From contig CAVYIX010000003.1 of assembly GCA_963768755.1 (NCBI GenBank), positions 52,201-116,200 of the forward strand: a DNA stretch of 64,000 nt. The letters run 5' to 3'. Positions 1 through 64,000 of this stretch are shown piece by piece. The stretch's first letter is position 1. Each line of letters starts with the position of its first letter. The stretch is from an uncultured Methanobacteriaceae archaeon (GTDB taxonomy: Archaea > Methanobacteriota > Methanobacteria > Methanobacteriales > Methanobacteriaceae). The translations under genes were made by a program, and so were the position numbers. The notes beneath the pieces were generated by a model. That model ran no database searches and was not told where the DNA came from. It saw only the letters and a list, made by a program, of their open reading frames with translations.

Positions 1-915
1 TTAAATAGAGTTTTCTTGTTACAACCTGCCTTAAACCTGGAAGATAGTGTTTCGAGTCCAGTATTCTACCCCCCATGTTGATTATGATTCTTTTATCATC
101 AATATCACTTGCTTTGTGTCTCAAAAGGAGTTCGGTGACCCTTCCAAATTCGGCTATCTTCTTAACTATTTCTTCACGTGTTAAATTTACTCCTAAAAGG
201 TATCCTCTTGATTTCAGCTCGTTTTCAACCTTTGCAAGGCTTTGAGTGTCAGGACCTGATATGGTGTGTGAATGAATTCCGCCCCCGGATAGTGTGTAAA
301 GTCTTTCAAGAGATTCCATCCTTTTTGAATCCTCATCTAATCGTTTTAAAAATCTATCCATCTCTCCAACATCAGAAAGCCCGACTTTCCTCTTCAGAGG
401 TTCATTAAATCCTGGGAGATAATATTCAATGTCTTCTAATGTACATCCATATTTAAGGATGATATCTGCTTCTTCTTTAATATCTGTGATATCATGCATC
501 TCTGTAATTGTCATCTCTGGTTTTAAAACTACTTCGACCATTCTTCCGTGTTTTTTTGCAAGTTCTTTTATTTCATCTTCATCAAGGTTTACCCCTAAAA
601 GTAAACCTTCCTTTTCCAGTTCTTCAGCAACTTTTTTAAGACTTTCCTTGTTGGGTCCTGAGATCCAGTGGGAATGGATTCCACTCACAGATTCATATAT
701 GCTTTCTAAAGATTGTTTTCTTGTTTTTTCACGTTCTAAACTACTTAAAAATCTGTTAAGCTGTGATATATCTGATATTCCGATTTTTCTAGCTAATGGT
801 TCTTTAAACTCAGGTAAATGGTATTCTATGTTCTCTAGTGTGCATCCGTGTTTTAATATGATCTCAGATTCCTTTCGTATGTCGGCAACACCGTGCATGT
901 CTGTGATCTTCATAA
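1..915 (-). repeat. Protein-level tandem repeat (about 2.4 copies of a ~130-aa module) inside the K+ channel gene
   Basis: Copies share the strings ILK(H/Y)GCTLE(N/D)IEY.LP.F.EPL.RK.G.SD, GIHSH.ISGP and LLGVNL. Copy boundaries lie near 915, 520 and 125; the third copy is cut by the window edge. Confidence 0.6.
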
Positions 916-1690
916 TAGTTGGTTCCATAGAAGCGAAGTATATGTCTTCGGCACCGCTGGCTTCTGGTGATATAACCTTATCTGCCCCGGATCGATACAA
1001 ACGACGGACATTTTCACTTTTACTTGCTCTTGTAACTATCCATATATTTGGATGTATCTCTCGTGCTGTCAAAGTAATGAAGAGATTGTCTACATCATCT
1101 CCAGTAGTGATTATAACTCCCCTGGCTTTTTTTATGCCTGCATCAATCATGATGCTTTCGTCGGTAGCATCCCCAGGAATGGCAAGAACATCTGGTTCTT
1201 CCCACAGTTCCTTTTTAACTACATTTTCATCTTTCTCAATTATTATAGCTTGTATATTTCTTTTTTTAAGTTCCTTATGCACCGCGCTTCCAACTCTTCC
1301 ATAGCCACACAGAACGAAATGGTCCTTACTTGAAGCTATCATCCTTCTCTGTTTAGCGCCTGATGTTATCTCTTCAACTGCCATTGTAACCACCGTTATT
1401 GTTAATGTAAATGCGTAAGCAAGCAGACCTACTCCTCCCATTACCAATGTAATGGTAAAAACTTTTTGTAATGCAGTTATTGGCCGAATATCACCAAAAC
1501 CAACCGTTGCTATCGTTTGAACTGTAAAATAAAGGGAATTAAGGAGATCTAGTCTCATGATATATGTAGAACCTACAATACCGTAGGTTATAAGCAATAT
1601 AACTCCTATTATTGCATAAACTGCTAATTTATACGGTAGATTGGAAAGATCTCTGCCTATAGGTAGTAGGGGTATGTATGGCGGACGCAA
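1..1690 (-). CDS. MthK-like 2-TM potassium channel with RCK/TrkA-N domain and C-terminal tandem repeat modules; 3' end runs off the window
   Basis: Absent from the ORF track because no stop lies inside the window. My reverse-strand translation gives ...[19 protein letters not shown]...[17 protein letters not shown] (K+ selectivity filter TVGFGD), then [14 protein letters not shown] (Rossmann GxGxxG), then repeated ~130-aa modules. In-frame stop at 1709-1711. First start candidate is TTG at 1690, just after GGTGAT. Confidence 0.75.
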
Positions 1691-2143
1691 AAGATCACCA
1701 ACTTTTTTTTATTATTTCAACGTCTTTAAATAATGATTATTTATCAAATTATAATTTCTATTATTTTGGGTCTATCTCGTATCATTAATTCGGTATAAAT
1801 AAGGTTATTATTAAATATTCACCATTTAAAATTTATATTATTCCAGCTTTCACGTACTTTAAAAAATATTTTAAGTTATATAATTGATTTTATCAATTTA
1901 TTGACTATAAAATCTCTGTTAAGTTATTTTTTTCAAGTTCTTAAAACTATCGATTATGGGTTGAAATAGCTATTAATTAAATTTGAGCTATTTAGTCGTA
2001 AATTTTACGATTAAAAATTAATCTCACCATTTTCTAACTTGAAAATCGTACTTGTTATTATTATATATTATCTAAATCACATAAATATTGGATAATATTA
2101 AATTGAGTACCAGTTCAATTTTAATAAAATTTGAGTGGTCTAA

Positions 2144-5080
2144 ATGGCTAAAAATATACAAAATAAATTAAAAAATGGAACTAACCAAAATTCATCAAAA
2201 TTTTTATACATAGGTATAGGCGCATCTGCAGGTGGATTGGATGCACTAAAGAAATTTCTATCTAACATTCCAGAAAATAGTGGAATGGCTTTTATAATTG
2301 TTCAACATATGGATCCCACCCATAAAAGTGGTTTAGTGAATATTTTGTCCCATTATACTAAAATAAAAGTTGAAGAGGTAATAGATGGGGTTCAGATCAA
2401 ACCTGATCATGTGTATATAATTCCTCCAAATAAAGACATGGGTATCTTAGATGGGAAACTCCAGCTAATGGAACCCATAGAACCACATGGCCTTAGAATG
2501 CCAATAAATTACTTTTTGACAAGTTTATCTCAGGATCAACAGGATAGAAGCGTTGGTGTAATCCTATCTGGCTTTGGAACAGATGGTTCGATTGGTTTAA
2601 AGGCCATTAAAGCTAATGGTGGTTTATGTATTGCACAAGATCCATCTACAGCAGGTTCTGAAGGCATGCCAACTAGTGCAATTAATACAGGACTCGTAGA
2701 CATTATTTTAGCTCCTGAAGAAATGCCTTCAAAGCTTTTATCATATAAAAAATCATCAAGCAAGATTCTTAAAAAGATACTTACACCCGAAGACAAAACA
2801 ATTCAGACACTTCGGAAGATATTCATTTTAATTAGAAACAGAACAGGTCATGATTTTTCTCAATACAAAAAAAGTACTGTTTTCAGACGTGTAGGGCGTC
2901 GAATGAATATTCACCAAATTGAAGAGATATCTCAATATCTGCGATATCTACAAGAAAACCCAGAGGAAATTGATCTGCTCTTCAAAGAATTTTTAATAAA
3001 TGTTACTAATTTCTTCAGAGATCCTGAGGCATTTGAATCCCTAAAAGAAGAAGCTTTAAAGGATTTAATTGATGAAAAATTAGATTTTGATACCATCAGA
3101 GTTTGGGTTCCGGGTTGTTCGAGTGGTGAGGAAGTTTATTCAATTGCAATTATAATAAAAGAACTGTTGGAAGGAACTGACAAAAAACTTGAAGTTCAGA
3201 TATTTGGAACCGATCTAGATTCATATTCAATTAAAACTGCTCGTTCAGGTACTTATACAAATATATCTGCAGATGTGAGTCCTGAACGTCTTAATAAGTT
3301 TTTTTATAGAAGAGATAATTTATACACAATTAAAGAAGAAATACGGGATATGGTGGTATTTGCAAACCATAACGTGATTAAAGATCCTCCTTTTACCAAA
3401 TTAGATCTTATAACATGCAGGAACCTTTTGATCTATCTCGAAAGTGAAGCACAAGAGAAAGTGCTTTCCAAATTTAATTATTCGCTTAAAAAGGATGGAA
3501 TTTTATTTTTAGGTCCTTCAGAAACTATTGGAGAGTTTTTAGAGACATTTTCTATAGTTGATAATAAATGGAAGATATATAAACGTGTAAAATCAAATGG
3601 TTTAATATTTGATTACACTAAAACTCATTCTCTTCCATATCAATTATCATCATCAAAATATTGGGATTCAAAATTTGAATTGAAAGATTCTAAGCCTGAA
3701 AAAGCGGATAATATTTCTGTATTGGCTGAAAAAAAATTGATTGATATATTTGCTCCTCCATCCGCATTAATCAACGATTTAGGAGAAATTATATATATTC
3801 ATGGTCGTTTAGGAAAATATTTGGAACCTTCTCAAGGGAAAGCTCGTATGAACATTCTTGAAATGGCAAAAGATAATATAAAATTAGGTTTGAGTACAGC
3901 AATTCAAAATGCTATTACTAATAATAAGGAAGTAATATTAGAAGGTTTAAAGATCGATGAAGAAAAGGAGGGTCATAGCCTTAAATTAACAGTTAAGCCA
4001 TTAAGTGATCCTGCTAAAGTGAAAGGATTTTTAATAGTTTCATTTGAAGAATCAACAGATGTAATAGAAGATGATCTAAAAAAGAACAATTTATATTCAA
4101 TTTCTAATTGCGGAGATCAGTTAAATGCACTAGATAATGAGCTTAAGCTAACAAAAGAACGACTTAAAATCACAATAGAGGATATGACAACTTCTAATGA
4201 AGAACTTAAATCTGCTAATGAGGAACTTCAATCAATGAATGAAGAATCACAAAGTACTAATGAAGAGTTGGAAACTTCCAAAGAAGAACTGCAGTCAATC
4301 AATGAGGAACTTACCATTGTTAATAGCGAATTACAAACGAAAATCGATGAACTTTCTAGGATAAATGATGATATGACCAACCTATTCAACAGTACGGAGA
4401 TAGCAACGATATTTGTTGACAATGATCTAAATGTTAGACGTTTTACAGAAGAAGCAACTAAATTAATTAAGTTGATAAAATCAGATGTGGGACGTTCTCT
4501 GGGAGATATTGTTTCAAAAATAAACTATCCGGAATTAGTGGATGATATTCATCAAGTAATTGAAAAAGTGGTATATAAAGAAAAAGAAGTTAGTAATCCC
4601 CAAGGAAAATGGTACAAAGTGAGAATCGTGCCATATAAAACATCAAAAAATGTAATTGATGGAGCGACAATAACCTTCCTTGATATTAGTGGAATGAAAA
4701 ATATTCAGGAAAAATTGCAATCAGCCTTAACTTATGCTGAAGATGTAATCAACACTGTTCGCGAACCATTATTAGTACTTGATGATGATCTTGTGGTGAT
4801 TTCTGCAAATAAGTCCTTCTATAAGACTTTTGATTTAAAAAAATCTGTAACAGAAGGGGAGAAGTTATATGAAGTTGGAGATGGTGAGTGGGATATTCCA
4901 TCACTTCGAAAACTCCTGATCGACATTCTTAAAGTAAATAATGAGATGAATGATTTTGAATTTGAAGGTAACTTCAGTAAAGCAGGATACAAAAAAATGC
5001 TGTTAAATGCTAGAAGAATCTACAGAGAAGGCACAGATAAGAAGATGATTCTGCTCGCAATGGAAGACCTCAAGGATTAA
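2144..5080 (+). CDS. CheB methylesterase / CheR methyltransferase fusion protein with coiled coil and PAS domains
   Basis: N-terminus GIGASAGGLDALKKFLSNIPENSGMAFIIVQHMDP is CheB-type. RVWVPGCSSGEEVYSIAIII is the CheR SAM-binding motif. NEEL(K/Q/E)S heptad repeats follow (4195-4330), then C-terminal PAS-like segments. Confidence 0.85.
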   Translation: MAKNIQNKLKNGTNQNSSKFLYIGIGASAGGLDALKKFLSNIPENSGMAFIIVQHMDPTHKSGLVNILSHYTKIKVEEVIDGVQIKPDHVYIIPPNKDMGILDGKLQLMEPIEPHGLRMPINYFLTSLSQDQQDRSVGVILSGFGTDGSIGLKAIKANGGLCIAQDPSTAGSEGMPTSAINTGLVDIILAPEEMPSKLLSYKKSSSKILKKILTPEDKTIQTLRKIFILIRNRTGHDFSQYKKSTVFRRVGRRMNIHQIEEISQYLRYLQENPEEIDLLFKEFLINVTNFFRDPEAFESLKEEALKDLIDEKLDFDTIRVWVPGCSSGEEVYSIAIIIKELLEGTDKKLEVQIFGTDLDSYSIKTARSGTYTNISADVSPERLNKFFYRRDNLYTIKEEIRDMVVFANHNVIKDPPFTKLDLITCRNLLIYLESEAQEKVLSKFNYSLKKDGILFLGPSETIGEFLETFSIVDNKWKIYKRVKSNGLIFDYTKTHSLPYQLSSSKYWDSKFELKDSKPEKADNISVLAEKKLIDIFAPPSALINDLGEIIYIHGRLGKYLEPSQGKARMNILEMAKDNIKLGLSTAIQNAITNNKEVILEGLKIDEEKEGHSLKLTVKPLSDPAKVKGFLIVSFEESTDVIEDDLKKNNLYSISNCGDQLNALDNELKLTKERLKITIEDMTTSNEELKSANEELQSMNEESQSTNEELETSKEELQSINEELTIVNSELQTKIDELSRINDDMTNLFNSTEIATIFVDNDLNVRRFTEEATKLIKLIKSDVGRSLGDIVSKINYPELVDDIHQVIEKVVYKEKEVSNPQGKWYKVRIVPYKTSKNVIDGATITFLDISGMKNIQEKLQSALTYAEDVINTVREPLLVLDDDLVVISANKSFYKTFDLKKSVTEGEKLYEVGDGEWDIPSLRKLLIDILKVNNEMNDFEFEGNFSKAGYKKMLLNARRIYREGTDKKMILLAMEDLKD

Positions 5081-5232
5081 ACTTAGGACGAAAATAGTTA
5101 TAATGAAATGGTTTTGTATTATGTTTTAACAATCCAAAGGACTGAATTTAAGTTTGTTTAAATAATATTACACAATATACTACTCCCAAATCAAATTCGT
5201 TATATAAAATTTTTTATTATTGTGGTGATAAG

Positions 5233-6714
5233 ATGGATATAATGGACATGATGGTTATTGATGCCAATGCTGAGGCAATGGGAATTCCAAAATCTTCTCT
5301 AATGGAAAATGCGGGAAAGTGCATTGCAGCGAAATTATTTGAGATTTCAAAACCATGTAAAGTTTCAATATTTGCAGGTACTGGTGGAAATGGCGGTGAT
5401 GGATTTGTAACTGCAAGACATCTTCTAAACAAAGGATTTAATGTTGAAATCTATCTCCTTGGCCATCCATTACAGATAAAATCTCATGAATCACAGAAAA
5501 ACTGGTATGTTCTCCAGAAAATGAGCAATGAAACAAATTCAATTATAATTAATCAAATTGAAGATGCATCCCAACTTAAATCTATAGATTCAGATATTAT
5601 AGTAGACGCCATTCTTGGAACAGGAACCAAAGGAAGGCTTAGAGAACCAATTTCTAGTGCTGTAGATATTATAAATAATTCTAGTGGTATAGTTATCGCT
5701 GTAGACATTCCCACGGGACTAGATCCTCAAACAGGTACAGTGGATGATAAAGCCATCGAAGCAGATTTCACAGTAACTTTTCACAAAGAAAAAAGCGGTA
5801 TTAAAAAGGCAGATACCAAATATGTTGGAAGAGCTAGTGTCTGCGATATAGGAATTCCAATTGAAGCAGAGTTATTCACAGGTCCCGGAGACTTACTCAG
5901 ACTGAATAATAGGGAAATAAATTCTCATAAGGGGCAAAATGGCAGTGTACTGATTGTTGGTGGAAATCGCAATTATTCCGGTGCTCCGGCATTAGCTGCA
6001 CTATCATCTTTAAGGTCTGGAGTTGATTTATCTGTTGTTGCATGTCCAAATAGCGTGGCATCTCCAATTAGGTCATATTCTCCGGATTTAATTGTTAATG
6101 GTCTTTCGGATAATTATATCACCTTTGATGATACTTCAAGAATACTGGAACTATCAGAAGATTCAGATGTAATGGTTCTGGGTTGTGGAATGGGAAGGGA
6201 AGAAGAAACGGGTTTGGCTTTGACTGAAATGATTGAAAAAATTCAAATGCCGATTGTACTTGATGCAGATGCCCTTAAAATTCTAGATTTAGATTTAGTC
6301 ACCAAATACAATGGTGAAGTAATTCTAACACCTCACAAAGCAGAATTCAAGACTTTTTTTGGAATAGATGTCCCAGAAAAAATTGAACAAAAAATTGATG
6401 TAGTTTCAGAAGCTTCCAAAGAATGTAAATCTACCATTCTACTTAAGGGGGTTATTGATATTATTTCAAATGGTATATCGGTAAAATTAAACTCCACAGG
6501 AAATCCTGGTATGACAGTAGGAGGCACAGGAGATATATTAGCGGGTCTTGTGGGAGGTTTATTGGCCCAGGGACATAAAGCTTATGAAGCAGCATATTTA
6601 GGATCTTTTATTAACGGGGCAGCTGGTGATATTGCTCTGAAAGATTATGGATATAATTTCCTTGCTAGCGATATTTTGAAGTACATACCCCGAGTATTTA
6701 GGGGTTTAATATAA
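5233..6714 (+). CDS. nnr: Bifunctional NAD(P)H-hydrate repair enzyme (epimerase + ADP-dependent dehydratase)
   Basis: YjeF N-terminal motif FAGTGGNGGDGFV. C-terminal carbohydrate-kinase-like part has GGNRNYSGAPALAA and GTGDILAG. Confidence 0.85.
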   Translation: MDIMDMMVIDANAEAMGIPKSSLMENAGKCIAAKLFEISKPCKVSIFAGTGGNGGDGFVTARHLLNKGFNVEIYLLGHPLQIKSHESQKNWYVLQKMSNETNSIIINQIEDASQLKSIDSDIIVDAILGTGTKGRLREPISSAVDIINNSSGIVIAVDIPTGLDPQTGTVDDKAIEADFTVTFHKEKSGIKKADTKYVGRASVCDIGIPIEAELFTGPGDLLRLNNREINSHKGQNGSVLIVGGNRNYSGAPALAALSSLRSGVDLSVVACPNSVASPIRSYSPDLIVNGLSDNYITFDDTSRILELSEDSDVMVLGCGMGREEETGLALTEMIEKIQMPIVLDADALKILDLDLVTKYNGEVILTPHKAEFKTFFGIDVPEKIEQKIDVVSEASKECKSTILLKGVIDIISNGISVKLNSTGNPGMTVGGTGDILAGLVGGLLAQGHKAYEAAYLGSFINGAAGDIALKDYGYNFLASDILKYIPRVFRGLI

Positions 6715-6963
6715 TCCTAGTAGACCTAAAATAATAAGAAGTACAACTCCAATAAACCCACCAAATCCTGCTACAAGCACTGTAAGAATATTGATTGGAA
6801 TATGTACAAATGGAATTAAATCAACTATTACTAGGAGTATAAGACCGAAAAGCATGTGTAACAGTATCTTGATTATAATACCAGCTGCTTTAAAAAGAAT
6901 TATCAACCCAACTGCAATTATTATTGCTAAAAGAATTCCTATGAAAATTGTGTCAATAGCCAT
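6706..6963 (-). CDS. Small integral membrane protein (BofA-like, 2-3 TM)
   Basis: 85-aa, almost entirely hydrophobic ORF. It converges on nnr with a 9-nt overlap. The family call is from overall resemblance only. Confidence 0.45.
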   Translation of the reverse strand: MAIDTIFIGILLAIIIAVGLIILFKAAGIIIKILLHMLFGLILLVIVDLIPFVHIPINILTVLVAGFGGFIGVVLLIILGLLGLY

Positions 6964-7070
6964 TTATTTTCCTGTATAATCTGTTAATGAATTTCTTAAA
7001 TCTGATATCTTTTATCAATTCTTTTGATATAAAATTAAGGCTTTGATATAAAAAATATAACTCCTAAATT

Positions 7071-8252
7071 TTAATCTTTTTTACAGACTCTCTGATAGCA
7101 AGCTGCCTGAAGGCCATAATTTTTTACCATTCCAGCTATCTCTCGCTGGTCCATTTCTTTATCCTCAAAGGATACGGCTTCTTCACTGTAAAGGCTGAAT
7201 GGAGATTTACGGCCAAGTGTTCTTATACTGCCTTTATGAAGTTTTAACTTAACCACTCCGGTTACGCGTTTCTGCATGTTGTCGATTATGCAGTCTAGAT
7301 CCTCACGGAGAGGTTCATGCCACAATCCATTATAAACAATTTCAGAATAGGTTTGGCTGATCGTTTCTGCAAATTTAAGTTCTTCTCTAGTTAATGTAAG
7401 CTGTTCAAGAGCTTTGTGTGCTGTTATTATTAAAACTGCACCGGGTGTTTCATAATTTTCCCTAGATTTAAGTCCTATTATACGATTTTCAATTATATCT
7501 ATCCTTCCTATCCCATGTAATCCTGCAACACGGTTGCATTCGATTATTATTTCTAATGCACCCATCTTTTTGCCATCTATTGCAACTGGAACCCCATCAT
7601 TAAATGTTATGTCCAGATACTGTGCTTGGTTGGGGGCATTTTCAGTTGAGACTGTCCATTCAAATGCTTCCTCTGGAGTTTCAACCATTGGATCTTCGAG
7701 TATGTCTCCTTCAATAGATCTTCCCCATACATTCTCGTCGATACTGTAAAGCTTATCAGAAGGTAATGGTATATTATTCTCCTTTGCGTAATCCATTTCT
7801 TCTGTTCTAGTTAAACTTAAATCCCTCACAGGCGCAATTATGCTGCAAAGAGATCCTGATCTTATGGTTGATTCAAATCTGAATTGGTCGTTTCCCTTAC
7901 CGGTGCAGCCGTGAGCAATCGCATCTGCTCCTTCTTTTTCAGCTATTTCAACTATTTTCATAGCTATAAGGGGTCTTGCTAGAGATGTACTTAGTGGATA
8001 TCCTTCATACATTGCATTGGCTTTAATTGCCCTGAATATAAATTCTTCGGCGAATTCATGCTTAGCATCAATAGTGTAATGTCTTTTAACACCTATTTCT
8101 TTTGCAACCTGTTCGGGTCTCTCAATTTCGTATTTTGGCTGGCCTACATCGACACATACAGTTATTACTTCCATATTGTACTTATCCTGGAGTAACTTTA
8201 CACATACAGACGTGTCCAATCCGCCACTAAATGCAAGAACTACTTTTTCCAT
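7071..8252 (-). CDS. argG: Argininosuccinate synthase
   Basis: [16 protein letters not shown] (N-type ATP pyrophosphatase motif) and full-length ArgG-like sequence. ATG at 8252 is preferred over the track GTG at 8261 because AAGAGTGA sits 4 nt upstream. Confidence 0.95.
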
Positions 8253-8713
8253 TGTAATCACTCTTAATTTTTTAATCTTCTTTTATTGGTAAATCTAAAA
8301 TTTTCTTTAAATTTATAACAGATATGAAACTTTCACATATATTGTTTATGTTCTGGCTATTAAAATCTATATAATTTTTAACTTAGGAACATTTGATGAT
8401 ATCAATACTTGTTTATAGGATAATAAGATGATACCACAGATTTGCGTAGTATCTATTGGTTAATTTGATTATATAATTAAAATTAATTTAATATTATCAT
8501 CCAAATAAAATAACCTTTTTTTAAGTATCATACTTTTATAAGATTCTTATAACATGCTTAAATTTATTTTTTGAATTGATTAGTTCAATTTAACTCCTAT
8601 CATCCAAAAAATTAAGCAATTAAGATTGATGAAAAAGTAGATAAAATAGATGGAACTAATAAAAAAAATAGAATAATACTAAACTGGTAATATAATTCCT
8701 GATAAACATGTAA

Positions 8714-9478
8714 TTGGAAATTGAAGCGAGAAAAAGTATAAATTGTGTGATTTTAATGAATATTCAAGATGATATCAAAATTATTTCAAATGAAACGGGA
8801 GGTAGAGTGAATGAGAATGAGAATCTCATGGAATATGTACCTAAATCAATTACATCTACTCGTTTGATTAAAGCTGCAAGATATGGTACTCCTATGATAA
8901 AAATTGGTGATAGATCTCCTAAGATAATACTTACAGCGGGGATTCATGGAAACGAAATTCCACCACAAATTGCTGCATTGTGGCTTGCAGAAGAGTTATG
9001 GGAAAGATCAATCAATGGAACTGTTTATATAATCCCTTTCGCACTTCCAAATGCAACAATGAAGAATTCAAGAAGGTTCAAAGGATTTGATATGAACAGA
9101 AGGACTTCCAAATCAGGTTCTCCTTCTAATAAGATATTAAAGACTGCAGATAAACTTAATATAATTTCTTTAGCAGATTTTCATGCAACCAAACCCCGAA
9201 GCAACCCTGGAATTGAGAGTGTTTTTTGTTCTGAGCAGCCATGCCCAGAAAGTCTAATGATTGCAAAATATATAACTAATGTGACATCATCGAAGGTAAT
9301 TTGCCATAAAAACGCGGGATCATTATACAGTGGAGCTTTAGAAGATGAATCAAACCTCAAAGGGACTGCTGCCGTAACATGTGAGGTTGTATCTGAAAAC
9401 TGTAAGGTAAACCCAGGAAGTCCCGAAAGATCCTATCTTCAAATGATGTCTTATTTAAAATACTTTGGAATTGTTTAA
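8714..9478 (+). CDS. Succinylglutamate desuccinylase/aspartoacylase (M14-like zinc hydrolase) family protein
   Basis: ILTAGIHGNEIPPQIAA contains the HxxE zinc motif typical of the AstE/AspA family. The start is uncertain: TTG 8714, GTG 8807 or ATG 8828, with an SD GGAGGT at 8798-8803. Confidence 0.65.
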   Translation: MEIEARKSINCVILMNIQDDIKIISNETGGRVNENENLMEYVPKSITSTRLIKAARYGTPMIKIGDRSPKIILTAGIHGNEIPPQIAALWLAEELWERSINGTVYIIPFALPNATMKNSRRFKGFDMNRRTSKSGSPSNKILKTADKLNIISLADFHATKPRSNPGIESVFCSEQPCPESLMIAKYITNVTSSKVICHKNAGSLYSGALEDESNLKGTAAVTCEVVSENCKVNPGSPERSYLQMMSYLKYFGIV

Positions 9479-9554
9479 AATTTATTATAAATTGGATTAG
9501 GACTATCTAACAGAGTTAAATGATATATATTAAATAAAATAGAAGTGCGATAAA

Positions 9555-10244
9555 ATGCCGTCCTACAAAGAACATGTCCTTGTCTCAATAATTATGGTCT
9601 TTCCATTTTTTCCAGAAATCTTTTATATCGCACTAGCAGTTATTGGTGCATCAATAATGGATATGGATCACAAGGTTAATCAAAAAAATATTACTATATT
9701 GGGATTATTGGGAGTGATATTGGCTTTAATACTATATATTCTGAACTTTCCATACTTGATAGGAGTTTTAATAGCTTTGATGGCACTATTATTCTATATT
9801 TCTGAGCACAGGGGGTTTATGCATTCGATATTTGGAATAATTTTTATAACTGGTTGTCTATTATTTTTTGTTTTGGGTGCTCATTCATTATTGTTAGAAT
9901 TTACAAGTTTGAAGGTATCATTGATTATAATTTCACTTATTTTGGGGATTATGGTTTTAAATAAAAAAATTGTTCCTATATATGCCTTTTTGATTATTAT
10001 AGGACTGATATTCTCATCTAATATTGGATTTAACATATATTATGTTTTTTTCGCATTTTTTTTAGGTTGTTTAAGTCATGTTATCTTAGATCTTTTCACA
10101 CCTTCCGGTGTACAGCTCATAAATCCCATATCCTCCATGAAATTTAAAAAACGAGCTGGGTTTACTTTAATTGCTATTTGGGCCGGTTGTGTAATTGCTT
10201 CTGTAGTATTATATGGTAATAATTTCTTAAGTTTAATAATATAG
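9555..10244 (+). CDS. Membrane-bound metal-dependent hydrolase (DUF457/YdjM-like)
   Basis: Polytopic membrane protein with His/Asp motifs MDMDHK, HRGFMHS and SHVILDLFTPSG, typical of DUF457. Confidence 0.6.
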   Translation: MPSYKEHVLVSIIMVFPFFPEIFYIALAVIGASIMDMDHKVNQKNITILGLLGVILALILYILNFPYLIGVLIALMALLFYISEHRGFMHSIFGIIFITGCLLFFVLGAHSLLLEFTSLKVSLIIISLILGIMVLNKKIVPIYAFLIIIGLIFSSNIGFNIYYVFFAFFLGCLSHVILDLFTPSGVQLINPISSMKFKKRAGFTLIAIWAGCVIASVVLYGNNFLSLII

Positions 10245-10490
10245 ATTAATACTTTCTGATTTAAAAAAATATTATAATAGCCGTTTATGTTTATCTAAAA
10301 AAATCTCAATATTATGCTAGTTTTATTAGATAATAAACTATATGATTATGTTACTACTTTTTATTCAAAATATATCTAATCAGTTGAGTGTAAAAAATCA
10401 ATTTAGTTAATTTTATATATATCATGTTTTATAATGATGAATTAATTATCATGGTTTGCAATGATCCTATAGACAGGGTTAAACTTAAAG

Positions 10491-10498
10491 TTTTATAT
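10491..10498 (+). promoter_or_regulatory. Candidate archaeal TATA box for the ehb operon
   Basis: AAAG-TTTTATAT lies about 65 nt upstream of the ehbA ATG, inside a 316-bp AT-rich gap. Pattern match only. Confidence 0.3.
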
Positions 10499-10560
10499 GA
10501 GCTATGTTAATTAATCATGATTTATCCGGGCTATAATATTAAAAAAGGAGTTAATTCACA

Positions 10561-10872
10561 ATGTTTATAACCAGAATATTCTACGGAATAGCTTATTTCA
10601 TCGTTCTTATCTTTGAAATACTCAAAGCAGAACTAGACGTTGTTACAAGGGTTTTAGATGGAAAGGTAGAACCTCATGTTGTAGAGATAGAAACAGTACT
10701 TAAAAGGCCTATATCTCAAACAATACTTGCAAATAGCATAACATTAACCCCCGGGACACTTTCAATCGATCTGGATTCAGAAAATTGTATTTTAAAGGTA
10801 GCAATAATATCTAAACGTACGGCTGAGGAGATAATTCCGTTTGAACCATATATAAAAGGGATGTTAGAATGA
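10561..10872 (+). CDS. ehbA: Energy-converting hydrogenase B subunit A (Mrp/Mnh subunit E-like)
   Basis: MnhE-like string [27 protein letters not shown] upstream. First gene of the cluster. ehb letters are assigned by position, following the Methanothermobacter ehbA-Q order. Confidence 0.7.
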
Positions 10873-11126
10873 ACATACTGGTTATATCACAATATATTCT
10901 TATGGGGGCCCTTGCTATCTTTGCAATTGCCACAATAAGAATTACAACAAGAAAAAAAATTGCAATGTCTCTTGTAGGTTTATCCGGTTTGGGCATTGCA
11001 ATAGCAACGATGCTGGTCTTAGTGCAGCAATTATATAATTTAGCTTTTTGTGATACCATAGCAACTGCCTTGATACTGCTTGGTCCAGTTGGAACGATAG
11101 CATTTGCAAGTGTTTTAAGAGGATGA
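10869..11126 (+). CDS. ehbB: Energy-converting hydrogenase B subunit B (MnhF-like small membrane subunit)
   Basis: 85-aa, 3-TM protein. ATGA start/stop overlap with ehbA. Confidence 0.6.
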
Positions 11127-11130
11127 TCGT

Positions 11131-11403
11131 GTGACAGATATAATAACTTTAATAAGATCAGCTATACTCATAATAGTTGCATTCTTAGTGCTTTTAACCG
11201 CTTACGGAATTTTAAGGTATGGGGATAATATTGAAAATATAATATATGCCCGGATACACATTCTGGGAGTTGCTGATATAGCTCTAATAATAGCACTACT
11301 TGTCCTTAATGAACCCCTTATGGCGTCGGCATATTTCATCTTAGCACCGTTTGCAGCCCATGCCATAGCCAATGGTTACTACTATGGGGAGGAGGAGAAA
11401 TGA
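11131..11403 (+). CDS. ehbC: Energy-converting hydrogenase B subunit C (MnhG-like)
   Basis: 90-aa membrane protein with [10 protein letters not shown], resembling the MnhG motif. GTG start after AAGAGGA. Confidence 0.6.
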
Positions 11404-11633
11404 TAGAATATATATTCATGATTACAACGATTTTAGGGGCAGTTATATGCTTGATGCAACGAGATCTTCTAAAAGCAGCCATTCTAACCGGGATTCCAGG
11501 TGTTTCACTTGCCTTCCTTTACCAATACCTTCAGGCACCAGACGTAGCTTTGACTCAAGCGATTGTTGGTTCGGCAATAGTGCCCGTATTTTTCGCACTG
11601 GCAGTTTTAAGAACACGCAGGGTGGAGGAATAA
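11400..11633 (+). CDS. ehbD: Energy-converting hydrogenase B subunit D (MnhB N-terminal/DUF4040-like)
   Basis: [16 protein letters not shown] motif. ATGA overlap with ehbC. Confidence 0.65.
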
Positions 11634-11634
11634 T

Positions 11635-11997
11635 ATGATTATGGACACACAGCTTGCTTCGCTTTTAACAGCAGGCATGTTGATGGTAATTGGTATTTTT
11701 GGTGCATTATTCTTGGACAACCTTATTAAAAAGGTTATATCCTTGGCATTTATCGGTGATGGGGCCAATCTGTTCCTAATTTCTATGGGTTACAAAGTGG
11801 GTGGAATAGTATACATCTATTTACCTGGTATGTCAATGAGCACATTCTCGCAGAATGCATCTTATCCTCTCCCATTTGCTCTAGTGCTCACAAGTATTGT
11901 GATAGGGGCAAGTACAATGGCTGTTATGCTTGGAATAATAATCCTTCTCAACAAAAAATATGGATCTATAAGTGCATCAAAGATTCTTGGAGAGTAA
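11635..11997 (+). CDS. ehbE: Energy-converting hydrogenase B subunit E (MnhC/NuoK-like)
   Basis: 120-aa, 3-TM protein that starts 1 nt after the ehbD stop. Confidence 0.6.
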
Positions 11998-12102
11998 TGA
12001 AATGCTTTCAAACTTCTTATCAAACAATAAAAGAACAGAAACAGAGGTTGGACTTGGTGAAATTGTTTACAATTTCTATCGGGTATTAAAGGAGGTATCA
12101 AG

Positions 12103-13605
12103 ATGAACCTTCCTAGCCTTTTAATTCCATTGATGGTTATAATACCAATTACATGCGCTCTGTTTTTGAACCTTCTCCATGAAAAGAGCAGAGTGGTTAA
12201 AGTAATTTCAATAATAGTTGCATTAGCACTCCCAACAATACCTCTTATTGCAAATTATGGAATACAATACTTTGGCGGGTATCCTCCTTTAATACAGAAC
12301 CCAACAATAGCTACAGGACTGCCAGCATTGATAACTGGTACTCAACTTTACATATTCCACCCTGCAATTACATATGTTTATGGAAGCGCCCAAAAACTAA
12401 TGATATTCATACTTGGGATGGTAGCATTATTTGCAATATTTATATCACTTTACGAAGTTAAAAAACCTTCAGGTGTTTACGCATATCTGATGTTAATGGG
12501 AACAGCATCTATAATAGCTATGCTTCTCTCAGACGATATATTCAACCTGTACGTCTTCTTTGAGATAGCTGCATTGGCTCAGGTGGGTATAGTACTTGTT
12601 TCAAAGATCGAGTATAATTATGAAACAGCCCTTAAATATATGATACTCGGAAGCATAGCTTCACCTATGTTGTTAATAGGAATTGCATTACTTCTGGGAG
12701 TTACAGGTAACGTTAACATTACAGATATAGTATATTCAATTAAAACAGGCTTAGTAAATCCGCATAGTCCTGTTCTATTGATGGCATGCAGTTTGATAAT
12801 ATTCGGATGGCTTTATGGTACAGGTCTACCGCCGTTCCACACAATTAAATCTGCAATGTACAGCAAGGCACTTCCAACAGGAGCTGCACTGCTGCAAGCA
12901 TTTTCAGTTTTCAGTTTTGTTGCTATCGGAATAATTATCATCAGAATATTTTCATACCTTCCGTTTGAACATGTTTTTGTTCTTGGAATATCTTTAATTG
13001 CAATGGTACTGGGTATTACCATGGCCATCACCCAGACAGATTTCAAACGTTTAATAGCGTTCCTTGCAGTAGGGGAGTTAGGGTATATAGGAGTAGGTCT
13101 AGGTCTTGGAACAGCTTTCGGTATAACAGCAGGACTTTTCCAAGCTGTTAATGAAGCAATCATAACTGCATTTCTATTCATAGGATTTGGAACTATAATG
13201 TATAAAACCAAAGAGACAGATATGCGGAAGTTAGGGGGGATGATGGTTTCAACGCCGAAATCCGCACTCCTAGTACTTCTAGCTGGTCTTGCAATGGCGG
13301 GAGTTCCTCCATTTAACGCTTTCCAGAGCAAATTGATGCTTATACAAGCGTCTTTAAATTCGGGTCTACCAGAAATTGGTATAATAATGGTACTGCTAAG
13401 TATCGTGACATTTATGACATTTATGAGGGCATTCCACACAATTTACTTGAGGCCTAAGCCAGCTGATCTTGAAATTAAAAATGAAAAAATACCCAATATT
13501 ACCTTGGTTGCATTGGTTGCCTTTTTAGCCATATGTTTGATGTTTGGTCTCTACCCACAGCTAGCAACCAACTTCTTACATGGGCTGGCAATTAGCATTT
13601 CTTAG
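12103..13605 (+). CDS. ehbF: Energy-converting hydrogenase B subunit F (MnhD/NuoL/N antiporter-like)
   Basis: 500-aa polytopic protein with proton-antiporter-like segments ([36 protein letters not shown]). SD AAAGGAGG upstream. Confidence 0.85.
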
Positions 13606-13620
13606 TCAAAGGGGGATTAT

Positions 13621-13959
13621 ATGAACATCTACGATATTATATTGAAAAAAATAAAGGACGTCCGAATGGAAACAGGGGATGATACGCCTGTATCAAATAT
13701 GGCTGCCTCTTCGATGTTGACAGCAGAGATCACATTAATATCTTCCCTATTGATAGCAGTGGTAATGTTTAGACTTTTAAACAGAACACTGATGATAGCA
13801 TTAATTGTGGTAATATTTGCTCTGGTTTATATGGCCGTACCAATCATGCCGAGGCTTAAAAGGGAACAGAATGATTCATTAGCCAGTATGAGCTTTTATG
13901 TAATTTTGGGACTTGCAATCGTAGTAGTATTATTCTTCTGGGGGAATTTAAATGTCTGA
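13621..13959 (+). CDS. ehbG: Energy-converting hydrogenase B subunit G (membrane subunit)
   Basis: 112-aa, 3-TM protein. SD AAAGGGGGA upstream. Named by position only. Confidence 0.5.
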
Positions 13960-14233
13960 GGGATTTAGAAATATAATATCTGGAATTGCACTGGTTGCAT
14001 TTGCAGCAACATTCTTCCAATCGATAATAGATTTCAAACCACTAATATATCCCGGTATCAGCTACATTTACAACTGGGTGGGACCACATATCGCTCCTAA
14101 CATGGTTACAAATGTTGTATTTGATTGGAGAGGATATGATACTCTTGGTGAAGCTTTAATACTTGTTACAGCTGTTATAGTAACTCTTCTGGTCTTTGGA
14201 AGAGGACAAGTAGATCTTGGAGGTGATGATTAA
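13952..14233 (+). CDS. ehbH: Energy-converting hydrogenase B subunit H (MnhB-like)
   Basis: [17 protein letters not shown] matches the conserved MnhB/MbhE motif. 8-nt overlap with ehbG. Confidence 0.65.
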
Positions 14234-14706
14234 TGAGTACAATACTCAAAATAATTGCATTCCCAGCATCTGTCATATTAATTTGTTATGGTGCTCTCAC
14301 AATACTCGGTGGGCACATTACACCTGGAGGAGGATTTCAGGGAGGGGCAATCATGGCCTCTGGAATAATATTCTGTCTCGTTGTTTACGGACTGGATAAT
14401 AGTCCAATAAAGTTTACCGACAATTTCATGGCCTCTATTGAAAGTATAGGGGCACTTGGATATGTATTTCTGGGACTTGCAGGACTGTTTGCAACTGGAT
14501 TTTTCATGTACAATTTAGGTGTGGACCTCTATCATATTGTCCCACCATACATTGTGAATATATTTGACTATCCCGACCCACTACATGCAGGCATAATACC
14601 ATACCTTAACTTTGTGGTGGGTCTGAAAGTTTTAGTAGGATTAAGTGCCGTTGTAATAACATTCTTAGAAAGTGAAAAGTTAATGAAGGATATGGAGAGT
14701 AAATAA
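14233..14706 (+). CDS. ehbI: Energy-converting hydrogenase B subunit I (MnhB C-terminal-like)
   Basis: [15 protein letters not shown] motif. TAATG overlap with ehbH. Confidence 0.7.
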
Positions 14707-14707
14707 G

Positions 14708-14956
14708 ATGGTTTACATTGGCCCTGTAATCGTAGGATTTATAATAGGATTCATAGTTGGAACTAGAATTAAACCCAACATTGGAAGTAATTTAAAATTT
14801 CCTGCATCTGTATACGTTTTGCTGGCAATAGTTATAATATTCTTAGCTTATCAGCTGGGGCCATTCCCATGGTACACCGATTCAATATTTGCTAATGGGT
14901 TAATTTCCGCCTTTGCAGGGATTGTTATTGGAAAACTTACATTTGGAAGAGGATAA
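14708..14956 (+). CDS. ehbJ: Energy-converting hydrogenase B subunit J (small membrane subunit)
   Basis: 82-aa, 3-TM protein that starts 1 nt after the ehbI stop. Confidence 0.5.
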   Translation: MVYIGPVIVGFIIGFIVGTRIKPNIGSNLKFPASVYVLLAIVIIFLAYQLGPFPWYTDSIFANGLISAFAGIVIGKLTFGRG

Positions 14957-15016
14957 AATTAAAATGAAAGATATCAAGAATAAATCACCTAAAATATTAT
15001 TAAAATTAAGAAGGTA

Positions 15017-16384
15017 ATGGTCATGTTCCTATCAACTAAAAAATGTGAAGGCATTGGAAAGTGCGTTGAAGAATGCCCAACACAGGCAATAAGAATTATA
15101 GAGGGTAAGGCATTCAGCTGCATCACCTGCGGTGCATGTGCAGAGGCCTGTCCCAACAATGCCATATTCAAGAATAAATACGGTGGTTTTGTTGTAGACA
15201 GAGCTAAATGCAATGCTTGTGGTGTTTGTGAAATGACCTGTCCAGTCAACAACATAAAAATTGAAGATGGAGTGGTAATGGGCATTTGTGCCAGATGTGG
15301 AATATGTGTTGACGCGTGCCCAATTAATGCAAGGGCAGATGCACAGGATGTCATAGAAGATAGACAATTGAAATTCCTCGAGTCACTTAACCTAACAATC
15401 CAGCCTGGTTCAAGGGTTCAAAAGGAAGAGAAAAATGTTTCAAGGATCAACATATGCACAGATCCTGAAGAATGCACCCTTTGTGGAAGATGTGAATATT
15501 ACTGTCCAACCGGTGCTATAATGGTTGATACAGACTCAGAAGGCAAATGTACAGAATGTCGTATTTGTGAAGACGTTTGTCCAGTAGGGGCAATAAAAGA
15601 GGGAGTTATAGATGAAGAAAAATGTACCCTATGCCTTAAATGTGTTTCTGAATGTCCTAACAATGCAATGTATACAGAAGATTTCAAAATTAAAATAAGA
15701 AAACCCGAAGAAGGGGAAAAGATTACTGGATCAATTGTATCATGTCTCAACTGTGGCCTCTGTGCAGAGGCATGTACTCACGGAGCACTACGTGTAATCG
15801 ATGGAAAACTTCGATATGATCCAACACTATGTGAAGATTGTACAACTATGGACTGCCTCGATGTATGCCCTGTAGGTACCATAAGACTTTCTGATGATCC
15901 AGAACGTCGTATTAAAGGTTTCTGTGTGTCATGTGGAAGATGTGTGCAATCATGTGATGTAAACAAGGCACGAGCGTTAAAAACAATTGAATGGGATGGA
16001 ACCGTAACGGAAGACTGTATATCGTGTGGAATATGCTCAGAACTTTGTCCAAAGGGAGCAATAACCCTAAGAAGAGGTTCAATAGATGTAGATCTTGAAA
16101 AATGCATACTTTGTGAAAAATGTGCAATCCATTGTCCTATGGAAGCCATACCAAGAACAGCCACAACTAAAAAATCTATTAAGGAAGGTTTTAGTTTTAT
16201 CCAAGACCAACTATGCATGAATTGTAAATTATGTTCAAAAATATGTCCTGAAGAAGCTATTAAAGAAGATTCAGAAGGTAGAATGGTTGTGGACGATTCA
16301 AAATGTACTTATTGTGGTGCATGTTCAAATGCATGTCCTGCAAAAGCTATAATACTTGAGAGAGAGTTTGAGGTATCAGAATGA
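15017..16384 (+). CDS. ehbK: Polyferredoxin with 14 [4Fe-4S] binding motifs
   Basis: I count 14 CxxCxxCxxxC(P)-type motifs in 455 aa. This matches the 14-cluster polyferredoxin described for ehb operons. Confidence 0.9.
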
Positions 16385-16866
16385 AAAATTTAATCAGAAT
16401 ATTCCTTGAGGGAATTATCACCAACACAAAAAGAATCATTTTTGCATCCGACAGGGTTACTGATATGGAATTGCGAAGCAAAATCCTTGAGGGAAGGATA
16501 GTTCCAACAGAGAAGGTTGCTGAGATATCTTGTATTGGTTGCGGTGGATGTGCCAATGCATGTCCAACAAAGGCAATTGAAATGGTGAAACTTCCAGAAT
16601 CTATCAAACTGATGGAAGGTCTTGTAAAGGATCAGATACCAGTATTAGACAGTTTAAAATGTGTTAACTGCTATTATTGCCACGATTTCTGCCCATTATA
16701 TGCTCTATTTGGAGAAGCTGGCACCATACATCCAAATGATGTTGGAATTGTGGATTTAGACATATCTCAGCTTTTAGAACAGCCTGTAAAAATTTCTGAA
16801 GATAAAATTGCCTTTATTTCCCAGTTCTTATCAGATTCAACAATACTAAAAAAGAGGAAGGAGTAG
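16381..16866 (+). CDS. ehbL: 2[4Fe-4S] ferredoxin subunit
   Basis: [12 protein letters not shown] and [16 protein letters not shown] overlap with ehbK. Confidence 0.8.
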
Positions 16867-16974
16867 AGATCATATTAAAAAAAATTCAGATCATCAATAA
16901 TATTAAAATTAATCTAAGGCAAAAAAAATCATTAAAAAAATCATTAAATTACAATAACCTTAAAGAGGAATGAT

Positions 16975-17421
16975 ATGAGCTTAAAATCATATTCAAGGGC
17001 AAGAGCCATTCACATAATGCTTGTTTATACAGGAGGATGCAACGGCTGCGACATTGAGATAGTGAACTGTATATTTTCTCCAAAGTATGATGCAGAACAA
17101 TATAAGGTTTTTTTAACATGGAATCCTAGGGAGGCCGATGTACTGGTGGTTACAGGTCCAGTTACAAAACATAATGAAAAACCATTGATAGAAATATATA
17201 ATGCAATCCCAGAACCAAAGGCTGTTATTGCTGCAGGAGCCTGTGCACTCATGGGTGGAGTTTACAAGAACATACACGGGGATATACCATCAGAAGAGAT
17301 TGCAGGACCAGTTGACAATATTATTCCTGTAGATGCAAAGGTTCCAGGTTGTGCTGTTAGGCCGGAAGACATACTCTCGGGCGTTGTTGCGGCTCTACCA
17401 TTACTACTCAATGCAAAATAA
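16975..17421 (+). CDS. ehbM: [NiFe] hydrogenase small subunit (NuoB-like, group 4)
   Basis: [17 protein letters not shown] and PGCAVRPE are the proximal-cluster cysteines of NuoB/EchC-type subunits. Confidence 0.9.
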
Positions 17422-17479
17422 CGCTTAAAATCAATCTACACATATACATTAAATTAAATAGAAATTAAAAGGTGGATTT

Positions 17480-18613
17480 ATGAATGAAGATAACAAGATG
17501 ACCGATAAAAAGGTCATCGAAACAGAAATTACTATGGGAACCGTACACTCAGCAGCAATAGAACCCTACAGGGTTAGATTGTTTGTTGAAGATGAAATTG
17601 TAAGGGATGCTGAAATAACAATAGGAATCAACCACAGGGGTGTTGAAAGAATAATGGAAGGTCTGCCTGTTGAAAAAGCCAATAGCTTGACCGAGAAAAT
17701 TTGTGGCATATGTTCCAACAGCCACATATGGAACTCTGTTCTGGTGGCTGAGAAAGCCATTGGGATTGATGTACCTGAAAGGGCCCAATACATAAGGGTT
17801 ATAATGGAAGAATTAGAACGCTTACACAGTCATATGCTTTATTTGGCCCATGGAAATGAAGTATTAGGTCATGAAACCTTTGCAATGAGGCTTTTCTACA
17901 TACGGGAAACGGTAATGGAACTTTTAAGGATGATTGGAGGTAACAGAGTACAGTATGGTGCATCCATAATTGGCGGTGTTAGACCTCGTTGTGAACTTGA
18001 TGAAATGAGGATACAAAAGATCAGGGACGGCATGGATATAATTGAGGAGAAAATATTAGAATTTGCAGATAGATTTGTTTCCGATCCAATGATAATGGCA
18101 CGTATAACAGGAGTAGGTGTTTTATCACAGAAACAAGCTATTAAACTGGCTGCTACAGGCCCAACACTAAGATCTACTGGTGTGGAAATCGATCTTAGAC
18201 GGGAAATGGAATCCTATGACCCATTTGAATTTGATATAATAACACAGGACGATGGAGATGTTAAATCAAATCTCCTTGTGAGGGTCCTTGAAATTCCTGA
18301 AGCTATAAAAATAATAAGACAAGCACTTGATAATCTCCCTGGTGGTAAAATAACCAACAGAAGTTGGGAGATGCAGGATGCACCGATTACAAATAGTTAT
18401 ATTGAGGTTCCAAGGGGTAAGCTCTATCATTCCTACTCTCTTGAAGATGGACGAGTTAGAAATTGTATAATAAGAACCCCTTCAATTACCAATATTGGTG
18501 CAATGCAGTACGCTGCTGTAGGCCACCATATAACGGATGCACAGCTCGCAATAGTTCAATGCGACCCTTGTTTCACATGCACGGATCGAGCAATACAGAT
18601 AATCAAAATATAA
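17480..18613 (+). CDS. ehbN: [NiFe] hydrogenase large subunit (group 4, energy-converting)
   Basis: N-terminal Ni-binding motif [10 protein letters not shown] and C-terminal DPCFTCTDR. Confidence 0.9.
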
Positions 18614-18622
18614 AAGGAGATA

Positions 18623-19615
18623 ATGATGACAGCACTAAATTCCCTAATCGCCGTAATTGGAACATTAATAGTGGCATTATTAGTCAGCGTATGGCTTCCA
18701 GGAATAGAAAGGAAGTTTGTACAAGCGAGAATACAGCAGAGAGTTGGTCCGCCAATATCAAGTGCAGGTATTATGGCACCTATCAAATTTTTCTTTAAGG
18801 AAACGATTAACCCAAACTCACCTATGCCTAAATTGTATAATGCCCTTCCAATAATAAGCTTTTTATCTGTATTATTTATATTATTACTTACAATGCCACA
18901 ACTCTATGTATTTGCTGCATTTACAAGTATCATAGCTCTTGTAGGTCTTTTGAAGATTGAAGAAGTGATATACATGTTTATGGGTTCACTTTCAAAGTCG
19001 GTTATGTCTCTTAAAATGCCGTTTCCAGATATCGTTAAAGGAGCTAAACATCCAGATACCCCTAGATCTTACTTGGAAGAACTCAGCTCACTAAGAGCAT
19101 TCAGATTAATAGCATTTGGTTCGTTTCCATTATACATTGCTTTATTCATTCCTGTTGCAATGTCAAGGAGCATATATCTTAGTGGTATAGTAGCATATCA
19201 GCAAATCCATGGACCTATACTTTTCACATTAGCTGGCGTTTTAGGTGCTATAGTATTCTTTATAGGTTACATGATACTCTTAAATGAATACCCATTCGCG
19301 ATTCTAAAAACCAAAGCAGATGTTATTGAAGGTCCTTTAATGGAATATGCTGCTAAATATAGGGCATACAATTATATTACCAGAGGTTTCTTAATGTTTG
19401 TTCTTGCAAGTATTTTTACAACCTTGTTTTTAGGAATACCTCCAAATCTGTTTAGCTGGACAATATTAGTGACGATAGCTGTTGCTTTGATATTCCCAAT
19501 ATTAATGGCAGTTATGAGCGCATTTTCACCTATATTTACTTATAAACAGTTTTATCCAACAGTTGCGGGGGTATCTCTAATTGGAATACTGGCAATAATT
19601 GCATCATTCCTTTAA
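18623..19615 (+). CDS. ehbO: Integral membrane subunit (NuoH/HycD/MbhM-like)
   Basis: [16 protein letters not shown] is the NuoH-type N-terminal motif. About 8 TM. Confidence 0.8.
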
Positions 19616-19696
19616 ATTCATTTTATTAACCTAATGGTTAATTTAAGTATCATTTGTAAGAATATTTATACAGAAATATTGAAAATTTAAATAAAG

Positions 19697-19981
19697 GTGA
19701 TTGTCATGAAGTTCGTTGTGAGACCCATGCACATTGTCAGTGTTGGTGGATACATAGTTGAGACACAGTTCCCTTACAGGAACTTGATAGTTGTTAATCC
19801 AACAGAAGAACCCATTAAAATAGATATTCCTGTCTTTACAGAAGACTGGATAGAAGAGCACCGTCAATTGGGTCTTGAAATTACGCCCTTAACCGAAGAT
19901 GATAGTTTTCTCAGTAATTTCAGAAAGGCCAAAATTAGGCTTGAAAAACTCAAAGAAGAAAAAGAATTGAAGATTGAATAA
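19697..19981 (+). CDS. ehbP: Small hydrophilic subunit at the end of the ehb operon
   Basis: 94-aa soluble protein. SD AAAGGTGAT upstream. Named by position only. Confidence 0.45.
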
Positions 19982-19986
19982 AAGGA

Positions 19987-19996
19987 TTTTTTTTTT
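19987..19996 (+). terminator. Oligo-T tract (T10) right after the ehbP stop
   Basis: A run of ten T begins 6 nt after the TAA. Oligo-T tracts act as archaeal intrinsic terminators. Confidence 0.45.
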
Positions 19997-20134
19997 AAAA
20001 ATTCAATTAATTTTTTAGTTGATTAAACTATCGATGATTATTATTTTTAATATTAGTTCCATAAATCATCACATTTACATTTATTTACACTCTAAAATTT
20101 TATTCTCAATAAATTTGATATCTGCAGGTAATTC

Positions 20135-21421
20135 TTAGTTATGAGTGATATTACGGCAAACTCTCATTGCTAGTGCAGAAGTTAACATTATAGTTGGAAG
20201 ACCCTGTGAACGGGGCACCAGAGAAAGGTCAGCAACCCATAAGTCTTCAGGTAACCCTGATGGTTTCATCGATGAGATATCCTTTCTTTTCAGAGGCACT
20301 GTTCCACCTAAATGTCCTCCATTGTACATACCTTTTACGAATGGACCCGAAACACCTGAAGCTTCCATTATTTCTCTTGCATACGACACTGCATTATTAA
20401 TTTTATTTTCATCTTTCTCGGTCACCTCCTTTTCTACCTTACCATCGGAGAATACAGTTCCATTTTCCATGTCTGCTAGTTTTACCATAATTCCAACTCT
20501 ATCATTTAATGAAACATTTCGCCATGGTTTATGAAAGAAATGTGATAGTACATCTAAATATGGAGATAATATGAAGTCTTCATGTTCTGTATACCATACC
20601 ATTGGAGGCTCATTAATCTGTTTTGAATCTTTAAAAGTACCACCAAGAGTTAAGACTATATCAACCCAAAGTTTGTTTTCTGCATAAAGGCTTGATGCTT
20701 TTAATATCTGAGCTGTTCCAACTCCCCCCGCAGCGAGTACCACTACATCACCTTTTATTATCCTAGTTGTACGACCTGATCTAACTAGAACGCCATGAAC
20801 ACGATTTTTTTCAATTAAAACCTTTTCAACAGGAGATGATGTTATTAGTACTGCCCCTAATTTAATTGCTTCGTCCAAAAATTGAGTGGAATCCCATCTA
20901 GCACCTGTGGAACAGCCCATTTCACAAAGACCGCAAGAATTGCATTTATGCAATTTAACAGCTTTTGGTGTTGGATTAGGGTTTAATCCCAGTATCTTTG
21001 CCGAATCGTACATCTTTCGAGTTAAAGGTCTCCATCTTTTCAGTGGTATAGGTCTGATATCTATTCGATCTTCGATTTCTTCAAATTCGGGTGTGAGATC
21101 TAATCCCAATTCTTTTAAACCATTATCTGCCCTTACCATGTTACCACAGGATAGTACAGTCGAACCACCTGTTGTAATTCCCCTTACTAGTACAAGATCT
21201 TTATTCGAGCGAAATGCATCCATATATGGAAATATTCGGGTTATTGTCTTTTCATCACCTAGTAGGCCTAATCTTCGAAGTGGTTCAGTCAGTGTGAGAT
21301 ATCTAGTGAATGGTTTAAATGGTTTTCCGGCTTCTAGTATTGTAACGTCATAACCTTTCAAAGCTAATTCAAGTGCTGCCGTTCCACCTCCCGCACCAGA
21401 ACCTACAACTATTGCTTTCAT
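20135..21421 (-). CDS. GMC-family FAD-dependent oxidoreductase with ferredoxin-type Cys motif
   Basis: [20 protein letters not shown] is an FAD GxGxxG motif. The C-terminus [10 protein letters not shown]...[28 protein letters not shown] is GMC C-terminal-like. Internal [14 protein letters not shown] at 21421 is preferred, with AGGGGTGA 5 nt upstream. Confidence 0.8.
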
Positions 21422-21426
21422 AATTT

Positions 21427-22032
21427 TCACCCCTGTTCATTGATTTTAGAATCAATGCTTATACAGGCTGTACATTCTTCTGCACCTTCTGTTATCCGTT
21501 TTGTGAACTTCATACTCATTTTTTTATTTAAGCCCTTTAAAACACCTTCATCTGCTGCGCTCATAATTTGGCATGTTTCAGGAGAGTATTGTGTCGCGAG
21601 TTCACAGGAATTAATCCTTAACACTATATCTTTACCATTATCTTCAACTGTAAAATGTATTCCTAGTACCCTATAAATTATACGCGCTGCTACAATGGCG
21701 TCCTTCACAGTTTTAACTCCAAGGCGTTTCTTTGCATCACATCCCATTATGTATCCTGCTTTAAACAATTCAGTCCTACCCATTTTTAAAGCACATTCAA
21801 ACCCCAACTCATCAATAAGGCTTTTTACACGAATATTATGACCTGTGGCCATAATTAACTGGCGTTCTTTAAGGTTTCCTTTCAATGGGTTTTTCACAGT
21901 TGGTATCGGGATGGAATACCTCTTTAAAAGTATATCAAGATATTTGTTGGTTATTCCAGATGTTTTTTCTAATTCATTAATTAATATAAATTCTGGCATC
22001 CAAATTGATAGTAAAAGTAATTTAATATTCAT
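21427..22032 (-). CDS. V4R / ATC-hydrolase-like Cys-containing small-molecule-binding domain protein
   Basis: The C-terminal pattern RINSCE...[18 protein letters not shown]...[18 protein letters not shown] resembles the V4R and ATC-hydrolase families. ATG at 22032 is preferred, with GGGAG 5 nt upstream. Confidence 0.4.
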
Positions 22033-24901
22033 ACGTTCTCCCTTCACAACCTATGTGGATAATATTAAAGTTTGGAGATTTTTCTCTAAATTTTTGACTG
22101 TATTTATCATTATAAATTAATTTAACAAGATCTTGATGCCGTTTAAGAATATTTTTCCGTTTTAATTTTAAATTAGCTGTTAGATCACCATGTTCTATTG
22201 AAAGATCATTTTTTAAGATTACCCAACGTTTAATTTTCTCAGGATTTGAAAGTTTAGAATTTACATTTTTGATTGCAATTGATATTTTCTCTGGATCAAT
22301 ATCTTCATTAACCCATAACAAAGAAATACAGTATGGTTTTTCATCCCCAAAAACCATGACCTCTGATACTCCATTAATGTGCTTCAACATACCCTCAATT
22401 TTCAATGGACTTATACTCTTGCCGTATGAGTTGACAATCAATTCTTTTTTTCTTCCTGTAATAACTAAACTACCTTCGGTAGTTATATAACCATAATCAC
22501 CTGTAAGAAGCCAGTCATCCTGGAATAAAAGAATATTACGAGTTTTATCATTGAAGTATCCTGGGGTTACTTGAGGTCCTCTAACCGCAACTTCACCATC
22601 ATCTAATATTTTCACATCAGTTAAGGGTAAGGGTTCTCCAACAGTGCCTAGTTTGTTGGATCCAAGTCTGTTGATGGTAACAAGGGGTGCTTCTGTTAAA
22701 CCGTATGCATTATGAATTTCAATACCTAACTCGTGGTAGCTCTCCAGAAGGTCTATACTTACAGGGGCAGAACCCACAATTAACTGGGCACAATCATCCA
22801 GACCTGTTTGTTTAAGTAAAGTTCTCCTCAATATTCTGCGCAGTACATTCTTTACAATACCACTATTGACATTTAGATACATACTTCCCAACATACTTTT
22901 TTCAATTTTCGACCAGACCTTCTCATAAAATCTTGGCACCGAGAAGAAAATGGTTGGTTTAACCTTGGGTAGGGTACTTTCAAGTTCTTGGAAATCCTCT
23001 AGAAAGTAAAGTTTAAGTGATGTGGGGGCATAATACGGAGCATATATCCCTAAAATGCCTTCAACGACATGATTCATTGGTAAAAATGATAAATATGAAA
23101 CTTCTCTTGTTCTATCTTGCCAAGGAGGCATGGAGGCAATGTACTCAGCCATCCATCTTAAATTTCCATGTGTAAATGTAACTCCAGAGGGTTTTCCAGT
23201 TGTTCCAGACGTATAACGGATGGTTGCAACATCATTAAAATCTACAGGGGCAATGGAGTTACTATCTGAATTTTTATCATATTCAAATTCATTCCCTAAT
23301 GCAAGAAATTCCTTCCATGACAAAATATCAGATGGTTGTTTAACAGAATCGTTGCAGAATGATACTATGTTTTCTTTATTTTCAAGATCCATTAAATGAT
23401 CAAGCACATATGGAGTACCAATAAAAATGACTCGTGCACCACAATCATTTATGATCTCATTGATCTCTGCCATCGGGCTGGTATAATAGACTGGAACACA
23501 TACTGCACCTAATAATCCAATTGAAACATCCAAAGTAAGGTATCGGGAATTGTTGTATCCTATTATGACAACTCTGTCACCATGACCAATTCCAAGTGCT
23601 TTAAGTGATTTCACAGCATTTAATATATCTATCCTCATATCGGATGATTTTTCCCTTATAAATTTTCGGTTTATTACATCATAGTAGTTAACAGGTCTGC
23701 TCATACTTTTAAGTCTGAATAAAATCTGTTCATGAACTGTTCGTTCTGATCTATGGAAAAATCCATAGTAAACTGCATAATTTAATATTTTTGGTAAAAA
23801 TTTTTTCCAGTCCAAATCATATGGTCCAAGCAATTTTTCAAGGTTACTCCTTGAGAATTCCCTGTCTTCATTCAAATATGGTGTAAGTTCTGTGATAGTC
23901 TTTCTTAAACGTTTTCCATTTTGGCCTGAAAATTTAATGAAATATGTAATATAAGGGATTAAGGATGAAGATAGAAAGAGAGGGGTTGAAAGTTTTAATC
24001 CCAAATTATCATTGGCCCATTGCCGAATGAAATCAATAAATTCTTTAACATCGGGTAGAGTTGTGTATGGTGCTGTTAGATGGAAACTTAAACCTTCAGC
24101 TTTTTGATCAAATGTTAATTTCACCACAGCATGGGCAACATAGTCTACAGGCACCAAATTGATCTTGGTATCTTCAGAAACGGGCATTATTGGTAACTGT
24201 CTATTGAGATAAAGTCGAATAAGAACGTATATTGTGTTAAATGTTTTTATGTAACCTGATTTTGAGCTACCAACAACCATTCCCGGTCTAAATATAGATA
24301 TAGGTAACCCTGATTCTTTTACTATTAATTCTGCTTCATATTTACTTCTCTCATAATTACTTAGGAATCCATAATTATCTGTGAGTAAATTTTCTAATAT
24401 GAGGCCATCCTGCCTACCTGCAACATACGCTGTTGATAAGTGAGAGAATCGAAGGAGGCTATGATTATCGTGGGCATCTGATGCAAGTTTAACTACGTTC
24501 CGAGTTCCTTGTACATTAATTTTCCTTAGATCTTCTATTGGGGCATTTAGTCTGATATCTGCTGCCGTATGGATTATATGAGTCACATTATCAACTAAAT
24601 AATTGTATTTATCATCATCAAGTCCAAGTTTTTCTTTAGTGATGTCTCCATTAAGTAAAGAAATTTTGATTTCATGTGAGTCTGTTGTAAATTTTTTTAA
24701 CCCATTAATATTATCAATGAGATCTGGCCATTCCCACCATGCACGGAGAAGATGCCGGGATGCATCTTCAAAACTTTGACCTCTTACCAATACAATTAAA
24801 CGTAGGTTTTCATTTTTTATTAATCTGCGAACAATCTGGGTTCCGAGAAAACCAGTAGCACCTGTCAGAAAAACTATATTCTTCAATTCCCCACGTCCCA
24901 T
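22022..24901 (-). CDS. Fusion protein: N-terminal thioester/acyl reductase (NAD_binding_4, SDR) + C-terminal AMP-forming acyl-CoA synthetase/adenylating domain
   Basis: N-terminus [15 protein letters not shown] plus YERSKYEAE (SDR YxxxK). C-terminus [36 protein letters not shown] and LTGDYGY...GRKKELI are the AMP-binding core motifs. Confidence 0.85.
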
Positions 24902-26178
24902 CCCTCTTTTATCAAGAATTCTTTAAGGATTATATGGTTTTGGTTTGATCTTGCTAAATGTTCATCAAAACCTTTAATTAACCTTTTAGATATACTTTGA
25001 GGATTCTCAATAAGCTCGTCCACTGATTTACTCAGATGGTTCCAGATTTTCTGGTCTGAATTTTTTGAATATTTGTAATTAATTAAGTATTCATTATCCA
25101 TTTGAAGATCTTTGTAAAGTCCTGTAAGCCGTGGATCGTGCCCAACTGCTATCTGTGGAATATACTCTTCAAGGGACAAAACTGCAGCATGGTAACGGGA
25201 TGTAACTAACAAATCAAGACTTCTTAGAATTTCTGTCATTTGAGAAGCGTTGAACTCTTTTGAAGAAAATATCCGAGCATTTTGAGGACTCTTCATATTT
25301 TTAATAATGTTCTGAGCAAGTGGTTCATCTAATTCTTCCATACAAATGAGTGCAATGTTTTTTCCATGTTTTTCTATAATTCTATCTGCTTCGTTTGCCC
25401 ATCTAACAGCTAGTTCATTACTTCTGTGTTTTCTATTTTTAGATCTTGAAAAGTAATAAGGCCATTTGTAGAGGTTTTCATGTGGACCCCAAGGTCTAAT
25501 AACAACAGGCCAGAGGTAGAAATCAATTATTGCCAGTCCAATAAAACCTTTCTTGTGTTCTGGAAGGGATTCTTTTTCCCAAATCTTTTTTAAGATATGT
25601 TTATCTTCTGGTTCAGTCTTGAATGTGAAGGCACAATCTGCAGTATGTTTAATAGGTGCTTTTACACCTATTTTACGTAGTTTGTCTTGTGCATAAATGG
25701 TTCTTGTTATGATTAGGTCGGTTTTACTAGCTTCCCGTCTTACTAAAAACTGATTAAAATTTGATAAATCTCCAGCATCTACAGCATAAGCAATGCATGG
25801 AATCTTATAATAGTTAGCACAAGTTGTACTCCACAAAAAAGCCCAAAGAAGAGCAGAAGTCCATGTGTCCATATAACAGCTCCCTTCAACCAGCATTACA
25901 AGGTCATGGGTTTTTACCAGCTTCCTAACAGCGAAGAAAAAAATTGAAGGTATTGGAGCTATTTTCAGCTTAGAATCTTCTTTGATATACCTACGTAGAT
26001 TTTTTTCGTTTAGAGTCGGTATGGTAATAATAACTTCTGGCCCTAAAACTCTCCTTACCTCTTCTATTATAGATATGAGTCTTGTTTCAGAACCAGTATT
26101 GTTGGCGCCGTTATAACCCATCAGGAGAACTTTATTGAGTTTATTTAAATTGTAAGAATTCGGTTTATTTGATATCAT
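24883..26178 (-). CDS. Polysaccharide pyruvyl transferase family protein
   Basis: [15 protein letters not shown]-terminus and the [11 protein letters not shown] motif typical of the CsaB/WcaK-like family. First gene of the operon. Confidence 0.7.
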
Positions 26179-26414
26179 TTTTTTTTTAGAGATTTTGATT
26201 TTGTGTAAATGAATTAAATTTGTATCAACTCATGAAAGTTTTATTTATTTTTTTGATAAATATTTAAACTTCATTTATCATATTTAATTATCTCATTAGT
26301 TATGGATTATATGGTGTTTTATCAAGAATTTTAATTTAAAACTATCTACAACATACTGACTATTTTTGAAATGTATTTTAAAACTCGATAATGCATATTA
26401 ACTGTAATTCAAAC

Positions 26415-26510
26415 CTAACTATTCCTTCTATAGACCATTGTTAAAATGATAATTCCTACAATTATCCATAGAATAATCCCCATTCCTAACATGCCGATTT
26501 GATTTCCCAT
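26415..26510 (-). CDS. Candidate 31-aa single-TM micropeptide
   Basis: My translation is MGNQIGMLGMGIILWIIVGIIILTMVYRRNS. SD AGAGGGA lies 4 nt upstream of the ATG. The ORF is below the track length cutoff. Confidence 0.3.
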   Translation of the reverse strand: MGNQIGMLGMGIILWIIVGIIILTMVYRRNS

Positions 26511-26870
26511 TTTTCCCTCTTTAATTTATTTTCAAATTGATTACATTGTATAAGTATGTTACTAATACACATCATGCAAAAATAGAAATATCGTGGATGA
26601 AATTTTTAGATTTTTTATTTAATCTATTATTAAATTATAAAAATAATGAAGATATATACCAGCTAATAAGCAATATAAACCTTATTAAATTGTTATAATA
26701 ATATTATTGAGATATTCCTGAGCTGTTCAATCATTTAGTAGTTAATATCCTATTTTATAATTACATCTAATGATGTCCAATACTTTTTTTTAATATTTGT
26801 TACATAATAAAATTAGAATAAATTTTCCCTGAATAAAAAATAGTTTACAGGAAGTCTTGAATAAAATATT

Positions 26871-26884
26871 AATGATTAATCATT
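26871..26884. promoter_or_regulatory. Perfect 14-nt palindrome AATGATTAATCATT upstream of the DASS permease gene
   Basis: Exact inverted repeat about 100 nt upstream of the start, immediately 5' of an ATATTTATATGA TATA-like element. Confidence 0.25.
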
Positions 26885-26982
26885 ATAAAATATATTTATA
26901 TGATATTACCCAGTAAGTTACTTTTTGTAAATCTAAGGAGGGATAAAATACGAGAATTAGTTTTAAGACTTTAGGGATTCCT

Positions 26983-28326
26983 TTGGCTATTATTGCGTTT
27001 ATCGTGGTTATGTTGGTTCCTTTGCCGGGTTTGAGTTATTCGGGTCATGCTGCGATTGGTCTTTTGGCTTTTGCTGTTATTATGTGGGCTAGTGAGGCGC
27101 AGGTTCTTGCTGTTACTTCATTGATGTTGTTGTTTTTACAGCCTTTATTGGGAATTGACAGTTTTAATAGTGCTGTTATTGGCTTTGCTAATCCTATCAT
27201 CTTCTTGATGATTGGTGGATTTATTTTGGCGGTTGCTATTGGTAAAAGTGGGCTTGCGAAACGTTTTACCTATTGGATGTTGTCTAAGGTTGGTACTAGT
27301 CCTAGTATGAGTATTTTTGCGGCTGTTTTCTCAACGGGTATTCTCTCTGCTTGGATTGAGAATGTTGTAGCTTTTGCAATGTTGCTTCCAATTATTAAGA
27401 CTATAGTTCCTTTGTTTGGTATAGATGATCCTGAGAAGGGTAACAGTAATTTTGCTAAGGCAATGGTCTTAGGTGCTTCATATGGTTCTTTAGCTGGTGG
27501 TTTTGGTACTGAGATAGGTACAGCTCCTAACTTGATGGCTGCTGCATATACTCACTTACCATTTGTTAATTGGATGGTGTTTGGATTTCCGCTTGCTATT
27601 ATCATGTTATTTGTTACATGGAAGTTATTAGGTTGGATTTTCCCACCTGAAGTTGAAGGTATCGTAGGTGGACATGACACCTTAAATAAAGCTATTGACG
27701 TTATGGGGTCTATAACTAGAAAAGAGAAGATAACTGCCGCTATATTATTCTTTACCATAGGTTTGTGGGTTACAACTGGTATTACGGGTATTGACAGTTA
27801 TTCAGTTGCTTTAATTGGTGCTGCTCTGTACTTTGTGACAGGTGTTATTGACTGGAAAGATGCCCAGGAAGGTGTGGATTGGGGATTAATTATCTTCTTT
27901 GGAGGAGCACTATCCCTTGGAGCTGCACTATTAAATACTGGTGCTGCTAATTATATTATAACACATTTGATCGGTGCTATGGGAAGTAATGTTTCAACTC
28001 TTACAATTATGCTGTTGTTGATGGTTATTGCTGTGGTTTTCACTCAGGTAATGTCAAATATTGCATTGTCTGCGATTTTAATACCTCTTGCTGTTACTTT
28101 AGCTGCTGCTCAGGGCCAACCTATTGGAATTTATGCTGTTCCTGTTGCTATTTCATGTTCGCTTTCGTTCATGTTTCCAATGGCAGATCCGACAGTCGCA
28201 ATGGCATACGGGACTGGTTATGTAAAGATCAAGGAGATTTTAAAGGCAGGAATACCAATGGTTGTAATCGGAATTATTATGACCATAATAATAATGCTAA
28301 CTATAGCCAAACCATTCATAGGATAA
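26983..28326 (+). CDS. DASS/SLC13 (divalent anion:Na+ symporter / ArsB-NhaD superfamily) permease
   Basis: 447-aa polytopic protein with the duplicated hairpin-type motifs [16 protein letters not shown] and [17 protein letters not shown] start with AGGGA 5 nt upstream. Confidence 0.8.
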
Positions 28327-28348
28327 TTAACAAAAACTAAGTGGAAAA

Positions 28349-28393
28349 TTAATTTGTAGAATAAATTTCTGCAAATTAATAATTTTATTTTTT
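28349..28393 (+). terminator. Hairpin plus T-tract after the DASS permease gene
   Basis: TTAATTTGTAGA-ataaatt-TCTGCAAATTAA forms a 12-bp stem with one G-U pair. It is followed by TTTTATTTTTT. Confidence 0.4.
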
Positions 28394-28456
28394 AAATTTA
28401 TTTAAATCTGATTAGATAAAAATTAAATATAAAGAAATTTTAGGGAGGATTATCAA

Positions 28457-28903
28457 ATGAATAAAAAGATATTATTGCCTACAGATGGTTCAAAAAATGC
28501 TGAAAGAGCTGGAGAATATGCTATATCTCATGCTGACTTAACAGGTGATGAAATAATTGTTTTAAACGTAATCGATACTGATTACTTGGATGCTATACCT
28601 CAACCGGATGTCAGGGAAACTTTAGATAAAGACCTAAGGGCTGATGGAAAGAGAGCTGTTGAACGCTTTAAAAAGCAACTTGAAGAAAATCAGTGCAATG
28701 GAAAATGTCAAAATATAGAGTTCAAAATTCTCATTAAAGAGGGTAAACCAGCTGATGTCATACTTAAAACCATAGATGAAGAAGGCGTCGATCAAGTAAT
28801 TATTGGTAAATCAGGTAAACATGGATTAGAAAGATTTCTGCTCGGAAGAACAACAGATAGAGTGGTTAAAGGAGCAAAAGTACCAGTTAATGTAATATCA
28901 TAA
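28457..28903 (+). CDS. Universal stress protein (UspA family)
   Basis: [16 protein letters not shown]...[24 protein letters not shown] is the USP ATP-binding fold pattern. SD GGGAGGA upstream. Confidence 0.85.
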
Positions 28904-28968
28904 TCAATAAACATAACTTAAGAATTTCACTATTTGATAATCAAAATATTCAAGATGGGGTCTTCGAG

Positions 28969-29622
28969 ATGTATGTGGTTATAATGGGCGGAGGAAGAAT
29001 GGGGCTTGCATTGGCCTCTTTATTGATTTCAGATGGTCATGATGTTACACTTATTGAAAATGATGAGACTTTATGTAATATTGCATCTTCTGAATTGGAT
29101 GCTATGGTCATCTGTGGAAATGGAACAAATAACAAGGTTTTGGAAGATGCAAATGTAGAAGATGCTGATGTTTTTGTAGCCGCCACTGGAAACGATGAGG
29201 TAAATTTGTTGGCGTCCATTCTCGTAAGGGAATATAAGATTCCAAAAATAATTGCCAGGGTCAGTGATACGAGGCATTTTAAAGCATTTAAGAAGATTGG
29301 TATTGACTCAGTTGTAAGTCCTGAATTAACCACTGCAAGCTATGTTGAAAAATTAATTATAAGACCTAAAATTGCAGATTTGGTGGTAATGGGTAAAGGA
29401 GATGCAGAATTATTAGATATCAAATTGGAGAATGAAAAATCAATTGGCAAAACAATAGGTGATATTAGTCCAGATGATAACTTTTTAATTGTAGCAGTTT
29501 ATGAAAATGATAATTTATTAATTCCGAAACCTGAAATGGTTTTGAAGAAAGGTATGAAAATTTCTATTCTGGTGAAAACTAAATATGCCCAAAAGGTTAT
29601 GAACAGGTTTACCAAATTGTAG
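28969..29622 (+). CDS. trkA: Trk K+ uptake system NAD-binding subunit
   Basis: [19 protein letters not shown] (GxGxxG), an RCK N domain, and a TrkA-C-like C-terminus. Confidence 0.85.
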
Positions 29623-29658
29623 ATAAGAGTTTATAAGATTTCAGGGGACAATATTTAG

Positions 29659-31143
29659 ATGTATTCAATTGACAAAATAAAAAAAGGAGAAATAAGTTCC
29701 TTTTTCCACTACACCGGTTTTATTTGCATTTTTTTAGGGCTTCTAATGTTATTACCTATTGTTGTGTCATTTATCTATGGTGAATACAGATACATTCTAC
29801 CATTCATTTATTCTTCTATTATCAGTATGGTTACGGGTTTATTACTTTATAAATTCTTTAAAAAGCAGGCAGATTTATCTTTGAGAGGGGCAATGATCTT
29901 TGCTACAGGAATTTGGCTCATAGCATGTGCACTGTCAGCTCTTCCTTTTTATTTTTCAGGAGACCTAACCTACCTGGATGGATATTTTGAAGCCATGTCT
30001 GGGTACACTACGACCGGGTTCAGTATGTATGTAAATTTAGATGCGGCAGCCTACACTATGGACTTCTGGAGAGCATTCATGCAGTGGCTAGGTGGAGTTG
30101 GGATCATCGTATTAGCTTTGACCATTCTTTCATCCCCTGCAGCAAATATCATGAGAATGTACTCTGCAGAGGGGAGAGATGAAAGAATACTGCCTAGCAT
30201 AAGACACACAGCAAGAATTATACTCTATATATACTGTTTATACACTATAATTGGTATAATACTGTTTAAATTAGCAGGAATGCCTGTTTTTGATTCTATA
30301 TTCTACACCTTTTCTGCTCTATCCACTGGCGGATTTGGCATGCAGAATGCGAGTTTGGCCCATTATCATAATTTATGGATAGAGATCGTTGCAATGATTA
30401 TTATGATCATTGGTGCAACCAACTTCGCTTTACATTATACTGTGCTTAAAGGAAAATGGAGGGAGTACTTTAAAGATATAGAAACAAGGGTTTCTTGGCC
30501 TTTAATTATTGCAGGTACTATTATTGTTACGGTAGTGCTTTATCAGAGTCCTTTTTATGGGCACAATTTACTTTTATCAATGAGATATTCATTATTCCAA
30601 GTAGTTTCTGCAATAACCACCACTGGCCTGCAGACATCAAATGGATATGAAATACTAAGACAATACCTTGGATTGGGTATTTTTATTCTTACATTGCTTA
30701 TGATTGTCGGTGCAGGTTCATGTTCAACAGGTGGAGGTATAAAATGGATCAGAATAGGCATCATGTTTAAAGCTGTTTGGTGGGAGATCAAATCGTTTTT
30801 ACTTCCCCAAAGCGCGGTAATATCACGCAAAATCCATCACGTAAAGGATGTTAAGGCAGATGATAAACTTTTAAAATTAACTGGCTTATTTGTATTTGTT
30901 TACCTATTGGTTTATATCCTGAGTGTTTTGGTTACTATGTACTACTATCAAAACATTTCACAAGTTTTGTTTGAAGTCGCATCAGCAATGAGCAATGTGG
31001 GACTTACAACTAATCTCATTTCAGCTAGTTCACCAGTAATTATTAAATTAACTTTTATAATAGATATGTGGACTGGAAGACTCGAAATATGGCCAATACT
31101 ATTATTAGTGGCCATTGGAGCCAGTAATATAATCAGAAAATAA
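29659..31143 (+). CDS. trkH: Trk/Ktr K+ transporter membrane subunit
   Basis: 494-aa polytopic protein with repeated pore-loop strings MSGYTTTGFS, ALSTGGFG and AITTTGLQ typical of TrkH/KtrB. Confidence 0.85.
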   Translation: MYSIDKIKKGEISSFFHYTGFICIFLGLLMLLPIVVSFIYGEYRYILPFIYSSIISMVTGLLLYKFFKKQADLSLRGAMIFATGIWLIACALSALPFYFSGDLTYLDGYFEAMSGYTTTGFSMYVNLDAAAYTMDFWRAFMQWLGGVGIIVLALTILSSPAANIMRMYSAEGRDERILPSIRHTARIILYIYCLYTIIGIILFKLAGMPVFDSIFYTFSALSTGGFGMQNASLAHYHNLWIEIVAMIIMIIGATNFALHYTVLKGKWREYFKDIETRVSWPLIIAGTIIVTVVLYQSPFYGHNLLLSMRYSLFQVVSAITTTGLQTSNGYEILRQYLGLGIFILTLLMIVGAGSCSTGGGIKWIRIGIMFKAVWWEIKSFLLPQSAVISRKIHHVKDVKADDKLLKLTGLFVFVYLLVYILSVLVTMYYYQNISQVLFEVASAMSNVGLTTNLISASSPVIIKLTFIIDMWTGRLEIWPILLLVAIGASNIIRK

Positions 31144-31234
31144 AATGGAAAAATTCAAAACTTTCCAATTAGAAACAATAAATTTTTTTACGTTGATTTT
31201 ATACATAAATTATCTTCTTCATCTCAATTTCTAA

Positions 31235-32686
31235 TTATTTGCGGTCTGTAATATCTCGCCAATAGACCGAGATACCATCAGCCGAGGGATATACAGTGAA
31301 ATCAAAACATTGATTTGGATTATGGAGTCCTAGTACTTCAAAGTGTTGGATTTTTTGTGATTCAATTGCTCTTCGAAAAGATGATTCATAGACTGTTCCG
31401 ATAAGCTCTGGAAATGTTTCCCATAAGTTTTGTCCAATCAAATCCTCATACTCAACTCCAAAGTATTTTGAAGCGCATTGATTAATGTAAATAAAATGCC
31501 AGTATTGACTCAAAGCAATGAATCCATCTTGGATACTATCTAATATTTCTGTCATCTGATGTTTACTACGAGCGAGTTCTTCTTCAGCTTGTTTACGATC
31601 AGTATCATCAAATATATAGCCTTTAACTTCAATGAGTTCATTTAAGTCATTAAAAATACCTACAAGATTAGCAACAACATGAATTCTCATCCCATCAGAT
31701 CTTCTTTGCCAGCTTTGAAAACCTTGTAATTTACGTTCCTTCTTCAAACGAGTGATCATGTATGGCCAGTCAAATGAATTAAATTTTGAAATATTGCATT
31801 TAGAAGCTAATTCGCGGTTATTGAAACCATATATGTCAGCAAATGCTGGGTTGCATTCAAGTATTTCACCATCAATTGTAGCAATGAAATCACCAGTTAA
31901 ATCTTCATCAAAAAGACTATGATATTTCTCTTCACTTGCTTGAAGAAATTCTTCAGCTTTTTTACGATCTGTATCATCAAATATGTAACCTTTCACATGA
32001 GTTAGTTTGCCTGAATCACTGAAAATACCAACAAGATTGGCAACTACATGAATTAACTTACCATCTGGCCTTCTATGCCAGCTCTGATGACCTTTGATTT
32101 TACACTCTATCTTAATCAAGTTAATCAGATTTATCCAATCCTTCGGGTTGAAGTCTGAAATTTCAGATTTCAAAGCTTTTTCATGATTATCAAAACCATA
32201 TATCTCAACAAATGAAGGATTGCATATGACTATTTTACCATTTGGTGTTGCTATAAAGTCACCAGTCAAATCATCTTCAAAAAACCTATGAAATTTTCTA
32301 TCACTCTTTTTAAGAGTTTTTGAGGATGTTTTGCACTCGTTAATATCCTGAATCTTAACTAAGAACCCTGAATCAGTAACTGAGACAATCCAATTAATTA
32401 AAACTGGATCAGAGTTTCTTGAATTATCATAACCGTTATAATAAATATTTTCAGGGTTTAATGGTACTTGAAATTCTATTAATCCTTCTTTAAGCAATCT
32501 TTCCTTTATTGGAGCGATGTTTGGATTATCAAATATATTCTTATCTAAACTATCTTCCAATTTATAATTCAATCCAATAGTTTGAGCAGATTGATTAATA
32601 TCGATTAAATTACCCTTTTTATCATAAATAAGGATCCCTATTGGGGATTTATCAAATATCTCTCTAAATCTATCTTTAAGTTCCAA
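31235..32686 (-). CDS. Stand-alone multi-PAS domain sensor protein (no output domain)
   Basis: At least four PAS-like segments. No HisKA/HATPase, GGDEF or HTH part is seen. TTG start with TAGGAGT 8 nt upstream. Confidence 0.8.
   Translation of the reverse strand: MELKDRFREIFDKSPIGILIYDKKGNLIDINQSAQTIGLNYKLEDSLDKNIFDNPNIAPIKERLLKEGLIEFQVPLNPENIYYNGYDNSRNSDPVLINWIVSVTDSGFLVKIQDINECKTSSKTLKKSDRKFHRFFEDDLTGDFIATPNGKIVICNPSFVEIYGFDNHEKALKSEISDFNPKDWINLINLIKIECKIKGHQSWHRRPDGKLIHVVANLVGIFSDSGKLTHVKGYIFDDTDRKKAEEFLQASEEKYHSLFDEDLTGDFIATIDGEILECNPAFADIYGFNNRELASKCNISKFNSFDWPYMITRLKKERKLQGFQSWQRRSDGMRIHVVANLVGIFNDLNELIEVKGYIFDDTDRKQAEEELARSKHQMTEILDSIQDGFIALSQYWHFIYINQCASKYFGVEYEDLIGQNLWETFPELIGTVYESSFRRAIESQKIQHFEVLGLHNPNQCFDFTVYPSADGISVYWRDITDRK
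31583..32290 (-). repeat. Tandem 369-bp (123-aa) intragenic duplication of one PAS unit
   Basis: Residues ~133-245 and ~256-368 align with period 123, e.g. FEDDLTGDFIATPNGKIVICNPSFVEIYGF versus FDEDLTGDFIATIDGEILECNPAFADIYGF, and IHVVANLVGIF...VKGYIFDDTDRK in both. The similarity is also visible at DNA level. Confidence 0.85.
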
Positions 32687-32977
32687 CTGATCATACTCCT
32701 ATTATTAAACTTCTCCTAATCACTATCATAATTTATCATAAATAAATTACTCGATTTAAAAATATAAAAATACTTGAAACTAATTGAAAAGGTGTCATTA
32801 TTTGAATATATGGATTATAAATTCTTATTGACCTATATTATTATTTTAACTAAAATTTAGGGTATTTATTTTATATTACTTATATGAATTCAATTTTTAA
32901 GATAGTTAATTTATAAGAAATTTAAAAGTCAAAAATAATCTTTCTTATGTCATTTCAAAATATAAAATAAATTTATA

Positions 32978-33415
32978 TTATAACATTTTTTTCTCAGCTT
33001 CTTGTTTCAGTTTTTGATTCATCATTTGGAATCCAGATTTAGTATCTTTTAACATATTTGAGAATAATGGAACTAGTAAACCATAAAATCTTTCTTTTTG
33101 AATAAACAAAACATTGTCGTCATCAATTTTCTTAATGATTAAACTATGTTCCCCATCGAATAATTTTGGAATCCATAACTTTCCAAGCCATTTTAATTCT
33201 TCTTCCTCATGAAATTTCAATATTTTCGGTTTAAATTTCATTCCATCCGAATTTGGAGGTTTTATGAATAAATAAATTTCAGATCCCTCTTTGGGTATTC
33301 CTGATATTTCTCTGATAAATGGATTCCATTTTCTGTATTTACCAAAATCAGTAATTATATCCCACACAATGCTTGGAGATGCATTTATACGAATTTCTGT
33401 ATAAATCTCTTTCAT
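32978..33415 (-). CDS. SRPBCC (START/polyketide cyclase-like) domain protein
   Basis: EIRINASPSIVWDIITDFGKYRKWNPFI is a typical SRPBCC N-terminal pattern. Confidence 0.6.
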   Translation of the reverse strand: MKEIYTEIRINASPSIVWDIITDFGKYRKWNPFIREISGIPKEGSEIYLFIKPPNSDGMKFKPKILKFHEEEELKWLGKLWIPKLFDGEHSLIIKKIDDDNVLFIQKERFYGLLVPLFSNMLKDTKSGFQMMNQKLKQEAEKKML

Positions 33416-33567
33416 ATTTTATTATGTGTATGTTGATTTTAAAAAATTTATTTATATTTTCATATATTTTTGATAATTCCAAATTTTTTTCATAACAAAT
33501 AATTATAATTATACTGGAATAATTATCTTAGAATAAAATTAATAGATGATATATTTAGGACGGAATC

Positions 33568-34041
33568 ATGAGAAGAGTTGATAAAGAGATAAAGGATATA
33601 AAAACCATAGAATCAATATTACAAGAAGCAGATTACTGTGTGGTTGCTTTGTCTCATAATGACAGTCCATACGTGGTACCAATGAATTTCGGATTTAAAG
33701 ATCACAATATTTACCTACACTCCTCCAAAGAAGGAAGGAAGATAGAAATCTTGAATGCTAACAAAAAAGTTTCTTTCGCAGTTGAAATCAAAACTAAAGT
33801 AGTGAAATCTGAAAGATCATGCGACTGGGGAATGAATTATATGAGTGTTGTTGGAGAAGGATATGCACATTTCATAGAAGATGCCAAGAAAAAAATTGAA
33901 GCTCTCGATATAATAATGTCTAAATATTCTAATAATGAATCAATGACTTCTTTTGAATACTCGAAAACTGCTCTTAATAAGGTAGCGCTAATAAAAATTG
34001 AAGTTACATTGTTAAGTGGTAAAATATCTGGATATAAATGA
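33568..34041 (+). CDS. Pyridoxamine 5'-phosphate oxidase-like FMN-binding protein
   Basis: 157 aa. CVVALSHNDSPYVVPMNFGF...IYLHSSKEGRKIE matches the split-barrel flavoprotein pattern. Confidence 0.65.
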   Translation: MRRVDKEIKDIKTIESILQEADYCVVALSHNDSPYVVPMNFGFKDHNIYLHSSKEGRKIEILNANKKVSFAVEIKTKVVKSERSCDWGMNYMSVVGEGYAHFIEDAKKKIEALDIIMSKYSNNESMTSFEYSKTALNKVALIKIEVTLLSGKISGYK

Positions 34042-34120
34042 ACTTATTAAAAAAGTGATAATTTATTTAGTATTATATTAAATATTTAACTTAATGAGTT
34101 AATTTTCAGTTGGAGATACC

Positions 34121-34777
34121 ATGAAAGAGGTTGCGATAACCATCAAGGCTCACAATAAACCTGGGGTTCTTAGAGATATAACCGATATGATGGCAAAGTG
34201 TGGGATAAATATTTCATATACCCATCTTTTCATAGAAAAAGATGAATCTGCATCGGTTTATATGGAACTGGAAGATGTAGATGATATAGAAACCTTGGCA
34301 AACAATATTAGAACCCATGGAAATGTGGACGAAGTTAAAACCCATCGTTCCCTCGGAGAAATTTACGGTAAGAGGATAATTATAATTGGTGGTGGTGCGC
34401 AAGTAGCACAAGTGGCACAGGGAGCTATAACTGAGGCTGATCGTCATAATATTAGAGGAGAAAGGATAAGTGTGGATACCATACCTCTTGTTGGAGAACA
34501 GGAACTTTCAGAAGCAGTTTCTGCAGTTGGAAGACTTCCAAGAATTGGTGCTTTAGTACTTGCAGGATCTTTAATGGGTGGGAAAATTGCAGACTCAATA
34601 GATGAAATTAAAAAAGAACACGATGTAATTGTTATAAGCCTTAACATGCTTGGAAGTGTAACTGAAAAGGCAGATCTTATTGTCACAGATCCTGTTCAAG
34701 CTGGTGTAATGGCTGTTATGTCTGTTGCTGAAACAGCAATATTTGATATAAAAAAAATTGGAAGAAAGAAATTTTAA
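34121..34777 (+). CDS. ACT-domain protein (predicted amino-acid-metabolism regulator, COG2150-like)
   Basis: N-terminal ACT pattern [26 protein letters not shown]. The C-terminal domain has [17 protein letters not shown]. Confidence 0.55.
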
Positions 34778-34786
34778 TAAACCAGT

Positions 34787-35077
34787 TTATAGAGGTTCTA
34801 AAGTTCTGATAAGTCTTTCTGCAGCAATCTTAATTTTATCATCCTTTATTTTTCCGCTTTTTGCTATTTTAAGTGCCATTTCTAATACTTGAGGTACATC
34901 TTCTTTAGAAATGTTTTGTGCCATGTTAGTATAGTCTTGATCAGGGTCGTCTTCCATTTCAAAATTTTCCTCAGCCATAGTATCCAGCATGATCTTGCAT
35001 TCTTTCATTAAAGCCGGATCATCCTTCATTTCTTCACATTTAGCCATCAGTTCGTTAGTTTTTTTATCATCCATCAT
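34787..35077 (-). CDS. Small acidic protein, paralog A (unknown function)
   Basis: 96 aa, starting at the ATG after TTAGGTG. About 45 percent identical by eye to the neighbouring ORF 35248-35529 (shared KC.-M.D, EDDPDQ.Y..MA.N, DV..VLE.ALK...SG.IKD). Confidence 0.5.
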   Translation of the reverse strand: MMDDKKTNELMAKCEEMKDDPALMKECKIMLDTMAEENFEMEDDPDQDYTNMAQNISKEDVPQVLEMALKIAKSGKIKDDKIKIAAERLIRTLEPL

Positions 35078-35247
35078 GAACACCTAATTATTATATAGGG
35101 CACGAGATAATTTATAGTTTTAGTAATAATAAAAAAGAGTTTAAAGGCGTTTAATCTGTTTTAAGGAATATTATGGTCTAAATGTCTTAAAAAAAATTTA
35201 GTAAAAATAATAATTAATTTGATTTAAAAAGAAAAGAAAAATATAAT

Positions 35248-35529
35248 TTAACTCATTTCTATTGCTCTTATAATCCTGCTTGCAGCATTTTTTAGCTCGA
35301 CATCCTTTATATCTCCGCTTTCCCTTACTTTAAGGGCAAGTTCGAGCACTTTAGAAACATCTTTTGGTTTTAGATTTTCTGCCATACCAATATATGTCTG
35401 ATCCGGGTCATCTTCTAACTTTACATCTTTTTTCTTCATCATATCTAATAGTACTTGACATGAACCCATAACTGTAGAATCATCCATGTTTTCACACTTT
35501 TTCATTAGTTCGTCTGCCTTTTTATCCAT
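35248..35529 (-). CDS. Small acidic protein, paralog B (unknown function)
   Basis: 93 aa. SD GGTGAT upstream. Paralog of 34787-35077. Confidence 0.5.
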   Translation of the reverse strand: MDKKADELMKKCENMDDSTVMGSCQVLLDMMKKKDVKLEDDPDQTYIGMAENLKPKDVSKVLELALKVRESGDIKDVELKNAASRIIRAIEMS

Positions 35530-35810
35530 AAAATCACCATTTTTACTATGTTACAATGGGATTTATATTATTTATGTTTTAATTTTAAATAGAAAAATTA
35601 TTGACATATCTAAATTATTGGAATCCTCCAATAATCTCCAAAATAATATGAACTAACTATCTTTGAAACCAACAATACTATATTTTCTAAGAAACATAAT
35701 ATTTCAATAATATTTTGAAGAATAATAGAATGTTTAAAATCTTTAAAATACAAATTCTATGTTAGATTGGGTTTTGGGATGCAATTAAGTATTATGTTCT
35801 TAGTTAAAAT

Positions 35811-36347
35811 ATGAGGGATATTATGGCACCGCATTGCGATACAATGGATGGACCGGTTGTAACAGCCGCTGAACTTGCATTAGAGATGGAAAACATAAAT
35901 TATGTGCTCCCATATGTGAAAAAAGACTTAGAAAGAGAATTGAAAGATGCCTTTGATAAAACTATTGTGGTCAGGGAGCTTAGTGGTGATGCAGCAGAAG
36001 TTGCTGACTATTGGTTTTTTGAAACAGCTGTAAGGCTTCATATGACTGGAAAAGGAAAATCATATACTGGAATAAAACATTCTGGTCTAAACCAGAGTTT
36101 TGTTATAAAAAAAGCAGAGGAAGCAATTGAATCAGGTGAAAAATCAGAATTAGAAGAATTTTTAATGGACTTCATAGGTGAAGCATTTGAGAGACGATTT
36201 GAAACAGTGATGTATAAAAAGGAATATGAACTCAATAATATAAATGCTGCAAGGGATTATGTTGATTCTATGTTAGAATTTGTATTATTTGTAAACAAAC
36301 TATATATGCATGTAGAAAATGCCAATAAATCAAATGATAATGATTGA
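35811..36347 (+). CDS. Hypothetical protein (PHCDTMDGPVV N-terminus, DUF6448-like)
   Basis: The APHCDTMDGPVVTAA motif resembles DUF6448 from memory. No signal peptide is seen. Confidence 0.4.
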   Translation: MRDIMAPHCDTMDGPVVTAAELALEMENINYVLPYVKKDLERELKDAFDKTIVVRELSGDAAEVADYWFFETAVRLHMTGKGKSYTGIKHSGLNQSFVIKKAEEAIESGEKSELEEFLMDFIGEAFERRFETVMYKKEYELNNINAARDYVDSMLEFVLFVNKLYMHVENANKSNDND

Positions 36348-36409
36348 ATTCAGTTATAAAAAATTAAACATTTTAAAATGGATTTTTTGAATTATTTAAA
36401 AACTCTGAG

Positions 36410-36751
36410 ATGAGAAGTGTAAAAATGTCCGAAGAACTGAAATCGAAGCCATTTAATATAGAAAATTTGATAGATTATCAGGAAAATTCTGTTGTTAGTC
36501 GTGAGATTATAAGAAAGGAGACTGGAACTGTAACTATATTCGCATTTGATAAGGGAGAGGGATTGAGCGAACACACAGCCCCATTTGATGCTATGGTTCA
36601 AGTTGTTGATGGAACTGCAGAAATTATTATTTCTGGAAATAAAAATGTGGTTAAGTATGGGGAGATGATTATTATGCCTGGCAATGTTCCACACGCTTTA
36701 AATGCTATTGAAAAATTTAAAATGGTTTTAACCATGATCAGATCCAACTAG
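36410..36751 (+). CDS. Cupin domain protein
   Basis: GEGLSEHTAPFDAMVQVVDGTAEIII...MPGNVPHAL is the two-motif cupin_2 pattern. Confidence 0.75.
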   Translation: MRSVKMSEELKSKPFNIENLIDYQENSVVSREIIRKETGTVTIFAFDKGEGLSEHTAPFDAMVQVVDGTAEIIISGNKNVVKYGEMIIMPGNVPHALNAIEKFKMVLTMIRSN

Positions 36752-36752
36752 T

Positions 36753-37559
36753 TCAGTTTATTTTTTTATCATTTGTTAAATCGCATACATCACAGTAATC
36801 ACATGCAAGACATTTTTTCGTGTTTGGAACAACTTCAGGAACTGAATCATTGTATATTATTGATAAAATTTCGTTGAATACGTGTGTGAATTGTTCCCTT
36901 AATGAGGTATTAATCAAAACAGGTTTTTTTGATCCCACCCTCATATAATTGACAAAACCTACCGGAACCTCTTTATTGAATTCATGTTCCATTAAGTAGG
37001 CATAAGCAGTAATATGGATAGCATCAGATCGCCAAACTCCCTTCATTGGAGGTGATGTGGTTTTAATTTTAACTGGATAATAAACTCCATCAATGATTTC
37101 TATCTTATCGATCTGCCCCAGAAGTCCATTTTCTCTATCTTCAATTTTAAATTCAATTAAACTTGGTGGAAAAAGTAAATTTACGGCTTTAGCTCCAATG
37201 ATTCCATTTTTAAGCATTTTTTGACTTTTAATGGCTATCAACCATGAATTAAATTTTAAATCTTCTTTTAATCTTTCGAATGCATTTGAATTGTCAATTG
37301 CTGCATCTTTATACTGCTGATGGATAATATCCAAAAACTCCGGAACATCTTTGAGAAGTTTTTCTAATATTTCTTTTACTTGCATTTCACCTTTTAAAGT
37401 CCAAAGATTCCTTTTTATTAATTCTTCAAAACCAATGAGCGCTTCACGCGATATGTTGGAGTTACTATTTGTGCTGGTTTTTATGTCATAATCCTGCATT
37501 TTCATATATACTTTCATTGGGCAGTACAGATATTCTAGGATCAAGGAAACAGATATCAT
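36753..37559 (-). CDS. Cas4-like PD-(D/E)XK nuclease with Fe-S cysteines (orphan, no CRISPR context)
   Basis: N-terminal LEYLYCPMKVYM, central GQIDKIE...YYPVKIKTT, and C-terminal CLACDYCDVC. This is the Cas4/DUF83 arrangement of one N-terminal and three or four C-terminal Cys. Confidence 0.5.
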   Translation of the reverse strand: MISVSLILEYLYCPMKVYMKMQDYDIKTSTNSNSNISREALIGFEELIKRNLWTLKGEMQVKEILEKLLKDVPEFLDIIHQQYKDAAIDNSNAFERLKEDLKFNSWLIAIKSQKMLKNGIIGAKAVNLLFPPSLIEFKIEDRENGLLGQIDKIEIIDGVYYPVKIKTTSPPMKGVWRSDAIHITAYAYLMEHEFNKEVPVGFVNYMRVGSKKPVLINTSLREQFTHVFNEILSIIYNDSVPEVVPNTKKCLACDYCDVCDLTNDKKIN

Positions 37560-37667
37560 TTTTTTTACACTTCCCTCGGGTTTGATAATACATTTAATTA
37601 TTATTGTATTAATTAATATATAAATCCATCTAATAAAAAAATAAGTAAGAGAAAATACAAGATATTC

Positions 37668-38945
37668 TTAAAGAACTCTAATGAAGATAGTTTTATCCTT
37701 GATACAATCTAATTGGTCAATTTTTTCAACAGCTGCTCTCATTTCCATTTCAAGTGCTGTATGAGTCACCAAGAAAATAGGAATTCCTTCTTTTTCCTGT
37801 TTTTGAATCATAGATCCAATGCTTATATTATGTTCGCTAAGTATTCCAGAAATTTCATGTAAAACACCTGGTTTATCTTCTGTTAAGAGTCTGAGATAAT
37901 ATTTTGATTTTAAATCATTTATATTGCTAATTTTTCTAACTGATGTTTCAGCAGGTCCATAAAGAACAGGTTTTCCCATGTTTTCAATTATGTCTATGCA
38001 ATCTCCAATTACCGCACTTGCTGTTGGTAACATACCAGCACCAGGACCATACATCATAACTGGTCCTACAATATCTCCTACCAGATATACTCCATTGAAT
38101 ACATCATTTACACTTGAAAGAAGATGATCCATAGGTACAATGGTGGGATGAACCCTAATTTCCAGATTTCCATCTACCAGCTTAGATATTGCAAGGAGTT
38201 TAATACAACAATCTAGCTCATTCTTTGCAAAACTGATATCATCCTGGGTGATATGGCTAATACCCTCTACATGGAAGTTTTCCTGTTTTATGTATTTGCC
38301 AAAACCGATTATGGTTAGTATTATAAGTTTTTGAGCGCTATCATCCCCTTCTATATCAAAAGTGGGATCTGATTCGGCATATCCCTTTTCTTGTGCTTCC
38401 TTCAGAACATCTTCAAAATTTCTGTTCTCTTCAGACATTTTGGTAAGTATATAATTCGCAGTGCCATTTATAATACCGTAAATGGATTCTAAATGATTTG
38501 CTGCAAGACATTCATTTAGTGGTTGAAGCAATGGTATCCCACCACCTACACTAGCCTCAAAACATATTCTAACGTGGTTTCTTTGTGCTGAGGATATTAA
38601 TTCATCCCAATGTTTAGCAATTAATGCTTTGTTTGCAGTTACGACATGTTTACCGGTTTCCATAGCTCTTAAAATAAATTTAAGAGCTGGCTGATATCCT
38701 CCGATAAGTTCGATTACTATATCAATGGCTGGATCTTCAAGTATATCATTAATATCAGTTGAAAGTATTTCTGGAGAGATATTTACGCCTCTATCAGTTT
38801 TTATATCTAAATCTACAACTTTTTTTAATTTAACTTTTTTATTCACCTTATTTTCCAAAAGATCAAGGTTTCTATTTAAAGTTTCTACAACTCCACTTCC
38901 AATAGTTCCAAAACCGATAAGTCCGATATTTACAATATCTTTCAA
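37668..38945 (-). CDS. hom: Homoserine dehydrogenase with C-terminal ACT domain
   Basis: [23 protein letters not shown], and the ACT-like tail [24 protein letters not shown] at 38945 is preferred, with GGAG 8 nt upstream; the track start at 38993 adds an implausible leader. Confidence 0.9.
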
Positions 38946-39015
38946 AAGACTCACTCCAATATACTCCAAATTATAATAGATAATAATTAACAATTGTTAA
39001 ATGGATCATAAATAA

Positions 39016-40041
39016 TTAAATTTTTGTTTTGAAATTTTTAAGCTTTATAAATTCTCCAATTGATTCTCGTGTAGTTCCAACAACAAGTCTGTAATTTATG
39101 TTTTGTCCAATAACCTTTTCAAGTTTTCCTCGAGCAGTTATACGTTCCCCTTCCCTTGCTTGCCCTGCATAAGTGTGTGTGTAAGAATCAACCTCCGTTA
39201 TAGGAACTTTGGGGCCTTTAATTATCTCAATATTATCCACCTTGTACACTGCAGGATTGTCAAATGCAGCTAGAGAATCCGTAACTGTACAATCAATCTC
39301 CATAATTCCCATTGGTTCATATCTGATTGCAGAATAGCTTCCATGGATCTCATCCCAGTCTCTAGTCTGAAGGATATCAAATAGGGTGCCATCTAAAATG
39401 CCTCTGTTATGTTTCCTGTTTTCGTACCATCTAAACTCTTCATAAGTTAAGGATGAATCCTTAATTCGTTTTTTGTAGAGTTTATTCCAATATTCACCTT
39501 CAATACCTTTGAGTATCCCATTTTCCTTTTTTATATTCTCAAAAGCTTTCATTACCTCTCTATGATTTTTAAGACCGTAAATAACAAAATCAATATCTGA
39601 AACATCTGGATTATACAACCCTGGTAATATAGATCCAGATATCCCCATTTTACTATAAGAAATTCCTGTATGTTCATGAAATATTTCTGCTAGTTTAACA
39701 ACTTTATCAAGTAATTTATCCCTTTTGTCAGCTTCGATAATACCTCTGAGACGATCTATTGGTTCCAAAATTTTTTCAACTTTTTCGGATGGAACTCCCA
39801 TCATTTCAACATTAGTGATCTCACAATCGAAGAGATACTCTGGAAAATTATTTCTTAAATATTCGTATGCCTGATTTGAGTCCACTTTAGAATATTTTTT
39901 GTTGTTCAATGAACGATCCCCATCTTGATCTGGAATATACCTTAAAAATGATATTATTCTGTCATCTGGATGAAGATAAGTAGTGGTTGCAAAGAACAGA
40001 TCATCGGTAGTGTGTATGAAATCTCGAGGTCTGGCTCTCAT
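39016..40041 (-). CDS. Predicted nucleotidyltransferase (pol-beta fold, COG1665-like) with C-terminal OB-like domain
   Basis: [24 protein letters not shown] is the hG[GS]x9-13DhD NTase motif. The N-terminus is [26 protein letters not shown]. Confidence 0.55.
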
Positions 40042-40073
40042 AGATTAATTTAACTGTATGACCATTATTAAAT

Positions 40074-40448
40074 ATGATAGTTTCAAGGATTCTACCTGGT
40101 GAAGATCTAAAAAATGGTATAGAAAATTTAATAGATATTAACTCTTTAAAATCTGGAATAATCCTCTGTATAGTTGGAAGTATTTATAATGCTGTTTTAA
40201 GAATGCCAAATGGGGGTAAAAAAGTTTTTAATGGACTATTCGAGATAGTTTCTGCTGAAGGGACAGTTTCAAGAGATGGAATTCATGTCCATATTGCCAT
40301 AGCCGATAAAGATGGTGCAGTTTATGGTGGTCACCTACTTGAAGGATGTATAGTCCATACAACTGCCGAAATTAGCATTATTAAATCTAAAATGATTTTT
40401 AAAAGGATTCATGATCCGAAAACTGGTTATAAAGAACTTTTTGTTTGA
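40074..40448 (+). CDS. PPC (DUF296) domain protein
   Basis: 124 aa. SAEGTVSRDGIHVHIAIADKDGAVYGGHLLEG matches the PPC/DUF296 pattern. Confidence 0.6.
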   Translation: MIVSRILPGEDLKNGIENLIDINSLKSGIILCIVGSIYNAVLRMPNGGKKVFNGLFEIVSAEGTVSRDGIHVHIAIADKDGAVYGGHLLEGCIVHTTAEISIIKSKMIFKRIHDPKTGYKELFV

Positions 40449-40546
40449 GATAATAAGAGTTTAATTCTTTAAAAACATTTATTAAAATTATAAATCTAAC
40501 TAGGATATATCATCATTAAATATCTTGGATAACTGAGAACTAAGGA

Positions 40547-41152
40547 TTGAAACTGATGAAACATTTGAAACTAAAAGATAACACTTGTTATGATGGAAGC
40601 CAGATTGAACCTATGTGGGCATTTAAAACCTTTGGAATTAAGGATTCAAGTATTGTAACCTGGATCGGACCAATGAAAATTAAACAGGATCATCTTGTGG
40701 ATTTTGAAGATGTTGGTCTTGAGATAAAAGGAGATAAAATGTTACATTTCATAATTGAACATTTCGATGTTCAACCCGCAGACATCAATTTATGCTACCA
40801 TAGACAACGAATTTTTGTAATGATCATCAAAGACATATTACAAAATTTAGGAATCAAGACAGTTAGAAAGGGTGATGATTTATATTACAAAAAGCTCAGT
40901 TCAAATGGGGAAGTAAATGGAAAGCTATCAGTTTCTATATCAACATGTTCTGTCAGCAGTATGAAAGTTCATTTTGCTTTAAATCTCATAGAAAAGGGAA
41001 CACCAGATAATGTTGAAACTGCGGGCATACTGGAGCCCTACGGTGGTCTTGAAATTTCAGATGTTAATAAATTTGTTGATGAAGCATGTGAAAATTATAT
41101 TAATGAAATTTCATCCATTAAAATGGATATAAGCAAAACAAGGGTATTTTAA
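40547..41152 (+). CDS. DUF366 family protein
   Basis: 201 aa. [19 protein letters not shown]-terminus. It sits directly 5' of queD-queE, which is the usual DUF366 context. The start may be ATG at 40556. Confidence 0.5.
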
Positions 41153-41236
41153 GTGTTCAATTTAACATAGATTTAGAGGTTTAATAATTTTTATAGATGA
41201 ATTAAAAATAATGTAGATTATGAAGAAGGTTTTTTG

Positions 41237-41719
41237 ATGAAAATAGTTATAAATGGAATTCACGCGAATTTAAGATTTTCAGCAGCTCATATGATTCCAG
41301 AGCACGAATCATGTGGGGTAATACATGGTCACTCTTACATAGTTGATGTTGTTGTTGAAGGAGAGAGATCTGGGGAATTTGGATTCGTTGTAGATTTTAA
41401 AAAGGTCAAGGATATTATAAGGGGTCTATGTAAAAAAATGGATCATCGTGTACTTATCCCGATAAAGAACCCAAAAATGAACTTTAAAAATCTTGAAGGT
41501 CCAGTTGAATTTTCAATTGGAAAGAAAGATTATATGCTGCCGCTTGAAGATTGTCTACTTCTAGATCTTCAATCCACTTCAGCAGAGGATTTATCAGAAT
41601 TCTTTGCAGAAGAACTCTACCATAAATTAAAGGAAATAAATAGCGAAATATCAAGCGTGCAGATATGTATAAATGAGGGAATAGGACAGGGAGCCTATTT
41701 CACAAAAGATTCGGGTTAG
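41237..41719 (+). CDS. queD: 6-carboxy-5,6,7,8-tetrahydropterin synthase (PTPS family)
   Basis: [21 protein letters not shown] shows the catalytic Cys and zinc His residues. Confidence 0.85.
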
Positions 41720-41742
41720 AAACTATTTTAAGAGGTTTTAAC

Positions 41743-42444
41743 ATGAAAACTCATATAAATGAGATTTTCTCAAGTATCCAAGGTGAAGGAATTCTCATTG
41801 GTCGAAGACAAATTTTTATAAGGTTTTCAGGGTGTAACCTTGATTGTAATTACTGTGATACTCCTAAAAGCCGCAATCCTCAATTTGGTGATTTAATTTC
41901 GACTGAGGATCTATATAATAAAATAAACAAGATTATTACACCAGATTTTCATTCTATTTCATTTACAGGTGGCGAGCCTTTGTTGCACGCAGATTTTATT
42001 AAAAATTTCCTTGAAGAACATAAATTTAAATCTTTATTAGAAACAAACGGGTCTTTACCCAATGAATTACTAAAAATTGCTGAATTGCTGAATTTTGTCT
42101 CCCTCGATATAAAATTACCAGAACATGAAGCCTATAAAAATTGGGATGATCTAATCGGTTTGGAGCTTGAATCCATAAAACTATTAAGAGATGAGGAGAT
42201 AAATACATACTGTAAAGTAGTTGTGATGCCCGGGACAAAAGTAGATATGATAGGTTTTATTGCTTCAAAGATAGCAGATGAAGTTCAAAACACTTCAAAG
42301 CTCTCAATGGTGATTCAACCGGTAAGTCCTCTTGATCTTTGGGCGGATGGAACTAACAAATTGTTTGAGATATCAGAAGAAGCAGGGAAATATATCGATG
42401 TATTAACCATACCACAAGTTCATAAACTTCTAAAAATGCGTTAG
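41743..42444 (+). CDS. queE: 7-carboxy-7-deazaguanine synthase (radical SAM)
   Basis: [34 protein letters not shown] is the QueE-type CxxxCxxC motif. Confidence 0.85.
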
Positions 42445-42455
42445 GAGGTTTTATA

Positions 42456-43016
42456 TTGGAAATGGATACAAAAGTTACTGTCCACGATGCCATGACATCC
42501 AGTGTTATAACAGCAGATCCGAAAACTACTATTGCGGATGCAGCTATTTTAATGTCGAGATTTAAGATAGGGTGCCTAGTTGTTGCGACTGAAACAGAAC
42601 CTCAAGGATTAATTACCGAAAGTGACATCATTGAAAAGGTTGTTTCAAAGAACATATTGGCCAGTGAAATTACCATTGGTAAGGTAATGACCAAAAACCT
42701 CATATTAATAGATCCTGGAAGTGAATTGAACCAAGCCGCAAGGCTGATGGCAAAGAATAGTATAAGACGTCTTCCTGTTGTAAATAACGGAATTTTAGTT
42801 GGTATATTAACATCAACTGATGTTCTGATGGTTTCTCCCGAACTCACTGAACTATTGGTTGAAAATGCAAGGATGGAAAATCAAAGGGAATACTCAGATT
42901 CTGAAAAATCTGTACCAGGTACTTGTGAAATTTGTGGAAACTATGTAGAATATCTTGATATATACGATGGAAAATTTTTATGCGAGGAGTGTAAAGAAGA
43001 TCTGGAGGATGAGTAG
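42456..43016 (+). CDS. CBS-pair protein with C-terminal zinc ribbon
   Basis: Two CBS motifs ([12 protein letters not shown]..., [12 protein letters not shown]...) and [32 protein letters not shown] upstream. Confidence 0.8.
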
Positions 43017-43827
43017 CTTGAATAATGTGGAAGAGATAATGACATCTGATCCTGTTACCGTAAATGTTGATACCAAATTAACAAAGGTTAGATCAATTTT
43101 CAGGGGAGGATGGTTCCGTTCAATTCCTGTTCTATCAAAAAACCATCTTGAAGGAATAATAACCCGAGGAGACATCATGTTTCTTTCTTCAACCAAGTCA
43201 AACATAGAAGCAAGGGTTATAATGGAACATCCAAAGGTTTTAGCAACTCCAGAAATGGAAATGGATGAAATTGCTAAGAAATTATTGAAATCAGATACAG
43301 TACAAGTACCAGTGGTTGAATCTACCGAAAATATGCATCTCGTGGGGATTTTGAGCATTGGAGATATACTGAAAAAGTTATTGTCAAATGATGCAAAGCC
43401 AAAAATTTCTAATATAGGTTCGATATTCACAAAAAAGGTTATAAAAGCCAATTATGACGATCATATTTCCAAAGTCTGGTCACTAATGGATGAAACAGGA
43501 TTTTCAGGACTTCCGGTTTTAAAAAAAAATAAGATCATAGGAATGATTACCCGTAAGGATATTATAAAATCAGGCCACGTTAGAACAGGTCTTGATGCAG
43601 TTGACAGATCGATCAAGGTTGAAAAGGTCATGGTAACCCCACCAATTGTTGTTACAGTAGACACTAGTATAACCGAAGCTGCAAAGCTAATGATTGAAAA
43701 TGATATTGGACGCCTTCCAGTGGTTGAACATCCAGTATACATTAAAAAAGAGCCCAAAAGAGCAAGAGAAGCCAATTTAGTTGGTATAGTTACAAGAGAA
43801 GATATTTTAGGATCGTATCTAAATTGA
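43009..43827 (+). CDS. CBS-domain protein (four CBS motifs)
   Basis: Start taken at the ATG in GGAGGATGAGTAG, which overlaps the upstream stop. Four CBS-like units. Confidence 0.8.
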
Positions 43828-44057
43828 TCTTCAAAGAGGCCATGAAATTCAAACTCATTTTAATTAAACCTATTTTAAAATTTTTTAGATTAGTTTTTAC
43901 TTGGTTATTTAAATTATTTGTTAGTAAATTAGACAATGGATCATTTTTTGAAGCAACAGGAGATTTAGCAGGAATCTGCATCCAGGGCTACTTAGTTAGC
44001 TTGATTTCAGAAAATGATAGAATTGGTGTTGAACTTCATCTTTCAGAAGAGGTGTAG
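43824..44057 (+). CDS. Hypothetical 77-aa protein inside the CBS array (weak call)
   Basis: The ORF exactly fills the 232-bp gap, overlapping the upstream stop and ending 2 nt before the next ATG. No recognisable motif and no good SD. Confidence 0.25.
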   Translation: MIFKEAMKFKLILIKPILKFFRLVFTWLFKLFVSKLDNGSFFEATGDLAGICIQGYLVSLISENDRIGVELHLSEEV

Positions 44058-44059
44058 CG

Positions 44060-45004
44060 ATGAGAAGAAAAGAAACCATAAATTTAGTAAAATCTAGAGA
44101 TAGAGGCCCATTAGAATTTGAATCCCATACATCAGAGCACGAAGGCGATATTATGAGTATCGCAAAAAAAAGGGTGGTAACAGCCCCACAGAGTGCCACC
44201 ATAAAAGAAGCTGCTGAAACAATGGTTAAAAACAAGTTCAGGAGGCTTCCAATAACTAACCCAGGGACTGGTCAAATACTTGGAATTGTGACTTCTATGG
44301 ACATCCTTGACTTCTTAGGGGGAGGAGACAAATATAGGATATTAGATAAAAAATACCCTAATAACTTCCTTGGAGCTATAAATGAGTCTGTAAAGGAAAT
44401 AATGACCAGAGATGTAGAAGTTTTAAGTCATAAAGATTCAATTAAGAATGCAATAACCAAAATGAGGAAAAAGAGTGTTGGAGCTTTACCCGTTGTTGAT
44501 GATGACCGTAAGATGGTAGGAATCGTATCAGAAAGGGACTTCGTTATTTTGCTTTCAGGAATTTTAACAGATGAGATAGTAGAGGACTATATGACAGAGA
44601 AAGTCATATCAACAACTCCTGGAACGCGGATAGAAGGTGCATCCAAAATAATGGTTAGAAACAAATTAAGAAGGATTCCTGTCATTGGAAAGGATGATAA
44701 AACATCTCATCCAGAGAAAGATAAGATTAGGGGGATAGTGACTTCTACGGACATTCTTGAATTCCTTGGTAAGAACAGTCTCTTTGGAAAGATGGTTTCT
44801 AACAATGCAGAAGATGTCTTAAATACAACTATAACAGATATAATGGAAACAACAGTTATTGCTACCACTGCCAACACAAGACTTGGAGATCTGTGTAATT
44901 CCATGGAGATTGAAGGAATTGGAGGATTACCAGTGGTACGTAATGGAAATTTAGAGGGTATAATAACAGAAAGAGATATCTTGAATGCAGTAAGCAAATT
45001 ATAG
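44060..45004 (+). CDS. CBS-domain protein (four CBS motifs, ~30-aa N-terminal extension)
   Basis: SD AGAGGTG 6 nt upstream. Four CBS units. Confidence 0.8.
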   Translation: MRRKETINLVKSRDRGPLEFESHTSEHEGDIMSIAKKRVVTAPQSATIKEAAETMVKNKFRRLPITNPGTGQILGIVTSMDILDFLGGGDKYRILDKKYPNNFLGAINESVKEIMTRDVEVLSHKDSIKNAITKMRKKSVGALPVVDDDRKMVGIVSERDFVILLSGILTDEIVEDYMTEKVISTTPGTRIEGASKIMVRNKLRRIPVIGKDDKTSHPEKDKIRGIVTSTDILEFLGKNSLFGKMVSNNAEDVLNTTITDIMETTVIATTANTRLGDLCNSMEIEGIGGLPVVRNGNLEGIITERDILNAVSKL

Positions 45005-45069
45005 GGGACACAAATAATCTCAATTTATTTATTCATGAGTTATATGGCCTTAAGAATAGAGGTGGTTAA

Positions 45070-45912
45070 ATGATGGAGATTAAGGAAGTAATGAACCCCG
45101 AAGTATTTGTGGTTCAGGAAAATGAGCAAGTAGGTCATGCAAGAAACCTTATGCTCTCACATGGAATCAGCAGAGTAGTTGTGGTTAATAATGACGGAAA
45201 ACCCGTTGGTATGGTCACTGAAAAGGATCTAACACGCAAACTAAAGGGTAATGGACCAAAATGGAAGAGTAGGCCCATTGATAAAATATCCGTTAGAAGG
45301 ATCATGAGCACAGATCCTATCACAGCAAGTCCAAACGATGAAATACATACTGCAATCGAACTTCTTATAAAAAATAATGTTGGTTCAATCCCAATTGTAG
45401 ATGATGATGGCCTTGCAGGGATAATAACAAAAACTGATTTGATGAAAGTATACACGGATAAATTAAAGGGTAGATGGAAAGTTTCTGATCTCATGACCAG
45501 TGATGTAATAACTGTGAATGAAAACCACAGCATAGCACATGTCATTAATACAATGGAAAAGAATAAAATCGGTAAAATTGTAGTAATACGTGATAACGAG
45601 CCTGTTGGCATCATTACTCATGAAAATATTTCGTTTGCCCATGTAGAAGATCCTGAAACCGGTGTAAGTGTTGAGAAAATATATTTCATCAGAAACTTAG
45701 AAGGAAAAAGCAAGAGAAATGTTAGAATGGTTTCAATGATGACGGCAGGAGACATAATGCAAAATCATATTGTAAAAATTTCTGGCGATGAAGACGCAGC
45801 TAATGCTGCTGATATGATGGTGAAAAATGATATAAGTGGTTTACCTGTTGTTGACGGAGATTCTCTTGTGGGAGTTATAACTAAAACAGATCTAATAATG
45901 GGTATACAGTAA
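45070..45912 (+). CDS. CBS-domain protein (four CBS motifs)
   Basis: SD GAGGTGG 4 nt upstream. Four CBS units. Confidence 0.8.
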   Translation: MMEIKEVMNPEVFVVQENEQVGHARNLMLSHGISRVVVVNNDGKPVGMVTEKDLTRKLKGNGPKWKSRPIDKISVRRIMSTDPITASPNDEIHTAIELLIKNNVGSIPIVDDDGLAGIITKTDLMKVYTDKLKGRWKVSDLMTSDVITVNENHSIAHVINTMEKNKIGKIVVIRDNEPVGIITHENISFAHVEDPETGVSVEKIYFIRNLEGKSKRNVRMVSMMTAGDIMQNHIVKISGDEDAANAADMMVKNDISGLPVVDGDSLVGVITKTDLIMGIQ

Positions 45913-45973
45913 AATATGCTGATAAGATGCAATATTTATTACACTAATGCATCTTAATTTTAGGGGGATGAAA

Positions 45974-46795
45974 ATGCACGTTAAAGACATAATGAAAAAG
46001 GAAGTAATTCATGTGGATAAGGATCAGAACATCCAGGATGCCCTAAAACTGATGAAAAAACATAAAGTCTCCAGACTTCCTGTTGTTAACATGAATACTG
46101 GTCATATCAGAGAACTAGTTGGAATTGTAACTGAGAAGGATATATCTTTAAAATTAGGATCATCTAAATATGGAAACTTACCTCCTTCACACTTCCATGT
46201 TTCAACTGTTATGAAACAAAATCCTGTAGTTGTTGAGAGCACAGAAAATATTGGTAAAGCGGCGAAAACAATGTTAGAAAATAAAATAGGAGGCATGCCG
46301 GTGGTTAATGACTGTGAAATTGTAGGAATGCTAACAAAAACAGATTTCATTGAAATATGTCATGGAAAGCCATTTAATGCAACAAATATAACAGAAAGAA
46401 TGAGCACCGATCTAGTAACTGTCAGTCCACAGGACAGAATAGTTCATGCAAGAAGATGTTTAATAGACAAAGAAATTGGAAGACTCCCTGTAGTGGAAGA
46501 AGATGTTTTGGAAGGTATTTTAACAGCCAAGGATGTTGCCATGGCTATGATATCATTTAGAAAGATCGTGCCTGACAAATACAAAACTGCAAGGATCAGA
46601 AATCTTTTAGTGGAAGATGTAATGACACAGAATGTTAAAACCATAGATGGTGGTTCAACAATTGATGATGCTGCAACATTCATGTTAGAAAACCGTTTCA
46701 GTGGAATTCCAGTTGATGTTGATGGTGAACTTGCAGGAATTATCACAAAAACTGATTTAATGAATTTTGTTGTGGAACTTGAGGAGGTAAGCTGA
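45974..46795 (+). CDS. CBS-domain protein (four CBS motifs)
   Basis: ATG at 45974 is preferred (AGGGGGA 5 nt upstream) over the track start at 45947. Four CBS units. Confidence 0.8.
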   Translation: MHVKDIMKKEVIHVDKDQNIQDALKLMKKHKVSRLPVVNMNTGHIRELVGIVTEKDISLKLGSSKYGNLPPSHFHVSTVMKQNPVVVESTENIGKAAKTMLENKIGGMPVVNDCEIVGMLTKTDFIEICHGKPFNATNITERMSTDLVTVSPQDRIVHARRCLIDKEIGRLPVVEEDVLEGILTAKDVAMAMISFRKIVPDKYKTARIRNLLVEDVMTQNVKTIDGGSTIDDAATFMLENRFSGIPVDVDGELAGIITKTDLMNFVVELEEVS

Positions 46796-46834
46796 ATTCA
46801 GCCGCAAATAGTATGTCCAAAATGTAATTCACAA

Positions 46835-48049
46835 ATGGAAACACGGGTGGGAAAGATAAATTCCCATAAAAACTTTTTTTTTAAGTGTACTTCATGTAAA
46901 TATAGTTATGAAACTTCAATGCCCTCTTTTATATCTTTAGAACTTCCAAAACTTCTTGATGTTAAACCTTCTAACCTTGAAAGGTCATTTAAAAATGGCA
47001 ACATAAAATTTTACCAAAGTCAGGGGATAAATGCCCTTCAATTTCGAAAATCGGTTGGAAAAATTGAATCAGGCACAATGATCTGTTTAGGAGATAAAAT
47101 TGAGATAATAAGGGGATTTCCAAAAATTAGAAGAACACTGATGCTTAATCCATCTTTAAAAATACATTTTAGTAACGAAGTGGCGGTTGAAGAAAAGATG
47201 AACGGCTACAACGTTAGAATAGCTCTAGTTAATAATAAAATTACTGCATTCACGAGGGGAGGGTATGTTTGCCCATACACTACTAAAAAAGCTCCAGAAA
47301 TATTAGATATGGGCGATTTTTTCAGAGATCATCCTGATCTAGTTATATGTGGAGAGATGGTAGGTTCAGAAAATCCATATGTAACACATCATTACAGGGA
47401 AATAGGAAAATTAGGATTTAGTATATTCGATATCCGGGAAAAGGGCTCAAACAAACCAATGTCTGTACTGGATAAGATTAAAATTCTTGAATTATATGGT
47501 CTTCCAAATGTGAAGTTTTTTGGGATTATAAATATTGATGAGGCACCAGAACGAATATTTGAATTAGTTATCAAACTTGGAATGGATGATCGGGAAGGGC
47601 TGGTTATTAAGGATCCCGAGATGGAAATAGATCCCCTTAAATATACTTCTTCCCAAGCCCACAATGGAGAATTACAATATGCATTTACATATCCATTTGA
47701 TTTTGGTAGGGCCTTCTTCTTCAGCAGGGTTATAAGAGAAGGATTTCAGGCTTATGAACTCGAAGAATCTGATGATGAGATAAGAACTAGGGCACATATG
47801 CTAGGTGAATCTATACTTTATCCAATGATCAAAACAATTAAGCATGTATCAAAAGATAATTTAGCATTTGAAGATATAATAATACATGTAGATGATTTGG
47901 AGGAGGCAGAGGAGTTTGCTCGCCACCTTAGAGATCTAGGAGTAGTTGCAACTGTACATTCATTTGAACAAGGAAAAGCAATTATAAGAAGGGTGCATCA
48001 ATCTACAACTGATAGAATTTCGAATTTTCTAAGGGGTGGACTATACTGA
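46835..48049 (+). CDS. ATP-dependent RNA ligase, archaeal Rnl3 (Pab1020/MthRnl) family
   Basis: Adenylylation motif EEKMNGYNVRIA, then FTRGGYVCPYTT, ICGEMVG and EGLVIKDP. The conservative start is ATG at 46835, but the ORF and a zinc-ribbon motif extend upstream to 46796 (see findings). Confidence 0.85.
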   Translation: METRVGKINSHKNFFFKCTSCKYSYETSMPSFISLELPKLLDVKPSNLERSFKNGNIKFYQSQGINALQFRKSVGKIESGTMICLGDKIEIIRGFPKIRRTLMLNPSLKIHFSNEVAVEEKMNGYNVRIALVNNKITAFTRGGYVCPYTTKKAPEILDMGDFFRDHPDLVICGEMVGSENPYVTHHYREIGKLGFSIFDIREKGSNKPMSVLDKIKILELYGLPNVKFFGIINIDEAPERIFELVIKLGMDDREGLVIKDPEMEIDPLKYTSSQAHNGELQYAFTYPFDFGRAFFFSRVIREGFQAYELEESDDEIRTRAHMLGESILYPMIKTIKHVSKDNLAFEDIIIHVDDLEEAEEFARHLRDLGVVATVHSFEQGKAIIRRVHQSTTDRISNFLRGGLY

Positions 48050-48102
48050 ATAAAAATACCAACAAGATCATAGCTAAAAAAAGTGAAAAAATTGAAGAAA
48101 TC

Positions 48103-48933
48103 ATGAATGGACACAATTTCAAGGGTAGAATTGGTTTTTTTGGTCCTTCAGGGACATTCACAGAGGAAGCTGCATCTTTAATCGGAGATGATCTTATTGC
48201 ATTTGATTCCATTCTTGATATTCTTGAGGCCGTTGATAAAGGCGAAGTAAATGTTGGTGTGGTGCCTATTGAAAACTCGATTGAAGGTCCTGTTGGAGTA
48301 ACACTTGATTTATTAGTACATGATTATGATCTAAAGATAAAAAAGGAGGTAATTATCCCTATAAGTCACAATCTCCTTATTAATCCTGATGCTAATATCG
48401 ATGATGTTCAACTGGTTTATTCCCATATTCAAGCTCTTTCACAGTGCAGAAAATTTATAGAAGGATTGAATGTAATTGTAAATTCTACACCCAGTACGTC
48501 TGCTGCAGCGGAGATGATTAAAGGGAAGAAAAATTCAGCAGCAATTGGAACTAAGAAAGCTGCAGAGATATATGGCCTTAAAATAGCTGCATCAAATATT
48601 CAAGATTATGAAAATAATGTTACTAGATTTGTTGTTATAGATAAAACTGATCATGAAAGGACAGGAAAGGATAAAACTTCCATAGTTTTTTCTATCTTAG
48701 AAGAAAAACCTGGAGGTCTCTACGAGATACTTGAGGTTTTTGCCAAAAATAATATCAATTTAACTAAAATAGAGTCCAGACCTTCAAAGGAAAAATTAGG
48801 AAGCTACATCTTTTTTGTGGATTTTGAGGGTCATAGAACCGATAAACTGATCGGGAACATTTTAAATATCATAAGATCCAAGTTAGAATATATAAAAATA
48901 TTAGGATCATATCCTACAGAAGGAGAGGATTGA
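48103..48933 (+). CDS. pheA: Prephenate dehydratase with ACT domain
   Basis: IGFFGPSGTFTEEAA, TRFVVI, and an ESRPSK-containing ACT tail. Confidence 0.9.
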   Translation: MNGHNFKGRIGFFGPSGTFTEEAASLIGDDLIAFDSILDILEAVDKGEVNVGVVPIENSIEGPVGVTLDLLVHDYDLKIKKEVIIPISHNLLINPDANIDDVQLVYSHIQALSQCRKFIEGLNVIVNSTPSTSAAAEMIKGKKNSAAIGTKKAAEIYGLKIAASNIQDYENNVTRFVVIDKTDHERTGKDKTSIVFSILEEKPGGLYEILEVFAKNNINLTKIESRPSKEKLGSYIFFVDFEGHRTDKLIGNILNIIRSKLEYIKILGSYPTEGED

Positions 48934-49063
48934 GATAGTTACAGATAAAGAAAAATTATTAAATAGTTTAAAAAGACTTGAGTCGCAATTTTCGGAAGGT
49001 AAAGTTTCTAAAAGGCAGTATAGTCTAGAAAAAAGAGTTTTAGAGGATAAATTAGACACTGTT

Positions 49064-49612
49064 TTGGCTGCTGATCGCATTAAAAAACTTCAAGGTAAAG
49101 AAGTAACTGAAAAACCATTAGATTACTGGTCAGATAAGAAGAAAGAAGATGAAGATATAGAGGAGAAGGAAGCTCTAATAAAGAAATATGTTACAACTCC
49201 TAAAACAGCTCCTGTTACCGAAACCAAAAGTTCTGGACTGTCAAGAGGAAGATTATCCTTGTTAATATTTGTTGTTGCAGCATTTTTCGTTGGCACTGGA
49301 TATGGGGCCTATATTATAACCATGCCCTCAAATAATTCTGCAGTAGCAATGACTGTAAATGACAGCGCATTTCCTGCAGCAAATAATACAACAGCAAACC
49401 AAACCAATACAACCGCAACTAAAACTACAACTGCGGTAACGACAACTAAGAATACTACTCCATCTACAACTACTACTACAACATCAACTAAAACTACAAT
49501 TTCTGGTTCAAGTAATTCTGGTTCAAGTAATTCCGGTTCTGGTTCTGGTTCTGGTAAGTCAGGTTCTGGTTCAGGTTCAGGTTCTGGTTCAGGTAATTCA
49601 AATAAAACCTAA
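49064..49612 (+). CDS. Single-TM membrane protein with Thr-rich and Ser/Gly-rich extracellular tail
   Basis: TM segment LSLLIFVVAAFFVGTGYGAYII, then many NxT sequons, a Thr-rich stretch and (SG)n. The ORF stays open upstream to 48905 with a SHOCT-like segment (see findings). Confidence 0.55.
   Translation: MAADRIKKLQGKEVTEKPLDYWSDKKKEDEDIEEKEALIKKYVTTPKTAPVTETKSSGLSRGRLSLLIFVVAAFFVGTGYGAYIITMPSNNSAVAMTVNDSAFPAANNTTANQTNTTATKTTTAVTTTKNTTPSTTTTTTSTKTTISGSSNSGSSNSGSGSGSGKSGSGSGSGSGSGNSNKT
49502..49595 (+). repeat. Tandem 15-bp and hexanucleotide (GGTTCN)n repeats encoding SGSSN/SGSG
   Basis: tctggttcaagtaat occurs twice, followed by ggttct/ggttca units. Confidence 0.85.
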
Positions 49613-49684
49613 GTTTGTAGTCTGGAAATTTAGAGTTAAAAAACTCTAATTAACCTTTTCATTTTAATTGTTGAAGGTGAAAAA

Positions 49685-50218
49685 TTGAGAAAATATATAA
49701 TTCTAATTATCTTTCTAGTGTTTTCTGTTGTTTCTGCATCTGGATGCGTATCCAATAACAATCAAAGCAGCATGAATAAAACATATTCTCAAAATAACAT
49801 TTCATTCAGTTATCCAGGCAGCTGGGATATTGTAAATGCAACATCTCCAAATGCTGTTGTGGCAGTAGCCGATCCTAAAACTCTAGAAAATGGAAGTCCT
49901 ACAACTCTGGTTGTAATCCAGAAACCTAATGTAGCTACCGGCTCTAATATAAACACGATATACTCATCAAATTATGCTCAATTTTTCAATAATTCGGATT
50001 ATCAGCGGATATCTGAAGGTAATATTACAGTAAATGGTGTAGATGCTCTAGAAAATATTTATAAAACTAATACCACTGTTTCCCCAACACAGTATCAAGC
50101 AGTATGGTTGAATGAGAATGGCACCATATATGTCATACTTTGCATTGCCAAGGTATCTGACTTTGAAGGTCAACAGGCCAACTTTAATCTAATATTAGAC
50201 ACATTCAAGTCGCAGTAA
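49685..50218 (+). CDS. Secreted/lipoprotein-like protein (unknown function)
   Basis: Signal peptide MRKYIILIIFLVFSVVSASGC with a lipobox-like SASGC. TTG start after GAAGGTGA. Confidence 0.5.
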   Translation: MRKYIILIIFLVFSVVSASGCVSNNNQSSMNKTYSQNNISFSYPGSWDIVNATSPNAVVAVADPKTLENGSPTTLVVIQKPNVATGSNINTIYSSNYAQFFNNSDYQRISEGNITVNGVDALENIYKTNTTVSPTQYQAVWLNENGTIYVILCIAKVSDFEGQQANFNLILDTFKSQ

Positions 50219-50243
50219 TTCATTTTTTTCATAAAATCTAAAT

Positions 50244-50266
50244 ATTTCTATTTTTTTAGAAATTTT
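50244..50266 (+). terminator. Hairpin with T-rich loop and tail after the lipoprotein-like gene
   Basis: ATTTCTA-tttttt-TAGAAAT, followed by TTTTT. Confidence 0.35.
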
Positions 50267-50661
50267 TGAATATTTGGGGTCATGATTTTAACAAGATCCA
50301 GTTATGCAAAATTATATATTAGTAACTTCAAATACAATTATATCTGTTAAAAGTACTATCTTTATAATACCAGATAAAGAGCCTTAAAAAGAGCCAAAAC
50401 TATCTGCTTTTACTTTAATTGCATCACATGTGATAACTGATGTACGGAATGAAGAAAATTTAAAACTTCAATAATCTTAGGATAGGTTCTATTATTCTGT
50501 TAATTGAATTAAAATTCTCAAGATGAATATCCATAAAAAAGGATCATAATAACACTTATAGGTTAATAAAATTTCAAATTTACATTAAAATTCGGGTTGA
50601 TGAGCCAATTTAAGGGTTATTAACAATTATTATCATCAAATAACAATTAGGAGGAATGTAA

Positions 50662-51159
50662 ATGGTATTGCCAGTATGCGATGTCTGTTTAAAAAGCGGA
50701 ATATTATGTCAGGGTTGTGAGAACAAACTTAAAAGTGGTGAAATAACCCAACTCGACTTAGACATTGCAAAGGTACTTTTCAAGCTTGGTGATGGTAAAT
50801 TAGGATTTAAAAGGACCATCGAAGTTGGAGATATTGTTATTATTATTACAGGTAAGGACCAGGTTGGGAAACTCATAGGCAAGAGCGGAAAGATCGTGAG
50901 GGAACTATCAAGAACAGCAGGAAAAAAGATAAGAGTTGTAGGTGAAGATTCAGACCTACGAGCTACTGCTAGAGATATATTGGCCCCTGCGAGGGTATCT
51001 GGTGTTAATATAGTATACGGAACTGATGGTGAAGAAAAGTATAAGGTAAGGGTCATGAAAGAAGATTCGAGAAAGCTTCCCGGAAGACTCGACCTTCTCA
51101 ACGATATTATTAAAATGCTCACCGGTGAAGAAACCCTTGTAGTAGTTGATAAAAATTGA
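50662..51159 (+). CDS. NusA-like KH-domain RNA-binding protein with N-terminal Cys4 zinc ribbon
   Basis: CDVCLKSGILCQGC, then the KH-type GKSGKIVRELSRTAGKKIRVV and a PARVSGVNIV segment. SD AGGAGGA upstream. Confidence 0.55.
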   Translation: MVLPVCDVCLKSGILCQGCENKLKSGEITQLDLDIAKVLFKLGDGKLGFKRTIEVGDIVIIITGKDQVGKLIGKSGKIVRELSRTAGKKIRVVGEDSDLRATARDILAPARVSGVNIVYGTDGEEKYKVRVMKEDSRKLPGRLDLLNDIIKMLTGEETLVVVDKN

Positions 51160-51173
51160 TGGTGGGAAATTGA

Positions 51174-52331
51174 ATGAAAATAGTTCTTTGTGTAACAGGT
51201 AGTGTTGCTGCAGTTGAATCTGTAAAACTTGCAAGGGAACTTAAAAGACAAGGGGCCGAAGTTAAATGTTTCATGAGCGATGATGCATGTAATATAATTC
51301 ATCCTAACAGTATGGAGTTTGCTACGGGCCAAAAGGTTATATTGGAACTTACAGGTAAAATAGAACATGTTAAATATGCCCAGGCTGATCTTATACTTGT
51401 TGCACCCGCTACAGCAAATTTGATAAGTAAGTTTGCATTCAAAATTGCAGACAATCCAATAAGCACACTTTTAATAACAGCATTTGGATATTCAACTCCA
51501 ATTATATTTGTTCCATCTATGCACGATTCCATGTACAAATCAATATCTGAGAACATACAGAAAGTCAAGGATGAAGGTATTATATTTTTAGAACCTAAAA
51601 TGGAAGAAGGAAAGGCAAAATTTCCAAATATAGATGATATAACTCTACAAACTTTAAGAGAAACTTCAGAAGGAAAATTAAAGGGTAAAAAATTTATTGT
51701 AAGTGCAGGCAGTACTTATGAAGAAATTGATTATGTAAGGGGTATTACGAATAGAAGTTCAGGGAAAATGGGTCTTGAAATAGCTAGGGAAGCTTTTATA
51801 CAAGGTGCTGATGTTACTATGGTTACCGGTAGGATAGAGGTACCTATTCCTAAAGTTTTTGAAAGGGTTCAAGCGGAATCTACAGAAGAAATGCGGAGAG
51901 TCCTCGTGGAACTACTTCCAAAAAATGATATATTTGTATCTGCTGCAGCAATATCGGATTTTACTTTAGAAAAGACATCAAATAAAAAAATAGATAAGAT
52001 TTCTTCTGAAGAAGATTTAATACTCCATTTAAAACCTTCACCTAAAATTTTAAATTCTGTTAAAAAGATCAATCCAAATATATTTCTAGTTGGTTTTAAA
52101 GCAGAATATAATGTCACAGAAGATGAACTTGTATCTATGGCTCAAAAAAGAATTAAAACCTCTGGAGCAGAGTTTATAGTCGCAAATGATGTTTCTATCG
52201 AAGGTGCAGGATTTGGATCGGATAAAAATCAGGTCATTATTGTAGATGGTAATACATTTACCGTTCCCTTAACTTCTAAAACAGAGATTGCACAGAATAT
52301 CATAGCTAAGATCGTAGAGAAAATAAGATAA
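51174..52331 (+). CDS. coaBC: Bifunctional phosphopantothenoylcysteine decarboxylase / phosphopantothenate-cysteine ligase
   Basis: The flavoprotein N-domain has KIVLCVTGSVAAVE and APATANLISK. The CoaB domain has SAGSTYEEIDYVRGITNRSSGKMG. Confidence 0.9.
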   Translation: MKIVLCVTGSVAAVESVKLARELKRQGAEVKCFMSDDACNIIHPNSMEFATGQKVILELTGKIEHVKYAQADLILVAPATANLISKFAFKIADNPISTLLITAFGYSTPIIFVPSMHDSMYKSISENIQKVKDEGIIFLEPKMEEGKAKFPNIDDITLQTLRETSEGKLKGKKFIVSAGSTYEEIDYVRGITNRSSGKMGLEIAREAFIQGADVTMVTGRIEVPIPKVFERVQAESTEEMRRVLVELLPKNDIFVSAAAISDFTLEKTSNKKIDKISSEEDLILHLKPSPKILNSVKKINPNIFLVGFKAEYNVTEDELVSMAQKRIKTSGAEFIVANDVSIEGAGFGSDKNQVIIVDGNTFTVPLTSKTEIAQNIIAKIVEKIR

Positions 52332-52361
52332 GATATTCTTATTTTTAAATCATTGAAAAGC

Positions 52362-64000: not shown

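Follow-up and report, generated by a model that had tools for sequence, protein, structure and literature searches.

Carboxylic acid reductases (CAR; Nocardia/Segniliparus, PDB 5msc/5mso) carry an adenylation domain and an NAD(P)H-dependent thioester reductase in one polypeptide, in the order A-T-R, and the fatty acyl-CoA reductases belong to the reductase family PF07993. The ketal-pyruvyltransferases CsaB of Paenibacillus alvei, WcaK and Pvg1p are PF04230 proteins with a GT-B-like fold; all characterised members of this family pyruvylate saccharides and use lipid-linked acceptors, and the PEP-binding residues of CsaB are R148, R306, H308 and K328 (PMC10435577). The FAD glucose dehydrogenase of Burkholderia cepacia (PDB 6a2u; direct-electron-transfer alpha subunit) has a GMC scaffold with a Cys-rich loop, in which C212, C218 and C222 bind a 3Fe-4S cluster (PMC6719666). 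Here, relatives of these enzymes are encoded together in one cassette, which probably acts on a greasy organic acid by reducing it and attaching a chemical tag.

The cassette occupies positions 20135-26178 of the minus strand in the window (the whole 64,000-nucleotide stretch of DNA that was analysed), and consists of four genes: PT encodes a pyruvyl-transferase-family protein, RA a reductase-adenylase fusion, and the other two a small Cys-containing protein and a GMC flavoprotein with an Fe-S motif (Table 1). The ORF listing gives four minus-strand frames, 24883-26178 (431 aa), 22022-24901 (959 aa), 21427-22047 (206 aa, GTG) and 20135-21430 (431 aa, GTG). For the last two, GGAGG-like ribosome-binding sites, the 201-aa database entry for the small protein (P0121) and the N-termini of homologues favour ATG starts, at 22032 and 21421 respectively. 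With these starts, and not with the longer GTG frames, the junctions given in the original prediction hold, namely a 19-nt PT/RA overlap (24883-24901), an 11-nt overlap of RA and the small gene (22022-22032) and a 5-nt spacer before the GMC gene (21422-21426). Ribosome-binding sites precede RA, the small gene and the GMC gene, and PT has none. The flanks were also as first described: the AT-rich upstream gap, put at about 800 bp, measures 804 bp and presumably contains the cassette promoter, and the convergent boundary downstream is a 153-bp spacer, beyond which lie the genes of a NuoB/NuoD/NuoH-like energy-converting hydrogenase. No Rfam match was found in the upstream region, and a sigma-70 promoter/terminator scan, whose model is not applicable to archaea, returned nothing above shuffled controls. 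Pfam scans detected no signal or membrane domains in any of the four proteins.

Table 1. Features of the four-gene cassette and its flanks (positions in the window).
Feature	Coordinates	Strand	Basis
Convergent spacer, last hydrogenase-operon ORF to GMC stop codon	19982-20134		153 bp, T10 run
GMC-family flavoprotein, 428 aa from ATG 21421	20135..21421	-	PF00732; N-terminal GxGxxG, invariant His373 in GGHLGG
C163-x2-C166-x2-C169-x3-C173 motif (11 residues), predicted Fe-S cluster site of GMC protein	20912..20944	-	Alignment
Small V4R/Bet3-fold protein, 201 aa from ATG 22032	21427..22032	-	Predicted fold; borderline ATC_hydrolase PF14196
Region with three conserved Cys of small protein: C148, C159, C192 (206-aa numbering), with Y154 and D166	21472..21606	-	Alignments
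RA, N-terminal thioester/acyl-CoA reductase and C-terminal adenylate-forming acyl-CoA-synthetase domain, 959 aa	22022..24901	-	PF07993 and PF00501
RA adenylation (AMP-binding) domain and C-terminal subdomain, aa 431-932	22106..23611	-	19-residue and GRKKE motifs
RA reductase domain, NAD_binding_4, aa 12-258	24128..24868	-	TGATGFLG and Y183-x3-K187
PT (unit's first gene), 431-aa polysaccharide-pyruvyl-transferase-family protein	24883..26178	-	PF04230
Invariant S327-R328-Y329-H330 motif of PT	25189..25200	-	Pattern match to CsaB PEP-binding R306-x-H308
AT-rich divergent intergenic region	26179-26982		804 bp, GC 0.17-0.26

For comparison, 80 loci were retrieved by the RA fusion. All four genes, whose co-occurrence had been proposed as a check, are present in 71 of them; 67 share one compact order, whereas the set is rotated in 3 and split in 1, and the rotated cassettes still keep the PT-RA pair and the small-protein-GMC pair adjacent. 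The carriers are Methanobacteriaceae, Methanomassiliicoccales/Thermoplasmata, Chloroflexota, Bacillota, Actinomycetota, Thermotogae, Spirochaetes, KSB1 and Vecturithrix, which puts the cassette in nine or more lineages from both archaea and bacteria and shows that it is not methanogen-specific. With start codons called approximately, PT and RA overlap in 59/71 loci and RA and the small gene in 39/58. PT is 44-58% identical between archaea and bacteria and falls into only a few 50%-identity clusters, and the cassette looks to have been exchanged horizontally among anaerobes. Because Bathyarchaeia have RA by itself, the enzyme can probably function independently. When the ORFs of the loci were clustered all against all, no further gene was conserved across phyla near the cassette. 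The conserved order and overlaps agree with the earlier claim of one coupled unit and support, at the level of sequence, a predicted cytoplasmic, translationally coupled enzyme module. In line with the original prediction, full-text literature searches turned up no characterised pathway with this gene set and no published description of the cassette.

All four family assignments were reproduced by profile searches and two structure predictions. In RA, the reductase domain matched PF07993 (4.5e-56) and TIGR01746 (5e-52), the adenylation part matched PF00501 (aa 431-783, 3.4e-55) and PF23562 (2e-8), and the catalytic motifs are complete, with TGxxGxxG, YxxxK and the adenylation motifs invariant across homologues. 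RA has its two domains in the opposite order to CAR (R then A) and is missing the phosphopantetheine carrier domain, so that a free thiol such as CoA presumably carries the acyl group; Pfam scans found no carrier (PP-binding) domain in RA and, at E<=10, no match in the linker (aa 290-430). RA also scores far under the cut-off of the CAR equivalog model (179 vs 1300 bits). The best matches of the adenylation domain are fatty-acid ligases in NCBIfam (FadD11, long-chain-fatty-acid-CoA ligase) and CAR adenylation domains in the PDB, and, at ~25-30% identity to characterised ligases, fatty, aromatic and other acids are indistinguishable as substrates.

PT matched PF04230 at 7e-14 (52.8 bits, cut-off 25.3) and, over nearly its full length, the CsaB model TIGR03609 at 1e-23, and scores under both the CsaB and the WcaK equivalog cut-offs. 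Its AlphaFold2 model (pLDDT 90.9) was assigned a GT-B fold by Foldseek. By pattern, the CsaB residues R148, R306-x-H308 and K328 are mirrored in PT by R159, R328-x-H330 and R350, all of which are invariant in the alignment. However, a 13-residue N-terminal motif of PT differs from CsaB at Y14 and F16 in the acceptor-site region, as judged by pattern comparison only, and unlike CsaB, WcaK and Pvg1p, PT is encoded outside a glycan cluster and coupled to an acid reductase.

For the small protein, originally called V4R/ATC-hydrolase-like, the V4R/Bet3 fold was recovered in the predicted structure (AlphaFold2 pLDDT 91.7), whereas ATC-hydrolase membership is borderline by profile score, at 26.9 bits against a PF14196 cut-off of 28.1; the Pfam V4R model PF02830 gave no match. 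The best Foldseek matches are palmitoylated TRAPPC3/Bet3, which binds palmitate, and the phenol-sensor V4R domains of PoxR/MopR/DmpR (probability 1.0, TM-scores ~0.5-0.69). In contrast to these sensors, the protein stands alone without a DNA-binding or AAA+ domain, and, differently from other V4R/Bet3 proteins, it is always encoded beside a GMC flavoprotein. Its three conserved Cys are all invariant in an 80-sequence alignment; in a 22-sequence alignment C159 alone is invariant, with C148 and C192 at >=90%. This stretch is a candidate metal or ligand site, and the Cys residues lie in the C-terminal sheet/helix region, like the Zn site of MopR.

The GMC protein matched PF00732 at 2.7e-20 and GMC enzymes in a profile search against PDB at 1e-12, and the archaeal clade does not conserve Asn as the second catalytic residue. 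Its ferredoxin-type Cys motif, noted in the original prediction, is invariant in 23/23 aligned archaeal and bacterial sequences and lies at the same position as the Cys-rich, Fe-S-binding region of the Burkholderia dehydrogenase: C169 and C173 pair with C218 and C222 of 6a2u_B in the alignment, and a constant offset brings C163 to the position of C212. In each system the gene directly upstream codes for a small partner protein, a putative one in the cassette. However, the cassette enzyme has four Cys (CxxCxxCxxxC) where 6a2u has three cluster ligands, and may hold a 4Fe-4S cluster; it is cytoplasmic and shorter (428 aa vs ~540), and the cassette lacks the Tat hitchhiker and multihaem cytochrome c subunits. 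Its hosts are strict anaerobes, some without cytochromes. Characterised Fe-S GMC relatives oxidise sugars.

The same-strand neighbours of the cassette in other genomes, although partly lineage-restricted, include a TetR/AcrR-like regulator (27 loci), an FMN reductase (20 loci), a flavodoxin, ABC-2 exporter components, an EstD-like esterase (Methanobacterium and Thermotoga) and, directly upstream of PT in one Bacillota locus, an aldehyde dehydrogenase. In Methanobacteriaceae, an Fe-S-motif protein related to reductive dehalogenases/QueG and DUF116 are also neighbours. The window itself contains no accessory or regulatory gene of the kinds known from other loci. Together, the regulator, FMN reductase/flavodoxin, esterase, exporter and aldehyde dehydrogenase point to an inducible module for a hydrophobic carboxylic acid, and favour inducible small-molecule processing over a cell-surface glycan role.

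We propose, with a probability of roughly 0.4, that the cassette transforms a hydrophobic carboxylic acid, most likely in an inducible detoxification/conjugation of exogenous lipophilic acids or esters in plant-litter-rich anoxic habitats. The likeliest substrate, we infer, is a long-chain fatty acid or a comparable lipophilic acid, which may come from the cleavage of an ester. The acid would be activated with ATP by the adenylation domain of RA, most likely to the CoA thioester since RA lacks a carrier domain, and the thioester would be reduced by the reductase domain with NAD(P)H to the aldehyde and perhaps on to the alcohol. The small protein may hold the hydrophobic intermediate and partner the GMC flavoprotein, which would interconvert alcohol and carbonyl at FAD while its Fe-S cluster trades electrons with flavodoxin-, FMN-reductase- or ferredoxin-type partners and not with O2. 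Finally, PT could use phosphoenolpyruvate to place a pyruvyl (carboxyethylidene/enolpyruvyl) group on one or more hydroxyls of either substrate or product, which would render the molecule anionic. Several observations count against this proposal: characterised PF04230 enzymes pyruvylate saccharides, not lipids or phenols, the characterised Fe-S GMC relatives act on sugars, the low identity of the adenylation domain to known ligases leaves the acid class undecided, the accessory genes come from outside the window, and the use of PEP, ATP (to AMP) and NAD(P)H for detoxification is expensive for an energy-limited methanogen.

A tentative alternative, which we consider less probable, is synthesis of an endogenous compound, either a specialised lipid or a small metabolite; the product would be a signalling molecule or an anionic lipid of the ether or ketal type. 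RA would then supply a fatty aldehyde/alcohol (with a hydroxy acid as substrate, a diol), PT would add the C3 unit of PEP as an enolpyruvyl ether or ketal, and the Fe-S GMC protein would reduce or oxidise the adduct with flavodoxin/ferredoxin electrons in a MurA/MurB-like logic. The same domain evidence speaks for such a product, the tight PT-RA coupling suggests that the product of one enzyme is the substrate of the other, the high conservation of PT suggests one precise acceptor, the Bet3-like fold suits a lipid, and a PEMT/ICMT-like membrane methyltransferase adjoins PT in one Chloroflexia locus. However, such a lipid is not known in any of the hosts, Methanobacterium, Methanomassiliicoccus and Thermotoga among them, and these have no common lipid chemistry; their unrelated envelopes and membrane lipids argue against a lineage-specific endogenous acceptor. 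ORF clustering found no acyltransferase, glycosyltransferase or head-group gene conserved nearby, and the frequent TetR/AcrR-type repressors, esterases and exporters fit better with a response to a compound from outside the cell.

Modification of a lipid-linked or cell-surface glycan seems more doubtful still. PT would attach a pyruvate ketal to one of the sugars in a polyprenyl-linked saccharide, RA would activate and reduce the pyruvyl (or uronic) carboxylate, the GMC protein would oxidise a sugar hydroxyl and the V4R/Bet3 protein would hold the polyprenyl tail. Polyprenyl-phosphate carriers are present in both archaea and bacteria, which speaks for this function, as do the near-complete coverage of PT by the CsaB model, the sugar dehydrogenases among Fe-S GMC relatives and the saccharide substrates of all characterised PF04230 enzymes (PMC10435577). 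Against it, no glycosyltransferase, flippase or polymerase is conserved beside the cassette in any lineage examined, signal and membrane domains were absent from the Pfam scans, PT departs from CsaB at the Y14 and F16 positions, fatty-acid ligases give the top scores for the adenylation domain of RA, and the hosts span pseudomurein-walled to diderm cells. By far the least credible is a chance packing of four functionally unrelated genes in one genome, which is contradicted by the recurrence of the full set and its order in archaea and bacteria, the gene pairs that survive rotation and the conserved overlapping stop/start codons.

In conclusion, the detoxification/conjugation of lipophilic acids is our preferred reading of the cassette, which represents an uncharacterised pathway recurring across unrelated anaerobic archaea and bacteria.

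The cassette at 20135-26178 on the minus strand encodes a protein of the polysaccharide-pyruvyl-transferase family (PT), a reductase-adenylase fusion (RA), a small V4R/Bet3-fold protein of 201 aa and a GMC flavoprotein with a Cys4 motif (GMC). One genome per GTDB species was searched with an alignment of RA homologues, and 80 loci were kept (L002, L012 and so on), three of which were cut by contig ends. Using tblastn with the four window proteins, all four genes were found in 71 of the 80 loci, with the same compact order in 67, a rotated order in three and a split arrangement in one. The rotated cassettes, all from Bacillota, run small protein-GMC-PT-RA and keep the PT-RA and small-protein-GMC pairs whole. 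Stop/start overlaps are the rule between PT and RA (59 of 71 loci) and between RA and the small gene (39 of 58), with starts called approximately. The archaeal hosts are Methanobacteriaceae (about 49 species-level genomes) and Methanomassiliicoccaceae/Thermoplasmata, and the others are Chloroflexota, Bacillota, Actinomycetota, Thermotogae, Spirochaetes, KSB1 and Candidatus Vecturithrix. Compared with their homologues in bacterial loci, the window proteins show identities of 46-58% for PT, 45-52% for RA, 37-56% for GMC and 26-42% for the small protein. GMC and the small protein fall into two types, one archaeal (together with Thermotogae and KSB1) and the other from Chloroflexota, Bacillota, Actinomycetota and Spirochaetes. 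At 50% identity the PT family breaks into about 1,500 clusters, and few full-length representatives lay near the query. Clustering all ORFs of the 80 loci against one another revealed no fifth gene conserved across phyla. From this co-occurrence, gene order, overlaps, identities and clustering, we conclude that the cassette is a real, self-contained unit and that it appears to be shared horizontally. The grouping of the four genes into one unit in the original prediction was thus supported, since the four families recur together across archaea and bacteria. Chance juxtaposition of four genes is excluded by the order, adjacency and overlaps conserved in both domains.

Several loci depart from this arrangement. 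RA occurs alone in six of the 80 loci, five from Bathyarchaeia (L064, L066, L074, L075 and L080) and one from Thermoplasmata (L077), with 45-53% identity, and none of the other three cassette genes lies within 10 kb. Two of the Bathyarchaeia loci carry a PF09826 beta-propeller protein upstream, and the neighbours in this group (metal ATPase, zinc-ribbon and beta-propeller proteins, histidine kinase) give no clue to the substrate. In the metagenome-assembled genome CAVOPP01, three near-identical cassette copies lie on three contigs (L027, L028 and L029), each about 18-21 kb or less from a contig end and with a longer RA (about 1019 aa), which suggests either that the region is repeated or multi-copy or that the assembly is redundant. 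The Actinomycetota locus L068 carries another RA-family ORF, shorter than that of the cassette (656 aa, 1828-3798, minus strand), about 5 kb upstream of the cassette. Apparent small-protein-GMC fusions of ~626 aa in high-GC loci were rejected as longest-ORF artefacts, as the two tblastn matches lie in different frames. No match to PT was obtained by tblastn against a plasmid collection, which gives no sign that the cassette is plasmid-borne.

Features of the cassette and its flanks in the window
Feature	Position	Strand	Description
PT ORF	24883-26178	minus	431 aa, ORF listing
RA ORF	22022-24901	minus	959 aa, ORF listing
Small-protein ORF, longest call	21427-22047	minus	206 aa from GTG
GMC ORF, longest call	20135-21430	minus	431 aa from GTG
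Small hydrophobic ORF upstream of PT	26415-26510	minus	31 aa
NuoB-, NuoD- and NuoH-like genes	16975-19981		3' end of energy-converting-hydrogenase-like operon
DASS sodium-anion symporter gene	26983-28326		divergent from cassette

The junctions described earlier for the window, overlaps of 19 and 11 nt and a 5-nt spacer, are correct when the small protein and GMC start at the ATG codons at 22032 and 21421. These starts are supported by the GGAGG-like ribosome-binding sites that precede both, by the database copy of the small protein (P0121, 201 aa), which begins MNIKLL, and by the N-terminus MKAIVVG of most GMC homologues. PT, the first gene, has only an A-run upstream and no ribosome-binding site, which fits the gene nearest the promoter in an archaeal transcript. 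On its 5' side lies an 804-bp gap with a GC content of 0.17-0.26, beyond which the symporter gene is found, and on the 3' side a 153-bp convergent spacer with a T10 run separates the cassette from the hydrogenase-like genes. This hydrogenase synteny was seen again in about 25 Methanobacteriaceae loci. An Rfam scan of 19600-27200 gave no RNA family, and a sigma-70 promoter and terminator scan, which is ill-suited to archaea, performed no better than on shuffled sequences. The 31-aa hydrophobic ORF, MGNQIGMLGMGIILWIIVGIIILTMVYRRNS, lies 236 nt upstream of PT, has a good ribosome-binding site and is conserved better than anything else in this AT-rich intergenic region, which otherwise diverges; the ORF is found again at the equivalent position in the loci L002, L003 and L009 with 84%, 74% and 63% identity, respectively, and matches no Pfam family.

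All four family assignments in the original prediction held when examined with profiles and structure models. PT matches PF04230 with 52.8 bits (cut-off 25.3), and the CsaB model aligns over nearly its whole length. By score, however, PT is neither a CsaB equivalog (84 bits, cut-off 213) nor a WcaK equivalog (29 bits, cut-off 399), and it belongs to PF04230 as CsaB, WcaK and Pvg1p do. Since sequence and profile searches of PT against the PDB gave nothing significant, the fold was taken from the predicted structure, a confident AlphaFold2 model (pLDDT 90.9) with a GT-B-like two-domain fold, for which the top Foldseek matches were GT-B epimerases and glycosyltransferases. R159, an S-R328-Y-H330 motif and R350 are invariant in PT, and by pattern these residues appear to correspond, with the same spacing, to R148, R306-x-H308 and K328 of CsaB, which have been shown by mutagenesis to bind PEP (PMC10435577). 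In contrast, by the same kind of comparison, the N-terminal motif of PT differs from the CsaB region that contains the acceptor-binding residues Y14 and F16.

In RA, residues 12-258 form an NAD_binding_4/thioester-reductase domain (PF07993, 190 bits) with invariant TGxxGxxG and YxxxK motifs, and residues 431-932 form an AMP-binding domain with its C-terminal subdomain (PF00501, 187.8 bits; PF23562, 35 bits). Across 13 homologues, neither the nucleotide-binding and YxxxK motifs nor the core motifs of adenylation vary. The thioester-reductase model TIGR01746 scored 177 bits, below its cut-off of 213, and the best NCBIfam match, FadD11, was well below cut-off. The best family matches were FadD11-type and long-chain fatty-acid-CoA ligases and carboxylic acid reductase, and the nearest solved relatives were the adenylation domains of carboxylic acid reductases. 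RA shares with these A-T-R enzymes an adenylation domain with intact core motifs, but it has no carrier (T/PCP) domain, its R domain precedes A, and with 179 bits against a cut-off of 1300 for the equivalog NF041592 it is not a member of the CAR family. No PP-binding domain was found by Pfam in the whole of RA, and a hidden carrier domain in the linker was rejected because the linker alone gave no Pfam match at E<=10. Judged from its sequence, RA probably works like a carboxylic acid reductase or like an acyl-CoA synthetase joined to a fatty acyl-CoA reductase.

The small protein shares the V4R/Bet3 fold without matching the V4R profile (PF02830, no match at E<=10). Because sequence and profile searches against the PDB gave nothing significant here as well, the fold was taken from a confident predicted model (pLDDT 91.7), whose closest structures are TRAPPC3/Bet3 and the phenol-binding V4R sensor domains of PoxR, MopR and DmpR, followed by H-NOX. 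The matched TRAPPC3/Bet3 structure was crystallised with covalently bound palmitate. The match to the ATC_hydrolase profile PF14196 is borderline (26.9 bits, cut-off 28.1, E=9e-6), and a precomputed match exists for many archaeal orthologues and not for bacterial ones. C148, C159 and C192 (206-aa numbering), Y154 and D166 are conserved in archaeal and bacterial small proteins, and the three cysteines, which sit in the C-terminal sheet/helix region, are invariant in an 80-sequence alignment. This region resembles the Zn site of MopR and is a candidate metal or ligand site.

GMC matches PF00732 (GMC_oxred_N) with 73.6 bits (cut-off 23), and its family profile matches many solved GMC enzymes in the PDB. 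The C-terminal domain profile PF05199 gave no match; the GGH373LGG and ADxSLxP motifs are invariant, and the archaeal clade has Leu, the bacterial clade Asn, as the partner of the catalytic His. The ferredoxin-type Cys motif noticed in the original prediction, C163-x2-C166-x2-C169-x3-C173, is, like His373 (GGHLGG), invariant in 23 sequences from both domains and is positioned at the Fe-S loop of the FAD glucose dehydrogenase of Burkholderia cepacia (BcGDH). By phmmer, C169 and C173 align with C218 and C222 of its alpha subunit, in a weak alignment (domain E-value 2.5) with consistent positions, and the same offset puts C163 at C212. In the crystal structure of the B. cepacia enzyme, C212, C218 and C222 are the ligands of a 3Fe-4S cluster at the surface, through which electrons travel from FAD to a partner subunit, and the alpha subunit pairs with a small protein encoded alongside (PMC6719666). 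As the extra Cys gives the classical CxxCxxCxxxC pattern, a 4Fe-4S cluster is possible in GMC. Although GMC has such a Cys-rich loop at a conserved position, it differs from direct-electron-transfer dehydrogenases in being cytoplasmic and shorter and in lacking their Tat hitchhiker and cytochrome subunits, and its neighbour is a V4R-fold protein. Neither Tat-dependent hitchhiker nor multihaem cytochrome c subunit genes were found in the cassette or conserved nearby in the 80 loci.

The window holds the four cassette genes and the small upstream ORF, and tblastn detected none of the accessory families in it that accompany the cassette elsewhere. Such associations, which come from searching the loci with profiles and from scanning single neighbours with Pfam, are incomplete and in part confined to certain lineages. 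Many other Methanobacteriaceae loci have a longer same-strand array upstream with short spacers (L012:5900-8672, L013:7238-8716, L014 and others), in the order TetR/AcrR-like regulator, DUF116, reductive-dehalogenase/QueG relative with Fe-S motifs, EstD-like esterase and iron-sulfur-flavoprotein-like FMN reductase, followed by PT-RA-small protein-GMC. In 27 loci, some of them from Methanomassiliicoccaceae and Bacillota, a TetR-family gene in the orientation of the cassette is found no more than 4 kb upstream, and MalT/LuxR-type regulators occur in two loci. The FMN reductase is nearby in 20 loci, including one from Bacillota and one from a Spirochaete with an overlap onto the PT start, and an Anaerolineae locus has a flavodoxin gene ahead of the cassette. 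The EstD-like esterase also adjoins the cassette in a Thermotoga locus, a Chloroflexia locus has another alpha/beta hydrolase, a Bacillota locus has an aldehyde dehydrogenase directly upstream of PT, and several bacterial cassettes are flanked by ABC-2 exporter components. Together, these genes describe a regulated, redox-partner-dependent module for an ester- or acid-type small molecule with an aldehyde intermediate. In the Chloroflexia locus L078, a gene for a PEMT/ICMT-like membrane methyltransferase (8047-8544) lies immediately upstream of PT; it may provide a further tailoring step for a carboxylate product.

We propose that RA would activate a lipophilic carboxylic acid, most likely as a CoA thioester since RA has no carrier domain, and that its reductase domain would convert the thioester into an aldehyde, and perhaps the aldehyde into an alcohol. 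The small protein would bind the hydrophobic intermediate and serve GMC, which would carry out alcohol/carbonyl redox and exchange electrons from its predicted Fe-S cluster with flavodoxin-, FMN-reductase- or ferredoxin-type proteins and not with oxygen. With PEP as donor, PT would pyruvylate one or two hydroxyls and make the product anionic. The steps could run in either order, with PT acting on the RA product or RA reducing the carboxylate introduced by PT. Our leading reading, to which we give a probability of roughly 40%, is that the cassette serves the inducible processing of an exogenous lipophilic acid. It is favoured because the hosts have no common envelope or lipid chemistry, because repressors, esterases and exporters recur near the cassette, and because fatty and phenolic acids from plants abound in the habitats. 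A role in making a special lipid or a signalling molecule endogenously is harder to reconcile with this diversity of host envelopes and lipids, and we consider it rather unlikely. Modification of a lipid-linked glycan has on its side all of the enzymological precedent for PF04230 and for Fe-S GMC enzymes; however, no glycosyltransferase, flippase or polymerase neighbour is conserved among the loci, and this role seems improbable.

PEP-dependent pyruvylation of a non-carbohydrate acceptor, either as a new phase II-like conjugation route of anaerobes or as the source of a new class of anionic ether/ketal lipids common to archaea and bacteria, is a speculative and somewhat doubtful idea. If it holds, the acceptor could be a long-chain alcohol or diol or a phenolic from the carrier-less reductase-adenylase, and the small protein could present the lipid as a subunit of an anaerobic Fe-S GMC dehydrogenase, or even act as a thiol carrier in place of the missing carrier domain. 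Two further ideas were dropped. A thiazolidine/thiazoline route, in which an aldehyde and cysteine condense and oxidation and ATC-hydrolase-like ring opening follow, leaves PT unexplained and reaches N-acyl-cysteine only. Links to the synthesis of pseudomurein, coenzyme B, methanofuran or tetraether lipids were dropped because the cassette is patchy among methanogens and common to bacteria.

In conclusion, the observation was confirmed and the cautious interpretation of the original prediction was supported, including its failure to link the gene set to a characterised pathway. No published description of the four-gene set was found in the full-text literature searched, which omits most subscription journals. 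The cassette is an uncharacterised, widely distributed pathway made of known enzyme families in an arrangement for which we found no earlier description. It is carried by dozens of Methanobacterium-like species and many anaerobic bacteria of wetlands, soils, digesters and the deep subsurface. It also brings together unusual enzymes: a pyruvyl transferase away from any glycan context, a cytoplasmic Fe-S GMC flavoprotein in strict anaerobes and, as an attractive candidate for biocatalysis, a carboxylate reductase lacking a carrier domain. Presumably, the antiSMASH rule set would flag the RA fusion as 'NRPS-like' in archaeal genome surveys, and its real function, once known, would correct such calls. 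If lipophilic acids such as long-chain fatty or plant phenolic acids are processed by this pathway, it bears on how well methanogens in anaerobic digesters, peat and the rumen withstand known methanogenesis inhibitors.
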